Source: an uncultured virus (IMG/VR IMGVR_UViG_3300031992_000037) | Lineage: Duplodnaviria > Heunggongvirae > Uroviricota > Caudoviricetes | Direction: 5' to 3' (one strand) | DNA: 64,000 nt | Virus record (IMG/VR): IMGVR_UViG_3300031992_000037 | Shown: in pieces, positions 1 through 64,000 of the stretch | How the letters are laid out: each line of letters begins with the position of its first letter | Numbering within the stretch: position 1 is the first letter of the stretch | Translations under genes and position numbers: made by a program | Notes under the pieces: generated by a model | Seen by the model: only the letters and a program-made list of their open reading frames with translations | Told to the model about the DNA's origin: nothing | The model's database searches: none

Positions 1-3000
1 ACATAAATACCCTACCCAGTTAAGTCTGAACCCATATAAATGTATCGTGTTCCATCCGAGTCTACTAATATATCTCCTTCCTTTGGTGCTATATCTGATT
101 CTGCTTCTGAAACTTTCTTATAATAAATCTATTCATTAGTTAAAGCATTGGTATATAACTGTAAATTTGTCCAAATTTTTGATTTTATATAATTAGTCTA
201 CTAATTATCATCTATAGATTTAATAAATGCCCTACATAGTTTAGATTTTTTAATTTTTTCAGACTTATTAAGTAAAGCTCTAATATTATCCTCAGTTATT
301 CCTTCTGTTTCTGATACATAATTTAATATATAATTTAATTTATCAAAGTCTGTAGCAACCCTTCCAAGTTTACTAGATATATATAAGTGTAATAATGTAA
401 CTAATGTATCCTGTGATAATTTACCGTTCTTATCCATTCCAATCTATTTCTCATTAATTACAATAATTGGTGCATTACCAATATACTCAATATGTGACAA
501 AGTTTCACTTGATTTATCCAATCTTATTATGACTGGTTGCTTTTCTTCAATAAATTTAATTAAATCATCTCCAAAAAGATTGTCTTCAACCTCTAAATTT
601 TTAAACATCTCTGAAATTGAAATATCCTACAGAAAGGTTCCTGAGTTTTTTGTACCAGATAAAAGACTTGCCCAATCACTCACTCTAGTTAGAATATGAT
701 TTCCTAAATCTGTTAGAGTTTTTTTCTCTATAAAAATAGGTCGACCATTAATTCTATCTTCATTAGTTTGATTAATTAAAACAGGATACTAGAATTTAGT
801 AGTACTTTCCTTCGAAACTGCCGTTCCTGCAGTTTTTATAGTCACGTCAAGAATATACTACTAAGCAGTTTCAATTGATGCCCCTTCTCTAATATCAACA
901 TTTACAGTACTATATAGAGGGCTTATTGTTTTTATCCAGGCTTCTATCGACTCTTTATTAAATTCAATATTTGCAGCAAATTCTTTCGGAGACATTGTTT
1001 GAATAAAAGACTTTTTTACTGAAGTTGTAACCCTTGTTTCCTTATCTGTATATGTTCCCTATTGAGCAAGTGCATTAGCGAAGGGTATTATATCAGCTCT
1101 CCAAGCGAGCATTTGCTTTACTGCTAAATTGCGCACTTCCATATTGGAACTTGCAGTTTTTTGAGCTACTTCATCTAAATATTCAAACTATTTATCTATA
1201 TAATCTGTAATATTACTAAATCTCTTCATATTTTGATATATACAAGTTGTGCTTCCTTTTATATCATTTCTTGAAGTAATAACATTATATAAATAAAAAA
1301 GTTCACCAATCGTTAAAGGTTTGCCTATAACACTATGTAATCCAGATGGAATCTGTGCTATCTAATCAAATCCTTCGGAAACCATATTTATACTAAAAGC
1401 AGTAGCTTGATCTTCTTTTGCTAAGAATGCATCTAAGGTTATATCGTAATAAGGTAATTCAGTTATATAATCTTTTACAACCTGTAATCTCTATACAAAT
1501 GCATTATCTTTATATTTTTTAATAATGCTTGGAATAAAGGCATTATTCATAAAATCAATAAATCTATCAACTTTAATAGAATCTGTAACACCAATAAATG
1601 CATCATCTACTAAATCTTGGTTCCAGTTTGGAAATAATTTAGAAATCTCAGATTTTTTAATGCTATAATCACGCATCTCTTCTAATCCCTTTTGTATAAA
1701 ATACTAGTCTATTAATCTAAGTAATTTATTAGAATAATTAACATAATCTTTAGTTCCATTAGGAATTATTTGTGCGTATTCAATATTAGTCTCCCCATCA
1801 TTATCTTTATCATCTTCAATATTAATATTTTCATCTAAATCTAAATCATCTAAAGAATGCTTATCTATAATGGATCTAAGTAATGATGCTTTTCCAATAG
1901 TCTAACTAATCAATCTAACAGTTTTACTGATGCTTTCAAGCTATTTATTAAAATGTGGGCTAGTTAAAACCACTCTCATTACATTTACACCAGATTTCGT
2001 AAACTGATACTGATCTAGGGCATTTTTTCTATACTCAGAGTTATTTGGATCAAATAGTCTATCAAAATTTAATGGCTCCTAACCATCTACCAATATATTT
2101 TTTCCAGGATTTCTACTTAAGTAATCTTTAGCAATATTACGTTGATTCTGTGTTGAAATATTTATATTTTTAAATCTCTGAATTTTGCTTTTTGATAAAC
2201 CTGTTAAAAATCCAGATAGTTCAGTATATTTACTTTTAACTCCCTAATTTACTTTGAAATAACTTGTTAAATCTCTAAGTTCAGATGCTAAATCACATAC
2301 TTTTAATAGTGATCTATAAGTATTCTCATCAAATTCCTATGCGTGTTTTTGAATTAGTTTTTTAATATCATTAGTATCTAATTTTATCAAGGAAAATTTA
2401 CTTGAGTCTAAATCTTTAGCAATGGTGTTCATTAAATTCACACATATATTAATAACATCGTCTATATGCATTCCATAAGTAATCATTGCTAATGGTAATG
2501 ATAATAATTCTGGACGCCCATTCATTTTTGCTAATGCTAACTCTTTAGCATTATCAGTTGCTAGAGATATAAAAATACTCAATGTATCAGCAACATTTGG
2601 TTCAAAGGACCTTGAAAAATATAAAAACTTTTTAAAAGCCTCTTCTGAAATATCATCAGATTTAATAACACCCATCTTTACAGCTGTTTCATAAACATCC
2701 ATATAATGTGCACCCCTAGTTCCTAAAGCAGCCCACTATTTATTTTTAAACACCTATAATAGTGGATGCTATGTTATTCCAAACACTCTTTTATAACTTT
2801 CATCAAAGGCTTCCCACGAAATTTTAGTATTAGCTAGAGTAAAGAAATGTTCATGAATATTCTTTGCCTCTCCTGTTTTCGCATCTATTACTGTAAAATT
2901 TAAATCTATATTAATCTAGTCTTCAGGTGAAATTCCATTCTGTTGCATATTATAAAATTGCTACAAAGCCCCGGCAGCCTTTATAGCATTTGCGGCAATA

Positions 3001-6000
3001 CCAACATCCGTTTTTCCAACAGCATTTTCTCGCTAAATTTCAAATATTGTAAATGGATTTAAATCATTATATTTCTTATTACCACCGGCATACTTTGTTA
3101 TAACTTTAGTGACTGGTTTTGATTCCATAGGAACCTATGCAGCTTTTAAATTACGTAAATCAGACGCCGCTGAATATATGCCCTACATAATTCTATTCTT
3201 TTTAGCTGCTAAACCCTCATTCCAATTATTATATTTATTTAGGTTTTCAATTAAATCTGAAGGCTCTCCGATATAAAAAATATTTTTACTTTTATTTTCT
3301 TTATTATTTAAAAATTTAAGAATATTATCTACAATATCTAATTTAGTTACTGGATCGACTATTGAGAATATAAATTCAATATCCTAAATAGTTAAAGTGG
3401 GTTCTTTTAAAACTAGAGAAAGCTCATTCCCAATTTGGATATCTAGTGATGTTATTAATGGAAGTTTTCTCTTAATTTTATCCGTTAATATTTCAGAGGC
3501 TTTTAATTTATTCATATCAACCCCACCATCCTCAGCTATTTTTGAAATTGTTTTTCCTGACGGACAGGTTAACAATAAAGATCTCTAAATAGTCTCTGGA
3601 GATGAATAGTCTGTAAATGCATTTCCAGCAATTCTTCCTCTAGAATCCAACTCATACATCATAGTATAAGCTTTATCTATATCATAGTCAGAACCCTGAA
3701 ACCACATTTCCCATATATTCATATAACCATTATTTTCAGAAGTTTCTGTAAATGCAACCGTTTCATTGGCCAAGAATGATTGAAATGCTTGCGATGGAAT
3801 ACGAGCAGATACAGTTTTTAATGAAGTATAAAAAGACTATTCTAATTCTTTAGTGAGTTTCTTAATAGATCCATCAATATCTTTAAGATTAAAGGACTTA
3901 TGATTTAAAAAAGAAGCGTTTCCATAATAAGCATTGATATCTTTAGACATCGGTGAAAGGAGCACTCCCATATTTACTTTACTAATTCCCTAAATAAAAA
4001 TTTCTATTTTAAGTTTTGAATTATTATTAGGTCTACTAATAGAAACTTTTAAATCATCTGCCCTTCCCTATAATTTAATCCCCTCAATAACTCGACCATA
4101 CTCATCTGTTATTGATACTGTTCCATCATTATTCTATATTGTATTTGAATTTATTAAATTATCTGAAATCTAATTAGCTGAAAAAATTATATCAATATTA
4201 TCTAAAGCAACAGCTGATGCACCTTTGCCATAATTTTCTAAATTTATTGATGGATCTAATTTATATCTTTTTGCAACAAGTTTTTCAAAATAGTCAGGGT
4301 GTGTTTTTATATATGACATAGACTGATCCACACCATATTGAGTTCTATTCTTAGGTAAAATTTCCTCACCACCCTTATATTTAATATTAGTAACAAAAAT
4401 AGCTCCATATTTATTTATTGGGCCTGATATATTAGGTCTTCCATCTTTGAACCATTCTTTAAATCCTTTTAATGACTCAAAGTAGTATGGTGTATCATTC
4501 TTAAGTCCTCGGATATTAGCTCTTTGCCACATCTATAAGATTTTATCGTCTTTATTTTTAGCTAATTCTTGTGTACTTTTTAATAACCAAAAGTTTCCAC
4601 CATCCCAAGTAATCTAGGTGGTTTTTAATTCGCGTTTTTGATCATGAATTTTCCAAATTGGCTAAGTGTGACATAATTCAAATGCGACCTATAAATCTGC
4701 GGGTGTTTTGATTAAAATATCCCTAACACCATCAGAATATCTCTCACCAACTGTTAAATTAAAATTAAGTTCTGTAATTTCTTCACGTTTAAATAATTCA
4801 CTATTTTTAAAGAATTCAGATATAATTTCATCCTATGTTAATGGTATGAGATACTCTTTTTGATGATCTTTTATATATTCATTAGCAAGTTTTATTATGT
4901 CCGAATGAGTATAAACAACTCCATTAATATCTTCATAAACACCAATAATTCCATTTGCTGGGTTTTGAACGACCGCTACACCATTAAATCTCTATTTTAA
5001 TGAATCCTAATTCAGTTTAGTAACTAAACTTGAAGTTGCTAAATAAAATAACTACTAATTACTATAAGGTAATGTAGTAAATTGCCCAGAGGTTTTGGCA
5101 AATTCTTCCATCTATTTAAGCAATGTTTGAACAATTAACTCTGCATTACTTGCCACCGAGTTTGTCTATAATTGCTTAAGGAGTTCCTTTGCCATGTATT
5201 TATGAAATTCTGAATGATCTGGTGTATCCCATTTTTTAATAAATTTAGAAAAACTATCTTCTATAATGGATCCCAAAATTTCATACATATTTTGAACGAG
5301 CTCAGAATTTTCACCATTAAAAGCAATAGCTGTTATAACCTAAGTTAAAGCAGGGATTTCAGAATCTTCACCTTCATGTGAATAATCCTACTAAATTCCA
5401 TATCTTGAAGTGTTTATTTTTGTTGTAACTAATGGAGAATTTGTTCCAAATATACTTTTACGTGTATTTAGAACACCCTAAGACTCTTTAGAAGACTCCT
5501 CATCAACTAATTTCATAACCAGCTTAGGTTTAATTTCATCGCTGGTGTCATATTCACTAATTAAATCTGCGACTATATCATGTGAATCATCTGAAAATTC
5601 ATATCCACTATTGTCAGATCTTTTATAACATTCAGCTTTACCAAATGCTTTCCATAAATCATATACAGTATTAATTTTAAAACCTTCTGATTCTAACTGT
5701 AATCCTAAAGTCTTAGCAACCGCAAGGTCTGGAACTAAAGAATTATCATCTGTATAAGTCCAGGAAAATTTTATAGTTCCATTTTCAGGATTAACCTAAG
5801 TTTCACTTAAATGGGCCATTCGGCCATTAAATGAGTAATAAATATCATAACCTAATTCAATCTTATTTTCTTGCCCGGTCTTCCAATTTTCAAGAAATTC
5901 CTATGTTATTGGCGCATTATACATTTTACTCATCAATGCATATCCATCCATACCATTCCACTAATTTTCATTAGTAGATGCGGAAGTACTTCTAATCCAT

Positions 6001-9000
6001 GCATTATTCATTTCATAGTCAGCACATTTTAATTGTGTGAATCCGCCTAAATATGGTTGTAGTGCAATAATTTTCAGGGAGCTTGCAACATGCTTTCCAA
6101 ATGTACTTCTCTCTTCATAATGTCTACACATTCTAGTAGAAAACACAGCACCGTCATGTGCCTTCATGACATCAGAATTTCCAAAGAAATTCTGTACAGG
6201 CATTATATTATGCTCCATATGAGCAATTTTAATTTTATGTGGAAGCCCATATTTATTACCCCCCATAAAAGGTTCATATGAAGCTGGGCCAGAGTTATAA
6301 CGTTTTTTACTTTTATTAAGTCTAACCCCTTCTTCGTTCGATATGTCTTTCTAAGTTTCTGATGAATACTCTTTTAACTCTTCAGATGAGTGAACTGATG
6401 AGCTTTTATCATGTATCCAAGCATGCTTTAATGATACCTATAAATCAGCCTCTCTAGTTAAATATTTCATATAGTAATATTTTTTTAAAAAGGCATCTCT
6501 AAGTGGCTTTAATTTTTCATTTAATTCTCCTGCAAACGGGCTTTCTAACTATAAAAATTCAGATATTAATTTAAGGCTGTCTGTTTCAGATCCTTCTTTA
6601 TAAGGTAAATCAAATAGTTGACATAATCTAGCCTATTCTTCTTCACTAAGGGTGCTTAAAAAATCTGTTGGAAGTATTTTACATACTTTAAAATTATTAA
6701 GATCTTTAATAAATTCATTATATCCCTCATCTAAGACAGAATTAAAATAATCCTAATTATCGGCCATTCTAATTTGTTTATATAATGAATTATTAATACC
6801 AAGTCTGAATGAATTATCACCTAATTTATGAATTGAAAAATGAACTTCTCGTAAGATGTTGATATCAGAATCTGGATAATTTTTCTGAAAATTTCCTAAT
6901 AATTCTGATAATTTTTCCTAAGCAGCATATTCAGATGTAAATTCCCCAAGACCTTCTAAGTATTTGCCTAATGCCAATATATTACCAAACTGTTGACCAA
7001 AGATTTCCCCAGCGTCCTAGCATATTTTTGATTCAACTGCTTTGTAATAACTTTTATGCTAGTTATACCCAATATTTTTATAATCCTCTTCAGAAAGATT
7101 ATACATTGTTGTATACCCCTCATCTGATTTAACTAAGCATTTCATGTTCCAAACGCCTTTAGCAATTCTTATTTTATCAGAGTATGCTTCAATCTAATTT
7201 AGAAATATATTTTGTTTAACTATAGATTGCAAAAAGTCGCAGTACATACTAATTCCAGCCTAATCTGCAACCGAAACTTCTGGAGCCTAAAGAAATTTTG
7301 TAGAGTTTTTAGATTTAATTGCAACATCTCCACACATTACAATATGTGTAATATAGCCAGAATCTTTAGCTCTCTTTCCCCATGCAATAGTCTATCTTGT
7401 TAATTCAGGATACTTTACTAATAGATTTTCATTTTCAGAACCCTCCATCATCAGTTTAAAGTCTTCCAAATTTTTCTAAAAATCGCATATTGTATTATGT
7501 ACTGACTCAGAGGCTAATTGGTCATTATTTTGATTTAAAACTTTTTCAGTTGTAGCAGAATTTAGGGAAATTACAACATCAGAAAATTCTATATAATCAT
7601 CATTTCTTTTTAATTTTTTTATTATATTTTCAACTCCAGTTTTTAAAGCACTTTCTGACGGAATTTCTGAGGTATTTCCAAATTCCTAGATAACATATTT
7701 TCTATAAGCACGTAAGAATTTTCCCAATTTCTGGATATTATTTACGAATCTATCCTAAAGAAATTCATTTTGTAAAGAAATTCCTGTAATAGTTTGAAAC
7801 ATAAACTACATTCTTTCCGAAAAAATATCGTTGAATGTATCAAATGTTCCAGAGGGGCCTATTTGAAATTCATCAAAAAATAAATATTTTTTACCCTCAC
7901 TAAGTGTTCTAGTAAGTGCATTTCTAATACATGATATTACCCCCTATTTAGAATTCTGCCTTTCTAAAGGGGATTTCAATTCTGATGATCCCTCTGGTGT
8001 GATCATTTGATAAGCCATTGGTGAAGAGCTTAATCTTTGCACAACAGCAGCTGCTGCATTATCCATCGAGGTGTCCGATCTTTCCTTTACAGATGAATTT
8101 TCACTTTTTTGTACCTTTATATAAGAATCTAGATATTTTTTTAATTCTGCTGAAAGAGCTTTGCAAGAAATCTCTGAAGCTCTATCTTGAATGTGGGGAT
8201 TTTCTAGCACATTTATTAAAGCTTGAATTTTATCTTCAATACTTATTTCAGATTCTAAAACATCTATTAAATCCTGTTCTTTATATCCTAAATCAGTTCT
8301 AGCTCGCTTTAATGTTAATAGTAATCTACTCATAAATTTAGTAGACATAGTTTCCCCATTTGGAAGCTCTATGGATTCAACAAAATCTTTTAATAAATTA
8401 GATAGTCGTTTTTCTGCATCTATATCTGAAAAGTTATCAGCAAATGATCCAGGTAAATCTTTAGTATTTTCTTTAATATATTTATCTGGAATGTATGCTA
8501 ACTATCCAAAGTAATTTTTATTAACTTTAATGGATCCGTTAGTTAAATCTTCAACAACTTGATCAAAATTCTATAATATATAAAAAGCTGCTATTGGATT
8601 TATTAAATTTTTTCTGGTTTGAGTATTTTTTAATTCCTAGATAGGCTAGAAAATTTCTCCCCTATTTTTTAATTCTTTACTATAAATATAGTTCCAGAAT
8701 GTATCTAGCACCATTTTATAATTTTCTAAACTTTTCTAAGTATTAGAAGAAGACAGCTAAATTCCAAACATTACAGGAAGTTTCTACTAATCTTTTAGAT
8801 ATCTAATAATTGTGTTTAAAAGTTCCTGTCTATATTTTAATAATACATTAGATAAATCTTCTGTAGATCTTACTATTGTTTTTCCCTATGAGTCCCAACG
8901 GATAAGCCCCTTTAATCTGTTTTTAGTATCTCTGTAAACTGCTTGATTTATAGAGTTAGAAAATACGGGTATAAAACTTGATGAACTGTTTTTTGTATTA

Positions 9001-9344
9001 AAAAAATCTCCTGGATTCGGTACATGAATATCGTTCAACTATTTTTTAATGTTAATAGCTGTTGGTTTTATTACCATACATAAATCCTTAGAAATCATTT
9101 CATTTATTTCATCTAATGTATCCTGCAACTTCTATCTAATATTAATATCCGTAGATGCATCAATAGCCATCTAAATTAGATATTTTTTTTCCTGAGTAGT
9201 ATATACAACCCAATCAAATATCTAATCATTTTTAAATTGGGAGATAAGTGTATCATCTCCCAATTTTAACTTATTTAACCATTTCTAAGATGTCTCAGTT
9301 TTAAGTGTATTATTTTTAAAAAGTCTACAATATAATGTTCCCAT
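1..9344 (-). CDS. Giant virion-packaged DNA-dependent RNA polymerase, crAss-type single polypeptide, >3100 aa, 3' end beyond the window
   Basis: ATG at 9344. ORF-track fragments 201-437, 1491-1676, 2337-2702, 3384-3575, 3585-3773, 4170-4532, 5961-6266 and 7944-8348 share one frame and end at TAG. Catalytic DxDxD-type motif FQGSDYDIDK (~3672-3701) is preceded by SARIPSQ. Confidence 0.9.
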
Positions 9345-9354
9345 ATTTATATTT

Positions 9355-12300
9355 TTAAGTAATATTCTAACAGAATTCCAAAGAATCCGCAAAATCCTCG
9401 ATTATCTTCCTAATATCGTCTCTATCAAAATTACCCTAAATAAAACTACCAATTACAAACTATTTCTCATAAGCAAAATTAAATCCCAGTTCAATTACGC
9501 TTCTAATAAGTCCTCTATCAAGTTCAATAGTCTCACCATTAAAAGTAATTTGTGCGGGATCTGTAAGTATATAATTCTATAAATGAGTTATTACATTTAC
9601 TAATGGGAGGTTGTAATACATACCTCCAAGCTACTTGCCAAAAGCCTTTATATATTCAATAACGTCAGATCCACTTAATGTACTTCCATCGGATATTTTA
9701 ACCTGCGCATTTATTAGTACCTGTTCAAAAGCTTTTTCAAACTCCTCAATATTTTCAATTGAATCTCTAGTGTCCGGTACATCTTTAGAATCATTTATAA
9801 TTTCCAGATTACCTTCATCTATTACAAAATTTGCATATTCATAACCCCTTTCAACAATTATTGATTCTGGGGGGAGATTTATAAGATCCTCTATTGGTAG
9901 TGATTCATAGGCAAACTCAGAAAGGTTTTTATTAATATACCTTAAAATAGGGTCTAAAATTAAGTCAAAATTGCCATTAGTAATACATGTATTTGCTAGA
10001 TCAAATTGTATTGCTTTTCCAGTGGCTTCAGCTGTATTTTTCTATCTTTCAAACTAGGCTATCTATAACAAAGAGTCTACAAATGTATCTATTATATTTT
10101 TCTATAACCCTGATTCTCTTAGTGCTTCCTTTAATTTCTCTTTTAAAGATATGCCAGGCGTAGTTTCACCCGTAGATACAAATTGATCAAATTCATTTAA
10201 TATCTATTTATATTCCGGATTTTTAACAGCGTGTAATAATAAATTTAATAGTTTGCGATGTCCATAAAAACCTAAGGTATGTTGACCCGAAACTGCTGGT
10301 CTAGATTTCCACCAAATTCCATTATTTTTTTCAACACTGTCTCGATAGTATGTTAATATATCTGGAATTATTGACTTAACCTATATAGGAATTTTTTCAC
10401 CTATAGGGCTTTCTAAGATTATCCAATATTGATCAGAAAAGTATTTAAGTGATTTTTTTCCCTCTTTTGTAAAAGGAAGTCCTCTATATTGCTCAAACCA
10501 TTTTAAGAATTCATCTCCCTATGTATTAATGGTATGTTTAGTGGGATCCCAAACATCTTTTTGAGAATATTGAAATCCCATATCGATATAATTAGCCAAA
10601 GTAGTTCTTTTATATTTAAACTGATCTCCAAGTAATTCATAATTCAACCCAAGCGTTGGATCGATAACTAAATCTCGCATACCAGTCTACTAATAAAAAG
10701 CTGAATTAGTGGATACGTTCCCCATAAAAAAGCTTTTGGAACTTTTACTAATTAATTCAGATTTTCTTTTTGTTCCTTTCTGACGTAGTCTAACTACTAA
10801 TGGAACTCTTCCACTATCAAAATACTCAGAATAAAGATCTTTAATTAATTCACTACTTGTTCCATCTTCATCCTTTGTATATCCAATTCGCATAACAGTA
10901 AATGGGAATATTTTAATTTCCCCATCATCTGTCATCTATAGTGTGACTGTTGCCCTACATATATTTTCTGGAATTGGATCTTTATCATTTATTTTTTCAA
11001 AAGCCCAGTCCTAGGTTTTATTATATTTATGAATTAATATTTCAAAATCTGAACCACGGACAGCTAAATCCTTTCTTAAAAAGAGTATAAAAGATTTAAA
11101 TGATTTTAAAAAATCCTTACCAGAACGTAAAGCTAAATTTTTATCTATATTAAATCCTTTAGGGAGTTTATCTGCCTCTAGTAACATTTTAAAATGACCT
11201 ACCTCAGAATTAGAACTCCAGGCCTCCAACCATTTTTTATTATAACCTTTAATTTTTTTAATGGTTTCTCTAGATTCACCTGTTCTAATATACCATCCCT
11301 AACCTATAAAGAATTTGGAATCGTTTCCCCACTATTTAGAAATTCTTCGACTTATAGTTGATCTAGTTTTTTCTTTCGGAGTCTCAGATGATTCTTCAGA
11401 TATTTTTTCTGAAGGTGTTTTAGATTCTTCTTCTGTCATATCGTCAATAACAGTCGAATCTAATTCTTCTAATTCAATATTAGTAAGCTCTTTATCTGGA
11501 ATTTTTTTTACCTTTTCTGGAGACTCTTCTAAATCTTCTGTTTTTAATTTTGGTATTGTATTATCTAAATCTTCTAATTTTGGAAGTATTTGTTTGAGTG
11601 TCTCAGATAATTCCTATCCAAAATTTGATGAGATTTTACTAAATAACGCCACATTTTTAACAACATGATCTTTATTTAAATTAACTGATTCAAATAAATC
11701 ATCAGAATCAGCCTGAATAATTAAAACACCATTTTTACCACGTGTTATTGTTGTGTAGCATTTTGTAGCATTAGTCTCTGTTGAATGTATATCTGAATTT
11801 TTAGCCTTCTACTTATATGAAATAACATAATCATATTCAGCGCCCTATAAATCTTTCAATGTTTTTATAACAAATTTGTCAGAGCCTAACCCAAAATTCT
11901 AAAGATCTGCTTTTACCGCATCTGAATTATCATAACTATCAACAACTACTACAATACTTCCAGATATATTATCTATAACATTCTAAATTTCATCATTATC
12001 CTATGAATAATGGATTCCTAAAAATCCATTTGATTTATTTATAGTATATTCAAAAGATATTTCTGATAAACCATCTAGTAAATCCCTAGAAGTATTACTA
12101 TCCCACGCAGCATCACGTTCAATATCTTGGTTACCAATGCCATAATGTTTACTATCTAAAGTAGATTTTAAAATAGAGGTGTTATAATTCATCGCTTGAT
12201 TGTGAAACCTCCATCCGCCAGATAATTTTGGAATTGATATTTTTCCCAAATATCTTAATCCACCAGTAAATATTGCATTATTAAATTCAATAGTATCCGA

Positions 12301-15300
12301 TTGCTAAGTTTCATCCCCCAAAGCTATAATAATACCCTTATTTTCAGACACCATTTTCTATAAAACAGCATATTCAAATGCATTTAATAAAGTACATTCG
12401 TCTAAAATAAAAGCGGTTTTATCAGAATTAATATAATGAATTTCTGGAAGTGTGTTAAACGTTTTTCTAGTTGGCTGGGAATCTTCTAAAATTTTACCAT
12501 CTACTATAGGTAAATGACATACAAATTCAATAACAGTTTTATCCCCATCTTTTATCTACACTATAATCTAGAGATCGTCTGGATTAGCTCTATTAATGGA
12601 GAAGCCATCTGGAAGTTCTACTTCTTCGCCCTTAGATAATTTAGAGATATTACTATTAATAAATTCCTCGGCCATCTTTTCATACTCTTTATAATTTTTA
12701 GAGTATGTTTCAAATTTTTCATCTGAAATTAATTTATGTAACTATTTAGAAGTTACACTTTCATCAGAATCACCTCCAAATAATTTATATAACTCATCAG
12801 TTTTCTCCTAAGCTAGTGCTGTTGTTGCTATTTTATATCCCTTAGATTTTAAATAATCTTTTAATAAACTAGATATAAAGGTCTTTCCAGCGCCACCCTC
12901 ACCAAATAAAAAGATCATTCTCTCCATTTGATCCTTTATCCAGAGCTCTCCTGGGTTATTATTGATCTGATTATTAATATATCTATTAACTGAGTCAAAT
13001 ATTTTTGAGTTTTCTATATAAGTAATTATCCATTCCAGTGCCTCGAGTTGATCCTATCTAGGATAAAAGTTTGGATTTTTATCAAGAACATCTTTCTATA
13101 TTATAGTCTATACACTTTTTGGATCTATGGCTAAATACCCAGAGAATTTATACGCCCAATAATATCCGTTAATTATTGAATTTCCAGCCGCGTCTTCCTG
13201 ATAAATGTTAGTAATATCTGAATCGAAATCACATAAATTTATCCCAGAATCTGTTTTAGAAATTAAATTACCTGATATTAATTCTGATGGCATGATAATA
13301 TTCTATATTATCCAATCATCCAAATCATCAGAACCTGCCTGAGATACATATTTTTCTCTAAGTGCCCTAATATTTTTACAGATTTCCTATTCACATTTTA
13401 AAATAAATTCTAATTGTGCACTCTCATCATCTGGAATATCCTGATTAATAAGCTCTTCATCGAGAAGATAATAATCCTTTTTATCAGGCAAAGTTAGCTT
13501 AGGTCTTCCTTTATAAAAAGAAACTTTACTTTTTATAAATTTTTTCTTCTAAGCCTTAAATACCTGTAATTTATTAGCAGTTAATTCCGAACTAATCTGT
13601 TTTAAATCACTCAAACGGAACTGAATATCGCTAATCATTGCTTTAACCATTCTAGCATCTTCAGGATCAATTAAACCTAATAAATCTTTTTTATGTGTAG
13701 GATCTCCATATGCATTCAGATACTAAACACGCAACTGATTAAATCCATACATTCTCTAGTCCTTCTCTAAATCATATGAAGTCATTCCTTCTATGACTGC
13801 CATCATAACTTTTAAAGTTTGTATGGTGGAATCAATTGCTTCAAGTTCAGAATCTGAAAAATTGGTTTTTTCAAAGTCGCCTTCTCCACGCTAAACTTTT
13901 AATTCCTAATCAATAAAATATTTACCTAAAGTTGATCCTTTTGTTGTTCCATTTATAGCTAAATATAATTTATCAAAAACCCCCAATAATGGATTTTTTA
14001 CCGCGGTTGAGCTAGTTACCTTAGTATTAAATTTGTTTATTTGATCAAATTCAGGCTGAAGATATTCTTTAAGAGCTTGCCCAACACTTGTTCCAACTGG
14101 ATAAGTTATTCCAATTATTTTAGAAAATTGTTCAAGTTCTTCTGGTGTATTTACTGGTTGGTAATCTTTACTTAACATCTCTCCGAATCTTTGTAAACCA
14201 TCTAATGATTTTAACGATAGATCTTGGAAATCTGATTCATATGCTACAAATTCATCCTCTCTAGCCTCAAAAAAAGGTCTTACTTTATTTAACTTATCAA
14301 TCAACTATATCTTAATAATCTACTCTATACGATCTAAAATACCCTATTCAACAGCATCATCATCCGCAATATAATCGTATAAATCATTGAACTATATTCC
14401 AGATATTTTAGATAAGTCTGCGTTTGAATTATAATTAATAACTCCAGAACGAATGTCTACAGTTGAGTCAGAAGTGTCTGCAAGTTCATTTATTCTATGT
14501 CTATATATAGAAGACTCGTCTCCATATCTCTCATTTACACGGGCAATTAGATTTTTAACAGACTCTTCATTAAGTTCAACAAATCTTGCCGCAAAAGCTT
14601 CAGAATTAATTAATTCTGCCAAAACTTTTTTCTATTCATCATTAAATCCTACAAATTCAATAACTCCATTATCTATGAGGGCTTTAGCCCAGTTAGTCTA
14701 CATTCTCTATTTAAGAGTAAATGCATTAGGATGGGCTTTTATATAAGATACTAGATTTTTAGTTCTAAATTCAGAATTTACTTTGTCAAGTTTGTCCTTA
14801 GCTGATGAAACATTTGCATCATACTAAATATCCTATTTTAACTCTTGACGAGCAGAAAGAAGCTATTTCTCTTTTTCATCATCATTCCAGGAGTCAATTA
14901 AATCTTTATCAAAAAAATGGTCTATAGGCAATTGATCTATATATTCAGATAAAGTTTCTGTATTAATTATAGACTTTTCAATAGCTTTTATTACAGCATA
15001 TTTATGCTCCATATCAACAAACTTTGATAACTCTGGTGAGATTCTTTGTTGTATAGAATCAAATACATTGACCATTAAATCCACATATTTAACAAACTCT
15101 GGAGTAACTTCCCCAAATTTATCGTGTGTATATAACTTATATAATTCATCAACCTTAGCTTTGGTTAATTTATCTGGATCTGGAGAATCGTCTTCTAACT
15201 AATCATAACTTTTATTAACTCCATCCTTATTTAAAACATTTTGATAAAAAGATTCTTTATCCAAACCTAATAAAGCTTGACCCAAGAATGGGTTAGATAT

Positions 15301-17745
15301 TAAAGTTGCACCTGAATATGAATCTACATAAGCTTCTCCAGAGAAAAATTGTCTAGAATATTTTAAGGCCTATTCAAATTTCTTTTTATTGAGTGCTTTT
15401 GTATTTTTAGGTTTTTTATCCTCATTTTCAACGGATTCAACTGATTCAGAAATATTAGGGTCTTTAGAATCTTTTGATTCTTCGGACTCTTCCAAAGAAC
15501 CTGCGTAAACATCATAGGCATCTTTTAAATCAATTAAGCTTGACTTAAAACGCTATTTAATATATTCCTCAACCTTTGTATCCTTCCAATCAGCTTTAAA
15601 TTGTTGGATAAAAATATTTTTAACATCCTCATTTAAATTTTCAATTCCAGTTCCAACTAAAGAATCTTTAATAACCTTATCAATAGTTTCAACATGTTTA
15701 ATAGCAGCATCAACAATCATGTCTGCCTAAGTTATCTGCCCGTCCGCCTTCAATTCATGAACCTACCCGTCTTCACCTACAATACCTGTAGCAGCTCTCT
15801 TATTACTTAATAATTTTCTACACTTCTATAATTCATTTATAAGTTCATCTTTTCGACCATAAAATAGTGCATCTATGATATCATAATCTTTTTCTAGATC
15901 GAATCTAGACTTATAATTAGGATCTATGAATGTTCTTCTAATCCAAGGATCTAAGTGCATTTCCTATACTGAAAATAAACCACCACCTAAAGCACCACCA
16001 ATAAGAGTCTATAAATATCTTGAGGCTCCTTCTTTACTAAATACATTCTACCATCCTCCAAAAGATCCCTATTTACCTGTAAAACCTAACCATGAAAGTG
16101 TATCAATAATTCCTTTAATGCTATCTTGAACAACTTCTTCAGAAACCTCTTCTACACCTTCAACTACCATATTTTTCCAAATATCCTCCCCAGAGGCTCT
16201 AAAAGCATCGTCTAGCCAATTTAAAGTCTTTGCTTTAAATGCTGATATACTATTTAATAAAGACTGTTTAGATTTTGTGGCAACTGCCTATTCAACGTCT
16301 TTCTAAATATCTGAATATAAGGATTTGGCAATTTTTATAATAGGCCTTCTTGTAATTTCTCGATCATATCCGGTGGTAGCATCTAAAAACCATGTTCCAA
16401 GTCCATTGGCCGTTTCATTAAAGTTCATTATTCCAAACAATGCTGAGGCACTTAATAAACTGGCAATTCCAGCCGTTCTTTTATCATACCCGCTTTTAAT
16501 TGCATCATTATAAACATCAGACACTGATATAAGACCCATATAACCTAAACTAAACGCTTTAGCCGCCTTATTCATTGATTCGGCATACTTTTTATAACGT
16601 TCAAAATCTTGGGCGGTTTTTAATTCCTTCGGAACTTTATATAAAAAATTGGCAAGGGATGCTGCAGCTCTCTATTGATATAACTGTCCAAATATATCTG
16701 AAAGCATATTTCCTATTCCTTCAGCGGAAAATAAATTCTACTTACCTTTCTAAGACATACTTGGATTAAACTTTCTAAACCAATTCTCTAAAGATGTCGC
16801 ACCATTATATATAGCAGATGAATCATCTCCTAAAAAGACACTTTCCATTGATTTATAAAAAGTAGGCATTACTGAAGCTAATCCCCAAAGGGCCTAAAAT
16901 GCTCCATAATAAGCATTAAATCCAGGAATCATATAAGGTAATACAGAAGCTATAGTCTTCATAGCAACTCCGCCTAATGATTTTTCATATCCATCAGAAT
17001 CGAAGAAATCCATTTTATTTAATGTTGTTCCTTCTTTAGTCAGAACGTCCTATACAGCTACAACTTCTTTATCCAAAATTTCCCTATTGCCAAGTAATTC
17101 AGTAAAGTATTGGCCATTCTCATCAGTAATAAATTCACCTTTGGCGTGGTATCCTTCCTCACCTGTTATAGGATTTTTCTAAAAACCGTCCTGATCATAT
17201 TTAGCATAAATTAATGTTTCTCCAAATAAATTGGAAAATAATCCTCGACTTTCTGCGGAATCCTTGAGTCTGGTTCCAGTTACAGGATCATATATTTTAC
17301 CCTTCTATGCAGCTTCCCATGGGGTTAATTTAGGTTCACTTTGGACATTTAAACCTATTATACCAGTGGACTGCTGAAGGGGATTGTTTTTTTCTACTTC
17401 TGGTTTATAAAGAACATCTTTAACCCTAGCCCCAAGCGGTTTATATCTGCTGGTCGGACTATATTCTAAATACTGACTTAAATTATCCACCAGATGATCA
17501 TTATCTAACTAAAAATATCGCTGTTCAGCCAGAGTATAAATCTAATTAAATTCATCTTCTTTAAAGTTTCCCTATTCATCAGTAAAGGCTTTCTTTATAA
17601 ATGGTTTGGATTTATATTCCTCCTTATCTAATAAAGCCGTATTATTAATATTTATATCATTCTATAAAAAATCAACTACGGTTGAACTGGGATCACTTAA
17701 AAGTGTTGCAACTAATATATCATTCGGTTTTTGAATAGTATCCAT
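9355..17745 (-). CDS. Large virion cargo/ejection protein (~2796 aa) with internal SF1 (RecD/UvrD-like) helicase domain and N-terminal hydrophobic segments
   Basis: ATG 17745, TAA 9355, single frame with TAG=Q. Walker A FLFGEGGAGKT (~12880-12915), Walker B FILDEC, motif III LGDETQ, motif V LQGAEYDYV, motif VI CYTTITRG (~11735-11760). Confidence 0.85.
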
Positions 17746-17746
17746 A

Positions 17747-19615
17747 TTATTCCTAATTTAAAATATCACTACTGCTATAGATTTTCTTCGTTGGGTTTCT
17801 CTAAGTCATTTCAGTAATCATGTCCTATTCTAATGTTTTTGGAGTCATATTGCTGCCATGCCCAGCATATCTATAAGCGTCACCTGAAGCAAATTTATTA
17901 ATTTTAATAAATATTGGAACTTTATAAATATCGTCCCACATTTGTTTACCATCAATAGATTTTATTCCAGTCTTCTTTGCTAAATTTTTATTATATATAG
18001 AATTGATAAGATTATCAGCATATTCTTCATCCTTACCTGATAATTCCTCAACTAAATAATTTGAGCCATCTATATTATCATCTATGGTATAGCCATAAGT
18101 CAATAAGAATCTACCAAGTCTATCTGTTTCTATTAATTGGTTTTGAGAATTATACATAGCATATGAATGATGTGCAGCATGTATCTGATTTTTTTTATTT
18201 GGATCTGTAATTCCATTAACCTTAATCTCTTCTTCGGCTTCTGAAAATGCATAAAATCCAGGCCAATCTATTTCACCATTCTCAAGTATAGGCATCCAAA
18301 CTGCTGCAACAGGATCATTAGAATATGCTATATTTGTAAGCATTCCTTCACTAATTTTCTAATCACCCATATATATTTTATCTTTTTCCAAATATTTTCC
18401 AACAGTTTCTGCCAATGCAACAGACATTGGTAAATTATAAACAGCATTTCCATTATCAGTAGTAAGAGCTGGAATTCTAACTCCTTGTACATTTAAAGAA
18501 TATGCATTAGAATTTTTATTATCTGTGATTTTAAATACATCGCTATTTAAATCCCCATCAAAAAACTGTTCTAATGGAGTCTGGTAAAAGGTTTTAGAAC
18601 TACTAGAAGTTCCAGCAGTAGTTCCGGCAGCTTTATTAATTCCAGAATCATAATCTAAGGTTCTAGATACAATAGTATCATTATTCATTACTAAGGCATT
18701 TGAAATTAAATCCAAAGCATAGTTCGAACCCTCTTCCCATTTACCTCCGTAAACTAAATTCCTAGCCATCAACTGCATAGTCATTTGTTTCGGAAGCATT
18801 TTATAGATGTAACTTAAAGCAGAATCAATATTCTTAGATTTAACTCTATCTTTTACTTTAAATAAAGCATCTGGCCCAATTTGCTACATTAATTGAGCCA
18901 ACTCTTTCAATCCCTAATACTGACTCTCATTAGGCCGCTTTAATAATCCATTTTGAATTATTCCACCTAATGTTTGATATGCTTCTGAAATATCATCGGC
19001 CGATCCAACTGATTGAATAATATCTTTAATATAATCCTAAATTTTTTCAATACCTATACTTCCACCAATTACAGTGATTGGATCCTCACTGTAAGCTAGT
19101 TGCGGATTGAATTGTCTATATTGAATTAATTCACCTATAGTTAAATATTGATACTTTTCTGGATCATATTTAGAACCGTGTATTTTCTATATTTTTTGAT
19201 CCTAATCAACTACATATAAATATCCTCTAGAATCTATTGCAACTTCGTCAAGGGCTTTATTAGCTTCTGCATTTTCAGCTGCCCCATCAAAAAATCCATT
19301 AGTTTTTATTATTCTATTTATCGCAGCCTATAGCATATAAACATCAGAACTCTTAATTCCACCATTAAAATCAGCGTTTCTCTCGAAGTCAGTCAATTTC
19401 TAAGAGAAAAGATCAACATCTACAGGAAGTCCCTCAGAATATAATTTTTTCATTAATTCTTTAGGAATTAAATCCTAAGCTGAAGCTGAGCCTGAACCTG
19501 AATCTCCTCCGACAACCTAAGACTATCTAGCCTAAACAGCTAAATTTGATACAGGATTAACAGTAGACGAATATAATAATCCACCAGCCTATAATTTATT
19601 TATATTTAATTTCAT
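17747..19615 (-). CDS. Putative virion cargo protein (622 aa)
   Basis: ATG 19615, TAA 17747; joins ORFs 17825-18343 and 18359-18799 through TAG. N-terminal KLQAGG motif; lies between tail genes and the RNAP block. Confidence 0.7.
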
Positions 19616-21477
19616 TTAAATATTGATTTTAATAAAATTAGAGTTTCTTTATCTATCTGTCCAAGATCTCTTTCTAATTGTCTTTGGAGCAATTTAGAGG
19701 TTTCTAATTGACTTTTACTAACTCTTTCACGCTCCTTCTGACTAGCTGCAATCCATTTAGATAACCTGTCCCCCTAAACAACCTTACCACCAGATTTTTT
19801 ATATGGGATTCTAAAATTACCCTAATCATCAAAGACTGATTTATAAGTACTTCTTCTATATTGTCCGGTGTACAAACCCTGATTATCAATATAATACGGA
19901 AAAATACCATTATGGAACTATGCCAAATCTCTAATTATTTGTAACTAACTTCTCCAATCGTTCTTAAGTCCTTCTAGTTCTTCTGCCCAATTTTTAGTTC
20001 TATAAGTATTTGATTGATCTCCCCACAAACGTTCATATACAGCTTCTTTAGCAGCCTCATCATCACCAGTCATAATAGCTTTATCCGCATCTGATAAAGA
20101 AGCCATTCCTTCATCTCTATTAAAGCTATTTTTAAAAGCTTCATAAGCTTTTGACTTTTTATAATTCATCATATCAGCCTAAGTTAAATACAACTTACGC
20201 TCATCAATAGCTGCTTTTAGATTATTTAATTCCCTAGATCTAACAATATCATTAACATCAGCATCATGTTTAAACTAACCATGATTAGTATACTTTCTCT
20301 CGCCGAACTGATTACGATTAGAGGCTATTTCAGCATTTAATTGCTTATCAGCTTCAATAATAGCATTATTAGCAGCAGCATTGATCTAGTTGTTTTTATT
20401 TGCAACTTCGGCCTATCGCAATAGATTATTATCAATTACCTACTATTTTATTTGTGTGGACTCATTATCTCCCTTCTACTATAACTATGCCTGATTATCC
20501 TATGTTTGCCGTGCAAATTCCAAACCCCCCTGATTTACAGCTAGCATGTTGTTTATATCATTAGACTTATACTAACTTATATTAGCTAATACATTATCCA
20601 AAGTTTTCTACTATAATTGTCTGGTGACAAAATAGTTATACTTTTCAGAATTTAACCAGGGAGTCTCATAATGGGGATACTAAAACTTCTTTGAAAGACT
20701 ATTATTTCTATAAGCTTTTAAAGTATTATTCAGATATTGCTAGGTAATAGGTGCCCAATCTGTCCAAATAGGTTTTTCTGCAGAGGCTTCATCATAAATT
20801 TCCTGTAATTTTTTAAGAGCTTTATCTTGGTCATATAATTCTTGACTTGGTGTTGTATTATTTCCACCTAAAGTAGCACCAGTTGTTTCTTGATTTTTAG
20901 AAGGGTCTGCCTAAGTATTAGTATTCTACCCACTAATTCCAGCCTCTGTCTAGGCTGGGTTTCCAGGCTATGCTACAACTGTTGTCTAGACTGGAACCCA
21001 TTTATTTTGAGTTGTATCAAAATAAATTTTTCCAGAATCTGTGTCTAGAGCTGACTCTGCAGAATTATGTTTCTATGCTAAAGCAGTTAATAGAGCATTT
21101 CTCTACCATGTGGTTGGACCAAGATAATCCGATCTATCCTTAGAATATCCGAAGTATTCATTAATTCCTGTAGTGTTAAATAAATTATTCCAATTGGTAT
21201 ATCCAAGTTTATTTAATTCTTTACCCTTAAATAAATCTGGCTAAATTAACTTATTTAATGTATCGGCAGTTAGGCTTTTATATTTTTTGTTATCAATTAA
21301 CCATTTATAAATAGTGCTGATGGGTCCATGATATGTATCCCAGGTATCTAAGGCTTTAGCTCTCAGATCTGTATCATTTATAGCATCCTTACGCCACCTA
21401 CCCTTCTAAATAGGAGCTGCTGGAGTCTAGAATTTCTAGACCCCAGATCCCATTAATTTTTCAAAATTGTATTTCAT
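19612..21477 (-). CDS. Putative virion cargo protein (621 aa), Gln/Ala-rich helical
   Basis: ATG 21477, TGA 19612 (ATGA overlap with the next gene); includes ORF 19945-20172; many in-frame TAG. Confidence 0.7.
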
Positions 21478-24400
21478 TGTAGTAATCCACCTTGTTTCCA
21501 AATAATTAACTCATTAGTTGCAGGATTATATGCAGACCCACGTAACTTTTTCCTAGGAAATATTCGTGATATTTCAGTAGGATCAATATTAATATATCCG
21601 TCTTGTTTTATACCAGAAGGAGGAGTTAAACCCACATAGGATTTAACTCCCGCATCATTCTTAATGTGTACATCCCCAATATGAAAATCGGATCCAATCT
21701 TCTTTCTAGATGTACCATTATCCTAAATATTAACTGACTAAGGCACTTTATTACTTGTTTTACTCTACTATCTATCAGTTCGTGCCTTTTCTGCAGGCTG
21801 ATGTCTAGGCGCCCGTTTAGTTTTATCTGATGCATTTGATGTACTGTTAATTGGGCTGAGTGCTGGTTTTATTATAGTTGCGTCCGATTCCTATCTTAAT
21901 CTGCCCCAATCTACCATTGGATTATATGCTTCATAGTGCATATTACTAAACTCCGGATGGTTTTCTAATATAGCTCTCTGTGTGGCTGTATATTCACCAC
22001 CACCGAACCTTCTTGCAAATCTTCTAGCCAAATCCGATGACTATTTAACATCAGCAGCTTCTTTATTCCACAACTTTCTCAGAGCTTCATATGATTCACG
22101 CTAATTTTCAACATTTTCAGTCTCAATTCTATACTTACCAACTCCGCCATTAATACTTTGAAGTCTTGGGGTTTTTAATACTGCAACTGCCTCATCTTCA
22201 GTAATTTTAAGTTTATCAGTAAGTACCTTAATGGCCTTTGTATTAGCATCCTAATCAGAAGTCTTAATTTTGCTAAGCGCCTTATTTACTTCATCAACGG
22301 TTTCTTTCTGGAATTGTTTTACATTTCCCTCTGCATCTGTGAGTCCTTTTATGCCGATATTATCTTTTGCGATAATAGTTCCCTTTTTATTAACTTTATA
22401 ACGAGTTATTTCACCTTTAACACCTCTAGTGGCTCCTGCTAGTAATGATAAAACATGAGAAAGATTTCTCCAGTCCTCTCTATTTAATTTAGTTTTACCA
22501 TCACTTAATTTCTTAAGGGTCTTCTATGTAGATTCATCGAAAGCAATGCCAAAGCCCGCCGCCACTGTCACTATTCTAGGTAGAAATTTAATAATATTTT
22601 TGGCAACCTTATGCATTTTAGCTCCAGGAATTAATCCAAAAGCAGCAAAACCAGCATTTATCCCAGCATTTTTAATAACTTCACCAGCTGTTACTGCAGG
22701 ATCCATAATATCAGCTGCCAAATCCGTTCCAAGTGATGTTACACCGAGCCCGGCAGCAACACCTGTACCAGCCCCAGGAACGAATGAAGCTACTATAGAA
22801 GCCACATCTTGAGCCATAGTGAGAAATCTAAGAGAGTCTATAGGTTTTAACTCTGTTGTTTTATTAGCTCTATAAACATCTGAATTAGCATATCCTTCTT
22901 CAGAGGCCTTTTGGGAGTCTTTTTCTTCCTATTTAACTTCCCTACTCTTAGACTCTTCATGAAAATCTAAATCATTACGCTATTTTGGCACGGCTGAACC
23001 ATAGGCAGCTTTTAATATACCTCCATTATTATGTAAATTCACAGTTCCTTCAGGAATATTTTGTTTATTTAACTAATAATATTTAGTTCTAATCATCTAT
23101 AAATCCTCGGGATTTAAACTAGCATATCCTTCATTAACAAGTATGCCAACTGTTTCAATTAAAGCCTATCTGGATTCAAATTGATTTAAAAACTCAGAAC
23201 CTGTATATGTTAAAAATGTTCCTGGAACAGATATTTTAGCTTTAGGATTCTTTAGCGCTGTGACAACTGAATTTACAAATCTCTAAGGATTATCACCAAT
23301 AGTCTCTCTACCTATAAACTAACCTAAAATATAACCCGCACCAGTTCCTAAAGCTCCTATTAAACCACCTAATGGGGCAACTGTTCCACCAGTTGGAATT
23401 CCTGCAGCCGTGGCTCCAGCAACGGCACCCACACCCATCGCCCCAGTAAGGGTTTTAAAATTAAATTTTTTAGTATAAGTATCTTTACTTATTCCCTAAG
23501 CATTATTAAATATATCATTAGATAGCCCAACGATTTTCCCAGTTTGATCAGTTTTTTCACCATGTCCAGAAATATTAAATCCACCTAATGCATTTTTTGC
23601 ATCATCAAAATTTCCTGTCTTCAATGTTGTTCCATCTAACCAGGCAAATTTCATAGTAGGAGTGAGTTTAAATTCTTTAAAAAGCCCCTACTTAATAGGT
23701 GTTCCAGTTTCATCAAAAGCAATAACCTAAGTACCATCTCCAAACAAATTACTTACATCAGCATAATTAAAGCTTGTGGCATTTTTATTTTTCTCTCTCT
23801 GATCATTAATAAATTTATTAACTAAATAATTATCTGTGTAATCAGTATCTAGATTAAAATCTCTTATATAAAACTAATTTGTTAAATCTCCCCTTCTATT
23901 CTTAGCTTCATCTAATAAATAATTAGCCCAATGATTTTCATCAATATCTCTGACATTTCCATAAAATACTCGACCGTCAGAGCCTATTATAAGTCCCTGT
24001 CCATAGGTATCAGAATTAAGACTAATGTTGTCTAAACCATCTCCAGAATATTTCTCCCAATCTGACGTATAAGCCGTAATATTACCAGCATCATCTTTAA
24101 TCAGGTGTAAGTTCTTCTAAGTTAACCAATTTTTAAGAGGCTCTGAGAGATTAGTTAATTCAGTGCCATTTATCTAAGCACGATTCTTATCTTTTTGCGA
24201 TGGCTCCTTAAACAGCTCAGGTAATGCTGCCTAAACTGTGCCTAAATCACCAGGAGATAATGTATATAATCCTTTAACTAGATTAATTCCCCAATTTATT
24301 TTATCGTTATCAGAAGCTTCGGGATTATATGTTGATAGATAATTCTAAAACTATTTAATTGAATTAATGGATTCTCTATCAATACCATTTACATATACAC

Positions 24401-24950
24401 CTGTTCCATCACCATATTTATCTAGGAATTTTTGTATATTGAGATTTAATCGATCCTTTATCATTCCTAAACGATCACCAAATGAAAATGATGATAAACC
24501 TTCACCAATTCCATTAGTTAAATCAAAGAATATATGCCTTTTATTTTCAGGTTGTTGAGTGGTTGATGATCCCACACTAGCCTAAGGTTGAGCGGTGGTT
24601 CTTGATCTATTATAGTCGTACATTAATCGAGCTACATTTTGAGGCATATCCTTAGACCAAATAGATGGTTCATAAGCTGCACCAATAGAATCATCATTAT
24701 CAGCCCCATTAAAGTGCTCTACTGTTGATTTATAAAACTATTCTTGTGCTAATCTTTGTCTCTTTGCTCCCCTAAAAACATTGGAATATGGGGCAGATTT
24801 TGAATATTCTACTAATCCATCAAGATACTGTTGAACCGCTGCTCTATCCTCGTCTGTGGGGAGACTATTTAGGAAATCAAGATACTTTTTCTACTCTTCC
24901 TCAAGTCTTTTTAATTCATCACCTTTTTTATATTTTTGTATCTAAGCCAT
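21474..24950 (-). CDS. Putative ejection protein with Gly/Ala-rich membrane-inserting segments (~1158 aa)
   Basis: ATG 24950 (alternative 24956), TGA 21474. Hydrophobic stretches GAMGVGAVAGATAAGIPTGGTVAPLGGLIGALGTGAGYILG and VASIVASFVPGAGTGVAAGLGV. Confidence 0.7.
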
Positions 24951-24956
24951 AATCAT

Positions 24957-24992
24957 AAAAAATTTAAGGCAGGCAAACTAATGCCTGCCTTA
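24957..24992 (-). terminator. Rho-independent terminator
   Basis: Inverted repeat taaggcaggca (24965-24975) / tgcctgcctta (24982-24992), followed on the minus strand by a T run, just downstream of 24999-25286. Confidence 0.8.
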
Positions 24993-24998
24993 CGGTCA

Positions 24999-25286
24999 TT
25001 ATTTTACTCGCATTAATTTACCACCACGTCTTTGGAAAACTGGTTCCTGTGGGGCAGCTGCACTTTGGAGCATTTCAAGAGCAGCTTGAAGTATTGCTGC
25101 AACAGCTTGTGGATCACCTATTTGTTGCATTAACATGTCTAACAATTGTCCAGCGGTTTGTTTAATTGGATCTGGACCACCAGCTTCAGGTGCTGGTGCA
25201 GCTGCAGGTGCTGCAGACTCTTCTGGAGCGGGTTCCATAGCGCCGCCCTCTTGCAAGTACTTAATTAAGTTTTTATTCAAAATCAT
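24999..25286 (-). CDS. Small Ala/Pro-rich virion-associated protein (95 aa)
   Basis: Intact ORF with TAA stop and no TAG; has its own upstream promoter motif and downstream terminator; KYLQEGG and QRRGGK motifs at its ends. Confidence 0.75.
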   Translation of the reverse strand: MILNKNLIKYLQEGGAMEPAPEESAAPAAAPAPEAGGPDPIKQTAGQLLDMLMQQIGDPQAVAAILQAALEMLQSAAAPQEPVFQRRGGKLMRVK

Positions 25287-25308
25287 ACTATAAAATATTT
25301 TATATTAA

Positions 25309-25320
25309 CATACAAATATA
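25309..25320 (-). promoter_or_regulatory. Bacteroidota-type -7 promoter element (TATATTTGTATG)
   Basis: Matches TAnnTTTG in an AT-rich intergenic gap; the same 12-mer recurs at 36198 and, with one mismatch, at 42997. Confidence 0.65.
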
Positions 25321-25372
25321 CTAATTAATTTTAAATTAATATAATTTAAATGAAAATGGATTAATAATAAAT

Positions 25373-25984
25373 TTAATCTGGTGATGAAACATACTCTGGG
25401 GTATTTGAATCCTATTTATCTAGATATTTAAAAACTAGTCTACCAACACGTTTGTAATCAGCATCATCATCGGAATGAAAGGCACGAAGGGCAGCCTTAA
25501 TCAAACTTCTAGTATTTTTTCTAGAAAATATTCGCTCTCCACCAACTAATCTATACTAGACATCTCCATTATTATCCAAAACGAGCATATCTGAATTAAC
25601 TTTCTATTTTTCATCGGAAGTTAATTGTGATTCATCTTCGTCATCATCATACTCCAAATCATCATCTTCCTAGATTCCAGAGTTAGCATTAACCTCTAAG
25701 ACAAATTGAGCACCGCCTTCATATACAGGTTTTTCATCAAATGCTTTACAAGTATTTACAGACAATACTGATCCTTCATCATCTATGAAGATAATATCAA
25801 GGTCTATTGATGTATCTTCCATAGTAAAGTACAATTCTTCCTAAGGTTCTTCATATACGAAAAGCATGCCTTCATCCTAAGGTAAGGATTCATCTTCAGA
25901 TAAACCAATAGTTTTTTCTTCCTCTGTTTCGGCTACTCTTACATGGTACTTTTTACCGCCTATTGTTATATCAGTTTCTCTCAT
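25373..25984 (-). CDS. DUF192-family protein with C-terminal extension (203 aa)
   Basis: Code-15 translation VRVAETEEEKTIGL...EGMLFVY...FTMEDTSIDLDIIFID...FVLEVNA fits the DUF192 pattern. Not in the ORF track because of TAGs. Confidence 0.75.
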
Positions 25985-27207
25985 TTGTCAGACTTCTAAA
26001 TTAAATTATCCTCATCTTTTGTATTATAAATTAATTCTTTTACAAGTCGCTTACCAACTTCTAAAAGTATCTCAGAATCGTCTGATTCATGCCATTTCTT
26101 TCGATTCTATTCAATATAATCTGTTAATTCTTTATTGAATATAACTTCAAGACTCTCTACTTCAGCCTGTTGCTAAATACTACCTTCCTAAGATTTTATA
26201 TCTTCAAGAGTCTAGGCAGAATCGTCATCAACTGTAATTACTGGGATACCTTTCTTAGTTATATGCTCTAAATCAATGTCGTGCTTATTCTTATGAAGTT
26301 CTCCAGTAGGAATTATGTTTTCCTTTTCAGAAATTTCAACACCTGTTAATTTAGCACCATCCTAAGCTCTAAGAATCTTACCACCCTATTTAGCAGATAA
26401 TAATGAAGTATCAACACCACCAGCAAGTGCTATAGTATTTGCCTCCATAACATTATCAATTGAATTGGCACGTGCTTCCTGTTCAAATTTAATAGTGTCA
26501 GAAACATTTTGAGCTTTAAGAGCCATTTGAGCCTGCTCGTTTCTATCCTGAAGTTGTCTTTCAATTTTGTCTGGATTAAGCCCTCCAAATAAGAATGGGA
26601 TTTCTCTGTTGGATTTTGAGTCTTTATGCCCAATATCTCCATATCCTGAGGAATTAATATCAACATCAAATCCTTGAACAGTCTGCCCAGTAGCCTTAGA
26701 TGCAAAATTAGCTGTTTCTAAAGCAGCTCCACCAAGCATTGCCCAGGGGTTTCCACTCTTCATTAAAGCATCACTTATTCCATGAACTGCTGTATCAATA
26801 GCTGCACTCTAGGCACCAAAGTTCTTATCACCCATAAAAACATTGTCTGCAGTCTGAAAAACTGCTGACGCAGCCTATGAAGCGTCCCCCATCCAACCCG
26901 CTGAAGCATCATCGAGACCTGTAATTTTAGAATCATTTTTTACCCCAGCAATTTGACCTAAATTGGAACCGATGTTACGCGCCCTCTCTAAGTTTCCGGC
27001 TCTTCTTCTCTCCTAGTCGGATTTGATTTGATCCTCCTATTTAGTTTCATCCTTAAAACTATTCCTAACCCCTTCAGTAAAAGTGTTAAACTAATTCTCC
27101 ATAGCCTTAATATGTCCAATAGAAGCACCCCAGGTTACTGGATTGTTAGGATCAAATCCAAAATTGGGCATTTCAAAATTTAATGTTTTAAACTTTATAT
27201 TTCTCAT
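25981..27207 (-). CDS. Putative virion cargo protein (408 aa)
   Basis: ATG 27207, TGA 25981; includes ORF 26386-26763; AKQGGKILRAQDG motif; ATGA overlaps on both sides. Confidence 0.7.
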
Positions 27208-30200
27208 GCTAAACTATAATCAAATAAAGTTTGTATTGCCTATATAACAACTAAATCTTCTCCAGAATATCTGACTTTTACTTTGCAGACCTTATCTCTT
27301 AATCTGGTTTCTACCTATTTAGAGTATTTTAACTCACCATCTTTTAAATAAATCCATTTAAAAGATATTGGTCTGATTTCAATATTCCATAAGTCTTCAA
27401 GATATTCCATATTACCTCTAAGTCTTCCAAACTTTTTAATATTATTACCTAACTAATCAGCCCTAATTCTGTATTCATTCAATCTCTCATCATATACTAA
27501 CATAGTTTCTGATGAGTTTTCTGTATACTTATTTTCCTTAGTATCTAAAGTTCTTAGGTGTGGGATTGTGTCAGTCTAATCTTTTCCTTTCTATGTAATA
27601 GGTTCTAGTCTTTCAGCATAATGTAATCCAGGAATTTCTTCCTTTACAACTTTTAAAAATGGTAATTTTTTAATTATATATTGGTCGTTCCGATTAAATA
27701 GGTTTGGAAAATCTGAATGTAATGCTTTTAATTCCCCTAAAGTCTTGCCTAATACCTCTTTATAAGCAGCATCTATATCCTCCTGTTTATAAATCCATCC
27801 TAAAACTTGCTTGTATTCATACCATTCATAACCCTCTCCAACAACTTCAAATTCAAATTTTGCTGGCTCAGTCTTATTTGATATTATCTTTAAATTGTTA
27901 AAGATCTTCTGGATTATGGAACTCTTATTTACACAGAATTCAAAATTAAATTCATGTTGCTTACCATACCAATGAGTCGGTTTTATTTTACCCTGATTAT
28001 CATAAACTCCGCCATAACCATGTTTCCAAAGTTTTATATTATGTAAACAATCTCTTAAGGAATAATAGTCAAGACCTTCAGGCTTTATGACTTGTGTTAC
28101 TTTAATATCTGAACATTGCTATTTTCTAAGTTCACAAATTTCATACTCAACTCCTGGATCTATAACGATTAATCCGTTAGTATCAGAATATGGCTATATA
28201 ACAAAATACCACGTATTAGGGTCCAAACTTTTTTCATTGATGTTATATCCTGTGGGGACTTTTATATAATAAGTACAAACTTCAGAATCTCTAATAATTA
28301 CAGATATTTTAGAAGTTGTTTTATAAATAAGGGTCTAATGAGTAAATGACTCATCTATCTCATGTTTATTTCTTTTAATGGGGTTGATTTGGCCTAATTT
28401 GGGAATTATTATATCTGATTCTGGTAGTTCTTTATTTACATCATCCCTATCAAATGTAAACCAGATATTATCTATATTAGCAGATTCTACTGGAATCCAA
28501 TCATAAAATGTTGTAAACATCTAAGAATCCTCATTATAACATAATGACCAGTGAGTTCCATCTATCCATTTGTTAATTGAATTACGAATTTCTTCTGGAG
28601 TTGGAACCTATGATCCCTAATCTAACTCACTTTTCAGAAGTCTATTATTACCCATTAATTTGATAACATGCCCCTATTTATCTATTGGACTATCATTATA
28701 ATAGGTAAATATAATATCATGTTTAAAGTTATTATAATGAGTCTTTATATTTATATGTCCTATATATGGGGAAGTTGTAAATTCTGACATATCTAGATTA
28801 TCATTCAAAAATTTATTCAATTTATGATCTGATAAAATAGTAAATTGTCCCTAAAAATCCACTCTCCATATCTTTTTAGCAACACTATCAACACCATAAA
28901 CAAAATGTTCGGTAGCTAGTATAGAATCTTTCCAAATAGAACCATAATCTTTAGTAATCATCTAAAGATTTATTGGGAGATATTCATAAACAGATTGCCC
29001 ATTCTAAATAGTTAAAACACCTAACCCATGAGAATAAACCACTAAAACAAACTGGGGAGTTGCAACAAGCTTCTAAATACTTCCGCATTCTTTAGAATAA
29101 TCTCTATAAGCTCTTTCTAAAATTTCCTTAAACTCATTAGTAATACTATCTGCAGAATCCCTTAAAGATGTAAATATTCTTGTAAAATATTCCTATTTAA
29201 GAAATGGCACATCAGGAAATAAGATATAATTCTTATCAGGTATTGATATTGATGCAGCCTGATTAATTACATTTGAATCCCGCTGTGGACTAAAAGGATT
29301 AAATTTAGTCAGAGGATAAAAGCTTCTCCGTTTATTAAACGATGCCTATTCAGTTGCATTTGAAAAATCTTCATCTCTAAAAGAGATATTTTTATTAGAA
29401 CATATCGGAAGTGTAATCCACTACCCAAGAGCTACAGCATTGACATCGGCTCTGTTTATAGATGATAATCCATGTAATTCCCAAGCATCATCAGCTTTAA
29501 ATATAGCTTTAAGATTAAATCCACCAGAAGATTCCTATTCTTTTGGATTAAGTTTCTTCTTTAAAGCTCTACCTCTATCAGTTTTATTTACATGTACCTC
29601 AAAAGCTTTTACAATTTCATTTGACATCCCGTTTGGATAATATTTCTTTACCCAATCTGGAAGACTATTTTTATATTGAATTTCATCATCTTCTAAATCA
29701 CCAAAATCCTCTTCAGGGGTCGGTGTTAGTGGTATATCCTGTTCATTATTTAAATCTAGGCCTGATAATTTTTTTATTTTATCTTCATTCATTCCAAGAT
29801 TTTTAAGACTTATAAATGCACCTATAATACTTCCAGTACATATTAAAGCCGCAAAAGTTCCCCAATCAACAGTTTTCTTTGTGGGATCTTCTAAATACCA
29901 GCCCTAAGAATCTTTAATAAGATTATTGTGTGCTGATAATAAAATCTCTGAAGTACATCTTACACCGTAATTAGCTCGCCAACAAGATGGATCTACAATC
30001 TAATGATTAGTAGGAAGTTCTGGATCTATAAAATTTCTAAACATTCTATGAGTAAAGAAAGTTGTAAAACAATCACCTCTAAAACATGTTATAGAGTTAT
30101 TCACTAAATCCGAAACATTTATCCTATGTGATATGGAATGGTATGCATTTAAATTATTAAACTATGATTTAAAGTGCTATGTTAAAGCCTCTGGATATTG

Positions 30201-32318
30201 GAAATTTTCTTTCTTAATATTAACAATATCATAGCAAGTAAAGGGATTATCACTTAATCCAACAAATGCACCCCAATTACCTCTAATAAGAGTGGTACTT
30301 TCTGTAAGGTCTTGTGGTAAAGTCCATCTCCACGCATGTTCAACATCGGCAGTTTTATAAGGCTCAGATTCATTACCTACTCTAGTTGCAAAATAATTAG
30401 TTCCATCTGTAATAGTTGCTAAATCTTCTGGAACATTTGTCAATTTAACAACTCCTCCCAAATGTGCCTCATCAGGAACTAGGCTAGTAGTTAATAATTG
30501 CTGATCATTGTTACTAGCTGTAACTTTACAATTTCCAACTCTTTCTAACCAATAATCATTTGAGCAGAATAACTAATTAAATGTAGCTTCAGATAATTCC
30601 GCATCTGGCATAATCATTGCGTTGTTAGATACATTTGAATTAGAAATATTAACAAATGTACCTCTAGATCTTAGAGATCTGTCTGGAGCCAAAAATGATT
30701 GAGCTATATATTTTAGTCCCCTCTATAGAACTGGGATTGATCCATGATATCTATCAGTCAATCCAACAATCATACCCTATCCCAAGATAGTTGGAACTCT
30801 TTTTTGACGTACAAAAAAGAATCCCATAATATGGTGTTTTTTGAAAATTGCCTGAATATCTTTCCAACTATTAGTATTAGATTTGTCACCAACTACTGGG
30901 ATAAATTTCTCAGTCCCATAAGTATCTGTCTGTATCTGTTTTAAATTTATATAGGAAAAATCAAATTTAATACCCAATGGTTTTGATATTAACTATCCAT
31001 TTTTTAATTCATAGGCGTTTCTTTTTGGAAAATGAATCACACCTTTAGAATTAAATCTTCCTTCTTTATTAAAGAAATAACTATCATTCTCCTATATACT
31101 TGATAAATCATCTGATTCATTTTCAGAATTTCCTGGTTGATATTCATGTTGATAGCCATCAGTATTAAAGAACTTTTTATACCATTGAGAATCTTCTTTA
31201 TATTCATCTAAATCACATCCCTAAATATTAAAGACAGGACTCAGACTGTTATCATCAAAAACATAAACAATGCCAAACCTATAAACTTCGTCGGGCCAAT
31301 ATCCAACTGAATTATATACATTCTTTACATTATAATAATTTGTGGATTTTTCATATCCCTCATAAATATGATCCTGATAATTAACCACATTTAAAGATCC
31401 AACATCATCCGTTGGTTGATAGATAGTTGGAATAATCTTCCATGACATAGCCTTTAGTGCGGGCCAATCATGTTCAGCTTTAGATACATTTCCAAATAAT
31501 AATAAGTCCTAATGAATTGCCTGGGTTTTTACTGAGTTTATATCTGCTAAATCTGTATAAAACTCTTCCGCAGATGTTCCAACAATTGATTCGTTACCAG
31601 TAATATTTATAACACAGGTTCCCTTATAAACAGGATAATCATAAAGAACCTTACTATAAGTAGTTACAGCTGCCTAGTCACTTCCAGAGGAACTTCTTGC
31701 ATATAAGACATGAACATAATCAAACCCAGCATCGATGTTAGATAGTATAAACGAAACGGATTTATTAGATGATTCATCCTCTAATCCCATTCTAGCTGTA
31801 TTAGAATCGTTAACTTCACCAATATGAAGTTGTACAACTCCAGATTCCTAACAAACCTCGGTTTCATTTCCATCAACATCCGCTAATTTAAAATAGAAGG
31901 AATAAGAACCGACAGGTAGTTTTCCAGTATTGTTGGAAATCCCATCAAATTTTAAAGTGGGAATAGAATTGTAAATAGCTTTTAATCTTGTATCTACATC
32001 AAATGTTTTTGAATCATATACATTTGAATCTTTAAAACCATAATGGTCTGGGATTAAATATTCAGAATCATTCTAAACAGAAAATCTAGAATTTATGAGT
32101 CTTGGGGGATTTTTATCATCATTTAAAAGTAAATTAACAGCTCCATCATAAGCATCCTGAATAAGTATATCAACAGGATGCTCCATATCAAAATTTAATT
32201 TATCTGTAGTAAAATCAGATAGATTTCTATTCTCATCTATTAAATTTTTTAATGGCTGGTAGGCATTAATTAACTTTCCCTTACTCTTAATCTAACCTGT
32301 GTATAAAGATAGTTTCAT
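27204..32318 (-). CDS. Large tail protein (muzzle/tail-stabilisation-like, ~1704 aa)
   Basis: ATG 32318, TGA 27204; five ORF-track fragments in one frame. YWPDEVYRFGIVYVF and C-terminal RLRDKVCKVKVRYSG resemble crAss-like tail proteins; synteny. Confidence 0.7.
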
Positions 32319-32345
32319 TTTATTTAAATTTTTTTATCCCACTTT

Positions 32346-35261
32346 TTATTTTTCTCTCCGCACAATACCCTAAATAAGCTACATCCTTATTAATCTTATA
32401 AATTTATCAAACTAGTCATCTTTAGAAAGATCTATATCATCTTTGGATCTGCTAGTAATAGTCAATTCTGATCTCTTTGAGTTCGCAAATTCATACCATC
32501 CGATGCATTTATACTTAGGATTATTTGGGTAATGCTTAAAATCATATGTATAATTAAAACAGCTTTGGGATTCTTTAAAACAGATAGCAGAAATTAATAT
32601 AGGAGGTTTCCCATCATTAATTCTATAAATTCCAACATTACTAAAATATCCTGAATCAGTGACTTTAATCGTCACGTCCTAATTATCAGTTAATTTAACT
32701 GTGTCTCCATTTTCTCCAACCGTTGAGCCATCTAGATTTATTACAGTTACGCCTTTTCCGTTTATATTTATATAATAGTCTCCTGCAGTAATTTTTCCTA
32801 ATATTTTCTTAGTTACTTTAGTGCTATCTTTATCATAATTATTTTTAATAGTTAGGACACGATCAGTATAGGTACCTGGATCAGATGCATAAAATTCAAA
32901 ACCAGTTGAATAATCTACATTAACTTCACTTCCCATTATATCTACTTCAGGTTTTGCCGCTGATGTAGAAACAAATTGTAAAGGAATTTTATAATTTGAC
33001 TGACCAGAAACAGGTGCATTTATTGTTGTGTTTAGGGCCATATTTAGGAAGGCAAACCAGGTATATGCATACTAAACCCTAATCTTTATATCGAAAAATT
33101 GTTTTATAGAGGTGTTTGATGGATTAAATGTAAATGTAATTGGGGCATAAACTATTTTAAAATCATTATAATTAATTATCTTTAAATTTTCTCCAGATAC
33201 TGTAATATCAAATTCAGTACAGTCTAGTTCCTACGCATTACTTTGGAATGGAGATGCGATAATAGACGGGTACGCGATAATAATTGGATTATATGTGCTC
33301 CTAATTGAAATTTCCACATTTGGAAATAAATAAGATGCACCTATATTAAACTCTTTTTTAAAAAGTTGTACTTTTATCGTTTTATAGCGATCAACTTTCT
33401 TAGGATCATATTCATCAACATTACCGTTGGAATAATTCCGAACACCACCATTTCTATCCTAAATAAAAACATTATTTGATTTAGGGCTAAGTTGCGTCTC
33501 AGTCTCATCTTTTTTTATCCAGACCTCATAACCACCTGCATCGGAGGTTAAATATAAAACCTGCTTAACAATATCTCCCCAGTTATTTTGCTCATCAAAT
33601 AATTTATCTACTTTATCATGTTTGTTATTGTATATCGGAGTATTTAGAATATCCAAAAAATCAGATCCCCAATCTACTTGTGACTAAATTAAATTTTTAA
33701 CACGGGCCTCCATCAACCCAATATTACCCTAGTCTAAATTTATAGATATATTAGTTGGCATCCCAATATTCTTAGGTATAGTTTTAAAAAATTCAGCAAC
33801 TGCTCCATTTTCTCCACCTAAATTTATAGTGGTGTTATTATACTTTTCATCGAGCTGCATCTAAGATGTCCTATTACCATAAAATCCGCAATCATAAGTA
33901 GTTTCACCACCCTATGTTCCATTTTCAATTATAATTCTAGGCTATTCTTCAGATGTTACATATGCAAAACCAGGTAAATAACCCACATACTCATTTGGAT
34001 CTTTATATAATCCAAGCTAAGCGTTATATATGTTAGTATCTTGTGGTATTATATTATCATTTATAATATCATAAGGATTTTCATCTGGATTATAAGCATT
34101 TAAATACTAATACTAAATATCGTCAGGATATATAGTAACATCTTCAGACAACTATATTAATGGATTGTATGAAAATCTCTGAATTCCGAGATATATCTTT
34201 TCACCATCTTTAGGAACATAACAATCCATTTCAATTTTACAAGTCAAATCGTAAACATTATTAGAATCAGGAATGTTAAATGTAAAGCCTTCATTAACTT
34301 CTTTATATCCAACATGTCCCCCTCTATTAACAATACTTCTAACAGTCCATTTTATATACGTGTTAAATGGATTATTTTCTGGGATAGTATCTGGTTCAGA
34401 TTTTATAGTTATTATATAGTTATTGTCAGTCTTTTCAAAAGTCGGCTAGTTAATTCCAGATGTATCTTTTTTATGAAGTATATTTTCTGGAAGATTAAGT
34501 GATATACCAATACCTAATTTACCATTTGGAATATTAGGATATTTCTGGTATTGATCATGTTCTGGTTTGTTATCAGAACTAGTAGAAAACCAATAACTAG
34601 TTTCTTTTAATGGGGGTATCACAACATCTATAATATCTCCATTAGCAGTCTAGGATTTTAAAACAACATTATACATCCCATCATTGTTGCATTTTCCATT
34701 CTCATCGAATGTAGAAAAGTATGGAAATCCTTCCTAAGATATCCCAAAGGTTAATTCTGTGCTGGGATCTGAATATATAATTGGATAGAAAACATCTCCA
34801 ATTTTAAGAATTTCATCAGAGAATTTGATAAAAGATTTAAGCTATCCGAAATATTGTTTATTATCTTTGACCTATATATTATTGTTTGATATATCTGTAA
34901 TGTATGTAATTTGGTCTATTTCTTTGTTAGAAACGTCAGAATCATTAAAATCTGAAGTAATTAAAGGACTTGGAATAGTTCCCAATTCACAAACCCCATC
35001 TTTATTTAGTGATGCTATATATAAAATTCCACCATGCTCTTTCATACCTACGGGAACAAATCCATCAGATAATCCCATAACATTACCTGTTACAGAATCT
35101 TGGATCATTGTATTACCCATATCATTCTATAACAGCATTTCATTTCCATTAAAAGTTAAAAGGGTTGCATTTAAGGCATCTGATAAGGAATTTTCACTCT
35201 GAGTCAGTGCATTGCTGTCGGTCATCAGACCGTCTGAGAAAACATTTATGGTACTTTCCAT
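32346..35261 (-). CDS. Tail protein (971 aa) with crAss-type tail-stabilisation N-terminus
   Basis: ATG 35261, TAA 32346; N-terminus NVFSDGLMTD...DALNATLLTFNGNEMLLQNDMGN; four ORF fragments in frame. Confidence 0.65.
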
Positions 35262-35763
35262 ACTAATTCTTTCCTATATATTCTGCTGTTTGTGATGTTA
35301 ACTTTTCAGTATAAAATTTAAATCCACAATCTATTGGATACTAAATTTTCCAAATATGTTTATATACTTTATTATGGTACAGCTCCTTAAGAATTTTTGT
35401 GGGAAATACATTTTTAAAAGTTTTTGTTTTTCCCTATCTTAAAATTTGTTTATGCTATTCATCAGTTAATCCTATATAATAACATCCATCCCACTTCTAT
35501 TTAGTAAGAGTGTAAAGAACTCGCTCTTTTAATGAATATTTACGTATCCATCTTTTATAATGTGTGAATGTATCATATCCTAGCGGACCGGTGTGAATAA
35601 CTATTGGATCATTTGTTTTTTTAATTAGTACATCTGCCCCATAAATATTTGAATATGCATATGCCTTTAAACCATAATCAATTATTTCTTTTAATTCTTT
35701 CTTACAAAGTTCCGGAAAATATTTTTGAAGTTCTTCTATATAATCTTTAGATTCTTTTACCAT
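35194..35763 (-). CDS. Basic protein of the crAss tail region (possibly IHF/HU-like)
   Basis: Extends ORF 35497-35763 through TAGs to TGA at 35194, overlapping the next gene by 68 nt, so the 3' end is uncertain. Confidence 0.5.
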
Positions 35764-36200
35764 CCGACACCCATATTAGTTAATTCTGTAATTCTATCTT
35801 TATATGGCTTAGATACATGAATTAATTTTCTTCTAGTTCTATATCTATTTTTATATCTAAAATATAACTAGTATCCAGTAAAATTAGATGTTAGAAAATC
35901 AACATCTTCAAAAGCTCCATTTTGTCTAGCCCTTACAAAATCATCTCCTTTAATAGGAACCATTTCTATCCAAGCACCCTTATAAGGTAACTTAAACGTA
36001 GTTCTATTTTCAATTATATCTTTTATAACAATAGACATAAACTATGCAAATATTTTGCCTAAAAGTCTATATCTATTTTCTGATCCCAAAATTCTTGGAT
36101 TAACACTTAGGGTATGATTATCAAAATAATTAATATATAAATCTTTTGGAGTTAATGCATATTGAGTTGCCCAATATATTCCATTTTTGACATCTACCAT
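35757..36200 (-). CDS. Basic protein of the crAss tail region (possibly IHF/HU-like, ~147 aa)
   Basis: Open under code 15 from ATG 36200 to TAA 35757: KDIIENRTTFKLP...ARQNGAFEDVDFLTSNFTGYQLYF. The ATG abuts a promoter motif. Confidence 0.55.
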
Positions 36201-36209
36201 ACAAATATA
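36198..36209 (-). promoter_or_regulatory. Bacteroidota-type -7 promoter element (TATATTTGTATG)
   Basis: Identical to the 25309-25320 motif, at the edge of an AT-rich gap. Confidence 0.6.
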
Positions 36210-36272
36210 ATATAATTTAATTATTTAAGAAATTAAAATATAAAAAATCTTAAAATTTAAATCTATTTAAAG

Positions 36273-36974
36273 TTATCTTAAAGGTTTAGTAGACCTTCCA
36301 TACATATGTCTATCATGAGAAGTCATAACATCAAGTATATCATTTAAATCATTTTGCGACATCGGCCGCATTCTAGCCTATGTACATTGTTTAAGCCAAT
36401 CGGCTTTTAAAAGTTGAGCCATTTTTATTGTGTTTCCATCTTTAGTTGCCAAACCCTATCTATAAAACCAACAATAGGCACAGTATGTAGCAATTGCCTC
36501 AACTTCAGACTCTGTTAAATATGGAAGACCATCAGAATCCTACATCTATTGTTTATAGAGGATATTTAGTACACCATAAGGTTCAGAAAAATAAAGCTTA
36601 TCTCCCACCTAACGATATTTTACTAATTTACCTGGAATATATAAATTATTTTTAAAATGTTTAGATCTCTCGATTTCCTCTTCTATAGGTTGCGCGTAGG
36701 CCAATTTATGATTATTAATTGTATCCACAGTTTTAACATCCTCAAACTGAGTTGTAACAGCCTCCACTTCAAAAACATCACATGGAAGCTAAATTACCCA
36801 ATTCTTATCACAATCTAATTGTGGATGTAGTTGAATTACTTTTGGCACAATATTTGCATTGCCGATTTTTCTATAGGCATTTATAGCAAAGTTTTCAAAG
36901 GTATCTTCATCCAACTCAACTCCATATAAATCATATAGAGTACTTAATGCTGTATAAAATGGATATAATTTCAT
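36273..36974 (-). CDS. Tail ring/tubular protein (233 aa)
   Basis: ATG 36974, TAA 36273; DSDGLPYLTESEVEAIATYCAY resembles crAss ring proteins; synteny. Confidence 0.6.
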
Positions 36975-37648
36975 CGCGGTACCTAATTATTTGGCTAAGG
37001 CTGTTGATATAACTATCTATAATACTATATGTACTTTTTAATTAAAGTATCTTTAACTTCTGTATCTATCCAAGATTGATTGACATAATTTTCCAAATCA
37101 GTCTAACAACAGACATATTCTTCTAAATCTCTTAAATCCTTAAAAATAGCCTAAACTGTTAAATACTCCAAAAATGGAGCATTGAAAAGATAACAATCTA
37201 ATTTATTATTTTCATTTGGAGTTACATCTATATATACATATGGTTTATTACCTCCCCTAATTTTATAAGAGTGATATTTAAAAACTGTGGGGTCTGTATA
37301 TACTTTAAATTTAACTTTCTTATCAGTGGAACCTATAAATAAGATCGAAGCATCTTTTGCATCTAAGAATATCTGCGGAATTTCAAAATGAAGTTGTGGA
37401 TTATGCATCTCACTATTACAACACTTTGATAAATCCTTACAATCTGTTTCAATACAATTTAAACTATAATACAAATCTTTTTTAGGCAGCTGATTCTAGG
37501 CTGCATACTTTTTCATCACAAATAATCTAGTTTCTACAAACTCATCCTCCAACTATTGTAATGAAATATTCATATTTGCGGTAAATCCCTCAAGACCTCC
37601 GACTATGCTATTATAAATAGCAGAACTAACTTTAGATAATACTCCCAT
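36971..37648 (-). CDS. Putative ring/neck protein (225 aa)
   Basis: ATG 37648, TGA 36971 (ATGA overlap); includes ORF 37151-37474. Confidence 0.6.
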
Positions 37649-37649
37649 A

Positions 37650-37686
37650 TAAAAGAAATTGCGGGCGGATATTCTCCGTCCGCAAT
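37650..37686 (-). terminator. Rho-independent terminator
   Basis: Minus-strand stem attgcggacgga / tccgcccgcaat (one mismatch) followed by TTCTTTTA, downstream of 37702-38865. Confidence 0.75.
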
Positions 37687-37701
37687 ATTAAAGGTTTATA
37701 A

Positions 37702-38865
37702 TTAAGAATTCTGATCTACTGTATCATCCTCAGGATTTTCAGAATCACCTGCCGGATCTTCTTGAGATTTCACAACAACCTCAGTAAAATCATCTGGAGT
37801 GTTAACGGCCTCATCAATAGCACTGGTTGCATTATCTGCTCCTAATGCCGTTTGTGCATTGACTAGAACTGTGTCAGTTGGAAGAGTATTTCCCAGATTT
37901 ACAGTATCAGAATCGGCCTGAGCTATTGTATCAGTGGTTTGATCATGATTCTCAATTACGACTAAATCACCACCAATAAGCTCCTTCAAAGCTGCTTCAA
38001 ATGCTTCAGATGGTGATGAGGCTGTATCACATGTACAAGTATCATCTTTACGTACCCAGAAAACAAAGGTAGTCAAACTATGATCAATACTACCCATAAC
38101 CTGATGGCCTATATGACGACGTTCAACAACTGTTTCAATAGTATATTGATCATACAGAGCTCCTGGAATTGGTTTAGCAAGATTATCTTGACCGTTATAA
38201 GGATTAACATTCTCCAATGTAGGAAGTTTAACATTATTGATTAGATATTCTGCTGTGCCAGTACCTACAGAACCTGCATTCACTATAGTAAAAATACTTG
38301 TAAGTTTTGTAAACTTATTATAACCAGTAACTGCTGAACCATTGTTGGATGGAACATTGTTAAGATCAAGAACAACGGCATCTTTAAAACGTACATAACG
38401 ATCACGTCCCTCAAGTGTAATGATAGTGCCGCTCAAGCTTGCTGAAAACATCTCATTATTATTCATTGAGAAAACTCGGAGCATTTGATCATATACGCTC
38501 TAAGCAATCTGAGTATCAGTGCCTTCGCCCTCAAAGAAATATTCCTTAACGTGGTTTAAATATGCATCATTAACTTCTGCCGAAATTCTTTCTGGATCTA
38601 AACCAAGTTTTAAGATTACTCTAACTCTATTTGAAGGAATGTTTGAAAAGTCTAGGGTAGCCTTAGCTTTAACCGGATGAACTGCACGTCTAACTGATGC
38701 AGTTATTATATCTTTCTTACGTAGATTAACCAGATTGTCTATATATAAAACTGAACCATCTGACGAAAGAACATATTTTAAATCAGTTTTTAAACTAGCA
38801 CCGGTACCAGCTTTCAATCGACCCTTATTGTCGTTAATTATAAATTCTCTTGTAAATTGAAACAT
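37702..38865 (-). CDS. Putative auxiliary capsid/structural protein (387 aa) with acidic C-terminal tail
   Basis: ORFs 38500-38865 and 37702-38484 are in frame and joined by one TAG (38500-38502); followed by a terminator. Confidence 0.65.
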
Positions 38866-38892
38866 TATTCAAAAAATTTAAAAGTAAAAATC

Positions 38893-39660
38893 TTATTTCT
38901 GAGGAACTGTTTGGTTGGTTGCAATAAAAGTCTGCAACCTATTATCCTTAGCATTTTCCAAACATGTTGTTACAATCTCCTTAATTATTTCATATATAAC
39001 ATAATCAGGAAATTCTAACTGTTGTGTTTCATCCTCAACCGAATCTAAATCATCTACACTCAAGCTCACATATTCAGGAGCTCTTAAGTAGTCTATATAT
39101 ACATGTTCTAATTCGTATCTAGAATCATTTCCAACTTTAATCTCCATAACAGGTTGTTTATAATTACCATAACGGGTACCTGTCTATTTATCAACATCTT
39201 TTGTCGGCTTAAAGATTTCAGTTGGTTCATCTATATTCATTATGTAATAGTATGGCTATCTAACTGATGGACGCATATAATAATTCGATATCACAGATGG
39301 CCATTTATTTGTATCTAATTTATGTGCCCCAACTTTAATTTGAGTTTTTTTATCACACTAATCATAATCTGATGGTTTAAATACACATAAACAGTTTAAA
39401 ATATGTACATAATCTTCAGGCAGTGAGCACTTATAATCTCCATTGGACCGTGTAAGACTAGGTGTAAGTTCCGTTGATTTTGTAAGCACTCTTAGATCAT
39501 CTGTTAATTGCTAATTAACTTCAAATAAGTTATATCTCTTATTGAAGTATTGCTAAATGCACTTATTAAACAAGTATACAAAATCATCCAACAATAATGC
39601 CGGAGCTTGTACCTTGTTTAATTCTATAAGCACATTTTCATATACGCGTCTTATTTGCAT
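38893..39660 (-). CDS. Conserved structural (ring/neck-like) protein (255 aa)
   Basis: ATG 39660, MQIRRVYENVLIELNKVQAPALLLDDF, to TAA 38893; C-terminal DYLRAPEYV...LEFPDYVIYEI. Confidence 0.65.
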
Positions 39661-40508
39661 TATTTTTTATTTTTATCAGTATTCTTTTCTAATTCCGGGA
39701 AGGTTTCACGCTGAATTAATTGTTTAACCTGCACATTGTCCGGATTTGATAAATATGCTATAGCAGCATCAAAACTTGCCCCAAGAACAATATCATCAGT
39801 ATAACAGATAAGACCGTCCCTCTTAGTTACCACTTTATTATCTAAAGCCGTAACAAGTAAAAGTCTAATGGCAGTACCACTTCCTGTATACAAATCTATG
39901 ATTTTTTCTGGATATTTTTCGGCTTGTGTTAACATATAATCCTCAGCATCACTAGCATTAGATCTTGAGAGATCTTTCTCTAACAATTTAGCTTTTTGAA
40001 TCCACCCTTCAAGATTGTCATTATAGATGAAGTTCTGAGCTTTGTTAACCAGTTTTCTAAAGTCATTCTTAGTTTGGGAAATGATGCCCGGATGGTCTAC
40101 ATATAAATCAGCCAATCCAACAGCCTGTAAAACTACACCATTTTCTGTTTTATATGGCTTTGAACCATCAATAACGTAATCACCTTTACTATTTTTAGCT
40201 AAGCGATCTGGAGCTATCAAACTTGAATTTTTAATTGCTTCCCATGTGGCTTTTTGAGTAGGAATGCTAAGATTAAAAGTTTGACCATGTTTAACTTCAA
40301 TTAAATCATTACGGCCAATAAACACTTTTCCCTTTGAACGAGCTTTCTTATCCTCCTCAGAAAGGATTAATACCCTATTTGCATCTCGATCTCTAACGCA
40401 ATCTGGATAATCTCCAGTTTCAGGATCGATACAAGGTTGAATGAAAAATGACTATTCAGGTGTTCTGCTATAAACACTTTTTAAAACTATAATATTTGAA
40501 TCTACCAT
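39660..40508 (-). CDS. Conserved crAss protein immediately downstream of the major capsid gene (282 aa)
   Basis: ATG 40508; one TAG (40452-40454) extends ORF 39660-40325. Confidence 0.7.
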
Positions 40509-40532
40509 ATTATTACATTAATTCATAAACAT

Positions 40533-40563
40533 TTTATAAAAGAGGGGAAGTTATCCCCTCTTT
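40533..40563 (-). terminator. Rho-independent terminator after the major capsid gene
   Basis: Perfect inverted repeat aaagagggga (40539-40548) / tcccctcttt (40554-40563) directly after the capsid stop codon. Confidence 0.8.
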
Positions 40564-40564
40564 A

Positions 40565-41974
40565 TTAATTTTGCATCAAAATGCAAGAACGATAAGGGTT
40601 GTAGACTGCTACGCCCCAATATCCGCTCATAATAAACGATCCGCCAGCTACTTTGGTAGCAACTTCACCACCACGTAAACCAACGCCTGTTACGGTATCC
40701 TCTACTAATTGTTTACCCTCTAAAGTAAACATTTCGATAGCAGGACGACCACTAGCTTTATCACCAGTAAGATCAATCAAAATACCATAACCTTTATCTT
40801 CGCCATATTCGAGACTCAATGCACGATCAACATGGATAATCAAAGTATTGCCACCAAACGTGTAAGCGTCGTAAGTAGCACCTGCTTTAATATTACCATT
40901 GGTCTGCTTTGACCAAAGATATGCACCGTCTGTCTTATTATCTGCTAAATATTGGCCAAGAACATTTTGTAAATCCATCCAAAGAATGTCATTAACGACA
41001 AGTTGGAAGGTATTACCAGTTGTATTCTTGCATTTTCTTGCCAAAGTTGTCAACATTGTGTTGAACAACGATAAATCTAAAGTTGTGTAATTGAACTTGG
41101 AAGCAAAGCGATTTATTTGAGGAATGATTCCGTCGCCAGCTATGATCGGTCTACCCATTCTGTCAGTCAACGTTGAGCGGCCTTTCTCATCCATGGTACC
41201 ATGTTGCCACAGCATACCTTGGTTACGAGTAGCCATGAAGGTGTCCAAAAGAACTTTCTTTCTTTCTGGCCATTCAAAAATCTTGCTTTGCCATTTACCC
41301 ATTTCAGTACCCCTAGAGATCTTTATGTACATTTTCTCAAGAGCTTCGTATCTCGATGAGAAATCAATGTCACAACGTATCTCTGTGATGTATTGCTGCA
41401 TAGACTCGGCATTACTTTGGAATTTAACGAAACCAGTGTCATGCAACTCTGGTTTTGCACTACCGATCCAACGAGCCTTCATACCTTTCTTGCAAACAGA
41501 AGTATCGAGAACTGCTTCACGATCACCACTCATAAGGCGAACTTGATACTCCCAATAATCGTCTGCACGACGTGTCGGAGCTTCTACAACCCAACACATT
41601 TGTTTTGAACCATCGATCATGAAAGTTTCCTCAGCCTCAAACTCACGTTTTGTAAAGGCCATGGTAATTTCAGAACCGTTCAAACCATTTTGTACTACAT
41701 CATCTGCAAAATATGCGTACTGAATCTTATTTTGTTCAATATCCCAACTAAATGATAGTGAATCTATTTTCTGGTATTTATCACTCTTCTCTTTGAGTTG
41801 ATAAACATTTCCAACAGCCTCTGTTAAATATGAAGCTGTAAATTGCTCATAAGGTTCCATACGTGACACTACACCCAAACGTTCTGGTCGATTGCCTAAG
41901 AATTTAGAAAAATCTTCGTCAGTTCTGTTATGTGCCCTTTCTGGTTTCTGAGTCATGAACTAAGCTATAACCAT
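40565..41974 (-). CDS. Major capsid protein (469 aa)
   Basis: ATG 41974 gives MVIAQFMTQK with one TAG at codon 5. Size, crAss-like motifs (GRPIIAGDGIIPQI, GYWGVAVYNPYRS), higher GC, position after an acidic scaffold-like gene and a following terminator all fit. Confidence 0.85.
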
Positions 41975-41982
41975 AAATAAAA

Positions 41983-42975
41983 TTAATTAAAAATATCATC
42001 CAAATTAAACGGATCATTATCCGTCTACAATGGTTTCTATTTTTGAACTACTTTAGTTGGAGCAGAGGATCCCCTTCTAGCTTTGGCTATTTCATTCTTA
42101 AAATAGTCCACCGTAGAATTAAAAGTGTCCTCTCCATACAAGGCAAACCATGCTAATTTAAATAGCGTCTTTGGATCTTGCAGTGCTTTGGCAAAACCAC
42201 TCTAGCCTTGTGGATTATCTTCCAAAATGAAATCAAGGATTGCGTTTTTATCAGCATCTTCCAATACTACACCCTGAATTTCATTAACATCTTCTGCGGC
42301 ATTTATCATATTATCTACAAATACTTTCTAGGCTTGTTGACGCTGCTCTTGGGCAGAATCTTCCTAAGCCTTAATCATCTGTTCCTCTTGCTTTTTATAT
42401 TGATCTCTTAATAATTGAACTTTTTTATTAAATCCATCGGGATCCTGTTTAGCTAACTCTATCTCTTTATCAATTTCCTCATCTGAAATATCCTCTCCAA
42501 ATCGGCTGATTATATCAAAGGCATATACCTGATCATCTGATAAGGAGTCAATATCAGTCTTATAACTTTGATTTTGAGCCAGATACTCTTTAACAGCCTC
42601 ATCTCTCTGCCAGTTAGCAAAATCCTGGATAGACATATTGTTTTGACGAAGATAATTAAGGGTCTTAATCTCTTCATCAGTGATAGGTAGGGGCTAATCT
42701 TTTAAAATGTTATATTTATCATCATCCGATAAATCATCAAAAGAATACTCTTCAGTTTCCCCAACTTCATTGCTGAATTTAATTTTATTTTTATCTATAC
42801 CTCTATCTTGCAAAAGACGAGTTAAATAATCCTAACCCTAATCTTGATCTTGATCGTTAGGAGTGTCATTTGGCTATTCAGGATCCTATTGAGCCTGAGT
42901 TTCTTGCGGATCCTACCCTTCTAGAGGATCCCCAAAGAGCATGTCATCGAATTCTTGATTAAAATTGTCTTCCAT
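41983..42975 (-). CDS. Acidic scaffold-like protein (330 aa)
   Basis: ATG 42975, TAA 41983; D/E/Q-rich N-terminus, helical body, directly upstream of the capsid gene. Confidence 0.7.
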
Positions 42976-42996
42976 ATTAATTCATTTTTACATTTA

Positions 42997-43008
42997 CATA
43001 CAAAAATA
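42997..43008 (-). promoter_or_regulatory. Bacteroidota-type -7 promoter element (TATTTTTGTATG) upstream of the capsid operon
   Basis: TAnnTTTG match about 21 nt before the scaffold start codon. Confidence 0.65.
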
Positions 43009-43061
43009 ATATTTTTTTTAATTGTATAAAAACAATTTAGGATTTAAATACATTAATCTAA

Positions 43062-43367
43062 TTACAGCTATTTGATTTCCTCTTTAGCTATATCAAGATC
43101 AAGTTTAGTCCAAGTTAATTCTTTTAATCCCACCTATTTCCTCCCTTTTGGAATTACTCCTAAGGATACCCAAGCATCGAATGTAGATCTCCCCATATTC
43201 ATATATTTACACGCCTCAATCTTACTTAAAATAGCTGTTTGGTCATTCTATGATAAAATTTCTAAAGATTGGATTAACTAATCCTAAGTAAGTTTAGAAT
43301 GTCCGGCATCTATTTTATCTGCTGTTTGGCGTAAATAATCCGAAAGGGTCTTTAATAAAAAATCCAT
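43062..43367 (-). CDS. Small helix-turn-helix (excisionase/MerR-like) DNA-binding protein (101 aa)
   Basis: Code-15 translation LSKIEACKYMNMGRSTFDAWVSLGVIPKGRK; not in the ORF track. Confidence 0.65.
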
Positions 43368-43662
43368 ATAACAATAAAAATGTATTAATTAATAAAAATA
43401 ATATAATGAGATAATAACTCCAAACTGGTATTAATAACAATTCAATAATAACAGTATAGACTAATAATCTATGATAGAAACAGAAATTAAGGGCGTCAGA
43501 AGCTAGGATCATTACTAATAACCCCATTATAGGTGGAGTCATTAGGATTATTTTCGGAAGCAATAATAGTAATAGTAGTTCTAGGCTGATCTAAATCAAG
43601 ATAATAGCTGGAAGAAATTTGAGTGCCCTTAGGAACCACTTCCTTATTTCTAGAATATTCAT
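43315..43662 (-). CDS. Small multi-pass membrane protein (115 aa)
   Basis: ORF 43315-43563 extends through one TAG to ATG 43662; 3-4 hydrophobic segments. Confidence 0.6.
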
Positions 43663-43919
43663 TTAATTTTTCTTTAATAAATTTAACTAACTGACGTATA
43701 TTATACCATCTATCCGGGTATTCAACTATATGCTGATTCCCCTAAGGATCTATTATCTTAGTTCTTATATATCCATCTTGTGTTCCCATAAATTACTTTG
43801 GTAAATTATCAAATAATTCTTGTATAGTATTTTTCAAGTTATCTATCTCCAGATATTAGTCTAAACAGTTTGTTAGACTCTTCTGCTGCAAAATTGACTG
43901 TTTGAATCCTGCCTTTGGC

Positions 43920-44459
43920 TTAGACAGATTCACTGCCTTCAAGAGCAGCAATGCGGCTTTCTAAATTATGTATAGAACTCCAGAGCCCAGAGTCGTCGTA
44001 ACTGCCTGGCCCACCACCGCTTTGTTCTAGATTCTGTATGCGACTCTCATGGTCGCTAACAGATGATTCCAAGCTACTTATTTGGTCACTTAGAACAGAA
44101 CTATCAGGTAAAAATTGCCAGGAATCCTCCTACCAAGTATATTTTCTATATCTTAGAAAAATACCATAAGTAGCCGCAAATACACTTATAACTAATATAG
44201 CATTATCATTCTCTCTATAGACTGTTAAAGTTGCAGGAAATTTTGCATCAGGAGTAAATACAAATTGGCCAGATTCAAAATTATCTTTTGGTGTAAGTAT
44301 TACATTATAAATACCTGCGGGTAAATTTTCAAATGGAGTACCTGAATCTGTCCGCTCAATATTTAACTCCTCAAGATTATTCATATCAATCTTAGCTAAA
44401 ATAGTTTTATTTATAGCCTAACCTGCCTAATGTTGATTAATTGAGTAAATTTTGTTCAT
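43920..44459 (-). CDS. Fibre-like protein with C-terminal coiled coil (179 aa)
   Basis: ATG 44459, TAA 43920; heptad segments DHESRIQNLE and YDDSGLWSSIHNLESRIAALE. Confidence 0.55.
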
Positions 44460-44508
44460 AATCCACAAGTTTTTCTATTTCTTTTTTATCTTATTATAAA
44501 TTTAAATA

Positions 44509-45360
44509 TTATTCATAACTTTCTACTCCCGGTATAAATCCAGTACATTTATCATATTCAAAAGCACAATATTCGTAATCACCACATTTATTACAATCTG
44601 GCCTCTTTTTCTCCAAATTAATATCCATACAAGCTTTCATTAATTTAGCTTTATCTGACTGATTGACTAATGCCGGAATATCTTTATTTAAACAATGAGA
44701 ATCATAATATGGTTTTTCAGGATCTACATAAGTATGTGAATCTCCCATACGCTAATCCATAATAAATATTTCCCTCAATTCAGGATAATTAATTCCAAAT
44801 TCTTTAGCAATATCTGCAAACTCACAACAGAAAGTTACTTTTAATCCTAAGAAACAATTCTCCATATATTTTGCTAATTCCGCAGTTTTATAATCTGTAT
44901 ATTTAATCCTAAATGTCCCATCTTTAATTTTGGCATACATATTAGCAAGAATATTTAAATCATTTTTATCTCCGGCTAATATCACAAAGTTAGGATGTGC
45001 AGGAGCATGTACTGTAGTTCCATAATATTCTGGAGAAAATACTAAATGAGAGTTATATTTCTCTTTAAAGTATTCAGATGCCCCTATTGGAATTGTAGAT
45101 TTAATAACAATAATATTAGCCTTAGTAGCTTTTATTGCTTCTTCTACAACATTTATTTGTACACAACCATTTTCATCATTATCTGTAGGAACACATATAA
45201 ACGCAATATCATATGTTATATCTTTTTTATTAGATACTTCTGGTTTAAAAGGATCAGAAATATCTATTGTAAATCCTTTTTTAAGTAAAGGTTTTAAATC
45301 ATCATAAACATGAGTACCTATATTTCCATACCCAACAATTAATAAATTCATTGTAGTCAT
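44509..45360 (-). CDS. UDP-glucose/GDP-mannose dehydrogenase family protein, short form (283 aa)
   Basis: Rossmann IVGYGNIG, FICVPT, IKSTIPIG, FSPEY, AELAKYMENCFL; TAG at 44752 joins D-Q-R-MGDSH to the catalytic-like SHCLNKD. Confidence 0.85.
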
Positions 45361-45375
45361 AATTATATATATTTA

Positions 45376-47643
45376 TTATATGTTAATTCCTTGAATATTT
45401 GTAAATCGTGACCAATAATTTGCGTTTGCATAATCACTTTCAGATCCAACTGGAACATACAATGGTGTTGATCTTGGTACATTATACCAAGTTTTTGATC
45501 GTATTGTTGGTGGGGTCATTGCTTCACATGTTATGGAGGTCAAACCTGCGCAACCGTAGAAAGCATTCTCCTCAATATTTGTCACATTATTACCAATCGT
45601 TACAGACTTCAAACCTTTGCAACCTTCGAAAGCGTGCTCTCCGATACTTGTAACGCTATCAGGGATAGTTATAGACGTCAAACCGATGCAATCTCGGAAA
45701 GCCCAATTTCCGATACTTATTACACCGTTACCAATCGTAACCGAAGTCAAACCTTTGCAACCGTTGAAGGCCGACAGTCCAATACTTGTGACACTATCTG
45801 GAATCGTTACGGTGGTCAAACCTTTGCAACCGGCGAAAACGCACCGTTCAATACTTGTAATGCTATTTGGGATCGTTATAGATGTCAACCCAGCGTCATC
45901 GAAAGCATACTCTCCAATATTTGTTACACTATCCGGAATTGTTATGGAGGTCAAACCTACGCAATCCTCGAAAGCATGATTTCCAATACTCGTTACACCG
46001 TCAGGAATTACGGTGCTTTGACAACCTGCTATTAATTTATTAGAACTAGTTTCTATAATTGCGTTACAATTATCTCGGCTATCATATATTGTATTTTCAC
46101 TATTCACAATAATAGATGTCAAACCAGTACAGCTCAGGAAAGCATCTTCTCCAATACTGTTTACACTATTGCCAATTGTTACTGACATCAGACCACTACA
46201 ATAAGAGAAGGTATTTTTTCCAATGCTTGTGACGCCGTCGGGGATGACTATGGACGCCAAACTACTGCAACCATAGAAAGCATAAATTCCAATGCTTGTG
46301 ACGCTATCGGAAAGGTTTATAGAAGTCAAAGCTTTGCAGTCCTAGAAAGCCCCGCTTCCAATGCTTGTGACGGCATCGGGAATGGTTATAGAGGTCAAAG
46401 CTTTGCAGCCCTCGAAAGCATCACTTCCAATGCTTGTAACGCCATTGCCAAGCGTTACAGAGGTCAAACTGGTGCACTCATAGAAAGCATTGCTTCCAAT
46501 GCTTGTGACGGCATCGGGAATGGTTATAGAAGTCAAACTGCTACAATTGCGGAAAGTTTCCTCTTTTATGCTTGTGAGGGCATTGGAGAGGGTTATGGAA
46601 GCCAGACTGCTGCAACCGTTGAAAGCATTAATTCCAATGCTTGTGGCGCCATCGGGAATGATTATAGAGGTCAATCCGGTGCAACCATAGAAAGCACTTT
46701 CTCCAATACTTGTTACACTATTTGGAATTGTGACTGATGTCAGACTGCTACAACTAATGAAAGCATACTCTCCAATACTCGTTACACTATTGCCAATTGT
46801 TGCTGAGGCCAGACGGCTGCAATTAGAGAAAGCCCCATATCCAATACTCGTTACACTATTGGGAATTGTTACTGAAGTCAGATTGAAACACCCAGAGAAA
46901 GCACTATTTCCAATACTTGTTACTCTATTGCCAATTGTGACTGATGTCAGACTGCTGCAACCAGAGAAAGCATACTCTCCAATACTTTTAACGCTGTTGG
47001 GAATAGTGACAGAGGTTAAATCGCATATTGCGAAAGCAGAAGCTCCAATGCTTTTAACGCTATTTGGAATTTCTATTGAGGTCAAACCGCTACAACCATT
47101 GAAAGCCTGATCTCCAATACTGGTGACACTATTAGGAATCTCAATGGAGGTCAGACGGTAACGCATATAGAAAGCTCTATATCCGATGTTTGTAACATCT
47201 TCTTTGAATTTGATTACACCTTTTCCAGTATCCGAATCAAATTCATTAGTATCAATTTCTGGTAATGAACTTGTTTGAGATGGCTAAATTTTACTCGTTG
47301 CTGTATATCTAATTATATCACCTCTTTCTTTAATAACAGCAGCACCATTCTCTACAACTATTTTACAATCCTCCTAATTGCACTCTAATAACTGCTGACT
47401 CTCTTTAATATAGCAACTAAATGGAACGGATTCAATGATATATTTATCCGCATCATTTAATGTTTCAAAAATAACATCAACTTTATTAATAATTTCCGCT
47501 TGATTATTATTTATAATAACCATTTTATTAGCAATAGAACAGTATAATACCTAATCAGTTTCTTCAACGTATCCTACCCAAGGTATATCTTCTATTACAT
47601 AACCATTTGCTTCTGCAAGTGTTTTAAAATAACTTAAATTCAT
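45376..47643 (-). CDS. BspA-type (LRR_5) leucine-rich-repeat protein (755 aa), probable receptor-binding/fibre protein
   Basis: ATG 47643, TAA 45376; about 20 repeats of LTSITIPxSVTSIGxxAFxxC; the two ORF-track halves are joined by TAG at 46342. Confidence 0.9.
45530..47200 (-). repeat. ~69-bp coding tandem repeats (LRR units)
   Basis: Near-identical DNA blocks, e.g. ccaatgcttgtgacggcatcgggaatggttataga at ~46358 and ~46496. Confidence 0.85.
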
Positions 47644-47644
47644 A

Positions 47645-48358
47645 TTAATATACTAAAATTACATCATTTCTTTTCTTATACATTATCTATCCAAATGTCT
47701 AAAATATAGTACATTCTGTATCTAATTTTACAAGATTATAAGCAGATGTATAATTGCAATAATTCTTATAAATGTTTCTAACAATAAATTGTTCACTATT
47801 CCATTTATTCATAGGTTGTGTTTTATAAAACTCATTAACCTTCTCATAAAATTCAATTAATGCTTCTTTATAACCAATACAACATCCTGCATTTAAATAT
47901 CTGAATTTAGATGAGTGCTACCTAACAGGAGTATCTCCAAAATATCCGGGATAATTATTCTTAGAAGCATTGAATACTATACCAGCATTAAAAGATTTAA
48001 ATTTCTCAATAAGACTATCCCAATTATCAATTACTACATCATATCCATCCAATATAAGAATATATTTAGTTTCTATTTCTTTCAATGCTTTTAATATACA
48101 TTCTATTTTATAAGGATTAGACCACTTTTCTTCTCTAGGAATATAACAATTTATAATTGGTATATTATTTTCTTTTAATTGCTAATATAATACGCATTTA
48201 TTATCATCTGTCCAAATTGATAATATTGTAAGATCGTCTGGAGCCTAAGATAACTTATGACTCCAGATGTCCTACATAAAATCATTAAATACTATAGAAG
48301 TACTTCCTTGAAAATGCGCTATATTAAACTTTTTATGGCTGCGATTGAGAAATTGCAT
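47645..48358 (-). CDS. Glycosyltransferase resembling the PLOD/procollagen lysyl-hydroxylase GT domain (237 aa)
   Basis: Code-15 translation YILILDGYDVVI...LIEKFKSFNAGIVFNASKNNYP...FRYLNAGCCIGY...NSEQFI...KLDTECTIFQ follows the PLOD GT motif order. Not in the ORF track. Confidence 0.7.
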
Positions 48359-51300
48359 TTATTCTATCATTTAAGTCATTTAAAGCTGCGGCAATTACAA
48401 TAGCTGTTTCTGGTGTTAATCCTGATTCTTGAGAACCTAATTGTAATAATAACTATTGTAAAGATTTACCAGATTGTGGATTAGAACCATCATAATCACC
48501 AACTCCTTTTATAAATATACTACCATCTGTTGTAATTTCAAGAGCATTTCTATGATCTCCATCAGATTCACCAACACCGACAGAATGAATTGTTTTTAGT
48601 TTAGATGATACTGGACGGATTGAGCAACCGAACCTCTTATCAGTAACTATATTATCGGCGTATACCTCATCAAATTTTCCATATAATATATCAGCATTCG
48701 CACCATTACAAGAAGAAGTAAAATAATATAAATATCCTTCCAAATCTTCAAGTGCTTGTCCATTTATCAATCCTGCTGCAGGCAAGAAAATATATAAATC
48801 AGAATCAGACTTATTTATAAATTTCCACCCATTTACTCCATTAACAGATGTCCATTCATTGTCTGTATGTTCAATTAACTCCTCAAAATCCTTTTTACTT
48901 GGAATTCTCCAGTTTTCTCCAAGAGTTTTCGCTGCAATATCATCTTCTAATACTAATCTTGTTAATTCGTCTGGGTCTGGTGTAGAACCTCCCCACTAAT
49001 CAGAATCTGTACAATATTTTGTTAATGTACTATTTGTTCCATTACACCATTTATAAGTACTCCAATCATAGGTTCCCTTAGTCTCTGTTTCGCCCCACGC
49101 ATAGTAATCACCATAATCTTCTGGATTTTGAGCGCCAATATTACAAGTTGCCCATAAATTGCCAGAAGGCAAATCAAGATCTACATACTCGACAGAAGTG
49201 TTTATATGTACATCGTTGGATTTATTACATCTACCTTCAGCATGTTCTGCTTTATGAGTAGCTTTTGTATACCATCCTTCTGCGTGGGAATATTTTTCTT
49301 TTGCTTGTGTGTTAAAACCTTCTGAATGTGCACCACGATTTAATGCTCTAGTGTGCTCTCCTTCAGCATGTGCATATGTTCCTTCAGTATATGTTTCTCC
49401 ACCTTCTGCATGTGCACCATATCCATAGTATTCTAAACGTTGAACTTGGTATTCTCTATTTGGATATGCGTTTATATATTGTTGTAGATTATCATAATTA
49501 AAAACTTCTGGATAATCACCACTACTTCTATTTTCATGTCCTCCAGAATCACCCCAGTAGTCTATATTATACCTAGGAGAAATTTCCAGGTATGGATAGT
49601 TCTCTGAGTAAACTATAAAATTATGAAATCTAACTCCTTTCTAATGGGGGGCCCAAAAAAGCTATACACTAGAAAGTTTTCTTTCATCAAATGAATGAAT
49701 TAAAGAATTATAATCCCCGCTAATTAACTATAGTGTTACATGATTATTTGAAGAATTATAAGAACTTAATTTTACAACAGCATTTCTATCAGTATATACT
49801 TCTTTGCTCTAAATAAACGTTTTCCATCCTTCTGCATGAGAATATTTCGAATCAGTTTGTGTCTCATATCCTTCTGTATGAGAACCTTCAGAATGATCAT
49901 TTACAAAAGTATTTATACCTTCGGCATGAGCACCAATACTTAAAGATTTAGAATCAACACCTTCGGCATGAGCGGCGTCTCCATCTGCTCTAGTGTTTAT
50001 ACCTTCTGAGTGTGATGCAGTTTGAGCTGCAGCTGTATCTTTACCTTCAGCGTGTGCTGCTACCTACCATTCTTCAGAATGGTCAGAAGAACTTACATCT
50101 TCAAAATTACCTTCTGTAGAAGTATTATATCCTTCAGCATGAGAATATGCCCCACGCGCATTACAGCGAGTTCCCTCAGCATGAGATCCTATTCCAGAAG
50201 CTTGTGAATCTTCTCCTTCTGCGTGTGACCAATCTCCTTGTGCAGAACTTGATTTTCCTTCTCCGTGAGCAAAATTTCCAGATGCTTTTGTATCGATGCC
50301 TTCTGTGTGTGAATATTCACCTTCGACTTGAGTTTGCTTACCTTCAGCATGTGAACCAAATGTATAAGCAGCAGTGCCATAACCTTCCGCATGTGAGTTA
50401 CCACCAAACGCTCTTGTCTTAAATCCTTCAGAGTGTGCATTTGTGCCAGTTGCTTGTGTTCTTTCTCCTTCTGCATGCGAATGTAAACCAGAAGCATCTG
50501 ATAAGTATCCTTCAGCGTGAGAATCTTTGCCAGTAGCGCTAGTTTTGATATAGATAGCCTCGTTGATAGGCAGTGTTACTTCTCTATCAATTGTTATTTC
50601 TTCTCCATATTGATCTATTAAGGTAACAATGCCAATTATACTTCCATCAGCTTTATATAAAGGTCTGCCGATCCAGCCATTTACTTTATTTTCTTTTTCA
50701 ACATCGTACACATTTGGAACATCGGCAGAATCACTTAGTGACATGTCAAAATCACTAAAAAAGTCAGATCCCGCTAAAAAATTTTTAGCCGAATCAGATG
50801 CGCCGAAATCAGAATCAATTGATGATTGATGATATATTCTAATGATGTTAGAGTTGTCTACTGAGTTAAAAGTTCTAAACAATGTTATATGTCCACCTTC
50901 GCCTTCTGCATGAGATGCTGTACCAAATGATGTTGTATATTGTCCTTCTGCATGCGAGGAATTTCCAGTTGCACTAGTAAATTCCCCTTCTGAATGAGAG
51001 TAATCACCATCTGCTTCTGTATCTTTACCCTCTGCATGAGAGGCCTCCCCGTTTGTAACCGTGAACTAACCTCCTGCATGTGAATAGTTACCTGATGCTG
51101 TTGTACCGTAACCTTCTGCGTGTGAACCTTCACCAGATGCTGTTGTACTGTTACCTTCTGCATGAGAACAGTATTCAGAAGCTGTTGTATCGTTACCTTC
51201 TGCGTGCGAACCTTCACCAGATGCTGTTGTACCGGTACCCTCTGCGTGTGAATAGTCATCTGATGCTGTTGTAGATTCACCTTCTGCATGAGAACAGTAT

Positions 51301-52790
51301 TCAGAAGCTGTTGTATTGCTACCTTCTGCATGTGAACAATCACCTGATGCTATTGTGCTTGCTCCTTCAGCATGTGAATAGTTACCTGAAGCTGTAGTAC
51401 TTTCACCTTCTGCATGTGAAGGACTACCTGATGCTGTTGTACCGTTACCTTCTGCATGAGAATCATTACCCGATGCTGTCGTTTCTTCTCCTTCTGCATG
51501 TGAATAGTAACCTGATGCTGTTGTAGTTTTTCCTTCTGCATGAGAACAGTAACCTGATGCTGTCGTTTCTTCTCCTTCTGCGTGTGAGTAGTCCTCTGAT
51601 GCTGTTGTGTTGTAACCTTCCGCGTGAGAATCATTACCTGAAGCTGTAGTACTTTCACCTTCTGCATGTGAATAGTTACCTGATGCTGTTGTACCGTAAC
51701 CTTCTGCGTGTGAACTTTCACCAGATGCTGTCGTTTCTTCTCCTTCTGCATGTGAAGCGTCACCTTTTGATCCACATACACGTTTCCAATAATAGGTCAC
51801 TCCATCAGTTAATGAACCAGTATCAATATTGAAATAATCTCCATCATAATTACTTGTATAATAATAGCGACATATAGTGATTTTAGAAACTAGTTGAGTG
51901 CATTCACTATCGCTATAAATCCAGCCTTGAGACCCATAACCGTCATCTATATTATCACTATGATCACAATACGTAAAAGTAATTCCGGTTTTAGCTTTAA
52001 TTTTGTTTTGTTCTTCCGTTCCGATAACAGAACATACAAAGGATACGATTTCGTCTGAAATTAATCCTTGTCCTTCTGCATGTGAATAGTTACCTGAAGC
52101 TGTCGTATTATATCCTTCTGCTACAGCACTTAGTCCCGTAGCCGTGTTAAAGAGTTCTTGTCCACCGTCTTCTTCATTCTGTCTATATTCGGTTGCAAAT
52201 GAACCAGTCGTACTATCATATATATACCCTTTAGCAGAAATCTCAGTAGTTCCATCCTAATTGTCTGTAATAGTTATATTATTACCAGTAACTAGATTAT
52301 GTGACACTTCATTATCTTCAATCTAAATACCTTGGCCAGATGTATAAGGTGCCCCAGCATTAACTGCAGATATTGTAAATCGTGGATTATCAGTAGATTG
52401 TGTACCCTCAACTGGAGTTATCTTAATATTTTCTCCAACTTCATAAGTTGTATCCTTAGCATTAAGGAAATTATTAGAATCTACCCTTAGATTATTATTA
52501 ACATTAATTGCGATGAATTTTTCAAATTCATACTAAGTGTCCTAAACATCTATACCTGTTCCTCCAATATAATTAGTTTGAAACTCTCCTAATCCATAAA
52601 TCTTTCCCCGGGCCCAAATAACTTTTAAACCGTCCACATAATTTTGACCAAATGCTCTATCGTTCTAACAGGTTATAAATGCGATACTATTTTCATCAAT
52701 GATGTTAGTATCCTTAATATTTTGGATACTAACATCATTATTATTAAAAATAGTATGTAATCCTATTATATTACAAAATTTCTTTGCCAT
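48333..52790 (-). CDS. Tail fibre with SHAEG (YadA-head-like) repeats and a CLec-like domain (~1485 aa)
   Basis: ATG 52790, TAA 48333; ORFs 48453-48785, 50064-50882 and 51066-51800 are in frame; three SHAEG arrays; EYVDLDLPSGNLWATCNIGA...GCSIRPV domain. Confidence 0.85.
51066..51765 (-). repeat. 17 tandem 42-bp coding repeats (xxxSHAEGxxTTAS)
   Basis: Directly visible; more diverged arrays at ~50900-51050, ~49830-50530 and ~49230-49420. Confidence 0.9.
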
Positions 52791-52802
52791 AATTAATCAT
52801 TT

Positions 52803-55800
52803 TTAGATAAGAACCCCGTCATATCTCACATGCCATGAGGCACTGCTTGTATTTCCAAAAATCAATATTGGCTATGAACCATTGATAATAATATCTGCTT
52901 TTAACAAATTCTACCATGTAGCCGGAGTTCCCTGATAATAAATGGTAGTTTTATCATCAGAGCCTGTTTTTGTATAAATTGCACTATCTCTAATCTATTT
53001 TAAATTTGGACCTAAATATAACTCATAATTAATTCCATTAATTCCATTAAGGGAAGTATATCTATATAGATCCTCAATATTTTGGAATTTAATACTTGTC
53101 AATTGTGGACAATTATTAAGACAATCTTCAAAATTGTATTTACATCCAACCTCCACAGATGTTAACTGCTAGCAATTTTCAAATACTCGAGCAGATAAAA
53201 CATCAACATTATTAAAACCACCTACAGAAGTAATCTATGTTCCAGAAAATGCCTAATCATCTACAAATCTAACAGAATCTGGAATATTTAAATCTCCACC
53301 TAGTCCAGAATTTTTAAATGCACAAAATCCAATGCTCTCAATAGTACTGAAATTTGAATCATTAAAATTCTATAAGGTGCTGTTATTAAATGTAAATGGT
53401 GGGATTTTATTTAATCCCCACTTAATCTCTGTTAAATTTCTGCAATTCTAAAAACATCCAGCTCCAATATCTAAAACATATTCATCAAAGCCATAAACAT
53501 CAGATATTGCAGAATTATATAATACATAATTTCCAAGTGTTACTGGTGCTATAATTGTACAACTCTATAATAATGATCTTTCTGCCAAAGCATAATCAGC
53601 AACATTATCAACATCATATCCAATTATAACACGCCGGGCTTGAATTGGAATCTACCCCTTTTCTAGAGTCCTGTTCTAAATATCAACAGAAATCCACCCA
53701 TTACCATTATAATATTGTGTTGGATATGAAAATTTAGGAACAAATGTCGTATCCTACAATATAGGCTCAGAAATATCAGGTGACCAACCTAAAAACTTAT
53801 ATCCACCGCCATATGTAGAAGCTGGTGTGGGCTATTGTCCTGTATATATTACATTTCTATTATAAAGAACCTGTTTTATTTCTATTGGAGAACCTCCTCC
53901 ATTTAAAAAGGTAACGGTTCTTTTCCAATTGGTTGGAATATGTGAATCATCAAATATCCACTAAAGTTCTGAATTAGTAAAATCTCCTTCAGTAGTTTCT
54001 ACTCCTTTTACCCAATCTGTAAATGTTCCCCAAGTTCTAAATCCGACAGATAATTTATTTAATCTAGAGCATCCAGAAAACATTTCAGTTAATGCATCGT
54101 CAGAAGCAGTAGTTGCTAAAATGGTAGCTTGTGAGAGCCGCTTATTATTTTTAAACATCTGGACATAAGCACCAGTAGGAATATTTGTTGCTGGAAGGAT
54201 TACCTCAGATGTTAAGAATAATGATGAACCACTAAAAGTTTCCCTATAACAATCCTAAGTTAAAGTTGTTGCAGGAAGTATTACTGATCCAAAAATATGC
54301 TCATCTTTAAAGAGCCCCTAAAATGCACCTTTATGAAATATTATTGTTGCATCTGGATTCTATCCCTATAAACTCATAATAGAACCCTCAACACCCATAA
54401 GTGTAAAACTACCAGTCGCAATCGGTTTAAAGTGTATATTAGGATAATCTGAGTAAATTTTTCCAGATACCTCTATATAATTAGAGACTGCTATCTTTGA
54501 CCCAGATGTAAATACTTGCCAATCATTTTCAGAAGTAGTTCTATAAAAGATTGTTGCGCGACTCTCATCATAGGTACATTGTATATATATATTTCCCTGA
54601 TTTCCATCCTTATAAAATTTTAAGAATGAATATTGTGGTTCTGGAATATCTTCTATAGGAGTCTTTGTATATATAGCTTTATATATAATATCCTGAGTTA
54701 CATAGGGATTAAATGATGGAGACCAACCACTAAAAACATAAGAATTCTAAGAATCATTAGGTCTGGTGGGATTAGCCGGAGCTGTTACATTTGTGCCAAA
54801 ATCATACGAACCAGTTTGAATAGATGAATTATCCCAATCTACAAAGGTTACTCTATATTGTTTAGATACTTTTGAAAACTATGCTGTATATACATAATCC
54901 TAATTATTTACAACATCAATTTTCTTATCCCAACCACTGAACGTGTATTCATATTGTGAATCCGGAACATGTGTTGGAGTTTTCCCCTTATACACGGGTA
55001 GATTCCCGTTATCATAATAAGAACTCTTTAGAACAGTTCCATCATAATTTTTAAAGGTAACTTTCCAACGATCTGTATTATACTGAGCCTCATATACTGC
55101 ATCTCTATATGCTGGAACGATAGCTGGAAACCACTCTAGCAGTTCATAGCCTGGAATATCATGTCCAGAAGGTGGTATTGGAAGCGTTCCGTCCCCAACT
55201 TCTATTGTTACTTCGTCTAAAGGACTAAATTTAAAAGTAATCTAATGACCCTAAGAATACCAATCATCGGAAGTAGAAACACCTGTATAGTCAACTGTGT
55301 TGTCTGGGATAATATCTATAGAATTATCAGCTGAAGATATAGACATTTGGCAATCACATCCACCACCACTACTAGAACCAGTTCCACAGCACGCTATATT
55401 AGTTACAGCCGAACCATCTGAATAAAATAATTTATTCGTAATGGAATTATGCATTAAATGGCTACCAGTAAAGATATCTAATGGTTTGGTGTTAGTTAGT
55501 TCCCATGACTCTGTATCCTTATTATATCTATATTCTTCATTACTTGGAAATTTCCAAATTGGGCTGTCCTAATCTTTAATTATTTTAAAAACTCCACCAG
55601 GTGTTGAATCCGATAATAGTGCAAATCCAGTATTCGAACTAGAAAAGAGATCAAAGGCCTCTTTTACAAGATTATTATTAGAGAAATCTTTTATATGGAC
55701 CTAACCTTGTAGGTCTATATAAGACACTTTATAATCTTTAAAGTTAATTATGACCGGTCGATCTTCATTAATTCTTATATTAACGTCTGAAGAATTAGTA

Positions 55801-57254
55801 TCATGTACGTCAGAAAATGCTAATCTAAGAGAATTCTATTCTTTTATTATATGTACCTAAATTGATGAGCCGTTATTCACATTATAATTATCATAAGATT
55901 CATCAAATGGAACTATCTTTAAGCCATCTTCCTAAGTAATTAATGTTCCGCCTAGATAATATTTATCAGAGTCTGGATAGGTTTCCTAATCATTTTTCGC
56001 CCAAGCAATTGGAATAACATCGCAATTACGTGAATCTACTTCAAAAGTTGGTTCATTCTGGATTCCATCAAATTTTACTGCTGATTTATAATATCCGGCA
56101 CCACTCTCAAAATTATATTTAGTGCCATCATATATAGCACCTCCGCAAGCTGCAAAAATATTAAAAGGTTTATCAAATTTTAAAACAGTAACACCAACTG
56201 TTTGATCCCCCCATCCAAATGGATATGGGAAACGAGTCTCCTTGCGATAATTATTCATCTAAACGGCCAACATATATAGAGTATTTTCATCCTCATATAC
56301 TATTGGACATATCATTAGAGCATCAGTCCTGGACGATTGATTAGCCTCCTATATAACTCCCGCACTTATAATTATATCCAAATCACCAAACTGATTTGGT
56401 TCAGATTTAAAAAATGTTGAGGTAGCTGTATTTGCAAGCTGCTCTATATAAGAATAATCTCCACCATCTGGACACGTAGTTTCAGAATTACTTAATTCTA
56501 ACTGCTTTGTCTCTTGATTATATGTTAATGTGGAATTTAAATTCGTTTTAGTTTTAGTCTAAGCATTATAGTATGCCCATGTAGTAAATCCTGTTCCAAC
56601 ATTCTCGGCTTCCCAAGTAGATTCACCTGCAAAGTGCGAGATGTCTGGATTTAAGGGCGTATTAAATTCAGAATTTTTTGCCACAAATGCCTAACTAATT
56701 TCTCCACCATAACTTCCGCCATTTTTAGGTATGGTGGGTTTCAAACTTCCCAATTCATCATCATAGGCCCATAAAACATGAGGTGTCCAAGTATTTACAA
56801 TACTAGAAATAGTGAATGGAGTTGATAATTTTTCTTTTACTAATTCAAAGTCTGCATCATTATCTACAACATAAGCCCCGGTAAGCATTAAGTAATCAGC
56901 TACTAAATCATCTCCATTAAAATATATAAGCTTATGCTTCTCAGTTGGAATACTATTGGTAGTTAATGAAATTATTTTTATATTTCCGTAAGAATCAGTA
57001 ATATGTAAATCATCCCCAATTCTATCAAAGTTATAAGTAGTATTTGTATCCTAATTATTACAATTAAAAATCTGCCCCTATGTCCAAATATATTTTCCTA
57101 AAGCTGGATCATCAATAAAAAGAACCACATCGTGATCTAATCCAGTTTTTGGGTCTATGTCTGAAAGATTGTACGGAATTGGCGAGTTGTTTACATTAGC
57201 TGTAAACACACTCGCAAATCCGTCAGTATATGCAAACTTTACTTTATTATTCAT
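52803..57254 (-). CDS. Fibre/adhesin-like protein with InlB B-repeat-like domains and C-terminal LRR-like region (~1483 aa)
   Basis: ATG 57254, TAA 52803; WKVTFKNYDGTVL...YTFSGWD...YTAQF and YRVTFVDWD...YVFSGWSP repeats; LPATTLT and IPDSVRFVDDQAF segments. Confidence 0.75.
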
Positions 57255-58453
57255 GATAATGATTTATAAGCCACAAATTTACCATTAGTGACTGAAATTG
57301 TTTCAACTTCTGCACATTCAGTAACCGTAACAAGTGCTAATTTAATATCGGACTCAGTGTTTGTATAAGTCTATATATGTTCATTAACATTAACAGTGGC
57401 TGTGTCGCCAGGCTTTACTAAAATTGCTACTAATATATCTCCAGAGTTCCTGGGTGTATTATCTGTAAACCAGCCTTGAGGAACTTCAATTGTATAGTGA
57501 TGATACCAATAATATGTTCCGCTAATATCACTAGTATTAATCCAATCCTTTTTAGTGACGATTCCGGTCAGTTCATCTAGACCATAAGCCACACAATATT
57601 CATTATTCTAGTCAAGGTTGAGGGGAGCTGTTCGATTCACTGTTTTAGTAATTTCAAATGATTTAGATCCATTCAACATATTCCATACTAAATCATTATC
57701 TTCACTAAATATTACCCATTGATAGTTATCATTATCATCATGAACACAGATGTATGATTTAGACCCATCAATCATTTTGAACATAAATCCATCAGTTGCT
57801 GCTGATGCATCATAGGCTGTATAAACACCATCTTTTACACCTATAAGTCTGGTTTCCATATCGTCTAGGAAGCCAATTGTTTCACCTTTATAAACAAACC
57901 CAAGGTCATAATTATTTACATTATTAACAACCGTTCCTGTGCCAGATCCTGAAACTTCAACCCAAATACCATACACCACTTTATAGGTTCCATCAATTGG
58001 AACATAGCCATCATCAAAACTAGTTCCATTAAATGTGTGTGTAGTTAATGTTCCATCAACCCATTCTTCACCACTATTCGGAGTTTGTGCCTAAATTGAA
58101 CTTGGCCGGAGAATATTTCCAGAATGAGCTTTATAATAATATTTCTTTTGGGAGTCTGCGTTAATAGCTGAAATAACAGAGTATAAAGCTTTCCTCTTCA
58201 ACATGTATAGCTTATTTGTATCCTTTACAGCGACTACCATACCTTCATATAAGGGGATACTGACATCAACATAATTTCCAGTGAAACTCTAATCATATGG
58301 TTTCTATCCAACGTTATCTATTAAGAAAGTTCCATAGTTTTCGAATAAATCAGACTCATGATCAACTAAAACTCTATTATCTACAGGAACACCTGAAGTT
58401 GGATATATTATATTCGGAGTAGCAATTCCTGGATTTTTATTATATTTAAACAT
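57251..58453 (-). CDS. Putative tail/fibre-associated structural protein (400 aa)
   Basis: ATG 58453, TGA 57251; N-terminal PVDNRV...YEGMVVAVKD domain. Confidence 0.65.
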
Positions 58454-58464
58454 AATTATAAAAA

Positions 58465-60114
58465 TTAAAAGTTAAATTTTAAAACTCTTGGTCCGTCTTC
58501 AAATTTAAATGGGATTGTGTAAATATTATAATCTCCATCAGATGCTGAACTTATATCAGCACGTAATTGATCTGATGTTATATTTTTGTAAACCCTATTA
58601 AAATCATCATAATATTGAATATTACTCAAACCAAAAGAAATACTATTATGTAATCTAATTTTTCTATCTGTTCCTGCAGTCATTCCACCAAAACCAACGT
58701 TAAACGATTTTAAATTGCCATTGGTGTGTGTTATATTTAATGAAATTTCAGACAATGTGTTAGAGGTAACCCCACCATTATTAGTATCACCCTATCCAGG
58801 TTTACCGTTGGTTGATACAGGATAGCATCCATATACTGTAAATGTTTTAGTATCAGAATTGTGCGAATTTCCAACAATTTCAACCTATCCAATCTATGAA
58901 TTAATACCTATTATAGTTTCGTCGCCATGTGCTTTAGTAGTGTCATTTTCTGGAAAATATGCAAATTTCAAAGAGTCATCCCCACCAGTATCAGAATCTT
59001 GAGAGAGACTCCATTGAAGTGTTCCATTTTTATATACAACATAAACTGGTACTGGATTGGGGTCATCTAATTGTATATAACGTCCCGTTAGTGTAAAACT
59101 AGCACTATTTATACCAGGTGTTATCTCTAAACCATTATAACTCTTGGTATAGGTTGTTGCTGGATCAAAAGTATAACTATTGTATCCACTAATATTCTTT
59201 CCGATAATCTTATAATCTGTTATCTGGCTTTGTTTAGAAACCTGGATTTTCGATAGTGAATAATTTATAGAATTTGGGTTGATCTGCTCAGTCCCTAAAA
59301 TATCTTCCCAATGAGGACCACCTACCAAATAATTCAGTTCATGAACTGAACCACTATCAACACTTGCTGTTTGATTTCCATTAGAATCAGCAACTGTAAT
59401 TGATATAACTGTTCCAACAGGAACCTAAGCTCCATCATAAACTGTTGAAGAAACACTCAAATTAACCTATGGATTTGATATGCTAATAGGGGTAATATTA
59501 GGAGTGCCTAAAGATGGAACTGGGATTGCTTGATTCATATATCGTCTAGTGAAGATATCATAGAAGACTTCATCGACACTCTTACCAGCTGATTTATATA
59601 CACCACCATCCAACTGATCTTCTGTCCATCCACCTTTATCCCACGCTGCTGCTACAGTATTAGTGTTAAGTTTAAAATTAACATCAAAATAAGTGTTTGC
59701 AGTACTATGTTTTAGAGTTACCCAGTTATTATTATGATAAACATAAACTACGGTGAGTGCGTTTAGGTTTCTTAAATGATCGTTTGTAGGATATTCAGAA
59801 ACAACCTTGGATGAGTTTGTTGTGTCAAAATTTGAAGTTTCATAATTTTCATGTACAGCATTTAAAACTTCTATATAAATATCCCCCTCCTATAATCCTG
59901 GAATATTACTCTTATCTGGATGCTCATCAGACCAATAAATATTTGCGCCGCCTGAGCCAAGTGTATACTCCATTCCATTGGCCCAAATTCTCTTATCATT
60001 TCCATTTGCATAGAAAATCAAATAACCATGAGAAGTATCTGTAGTATTTTGCGCTTTTAAGGCCTCATAGTCCTAACTATTATCGGCCTAATAAAATTTT
60101 ACTTTTTCTGCCAT
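58465..60114 (-). CDS. Putative fibre/structural protein, Ser/Thr/Asn-rich (549 aa)
   Basis: ATG 60114, TAA 58465; joins 58465-58755 and 58894-59328. Confidence 0.65.
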
Positions 60115-60118
60115 ATTA

Positions 60119-60811
60119 TTACTTTGTTTTATATTTATTCCAACTTAAACTATTATCAATATATCTTTTTATACTTCCAGTACTAGCGAAAGTTTTTTGC
60201 TCACCTGGCTAACCTTTTGCTCCAACATCCCGTTCAATGTCTCCGGTCCTGTCTATAACAGGCACATCTGGTAAATCTTCATTCGGGAATGTTAATTGAA
60301 GCCAGGTTCCATATTTAATATCTGTTATCTAATTAATAAGCCTCCGTTCGCCGTACTGACTACCATCAGAATTATATACAACTTTGTAAATCTGGTAATT
60401 ATCCGATTCATCTAGTTCATATATAAACGAAACAAATCGGTTATTAAATTCATAGCAGTATTTAATTCTTCCACTTTTTAATTTATTTGTTGGGTAGCCT
60501 AACATATCTAAGACTCCATAAGCGCATTTAACTGGATATGTTATAATTTCTTCCCCGCCATCTGCAAAAATCAATTTAGCTGATAGGTCTGTAGAAAGTT
60601 GAGCAAAAAGTTTAGGATCAGAGTCTTTTACTAGAACGACCATTCCAGAGTATCCAGAAAATGCCCCATCAATATAAAAAGTTTGGGGATTTTCTAAATC
60701 TTCCACATTAGCAACTACAACTCGGTTATCTAATGGAAAAGACCCGCTTGGAATCAACATCTAAGCCTATTTTGACCAAATTGATGAATTATCGGTATTA
60801 TATATTAACAT
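60119..60811 (-). CDS. Putative tail/fibre-associated protein (230 aa), N-terminus paralogous to 57251-58453
   Basis: ATG 60811, TAA 60119; PLDNRV...YSGMVVLVKD. Confidence 0.65.
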
Positions 60812-63800
60812 CTTTTGTAAGTTTATATTTTATTACTTGTGGAGAAGCACTTCCAGACACCTCAAGTGTAAATATTGATGAGTTCTAATCAACTGAATCA
60901 TCGGTTTGAAGAGCTGTGGTCCATTCATCTTGAAATTTCTAAGGTTGACTTAAAAATATAACATACTGTAATGAATAACCCTTGGGGAATTTTAATTGAT
61001 AATCCTAGGCCGCGTGCCTTACTATAAAAATTACTTCACCATTACTATTAACTGGAAAATTGTGTATATACTATGGATCAGTAGTAGCATCAACGTCAAA
61101 ATCTATATCTTTAATTATCCTATTTTCATTTAATATTGCCTAATAGTAGGATCCATCGGCATTAATACTATATGGGTTACTAGTATCTTCTTTTGGAGTA
61201 AACCATCCAGAAGCTGCAACTGTTACAGACTATGATACTTTAAGTTTAGTTGATACTGAACAGCCTTTAAGTTGAGTGATTCCCTAAACAGTAATTGGGA
61301 ACTCAACTCCATTGTCCTCATCTATTAAATCCCAACTATCTACAGGATAGGCTATATAACGTTCCTCCCCATTAAATCTATCACTAAAATTAATTTTACC
61401 TTCTTTAAGTAATTGTAAATTTTTATCAGTAATTATTGAACCATTATATTCCTACCCATAGATACTACATTTACAGGTTATAGTTACATCTTCAGTAAGT
61501 TGATATTGTTCTGAATTAGATATCTATTCACCATTAGCAAAATAAGTATATTCTGGAAGTAAGACCTTTATATCACTACACTATTCCCATCCATTATTAG
61601 TAACTTCGGCTTTATCACTATCAATATAATCCCAGTCATCCATAGGTTCCCACGTACTAAGATCAGTTAACTTAAAAGTTTCTCCCCCAATTCTATAATT
61701 CTTCTAAGTGCCTTCTATCAGATTGATCTTTTGATATATTATATCTGTTTGTGGAAAATCTTTATTATTAAATAAATTCTACAAATTCACAATTCCTGAA
61801 TTCATATTATATTCAGATTCGCAATATACATTTTCTGAATAAGATTCATCTGAAAATTCAACGGAAACATTTGGTAATTCTTCAATTGATATATTATAAG
61901 TAATTTTAGGAGAATATTGAGAGAATATGCATGTTATACTTGTATCCTATCTTAAATTATTAATTGTGTATCCAGTTCTATAGAATATCTCATCAATAAA
62001 TTCCTATCTCTACCAATCAGACGGGCAATAAAGTAAAGCCTCCTCAGGTTCCAATGTTGTAATTGCGACAGGATGATATTCTCCCCACTAATTAAGTGTT
62101 ATTGTATAAGTTCCGCCATAAGGAAGTGAGAAATATTGTTTATTAAGATCATTATTAATATCCCACTTTAAATCTGGATAATCTGAATCTACAACTTTAA
62201 TTGCATCTGCTGGTATACCTTTATTGCTTTCTTCTGCATCTTTAATTAAGTAAAAAGTTATTTTAATTAACTTCTTATTAAAAATAAGATATATTGTTGG
62301 ATTCTTATCATATATTGTGACAGAAGCACCATCACGTATTAAGCCAGTCTAACTTCCATAATTTTCAAACACCCATCCATCACGTCTTGAAATTTTATAA
62401 GATGTTAAATCTATAGGTACTCCATATGGTATATCTGGTACAGATATTGAAACTTGATCTGAGCCATATTGTTGATATATAGTTAATGCATATTTTATAG
62501 TTTCAAAATATATATTAACAGTAGTGTCTCCAAGCAATTCCACTGAGTCTAAAACGGATTTATCAGTAGACCTTGGACCATCATTAATCTATACGGAATC
62601 GAATCTTAATTTTAAACCACCTGCGTGATCATCCCAAGTAATGCTACCAATGCCACCCTAAACCATACGTCCATTATAGGTAGCACTAACATCATTATTT
62701 GAGTCTTCTTTGTTATCAATATAGCATTTTATAGTAAGTGTTACGGAGTTTTGGTCAGATTCTACTACAATTGTATGATCTTCTTCAATTTTAAAGGTGT
62801 ATAAATAAGTAGAGCTATCAACCATAGTATAATTATTTTCATTTACAGAATCCTAATTATCCACAAAACTAGAAATGCCGTATCCAGAGCGTGGTCTAAA
62901 GTAACATTTAACTTCCTCTAAGTACTAATAAGTAGACCCTAAAGCTAGATCTGTGATTATAAAATCCTCACCAGAAAATGACAGCTCAGTATTTATTCCA
63001 GAGAATGTTACCTAATATTCCTCAGGTGTTACAATGGCATATACAGTTATATCAGAATTTATATTAGAAATTGTAAAAGAATCATATGTACTTCCTCCAT
63101 ATCCCCACTTTTTAAAATTAAAATGAGGATCTATATTTAAATTCTATATAAAAGATGAATCTATAGTAATTTCATTCTTTGATATACCTGTAGTATAAGG
63201 TTCGCCATAGAGAACCGCGCCTTTATATTTAGATTCATAATCTTCACCAACAACTTCTACTGTAAGAGTGTATGTTTTTGGTTTTTCTTCTTGTGGTATT
63301 CTTACAACCAACCGCCCATCTTTAGTAATCTCTACTCCATAATATTCACCAGAAGCAGATTTGATATAAGATTTATCTGTCTCCCCACAAACTTTTGCAA
63401 GCCCAAGATTATTAGAATTGGCTTTTGGAACTGTAACACTATCTACGGTACTACTTTTATTGGATTGCAGATTTATTTTAAATCCATCATTTAAAGACTC
63501 TTCTGATAAATCATATGTTGGGGCTTCTTTCTACTCGGGAATTGTTATAAATGCACCTTTTCGAATACCGCCCAGAGATAAGTAATACTATCTAGTATCT
63601 TTTTTTTGTTCTATGGTATAATCCTAATCCGAACCTGAATTACCTATATAAAATGATTTTGAATATTTGTCTTTAGTAATGGTTAATCTTTTAAGTGTAC
63701 TTCCATCCTCTAAAGATTCGGCATCAACATCTAAAGGCCAAGCAATTGCATCTACTACTGTATCACCTCTTTTAAGAACTATCCCATTTTTAATACCAAC

Positions 63801-64000
63801 ACTCTTATCAAGGTCTGCTGTATAATTACCGTCCGCATCAACTGAAAAAGGTTGCTCTTTTAAATGATACTCTGGTATATAAAACTCCCCAACATTAACT
63901 TCATCTTTGAGTAATGTTACATGGGTGTTATTTTCATCTGATGTTACGTCTAAAGTGTAATTTGGAATATTCTATACCTCAGGTAATGGGATTTCAACTT
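60798..64000 (-). CDS. Large fibre/adhesin-like protein with tandem beta-sandwich (InlB-B/Ig-like) repeats, 5' end beyond the window
   Basis: Frame of ORF 62349-62543 is open under code 15 at the window edge and ends at TAA 60798; units such as KTYTLTVEVV...FNFKKWG...FTISNINSDITVYAI. Confidence 0.65.

Follow-up and report, generated by a model that had tools for sequence, protein, structure and literature searches.

The window, a 64,000-nucleotide stretch of DNA from a sheep-gut crAss-like phage, belongs to a genome record (G000) that is about 74% complete. A SHAEG-repeat fibre protein, a glycosyltransferase (GT), an LRR protein, and a short dehydrogenase are encoded there in a single minus-strand run (Table 1). 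The genes are closely packed, with intergenic gaps of -26 nt (the fibre gene overlaps the start of the GT gene), 1 nt, and 15 nt, which confirms the co-oriented order with small gaps described in an earlier note on this DNA. Judging by the crAss-type major capsid gene, the cassette is part of the block of late structural genes.

Table 1. Genes of the cassette and its surroundings (positions in the window)
Position	Strand	Product	Length	TAG read as Gln	Best evidence
40565..41974	-	crAss-type major capsid protein (Crass_capsid)			PF23898 E 3e-14; PHROG major head E 3e-10
43920..44468	-	Gene downstream of dehydrogenase	182 aa		Weak Phage_tail_NK match, E 0.0018, below cut-off
44509..45360	-	Short UDP-sugar-dehydrogenase-like protein	283 aa	1	Pfam PF03721 + PF00984 alone
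45376..47643	-	BspA-type LRR protein	755 aa		Pfam LRR_5 E 6e-194
47645..48358	-	PLOD/R699-fold GT-A glycosyltransferase	237 aa	6	Pfam PF25342 E 5e-13
48333..52790	-	SHAEG-repeat (YadA-head-like) fibre protein	1485 aa		Pfam YadA_head E 3e-8
52803..57254	-	LRR/Listeria-Bacteroides-repeat protein, upstream of fibre	1483 aa		LRR_5 8e-19; Flg_new 0.004

All four cassette genes are open when TAG is read as glutamine. With that reading, ORFs of at least 100 aa cover 84% of the window, versus 21% under table 11 and 24% when TGA is read as tryptophan. Homologues also support the reassignment: 19 of 20 have Gln opposite the TAG at GT residue 220. Under table 11, the GT yields not one ORF of 60 aa and the dehydrogenase is split into pieces of 202 and 79 aa; both enzymes are indeed hidden or broken under code 11, as had been claimed. 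When during infection are they made? TAG accounts for 47% of the Gln codons in the structural block (6 of 11 in the GT) versus 2% in the plus-strand block, and the TAG load of the two enzyme genes, being like that of late genes, likely marks both as late. Promoter and terminator scans of the window stayed at chance level, and no tRNA genes were found in it. Two RNA-library runs from one sample contain the region, in contigs that also span its flanks, the listed pieces being gapped over the GT.

The GT has the fold of PLOD3 (LH3) and mimivirus R699, yet it is no collagen enzyme. It scores 49.2 bits against PF25342 (curated cut-off, 27) over profile positions 54 to 190 of 246. Comparison with the PLOD3 GT domain, proposed in the earlier note, places residues 38 to 237 of the predicted structure (pLDDT 93.6) on LH3 (6wfv) at a VIA Z of 17.0 (rmsd, 3.1; 187 aligned). 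The model matches R699 at Z 16.0 and its best unrelated structure, the PBCV-1 capsid glycosyltransferase, at Z 10.0. No family in PHROGs or NCBIfam matches the GT, and no membrane segment was found in it. Its own family comprises 152 clusters at E 1e-30 or better; the GT has matches in 4 of 50,697 records from cultured phages.

The motifs DGYD, YLNAG, and LD...IFQ are all found, as reported before, but the label "DxD-like" gives way to a PLOD-type DxxD. Key residues are His15, Trp79, Lys84, D104xxD107, Asn156, S188-E189-Q190, and Arg194. Among 150 distant representatives, conservation is high for K84 (146/147), D104 (149/150), D107 (148/150), N156 (144/149), Q190 (143/146), and H15 (127/129). 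Trp79 and Tyr106 correspond to the UDP-stacking residues of LH3, which suggests a UDP-type donor. The position of LH3 Glu141 is Ser132 in the window GT (Thr/Ser in 125 of 150 representatives), and that of Asp190 is Ser188 (Ser in 126 of 148). In LH3, Glu141Ala and Asp190Ser each abolish glucosyl transfer, according to PMC10342707. Since residues that LH3 needs for collagen glucosylation are missing, PLOD chemistry is not directly transferable to the GT; its donor or acceptor must differ from that of LH3 and is not to be read from it. The ~74%-complete genome has no collagen-like run of six Gly-X-Y, only a single Gly-rich tract, and no match to PF13640 (hydroxylase/2OG-Fe(II) oxygenase).

How is the metal site completed? 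The Mn site of LH3 consists of Asp112, Asp115, and His253 (PMC6082870). The DxxD is present in the GT, and the third ligand is matched solely if the protein is permuted. The putative third metal-binding His of the family lies at the N terminus (127 of 129 sequences), and HGNG, C-terminal in 116 of 118 canonical phage fusions, occurs in 0 of 150 family representatives. A circularly permuted GT, in which His15 is the third Mn ligand beside Asp104 and Asp107, is strongly suggested. The PLOD fold named previously stands; the GT is not collinear with PLOD. Several tests of the permutation gave weak or negative results. A profile of 88 GT N termini matched HGNG in 29 of 64 canonical proteins, with 1 of 30 column-shuffled controls doing better and 2 more nearly as well. 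A profile of 54 close-family N termini recovered neither LH3 and R699 from the PDB (E 10) nor HGNG from two canonical phage proteins; an ungapped profile slide gave p 0.57, and P0404 alone yielded no second stretch.

The other enzyme was described as a UDP-sugar dehydrogenase, which is correct for its NAD-binding and central domains and its catalytic residues but not for the C-terminal domain, which is missing. Its N-terminal domain is shortened. The sequence match to Cj1441 (7kws) stops at residue 283 of 393, no Pfam match to a C-terminal nucleotide-binding domain was found, and the protein ends at 283 aa. The model matches 7kws at a VIA Z of 23.2, with the last residue of the structural alignment (331 of 387) reached through the low-confidence tail of the dehydrogenase. 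K164, N168, R204, C223, K226, and D227 are invariant in 116 of 116 sequences. Judged by alignment, the catalytic Lys, Asn, Cys, and Asp are kept, as are the two domains shared with Cj1441 and K. pneumoniae Ugd; we take the roles of these residues to be those assigned in full-length enzymes. Unlike in those two enzymes, the loop preceding the catalytic Cys is YDSH rather than of the G-G type, and the tail is Cys-rich (CxxC...C...C). The short family comprises 564 clusters at 90%, measures 173 to 332 aa (median, 255) among the best 120 homologues, and matches 72 of 50,697 cultured phage records. In full-length enzymes, the C-terminal domain helps bind the nucleotide, so its loss counts against a donor-making role. 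The open-access main texts searched held no report of activity for a truncated dehydrogenase.

Could the two enzymes glycosylate phage DNA, protecting it against restriction? We regard this as highly improbable. Phage GTs do put uronic acids and other sugars on DNA, as described in bioRxiv 2023.12.21.572611, a short dehydrogenase adjoins a TET-associated GT in L044 (PF20691), and one GT branch sits beside helicases. The late-type TAG load of both genes argues against DNA modification, as do their structural neighbours and a GT fold that matches enzymes modifying proteins and glycans. No base-hydroxylating partner is adjacent, and G000 (74% complete) gave the negative PF13640 search mentioned above. 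SP-15, considered as an example of the short dehydrogenase in DNA modification, was rejected: its enzyme is full length (436 aa) and belongs to another family.

What accompanies the GT in other phages? A census was taken of 42 GT clusters (85% identity), gathered by GT searches alone, with neighbours counted by hand. A fibre or tail gene lies no more than two genes away on the same strand in 16 of them, one being the window's own genome. LRR is the only such neighbour in 3, and a fibre or LRR gene is adjacent on the opposite strand in another 3. The context is nonstructural (helicase, reductase, or coiled-coil genes) in 8, from one AT-rich phage branch, and falls into no clear class in the remaining 12. 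L069 was left out of independent counts because it is 100% identical to the window. IMG/VR scans with the capsid and fibre proteins returned zero relatives. In L010, a complete 182-kb phage, a tail fibre is flanked by a GT on either side.

The dehydrogenase is a less constant companion. Eleven of the 42 clusters, at 10 loci (9 excluding the window's genome), have a short form on the GT's strand no more than 5 kb away; 7 clusters with full flanks are without it. L002, a code-11 crAss-like phage, has a GT, a pectate-lyase-like gene, a dehydrogenase, a scaffold-like gene, and capsid. The closest GT relatives (L005 and L006) have the fibre and no dehydrogenase nearby, one complete genome has two GTs and zero dehydrogenase, and a search of 9 whole records, 1 of them complete, found it in none. 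Viewed from the dehydrogenase, this GT is near in only 3 of 40 clusters from viruses and 5 of 60 from genomes; other partners are GT2/GT4, the TET-associated DNA GT, and bacterial genes. Enzymes and fibre genes thus do co-occur, well beyond Crassvirales. The GT and dehydrogenase, which the earlier note treated as one system, co-occur as well but are not a fixed pair: their pairing is loose, and fibre genes are the closer associates of the GT.

What might the GT glycosylate? The SHAEG fibre, with 40 repeats and 20% Ser+Thr, is the main candidate acceptor, and in other phages a related fibre gene immediately precedes the GT gene. A second candidate is the LRR protein (24% Ser+Thr), whose N-terminal domain is common to LRRs downstream of the GT in related phages (L005, L071 to L074, and L077). 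Formerly called a fibre, it is an LRR protein of BspA type with a putative place in the virion. The acceptor residues would be Ser/Thr on one or the other protein.

The reading we favour, at somewhat better than an even chance, is that fibre or adhesin proteins are glycosylated in the cytoplasm late in infection, perhaps with uronic acid. The GT would be a soluble, metal-dependent PLOD-fold enzyme, likely made at that stage, that puts sugar on fibre or LRR adhesin proteins of the same phage prior to particle release. The short dehydrogenase would supply an acidic (uronic) sugar by oxidation at C6, acting as an optional part that other phages may omit or swap for an epimerase. Given the rest, the case for a uronic-acid donor is about evenly balanced. 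The benefit, speculatively, might be the shielding of the fibre from gut proteases or the tuning of its binding to host glycans. Virion glycosylation as first proposed is partly supported, and late timing would suit virion work. A bolder version strikes us as rather unlikely: that an undescribed, circularly permuted branch of collagen GTs in gut and environmental phages puts acidic sugars on non-collagen tail fibres and adhesins, with the dehydrogenase, devoid of its nucleotide-binding domain, possibly oxidising the protein-attached sugar.

The end of a tail module is a frequent insertion site for unrelated cargo, which counts against the favoured reading. The enzymes might be separate cargo accumulating at this variable end, with no joint action on one target, though this appears quite unlikely. 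Each has its own nearest neighbours, partners are exchanged between crAss-like and jumbo phages, the dehydrogenase has the many other partners listed, and GC varies by gene (GT, 0.26; LRR, 0.39; dehydrogenase, 0.28). However, the pairing is seen repeatedly, in distinct branches of both trees and with either gene order, despite the rarity of dehydrogenase and GT (72 and 4 of 50,697), and both enzyme types occur fused to nucleotide-sugar partners.

Fusions also raise the idea of a GT domain carried on the virion at or near the fibre tip, binding glycans or modifying receptors. The GT is C-terminal to a fibre-like N terminus in P0319 (Mtd_N, E 8e-6; tail PHROGs) and, by a weak match (E 0.01), in P0307; its gene immediately follows the fibre gene, the usual place of fibre partners; and the model matched, at Z 7.4, a GT-fold surface protein of vaccinia. 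Such a role is nevertheless very unlikely. The complete metal and nucleotide-sugar site is retained, the partners are cytoplasmic NAD enzymes (NAD epimerases are fused to the GT in P0271, P0278, P0284, and L005), and nucleotide sugars are unavailable outside the cell.

It is likewise unlikely that both enzymes act on the host, altering surface glycans or making a free or lipid-linked glycan late, thereby blocking superinfection or keeping progeny from binding lysis debris. A late GT in Gratiaviridae prompted the same proposal (PMC8008677), and R699 glucosylates free glucose too (PMC12279948). In L002, L097, L126, L115, and L118 the GT has a pectate-lyase-like or beta-helix gene next to it, and integrase, amidase, or holin-like genes lie beside several GT carriers. 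The GT, however, is without a membrane segment, and its neighbourhood in the window showed no flippase, polymerase, or lipid-carrier enzyme. The fibre-like N-terminal fusions and the 2 to 4 GT copies interleaved with fibre genes (L010 and L133) are better suited to fibres.

Virion glycosylation is documented in few phages. The open-access main texts searched contained no PLOD-type GT in tailed phages and no crAss virion glycosylation; if the bolder version is true, no glycosylated virion of a crAss-like phage would precede it in that literature. With the GT family at the fibres of crAss-like, jumbo, and Firmicutes-type phages, fibre glycosylation would be common among gut phages and would affect host range, stability, and antibody recognition. 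In the permuted GT, nature would offer a version of the human collagen glycosyltransferase fold whose acceptor site has changed. Oxidation after attachment, if the acidic-sugar reading is true, would be a new route to uronic-acid glycoproteins. Because both enzymes are small and soluble, the claim is directly testable.

How does the cassette compare with known systems? With LH3/PLOD3 (6wfv and 6fxk) and R699 (9dyt), the GT shares the fold (Z 17 and 16), the DxxD metal motif, the donor-site Lys, Asn, and Gln, the UDP-stacking aromatics, and, provided it is permuted, a His-bearing segment that is N-terminal in the GT and C-terminal in LH3 and R699. Unlike them, it is a stand-alone protein of 237 aa with family-specific Asn130 and Arg194 and with Thr/Ser and Ser in place of Glu141 and Asp190, in a genome (~74% complete) where collagen repeats and a hydroxylase were not found. 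Nor is its family collinear with collagen galactosylhydroxylysyl glucosyltransferases, the HGNG end being missing. For the dehydrogenase, Microbacterium cluster EC phages have a 260-aa short form adjoining a GT; these genes are merely named in PMC7302621.

Mycobacteriophage capsids are glycosylated (Freeman et al. 2023, as cited in PMC11256854 and PMC12619734). Phage-encoded GTs for virion proteins are proposed or shown there and predicted here; the targets are capsid and tail-tube subunits there and probably fibres or adhesins here. The window GT is of PLOD type, and its family often has a putative donor-making enzyme attached, which sets it apart from that system. Its place among structural genes and its TAG use, typical of late genes, would suit expression together with the virion genes, in line with a glycosylation system of mycobacteriophage type.

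The same GT domain family also occurs in GT25, PLOD-GT, and 2OG-Fe(II) fusions of Roseobacter phage CRP-6 (gp58) and Synechococcus phage S-8S55 (WLW37668). These canonical marine-phage fusions keep the C-terminal HGNG and, in CRP-6 and S-8S55, the acidic acceptor residues, both of which the window family is without, and CRP-6 has a collagen fibre, which this family also does without. In both cultured phages the fusion directly follows a tail-fibre gene, as the window GT does.

A glycosyltransferase (GT) module associated with fibre genes is real and recurring in phages. It is apparently built on a circularly permuted PLOD-type domain, itself seemingly undescribed, and on a truncated dehydrogenase. 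The window comes from a crAss-like phage (capsid match PF23898) and makes up the structural half of its genome; the stretch is present in sheep-gut sequencing runs, and its genome record, G000, is 117 kb long and ~74% complete. With TAG read as Gln, long open reading frames span 84% of the window, versus 21% under table 11. On the minus strand the SHAEG fibre gene is followed by the GT, a BspA-type LRR gene, and the dehydrogenase, with intergenic gaps of -26, 1, and 15 nt. The earlier note had described just such a co-oriented run, with both enzymes hidden or broken in code 11, and both points held: table 11 hides the GT altogether and splits the dehydrogenase. At GT residue 220, a TAG codon, Gln is aligned in 19 of 20 homologues.

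Coordinates of the features discussed
Feature	Record	Position	Strand	Description
SHAEG fibre	window	48333-52790	-	1485 aa
GT	window	47645-48358	-	237 aa
BspA-type LRR protein	window	45376-47643	-	755 aa
Short dehydrogenase	window	44509-45360	-	283 aa
Cys-rich dehydrogenase tail	window	44512-44600	-	
Small ORFs between cassette and scaffold-like gene	window	43062-43789	-	HTH-like, 101 aa; very hydrophobic, 115 aa; 97 aa
Further BspA-type LRR-like genes	G000 C1	98539-100409	+	
Two genes presumed to resemble chaperonin subunits	G000 C1	77670-79474	-	
Permuted GT with sugar epimerase	L005	12780-14276		
GT25/PLOD-GT/oxygenase fusion	L208 (phage CRP-6)	7476-9245		
GT25/PLOD-GT/oxygenase fusion	L209 (phage S-8S55)	7350-9215		

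When would the GT be made? In the structural block of G000, TAG occurs in 50 of 54 minus-strand genes and makes up 47% of Gln codons; in the plus-strand genes it occurs in 3 of 28 (2% of Gln codons). Since 6 of the 11 Gln codons of the GT are TAG, the enzyme should be made only while late readthrough is on. PMC12386605 discusses recoding that is confined to the late phase. The further LRR-like genes, labelled as such by eye, are TAG-free and lie in the early-type plus-strand block, so not every LRR protein of the phage need be part of the virion.

PLOD-type GTs characterised so far come from animals and mimivirus. The Pfam GT_PLOD match of the phage GT is above the cut-off, and its predicted model (pLDDT 93.6) superposes on the GT domains of human LH3 (Z 17.0) and mimivirus R699 (Z 16.0), the next family reaching only Z 10.0. 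Foldseek agrees, bearing out the PLOD-like fold proposed earlier. In the profile alignment with R699, whose residues are listed in PMC12279948, Lys84, Asp104/107, and Asn156 are equivalent to K62, D83/86, and N138, and S188-E189-Q190 to D162-D163-Q164. Trp79 (placed by reading alignments) and Tyr106, which varies within the family, are the counterparts of LH3 Trp75 and Tyr114, described in PMC6082870 as stacking on UDP.

Judged from sequence, the domain is very probably circularly permuted, with its His segment at the N terminus. Every match to LH3 or R699 begins at about residue 38 or later and stops short of their His segment. None of 150 family representatives, collected by searching 1.84 billion proteins, carries the HGNG motif, present in 116 of 118 canonical phage domains; His15 is conserved in 127 of the 129 representatives covering that position. 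Two distant members bridge the permuted and canonical forms at the sequence level: P0379 aligns to LH3 out of order (residues 46-224 pair with 16-202, and 4-21 with 218-235; conditional E 0.003), and P0404 has H-A-N-G at its start and retains the LH3-type acceptor motif. When a profile of eight N termini was run against 177,635 PDB sequences, the LH3 His253 segment came out on top at E 0.08, an optimistic value because the eight were selected after the likeness was noticed. Two further results point weakly the same way: with the canonical His segment transferred to the N terminus, the profile score rose by 6, compared with 0.8 for a control, and of 44 motif-pre-filtered, mutually related proteins, 31 scored higher in the His15 window than in any other His window (14 by chance; 10 to 13 in four controls). 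Three other permutation tests were negative or ambiguous.

Is this a collagen enzyme? Its residues say that it is not. At the position of LH3 Glu141, 125 of 150 representatives have Thr or Ser, and at that of Asp190, 126 of 148 have Ser; in LH3 itself, either Glu141Ala or Asp190Ser abolishes the transfer of glucose, as reported in PMC10342707. What the family conserves instead is Asn130 and Arg194 (the latter being Arg or Lys in 142 of 147), and one guess is that Arg194 contacts a carboxylate. The partial G000 genome yielded neither a collagen repeat nor a PF13640 oxygenase. The GT likely binds metal and donor in the PLOD manner while using a different donor or acceptor.

GT searches gave 69 loci with 73 genes, forming 42 clusters at 85% identity. 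By hand count, 16 have a fibre or tail gene no more than two genes away on the same strand; 3 have an LRR gene only, 3 have a fibre or LRR gene adjacent on the opposite strand, 8 have a non-structural context, and 12 are not classifiable. Ten extra clusters from dehydrogenase searches were excluded from these counts; in nine of them tail-type genes are at most three genes away. Among the GT carriers are crAss-like phages, both TAG-recoded and code-11 (L006 assigned via portal and terminase likeness, L002 via capsid), as well as jumbo phages and phages or prophages of Firmicutes type. In 11 of the 42 (10 loci, the window's own genome among them) a dehydrogenase is encoded on the same strand no more than 5 kb away; it is absent from 7 with full flanks, the flanks of 24 being too short to tell. 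None of nine whole GT-bearing records has it, including one complete genome in which two GTs flank a fibre. Seen from the dehydrogenase, a permuted GT is nearby in 3 of 40 viral clusters and in 5 of the 60 from genomes, mostly in the branch containing the window's enzyme. The stable link is thus between GT and fibre, donor-making enzymes (dehydrogenase or epimerase) being optional. The earlier note asked for co-occurrence of the two enzymes with fibre genes: the association of the GT with fibre genes stands, and extends beyond crAss-like phages, but GT and dehydrogenase do not form a fixed pair. It is unlikely that the genes are unrelated cargo at a variable site. All 8 non-structural clusters belong to one AT-rich branch that has left the fibre module; in these large phages (L009, L013, L104, L108, L109, L112-L114, L116) the GT sits beside helicase, reductase, and coiled-coil genes.

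The dehydrogenase resembles UDP-sugar dehydrogenases in structure (Z 23.2 to Cj1441, 7kws) and sequence (E 7e-17). GxGxxG, Asp36, Lys164, Asn168, Arg204, Cys223, Lys226, and Asp227 are retained in 116 of 116 aligned sequences. The protein stops where the C-terminal domain would start; its best 120 homologues are likewise short (173-332 aa), and the short form is widespread (564 clusters). The phage SP-15 enzyme, being full length, was rejected as a guide to substrate. The Cys-rich tail, found in 6 of the 120, is near-identical in L001 (a code-11 large phage) and L079; with DNA ~68% identical, this suggests that crAss-like phages and other large gut phages have exchanged genes. By eye, L015, L144, and L174 fuse the short form to GT-like domains (561-567 aa). 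In loci L028-L041 and L047-L060 it lies in head-morphogenesis modules with portal, GT2/GT4, methyltransferase, sulfotransferase, and deacetylase genes; these clusters may serve capsid glycosylation in other phages. A conserved Paenibacillus locus (L138-L163) combines it with a GT2, an LPG-synthase-like membrane protein, a weak TMEM260-like match, an FTR1 permease, and a copper-amine-oxidase-N protein.

Could the target be DNA? In L043-L046, L150, L154, L165, and L170 a TET-associated-GT-like gene adjoins the short dehydrogenase (PF20691 in L044), which may there serve to modify DNA. In Microbacterium EC phages, whose short dehydrogenase is only named in PMC7302621, it adjoins a GT; these phages (L211) have a similar neighbourhood of GT, ParB-like, and AAA genes. 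For the window, with its fibre and LRR neighbours, DNA modification is very improbable.

The simplest account, predicted from the genes and held with slightly better than even confidence, is that late in infection the GT would glycosylate the fibre or LRR proteins (20-24% Ser+Thr) in the cytoplasm, with the dehydrogenase supplying uronic acid. Two proteins carry the GT behind fibre-like N termini; that the domain is itself borne on the virion is improbable. Elsewhere (P0271, P0278, P0284, L005, L008, L088) an NAD-dependent sugar epimerase follows the permuted GT or is fused with it, both orders occurring, and in L005 an epimerase-linked and a fibre-linked GT are 4 kb apart. Pectate-lyase-like or other beta-helix genes directly adjoin the GT in L002, L097, L126, L115, and L118. 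Pectate lyases act on uronic-acid polymers, so these neighbours may hint at the sugar involved. Modification of the host surface or a free glycan, which would call on the same two enzymes, is rather unlikely beside virion-protein glycosylation.

How does this compare with known systems? Virion glycosylation is published for mycobacteriophages (as cited in PMC11256854 and PMC12619734). The literature searched contains no report of the permuted GT family, nor of its permutation or of crAss-like virions bearing glycans. The cultured phages CRP-6 and S-8S55 differ in encoding GT25, a canonical PLOD-GT, and a 2OG-Fe(II) oxygenase as one protein, downstream of tail-fibre genes. This fusion has 118 homologues, and the CRP-6 fibre gp60 contains collagen repeats. 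The two phages offer a ready test system.
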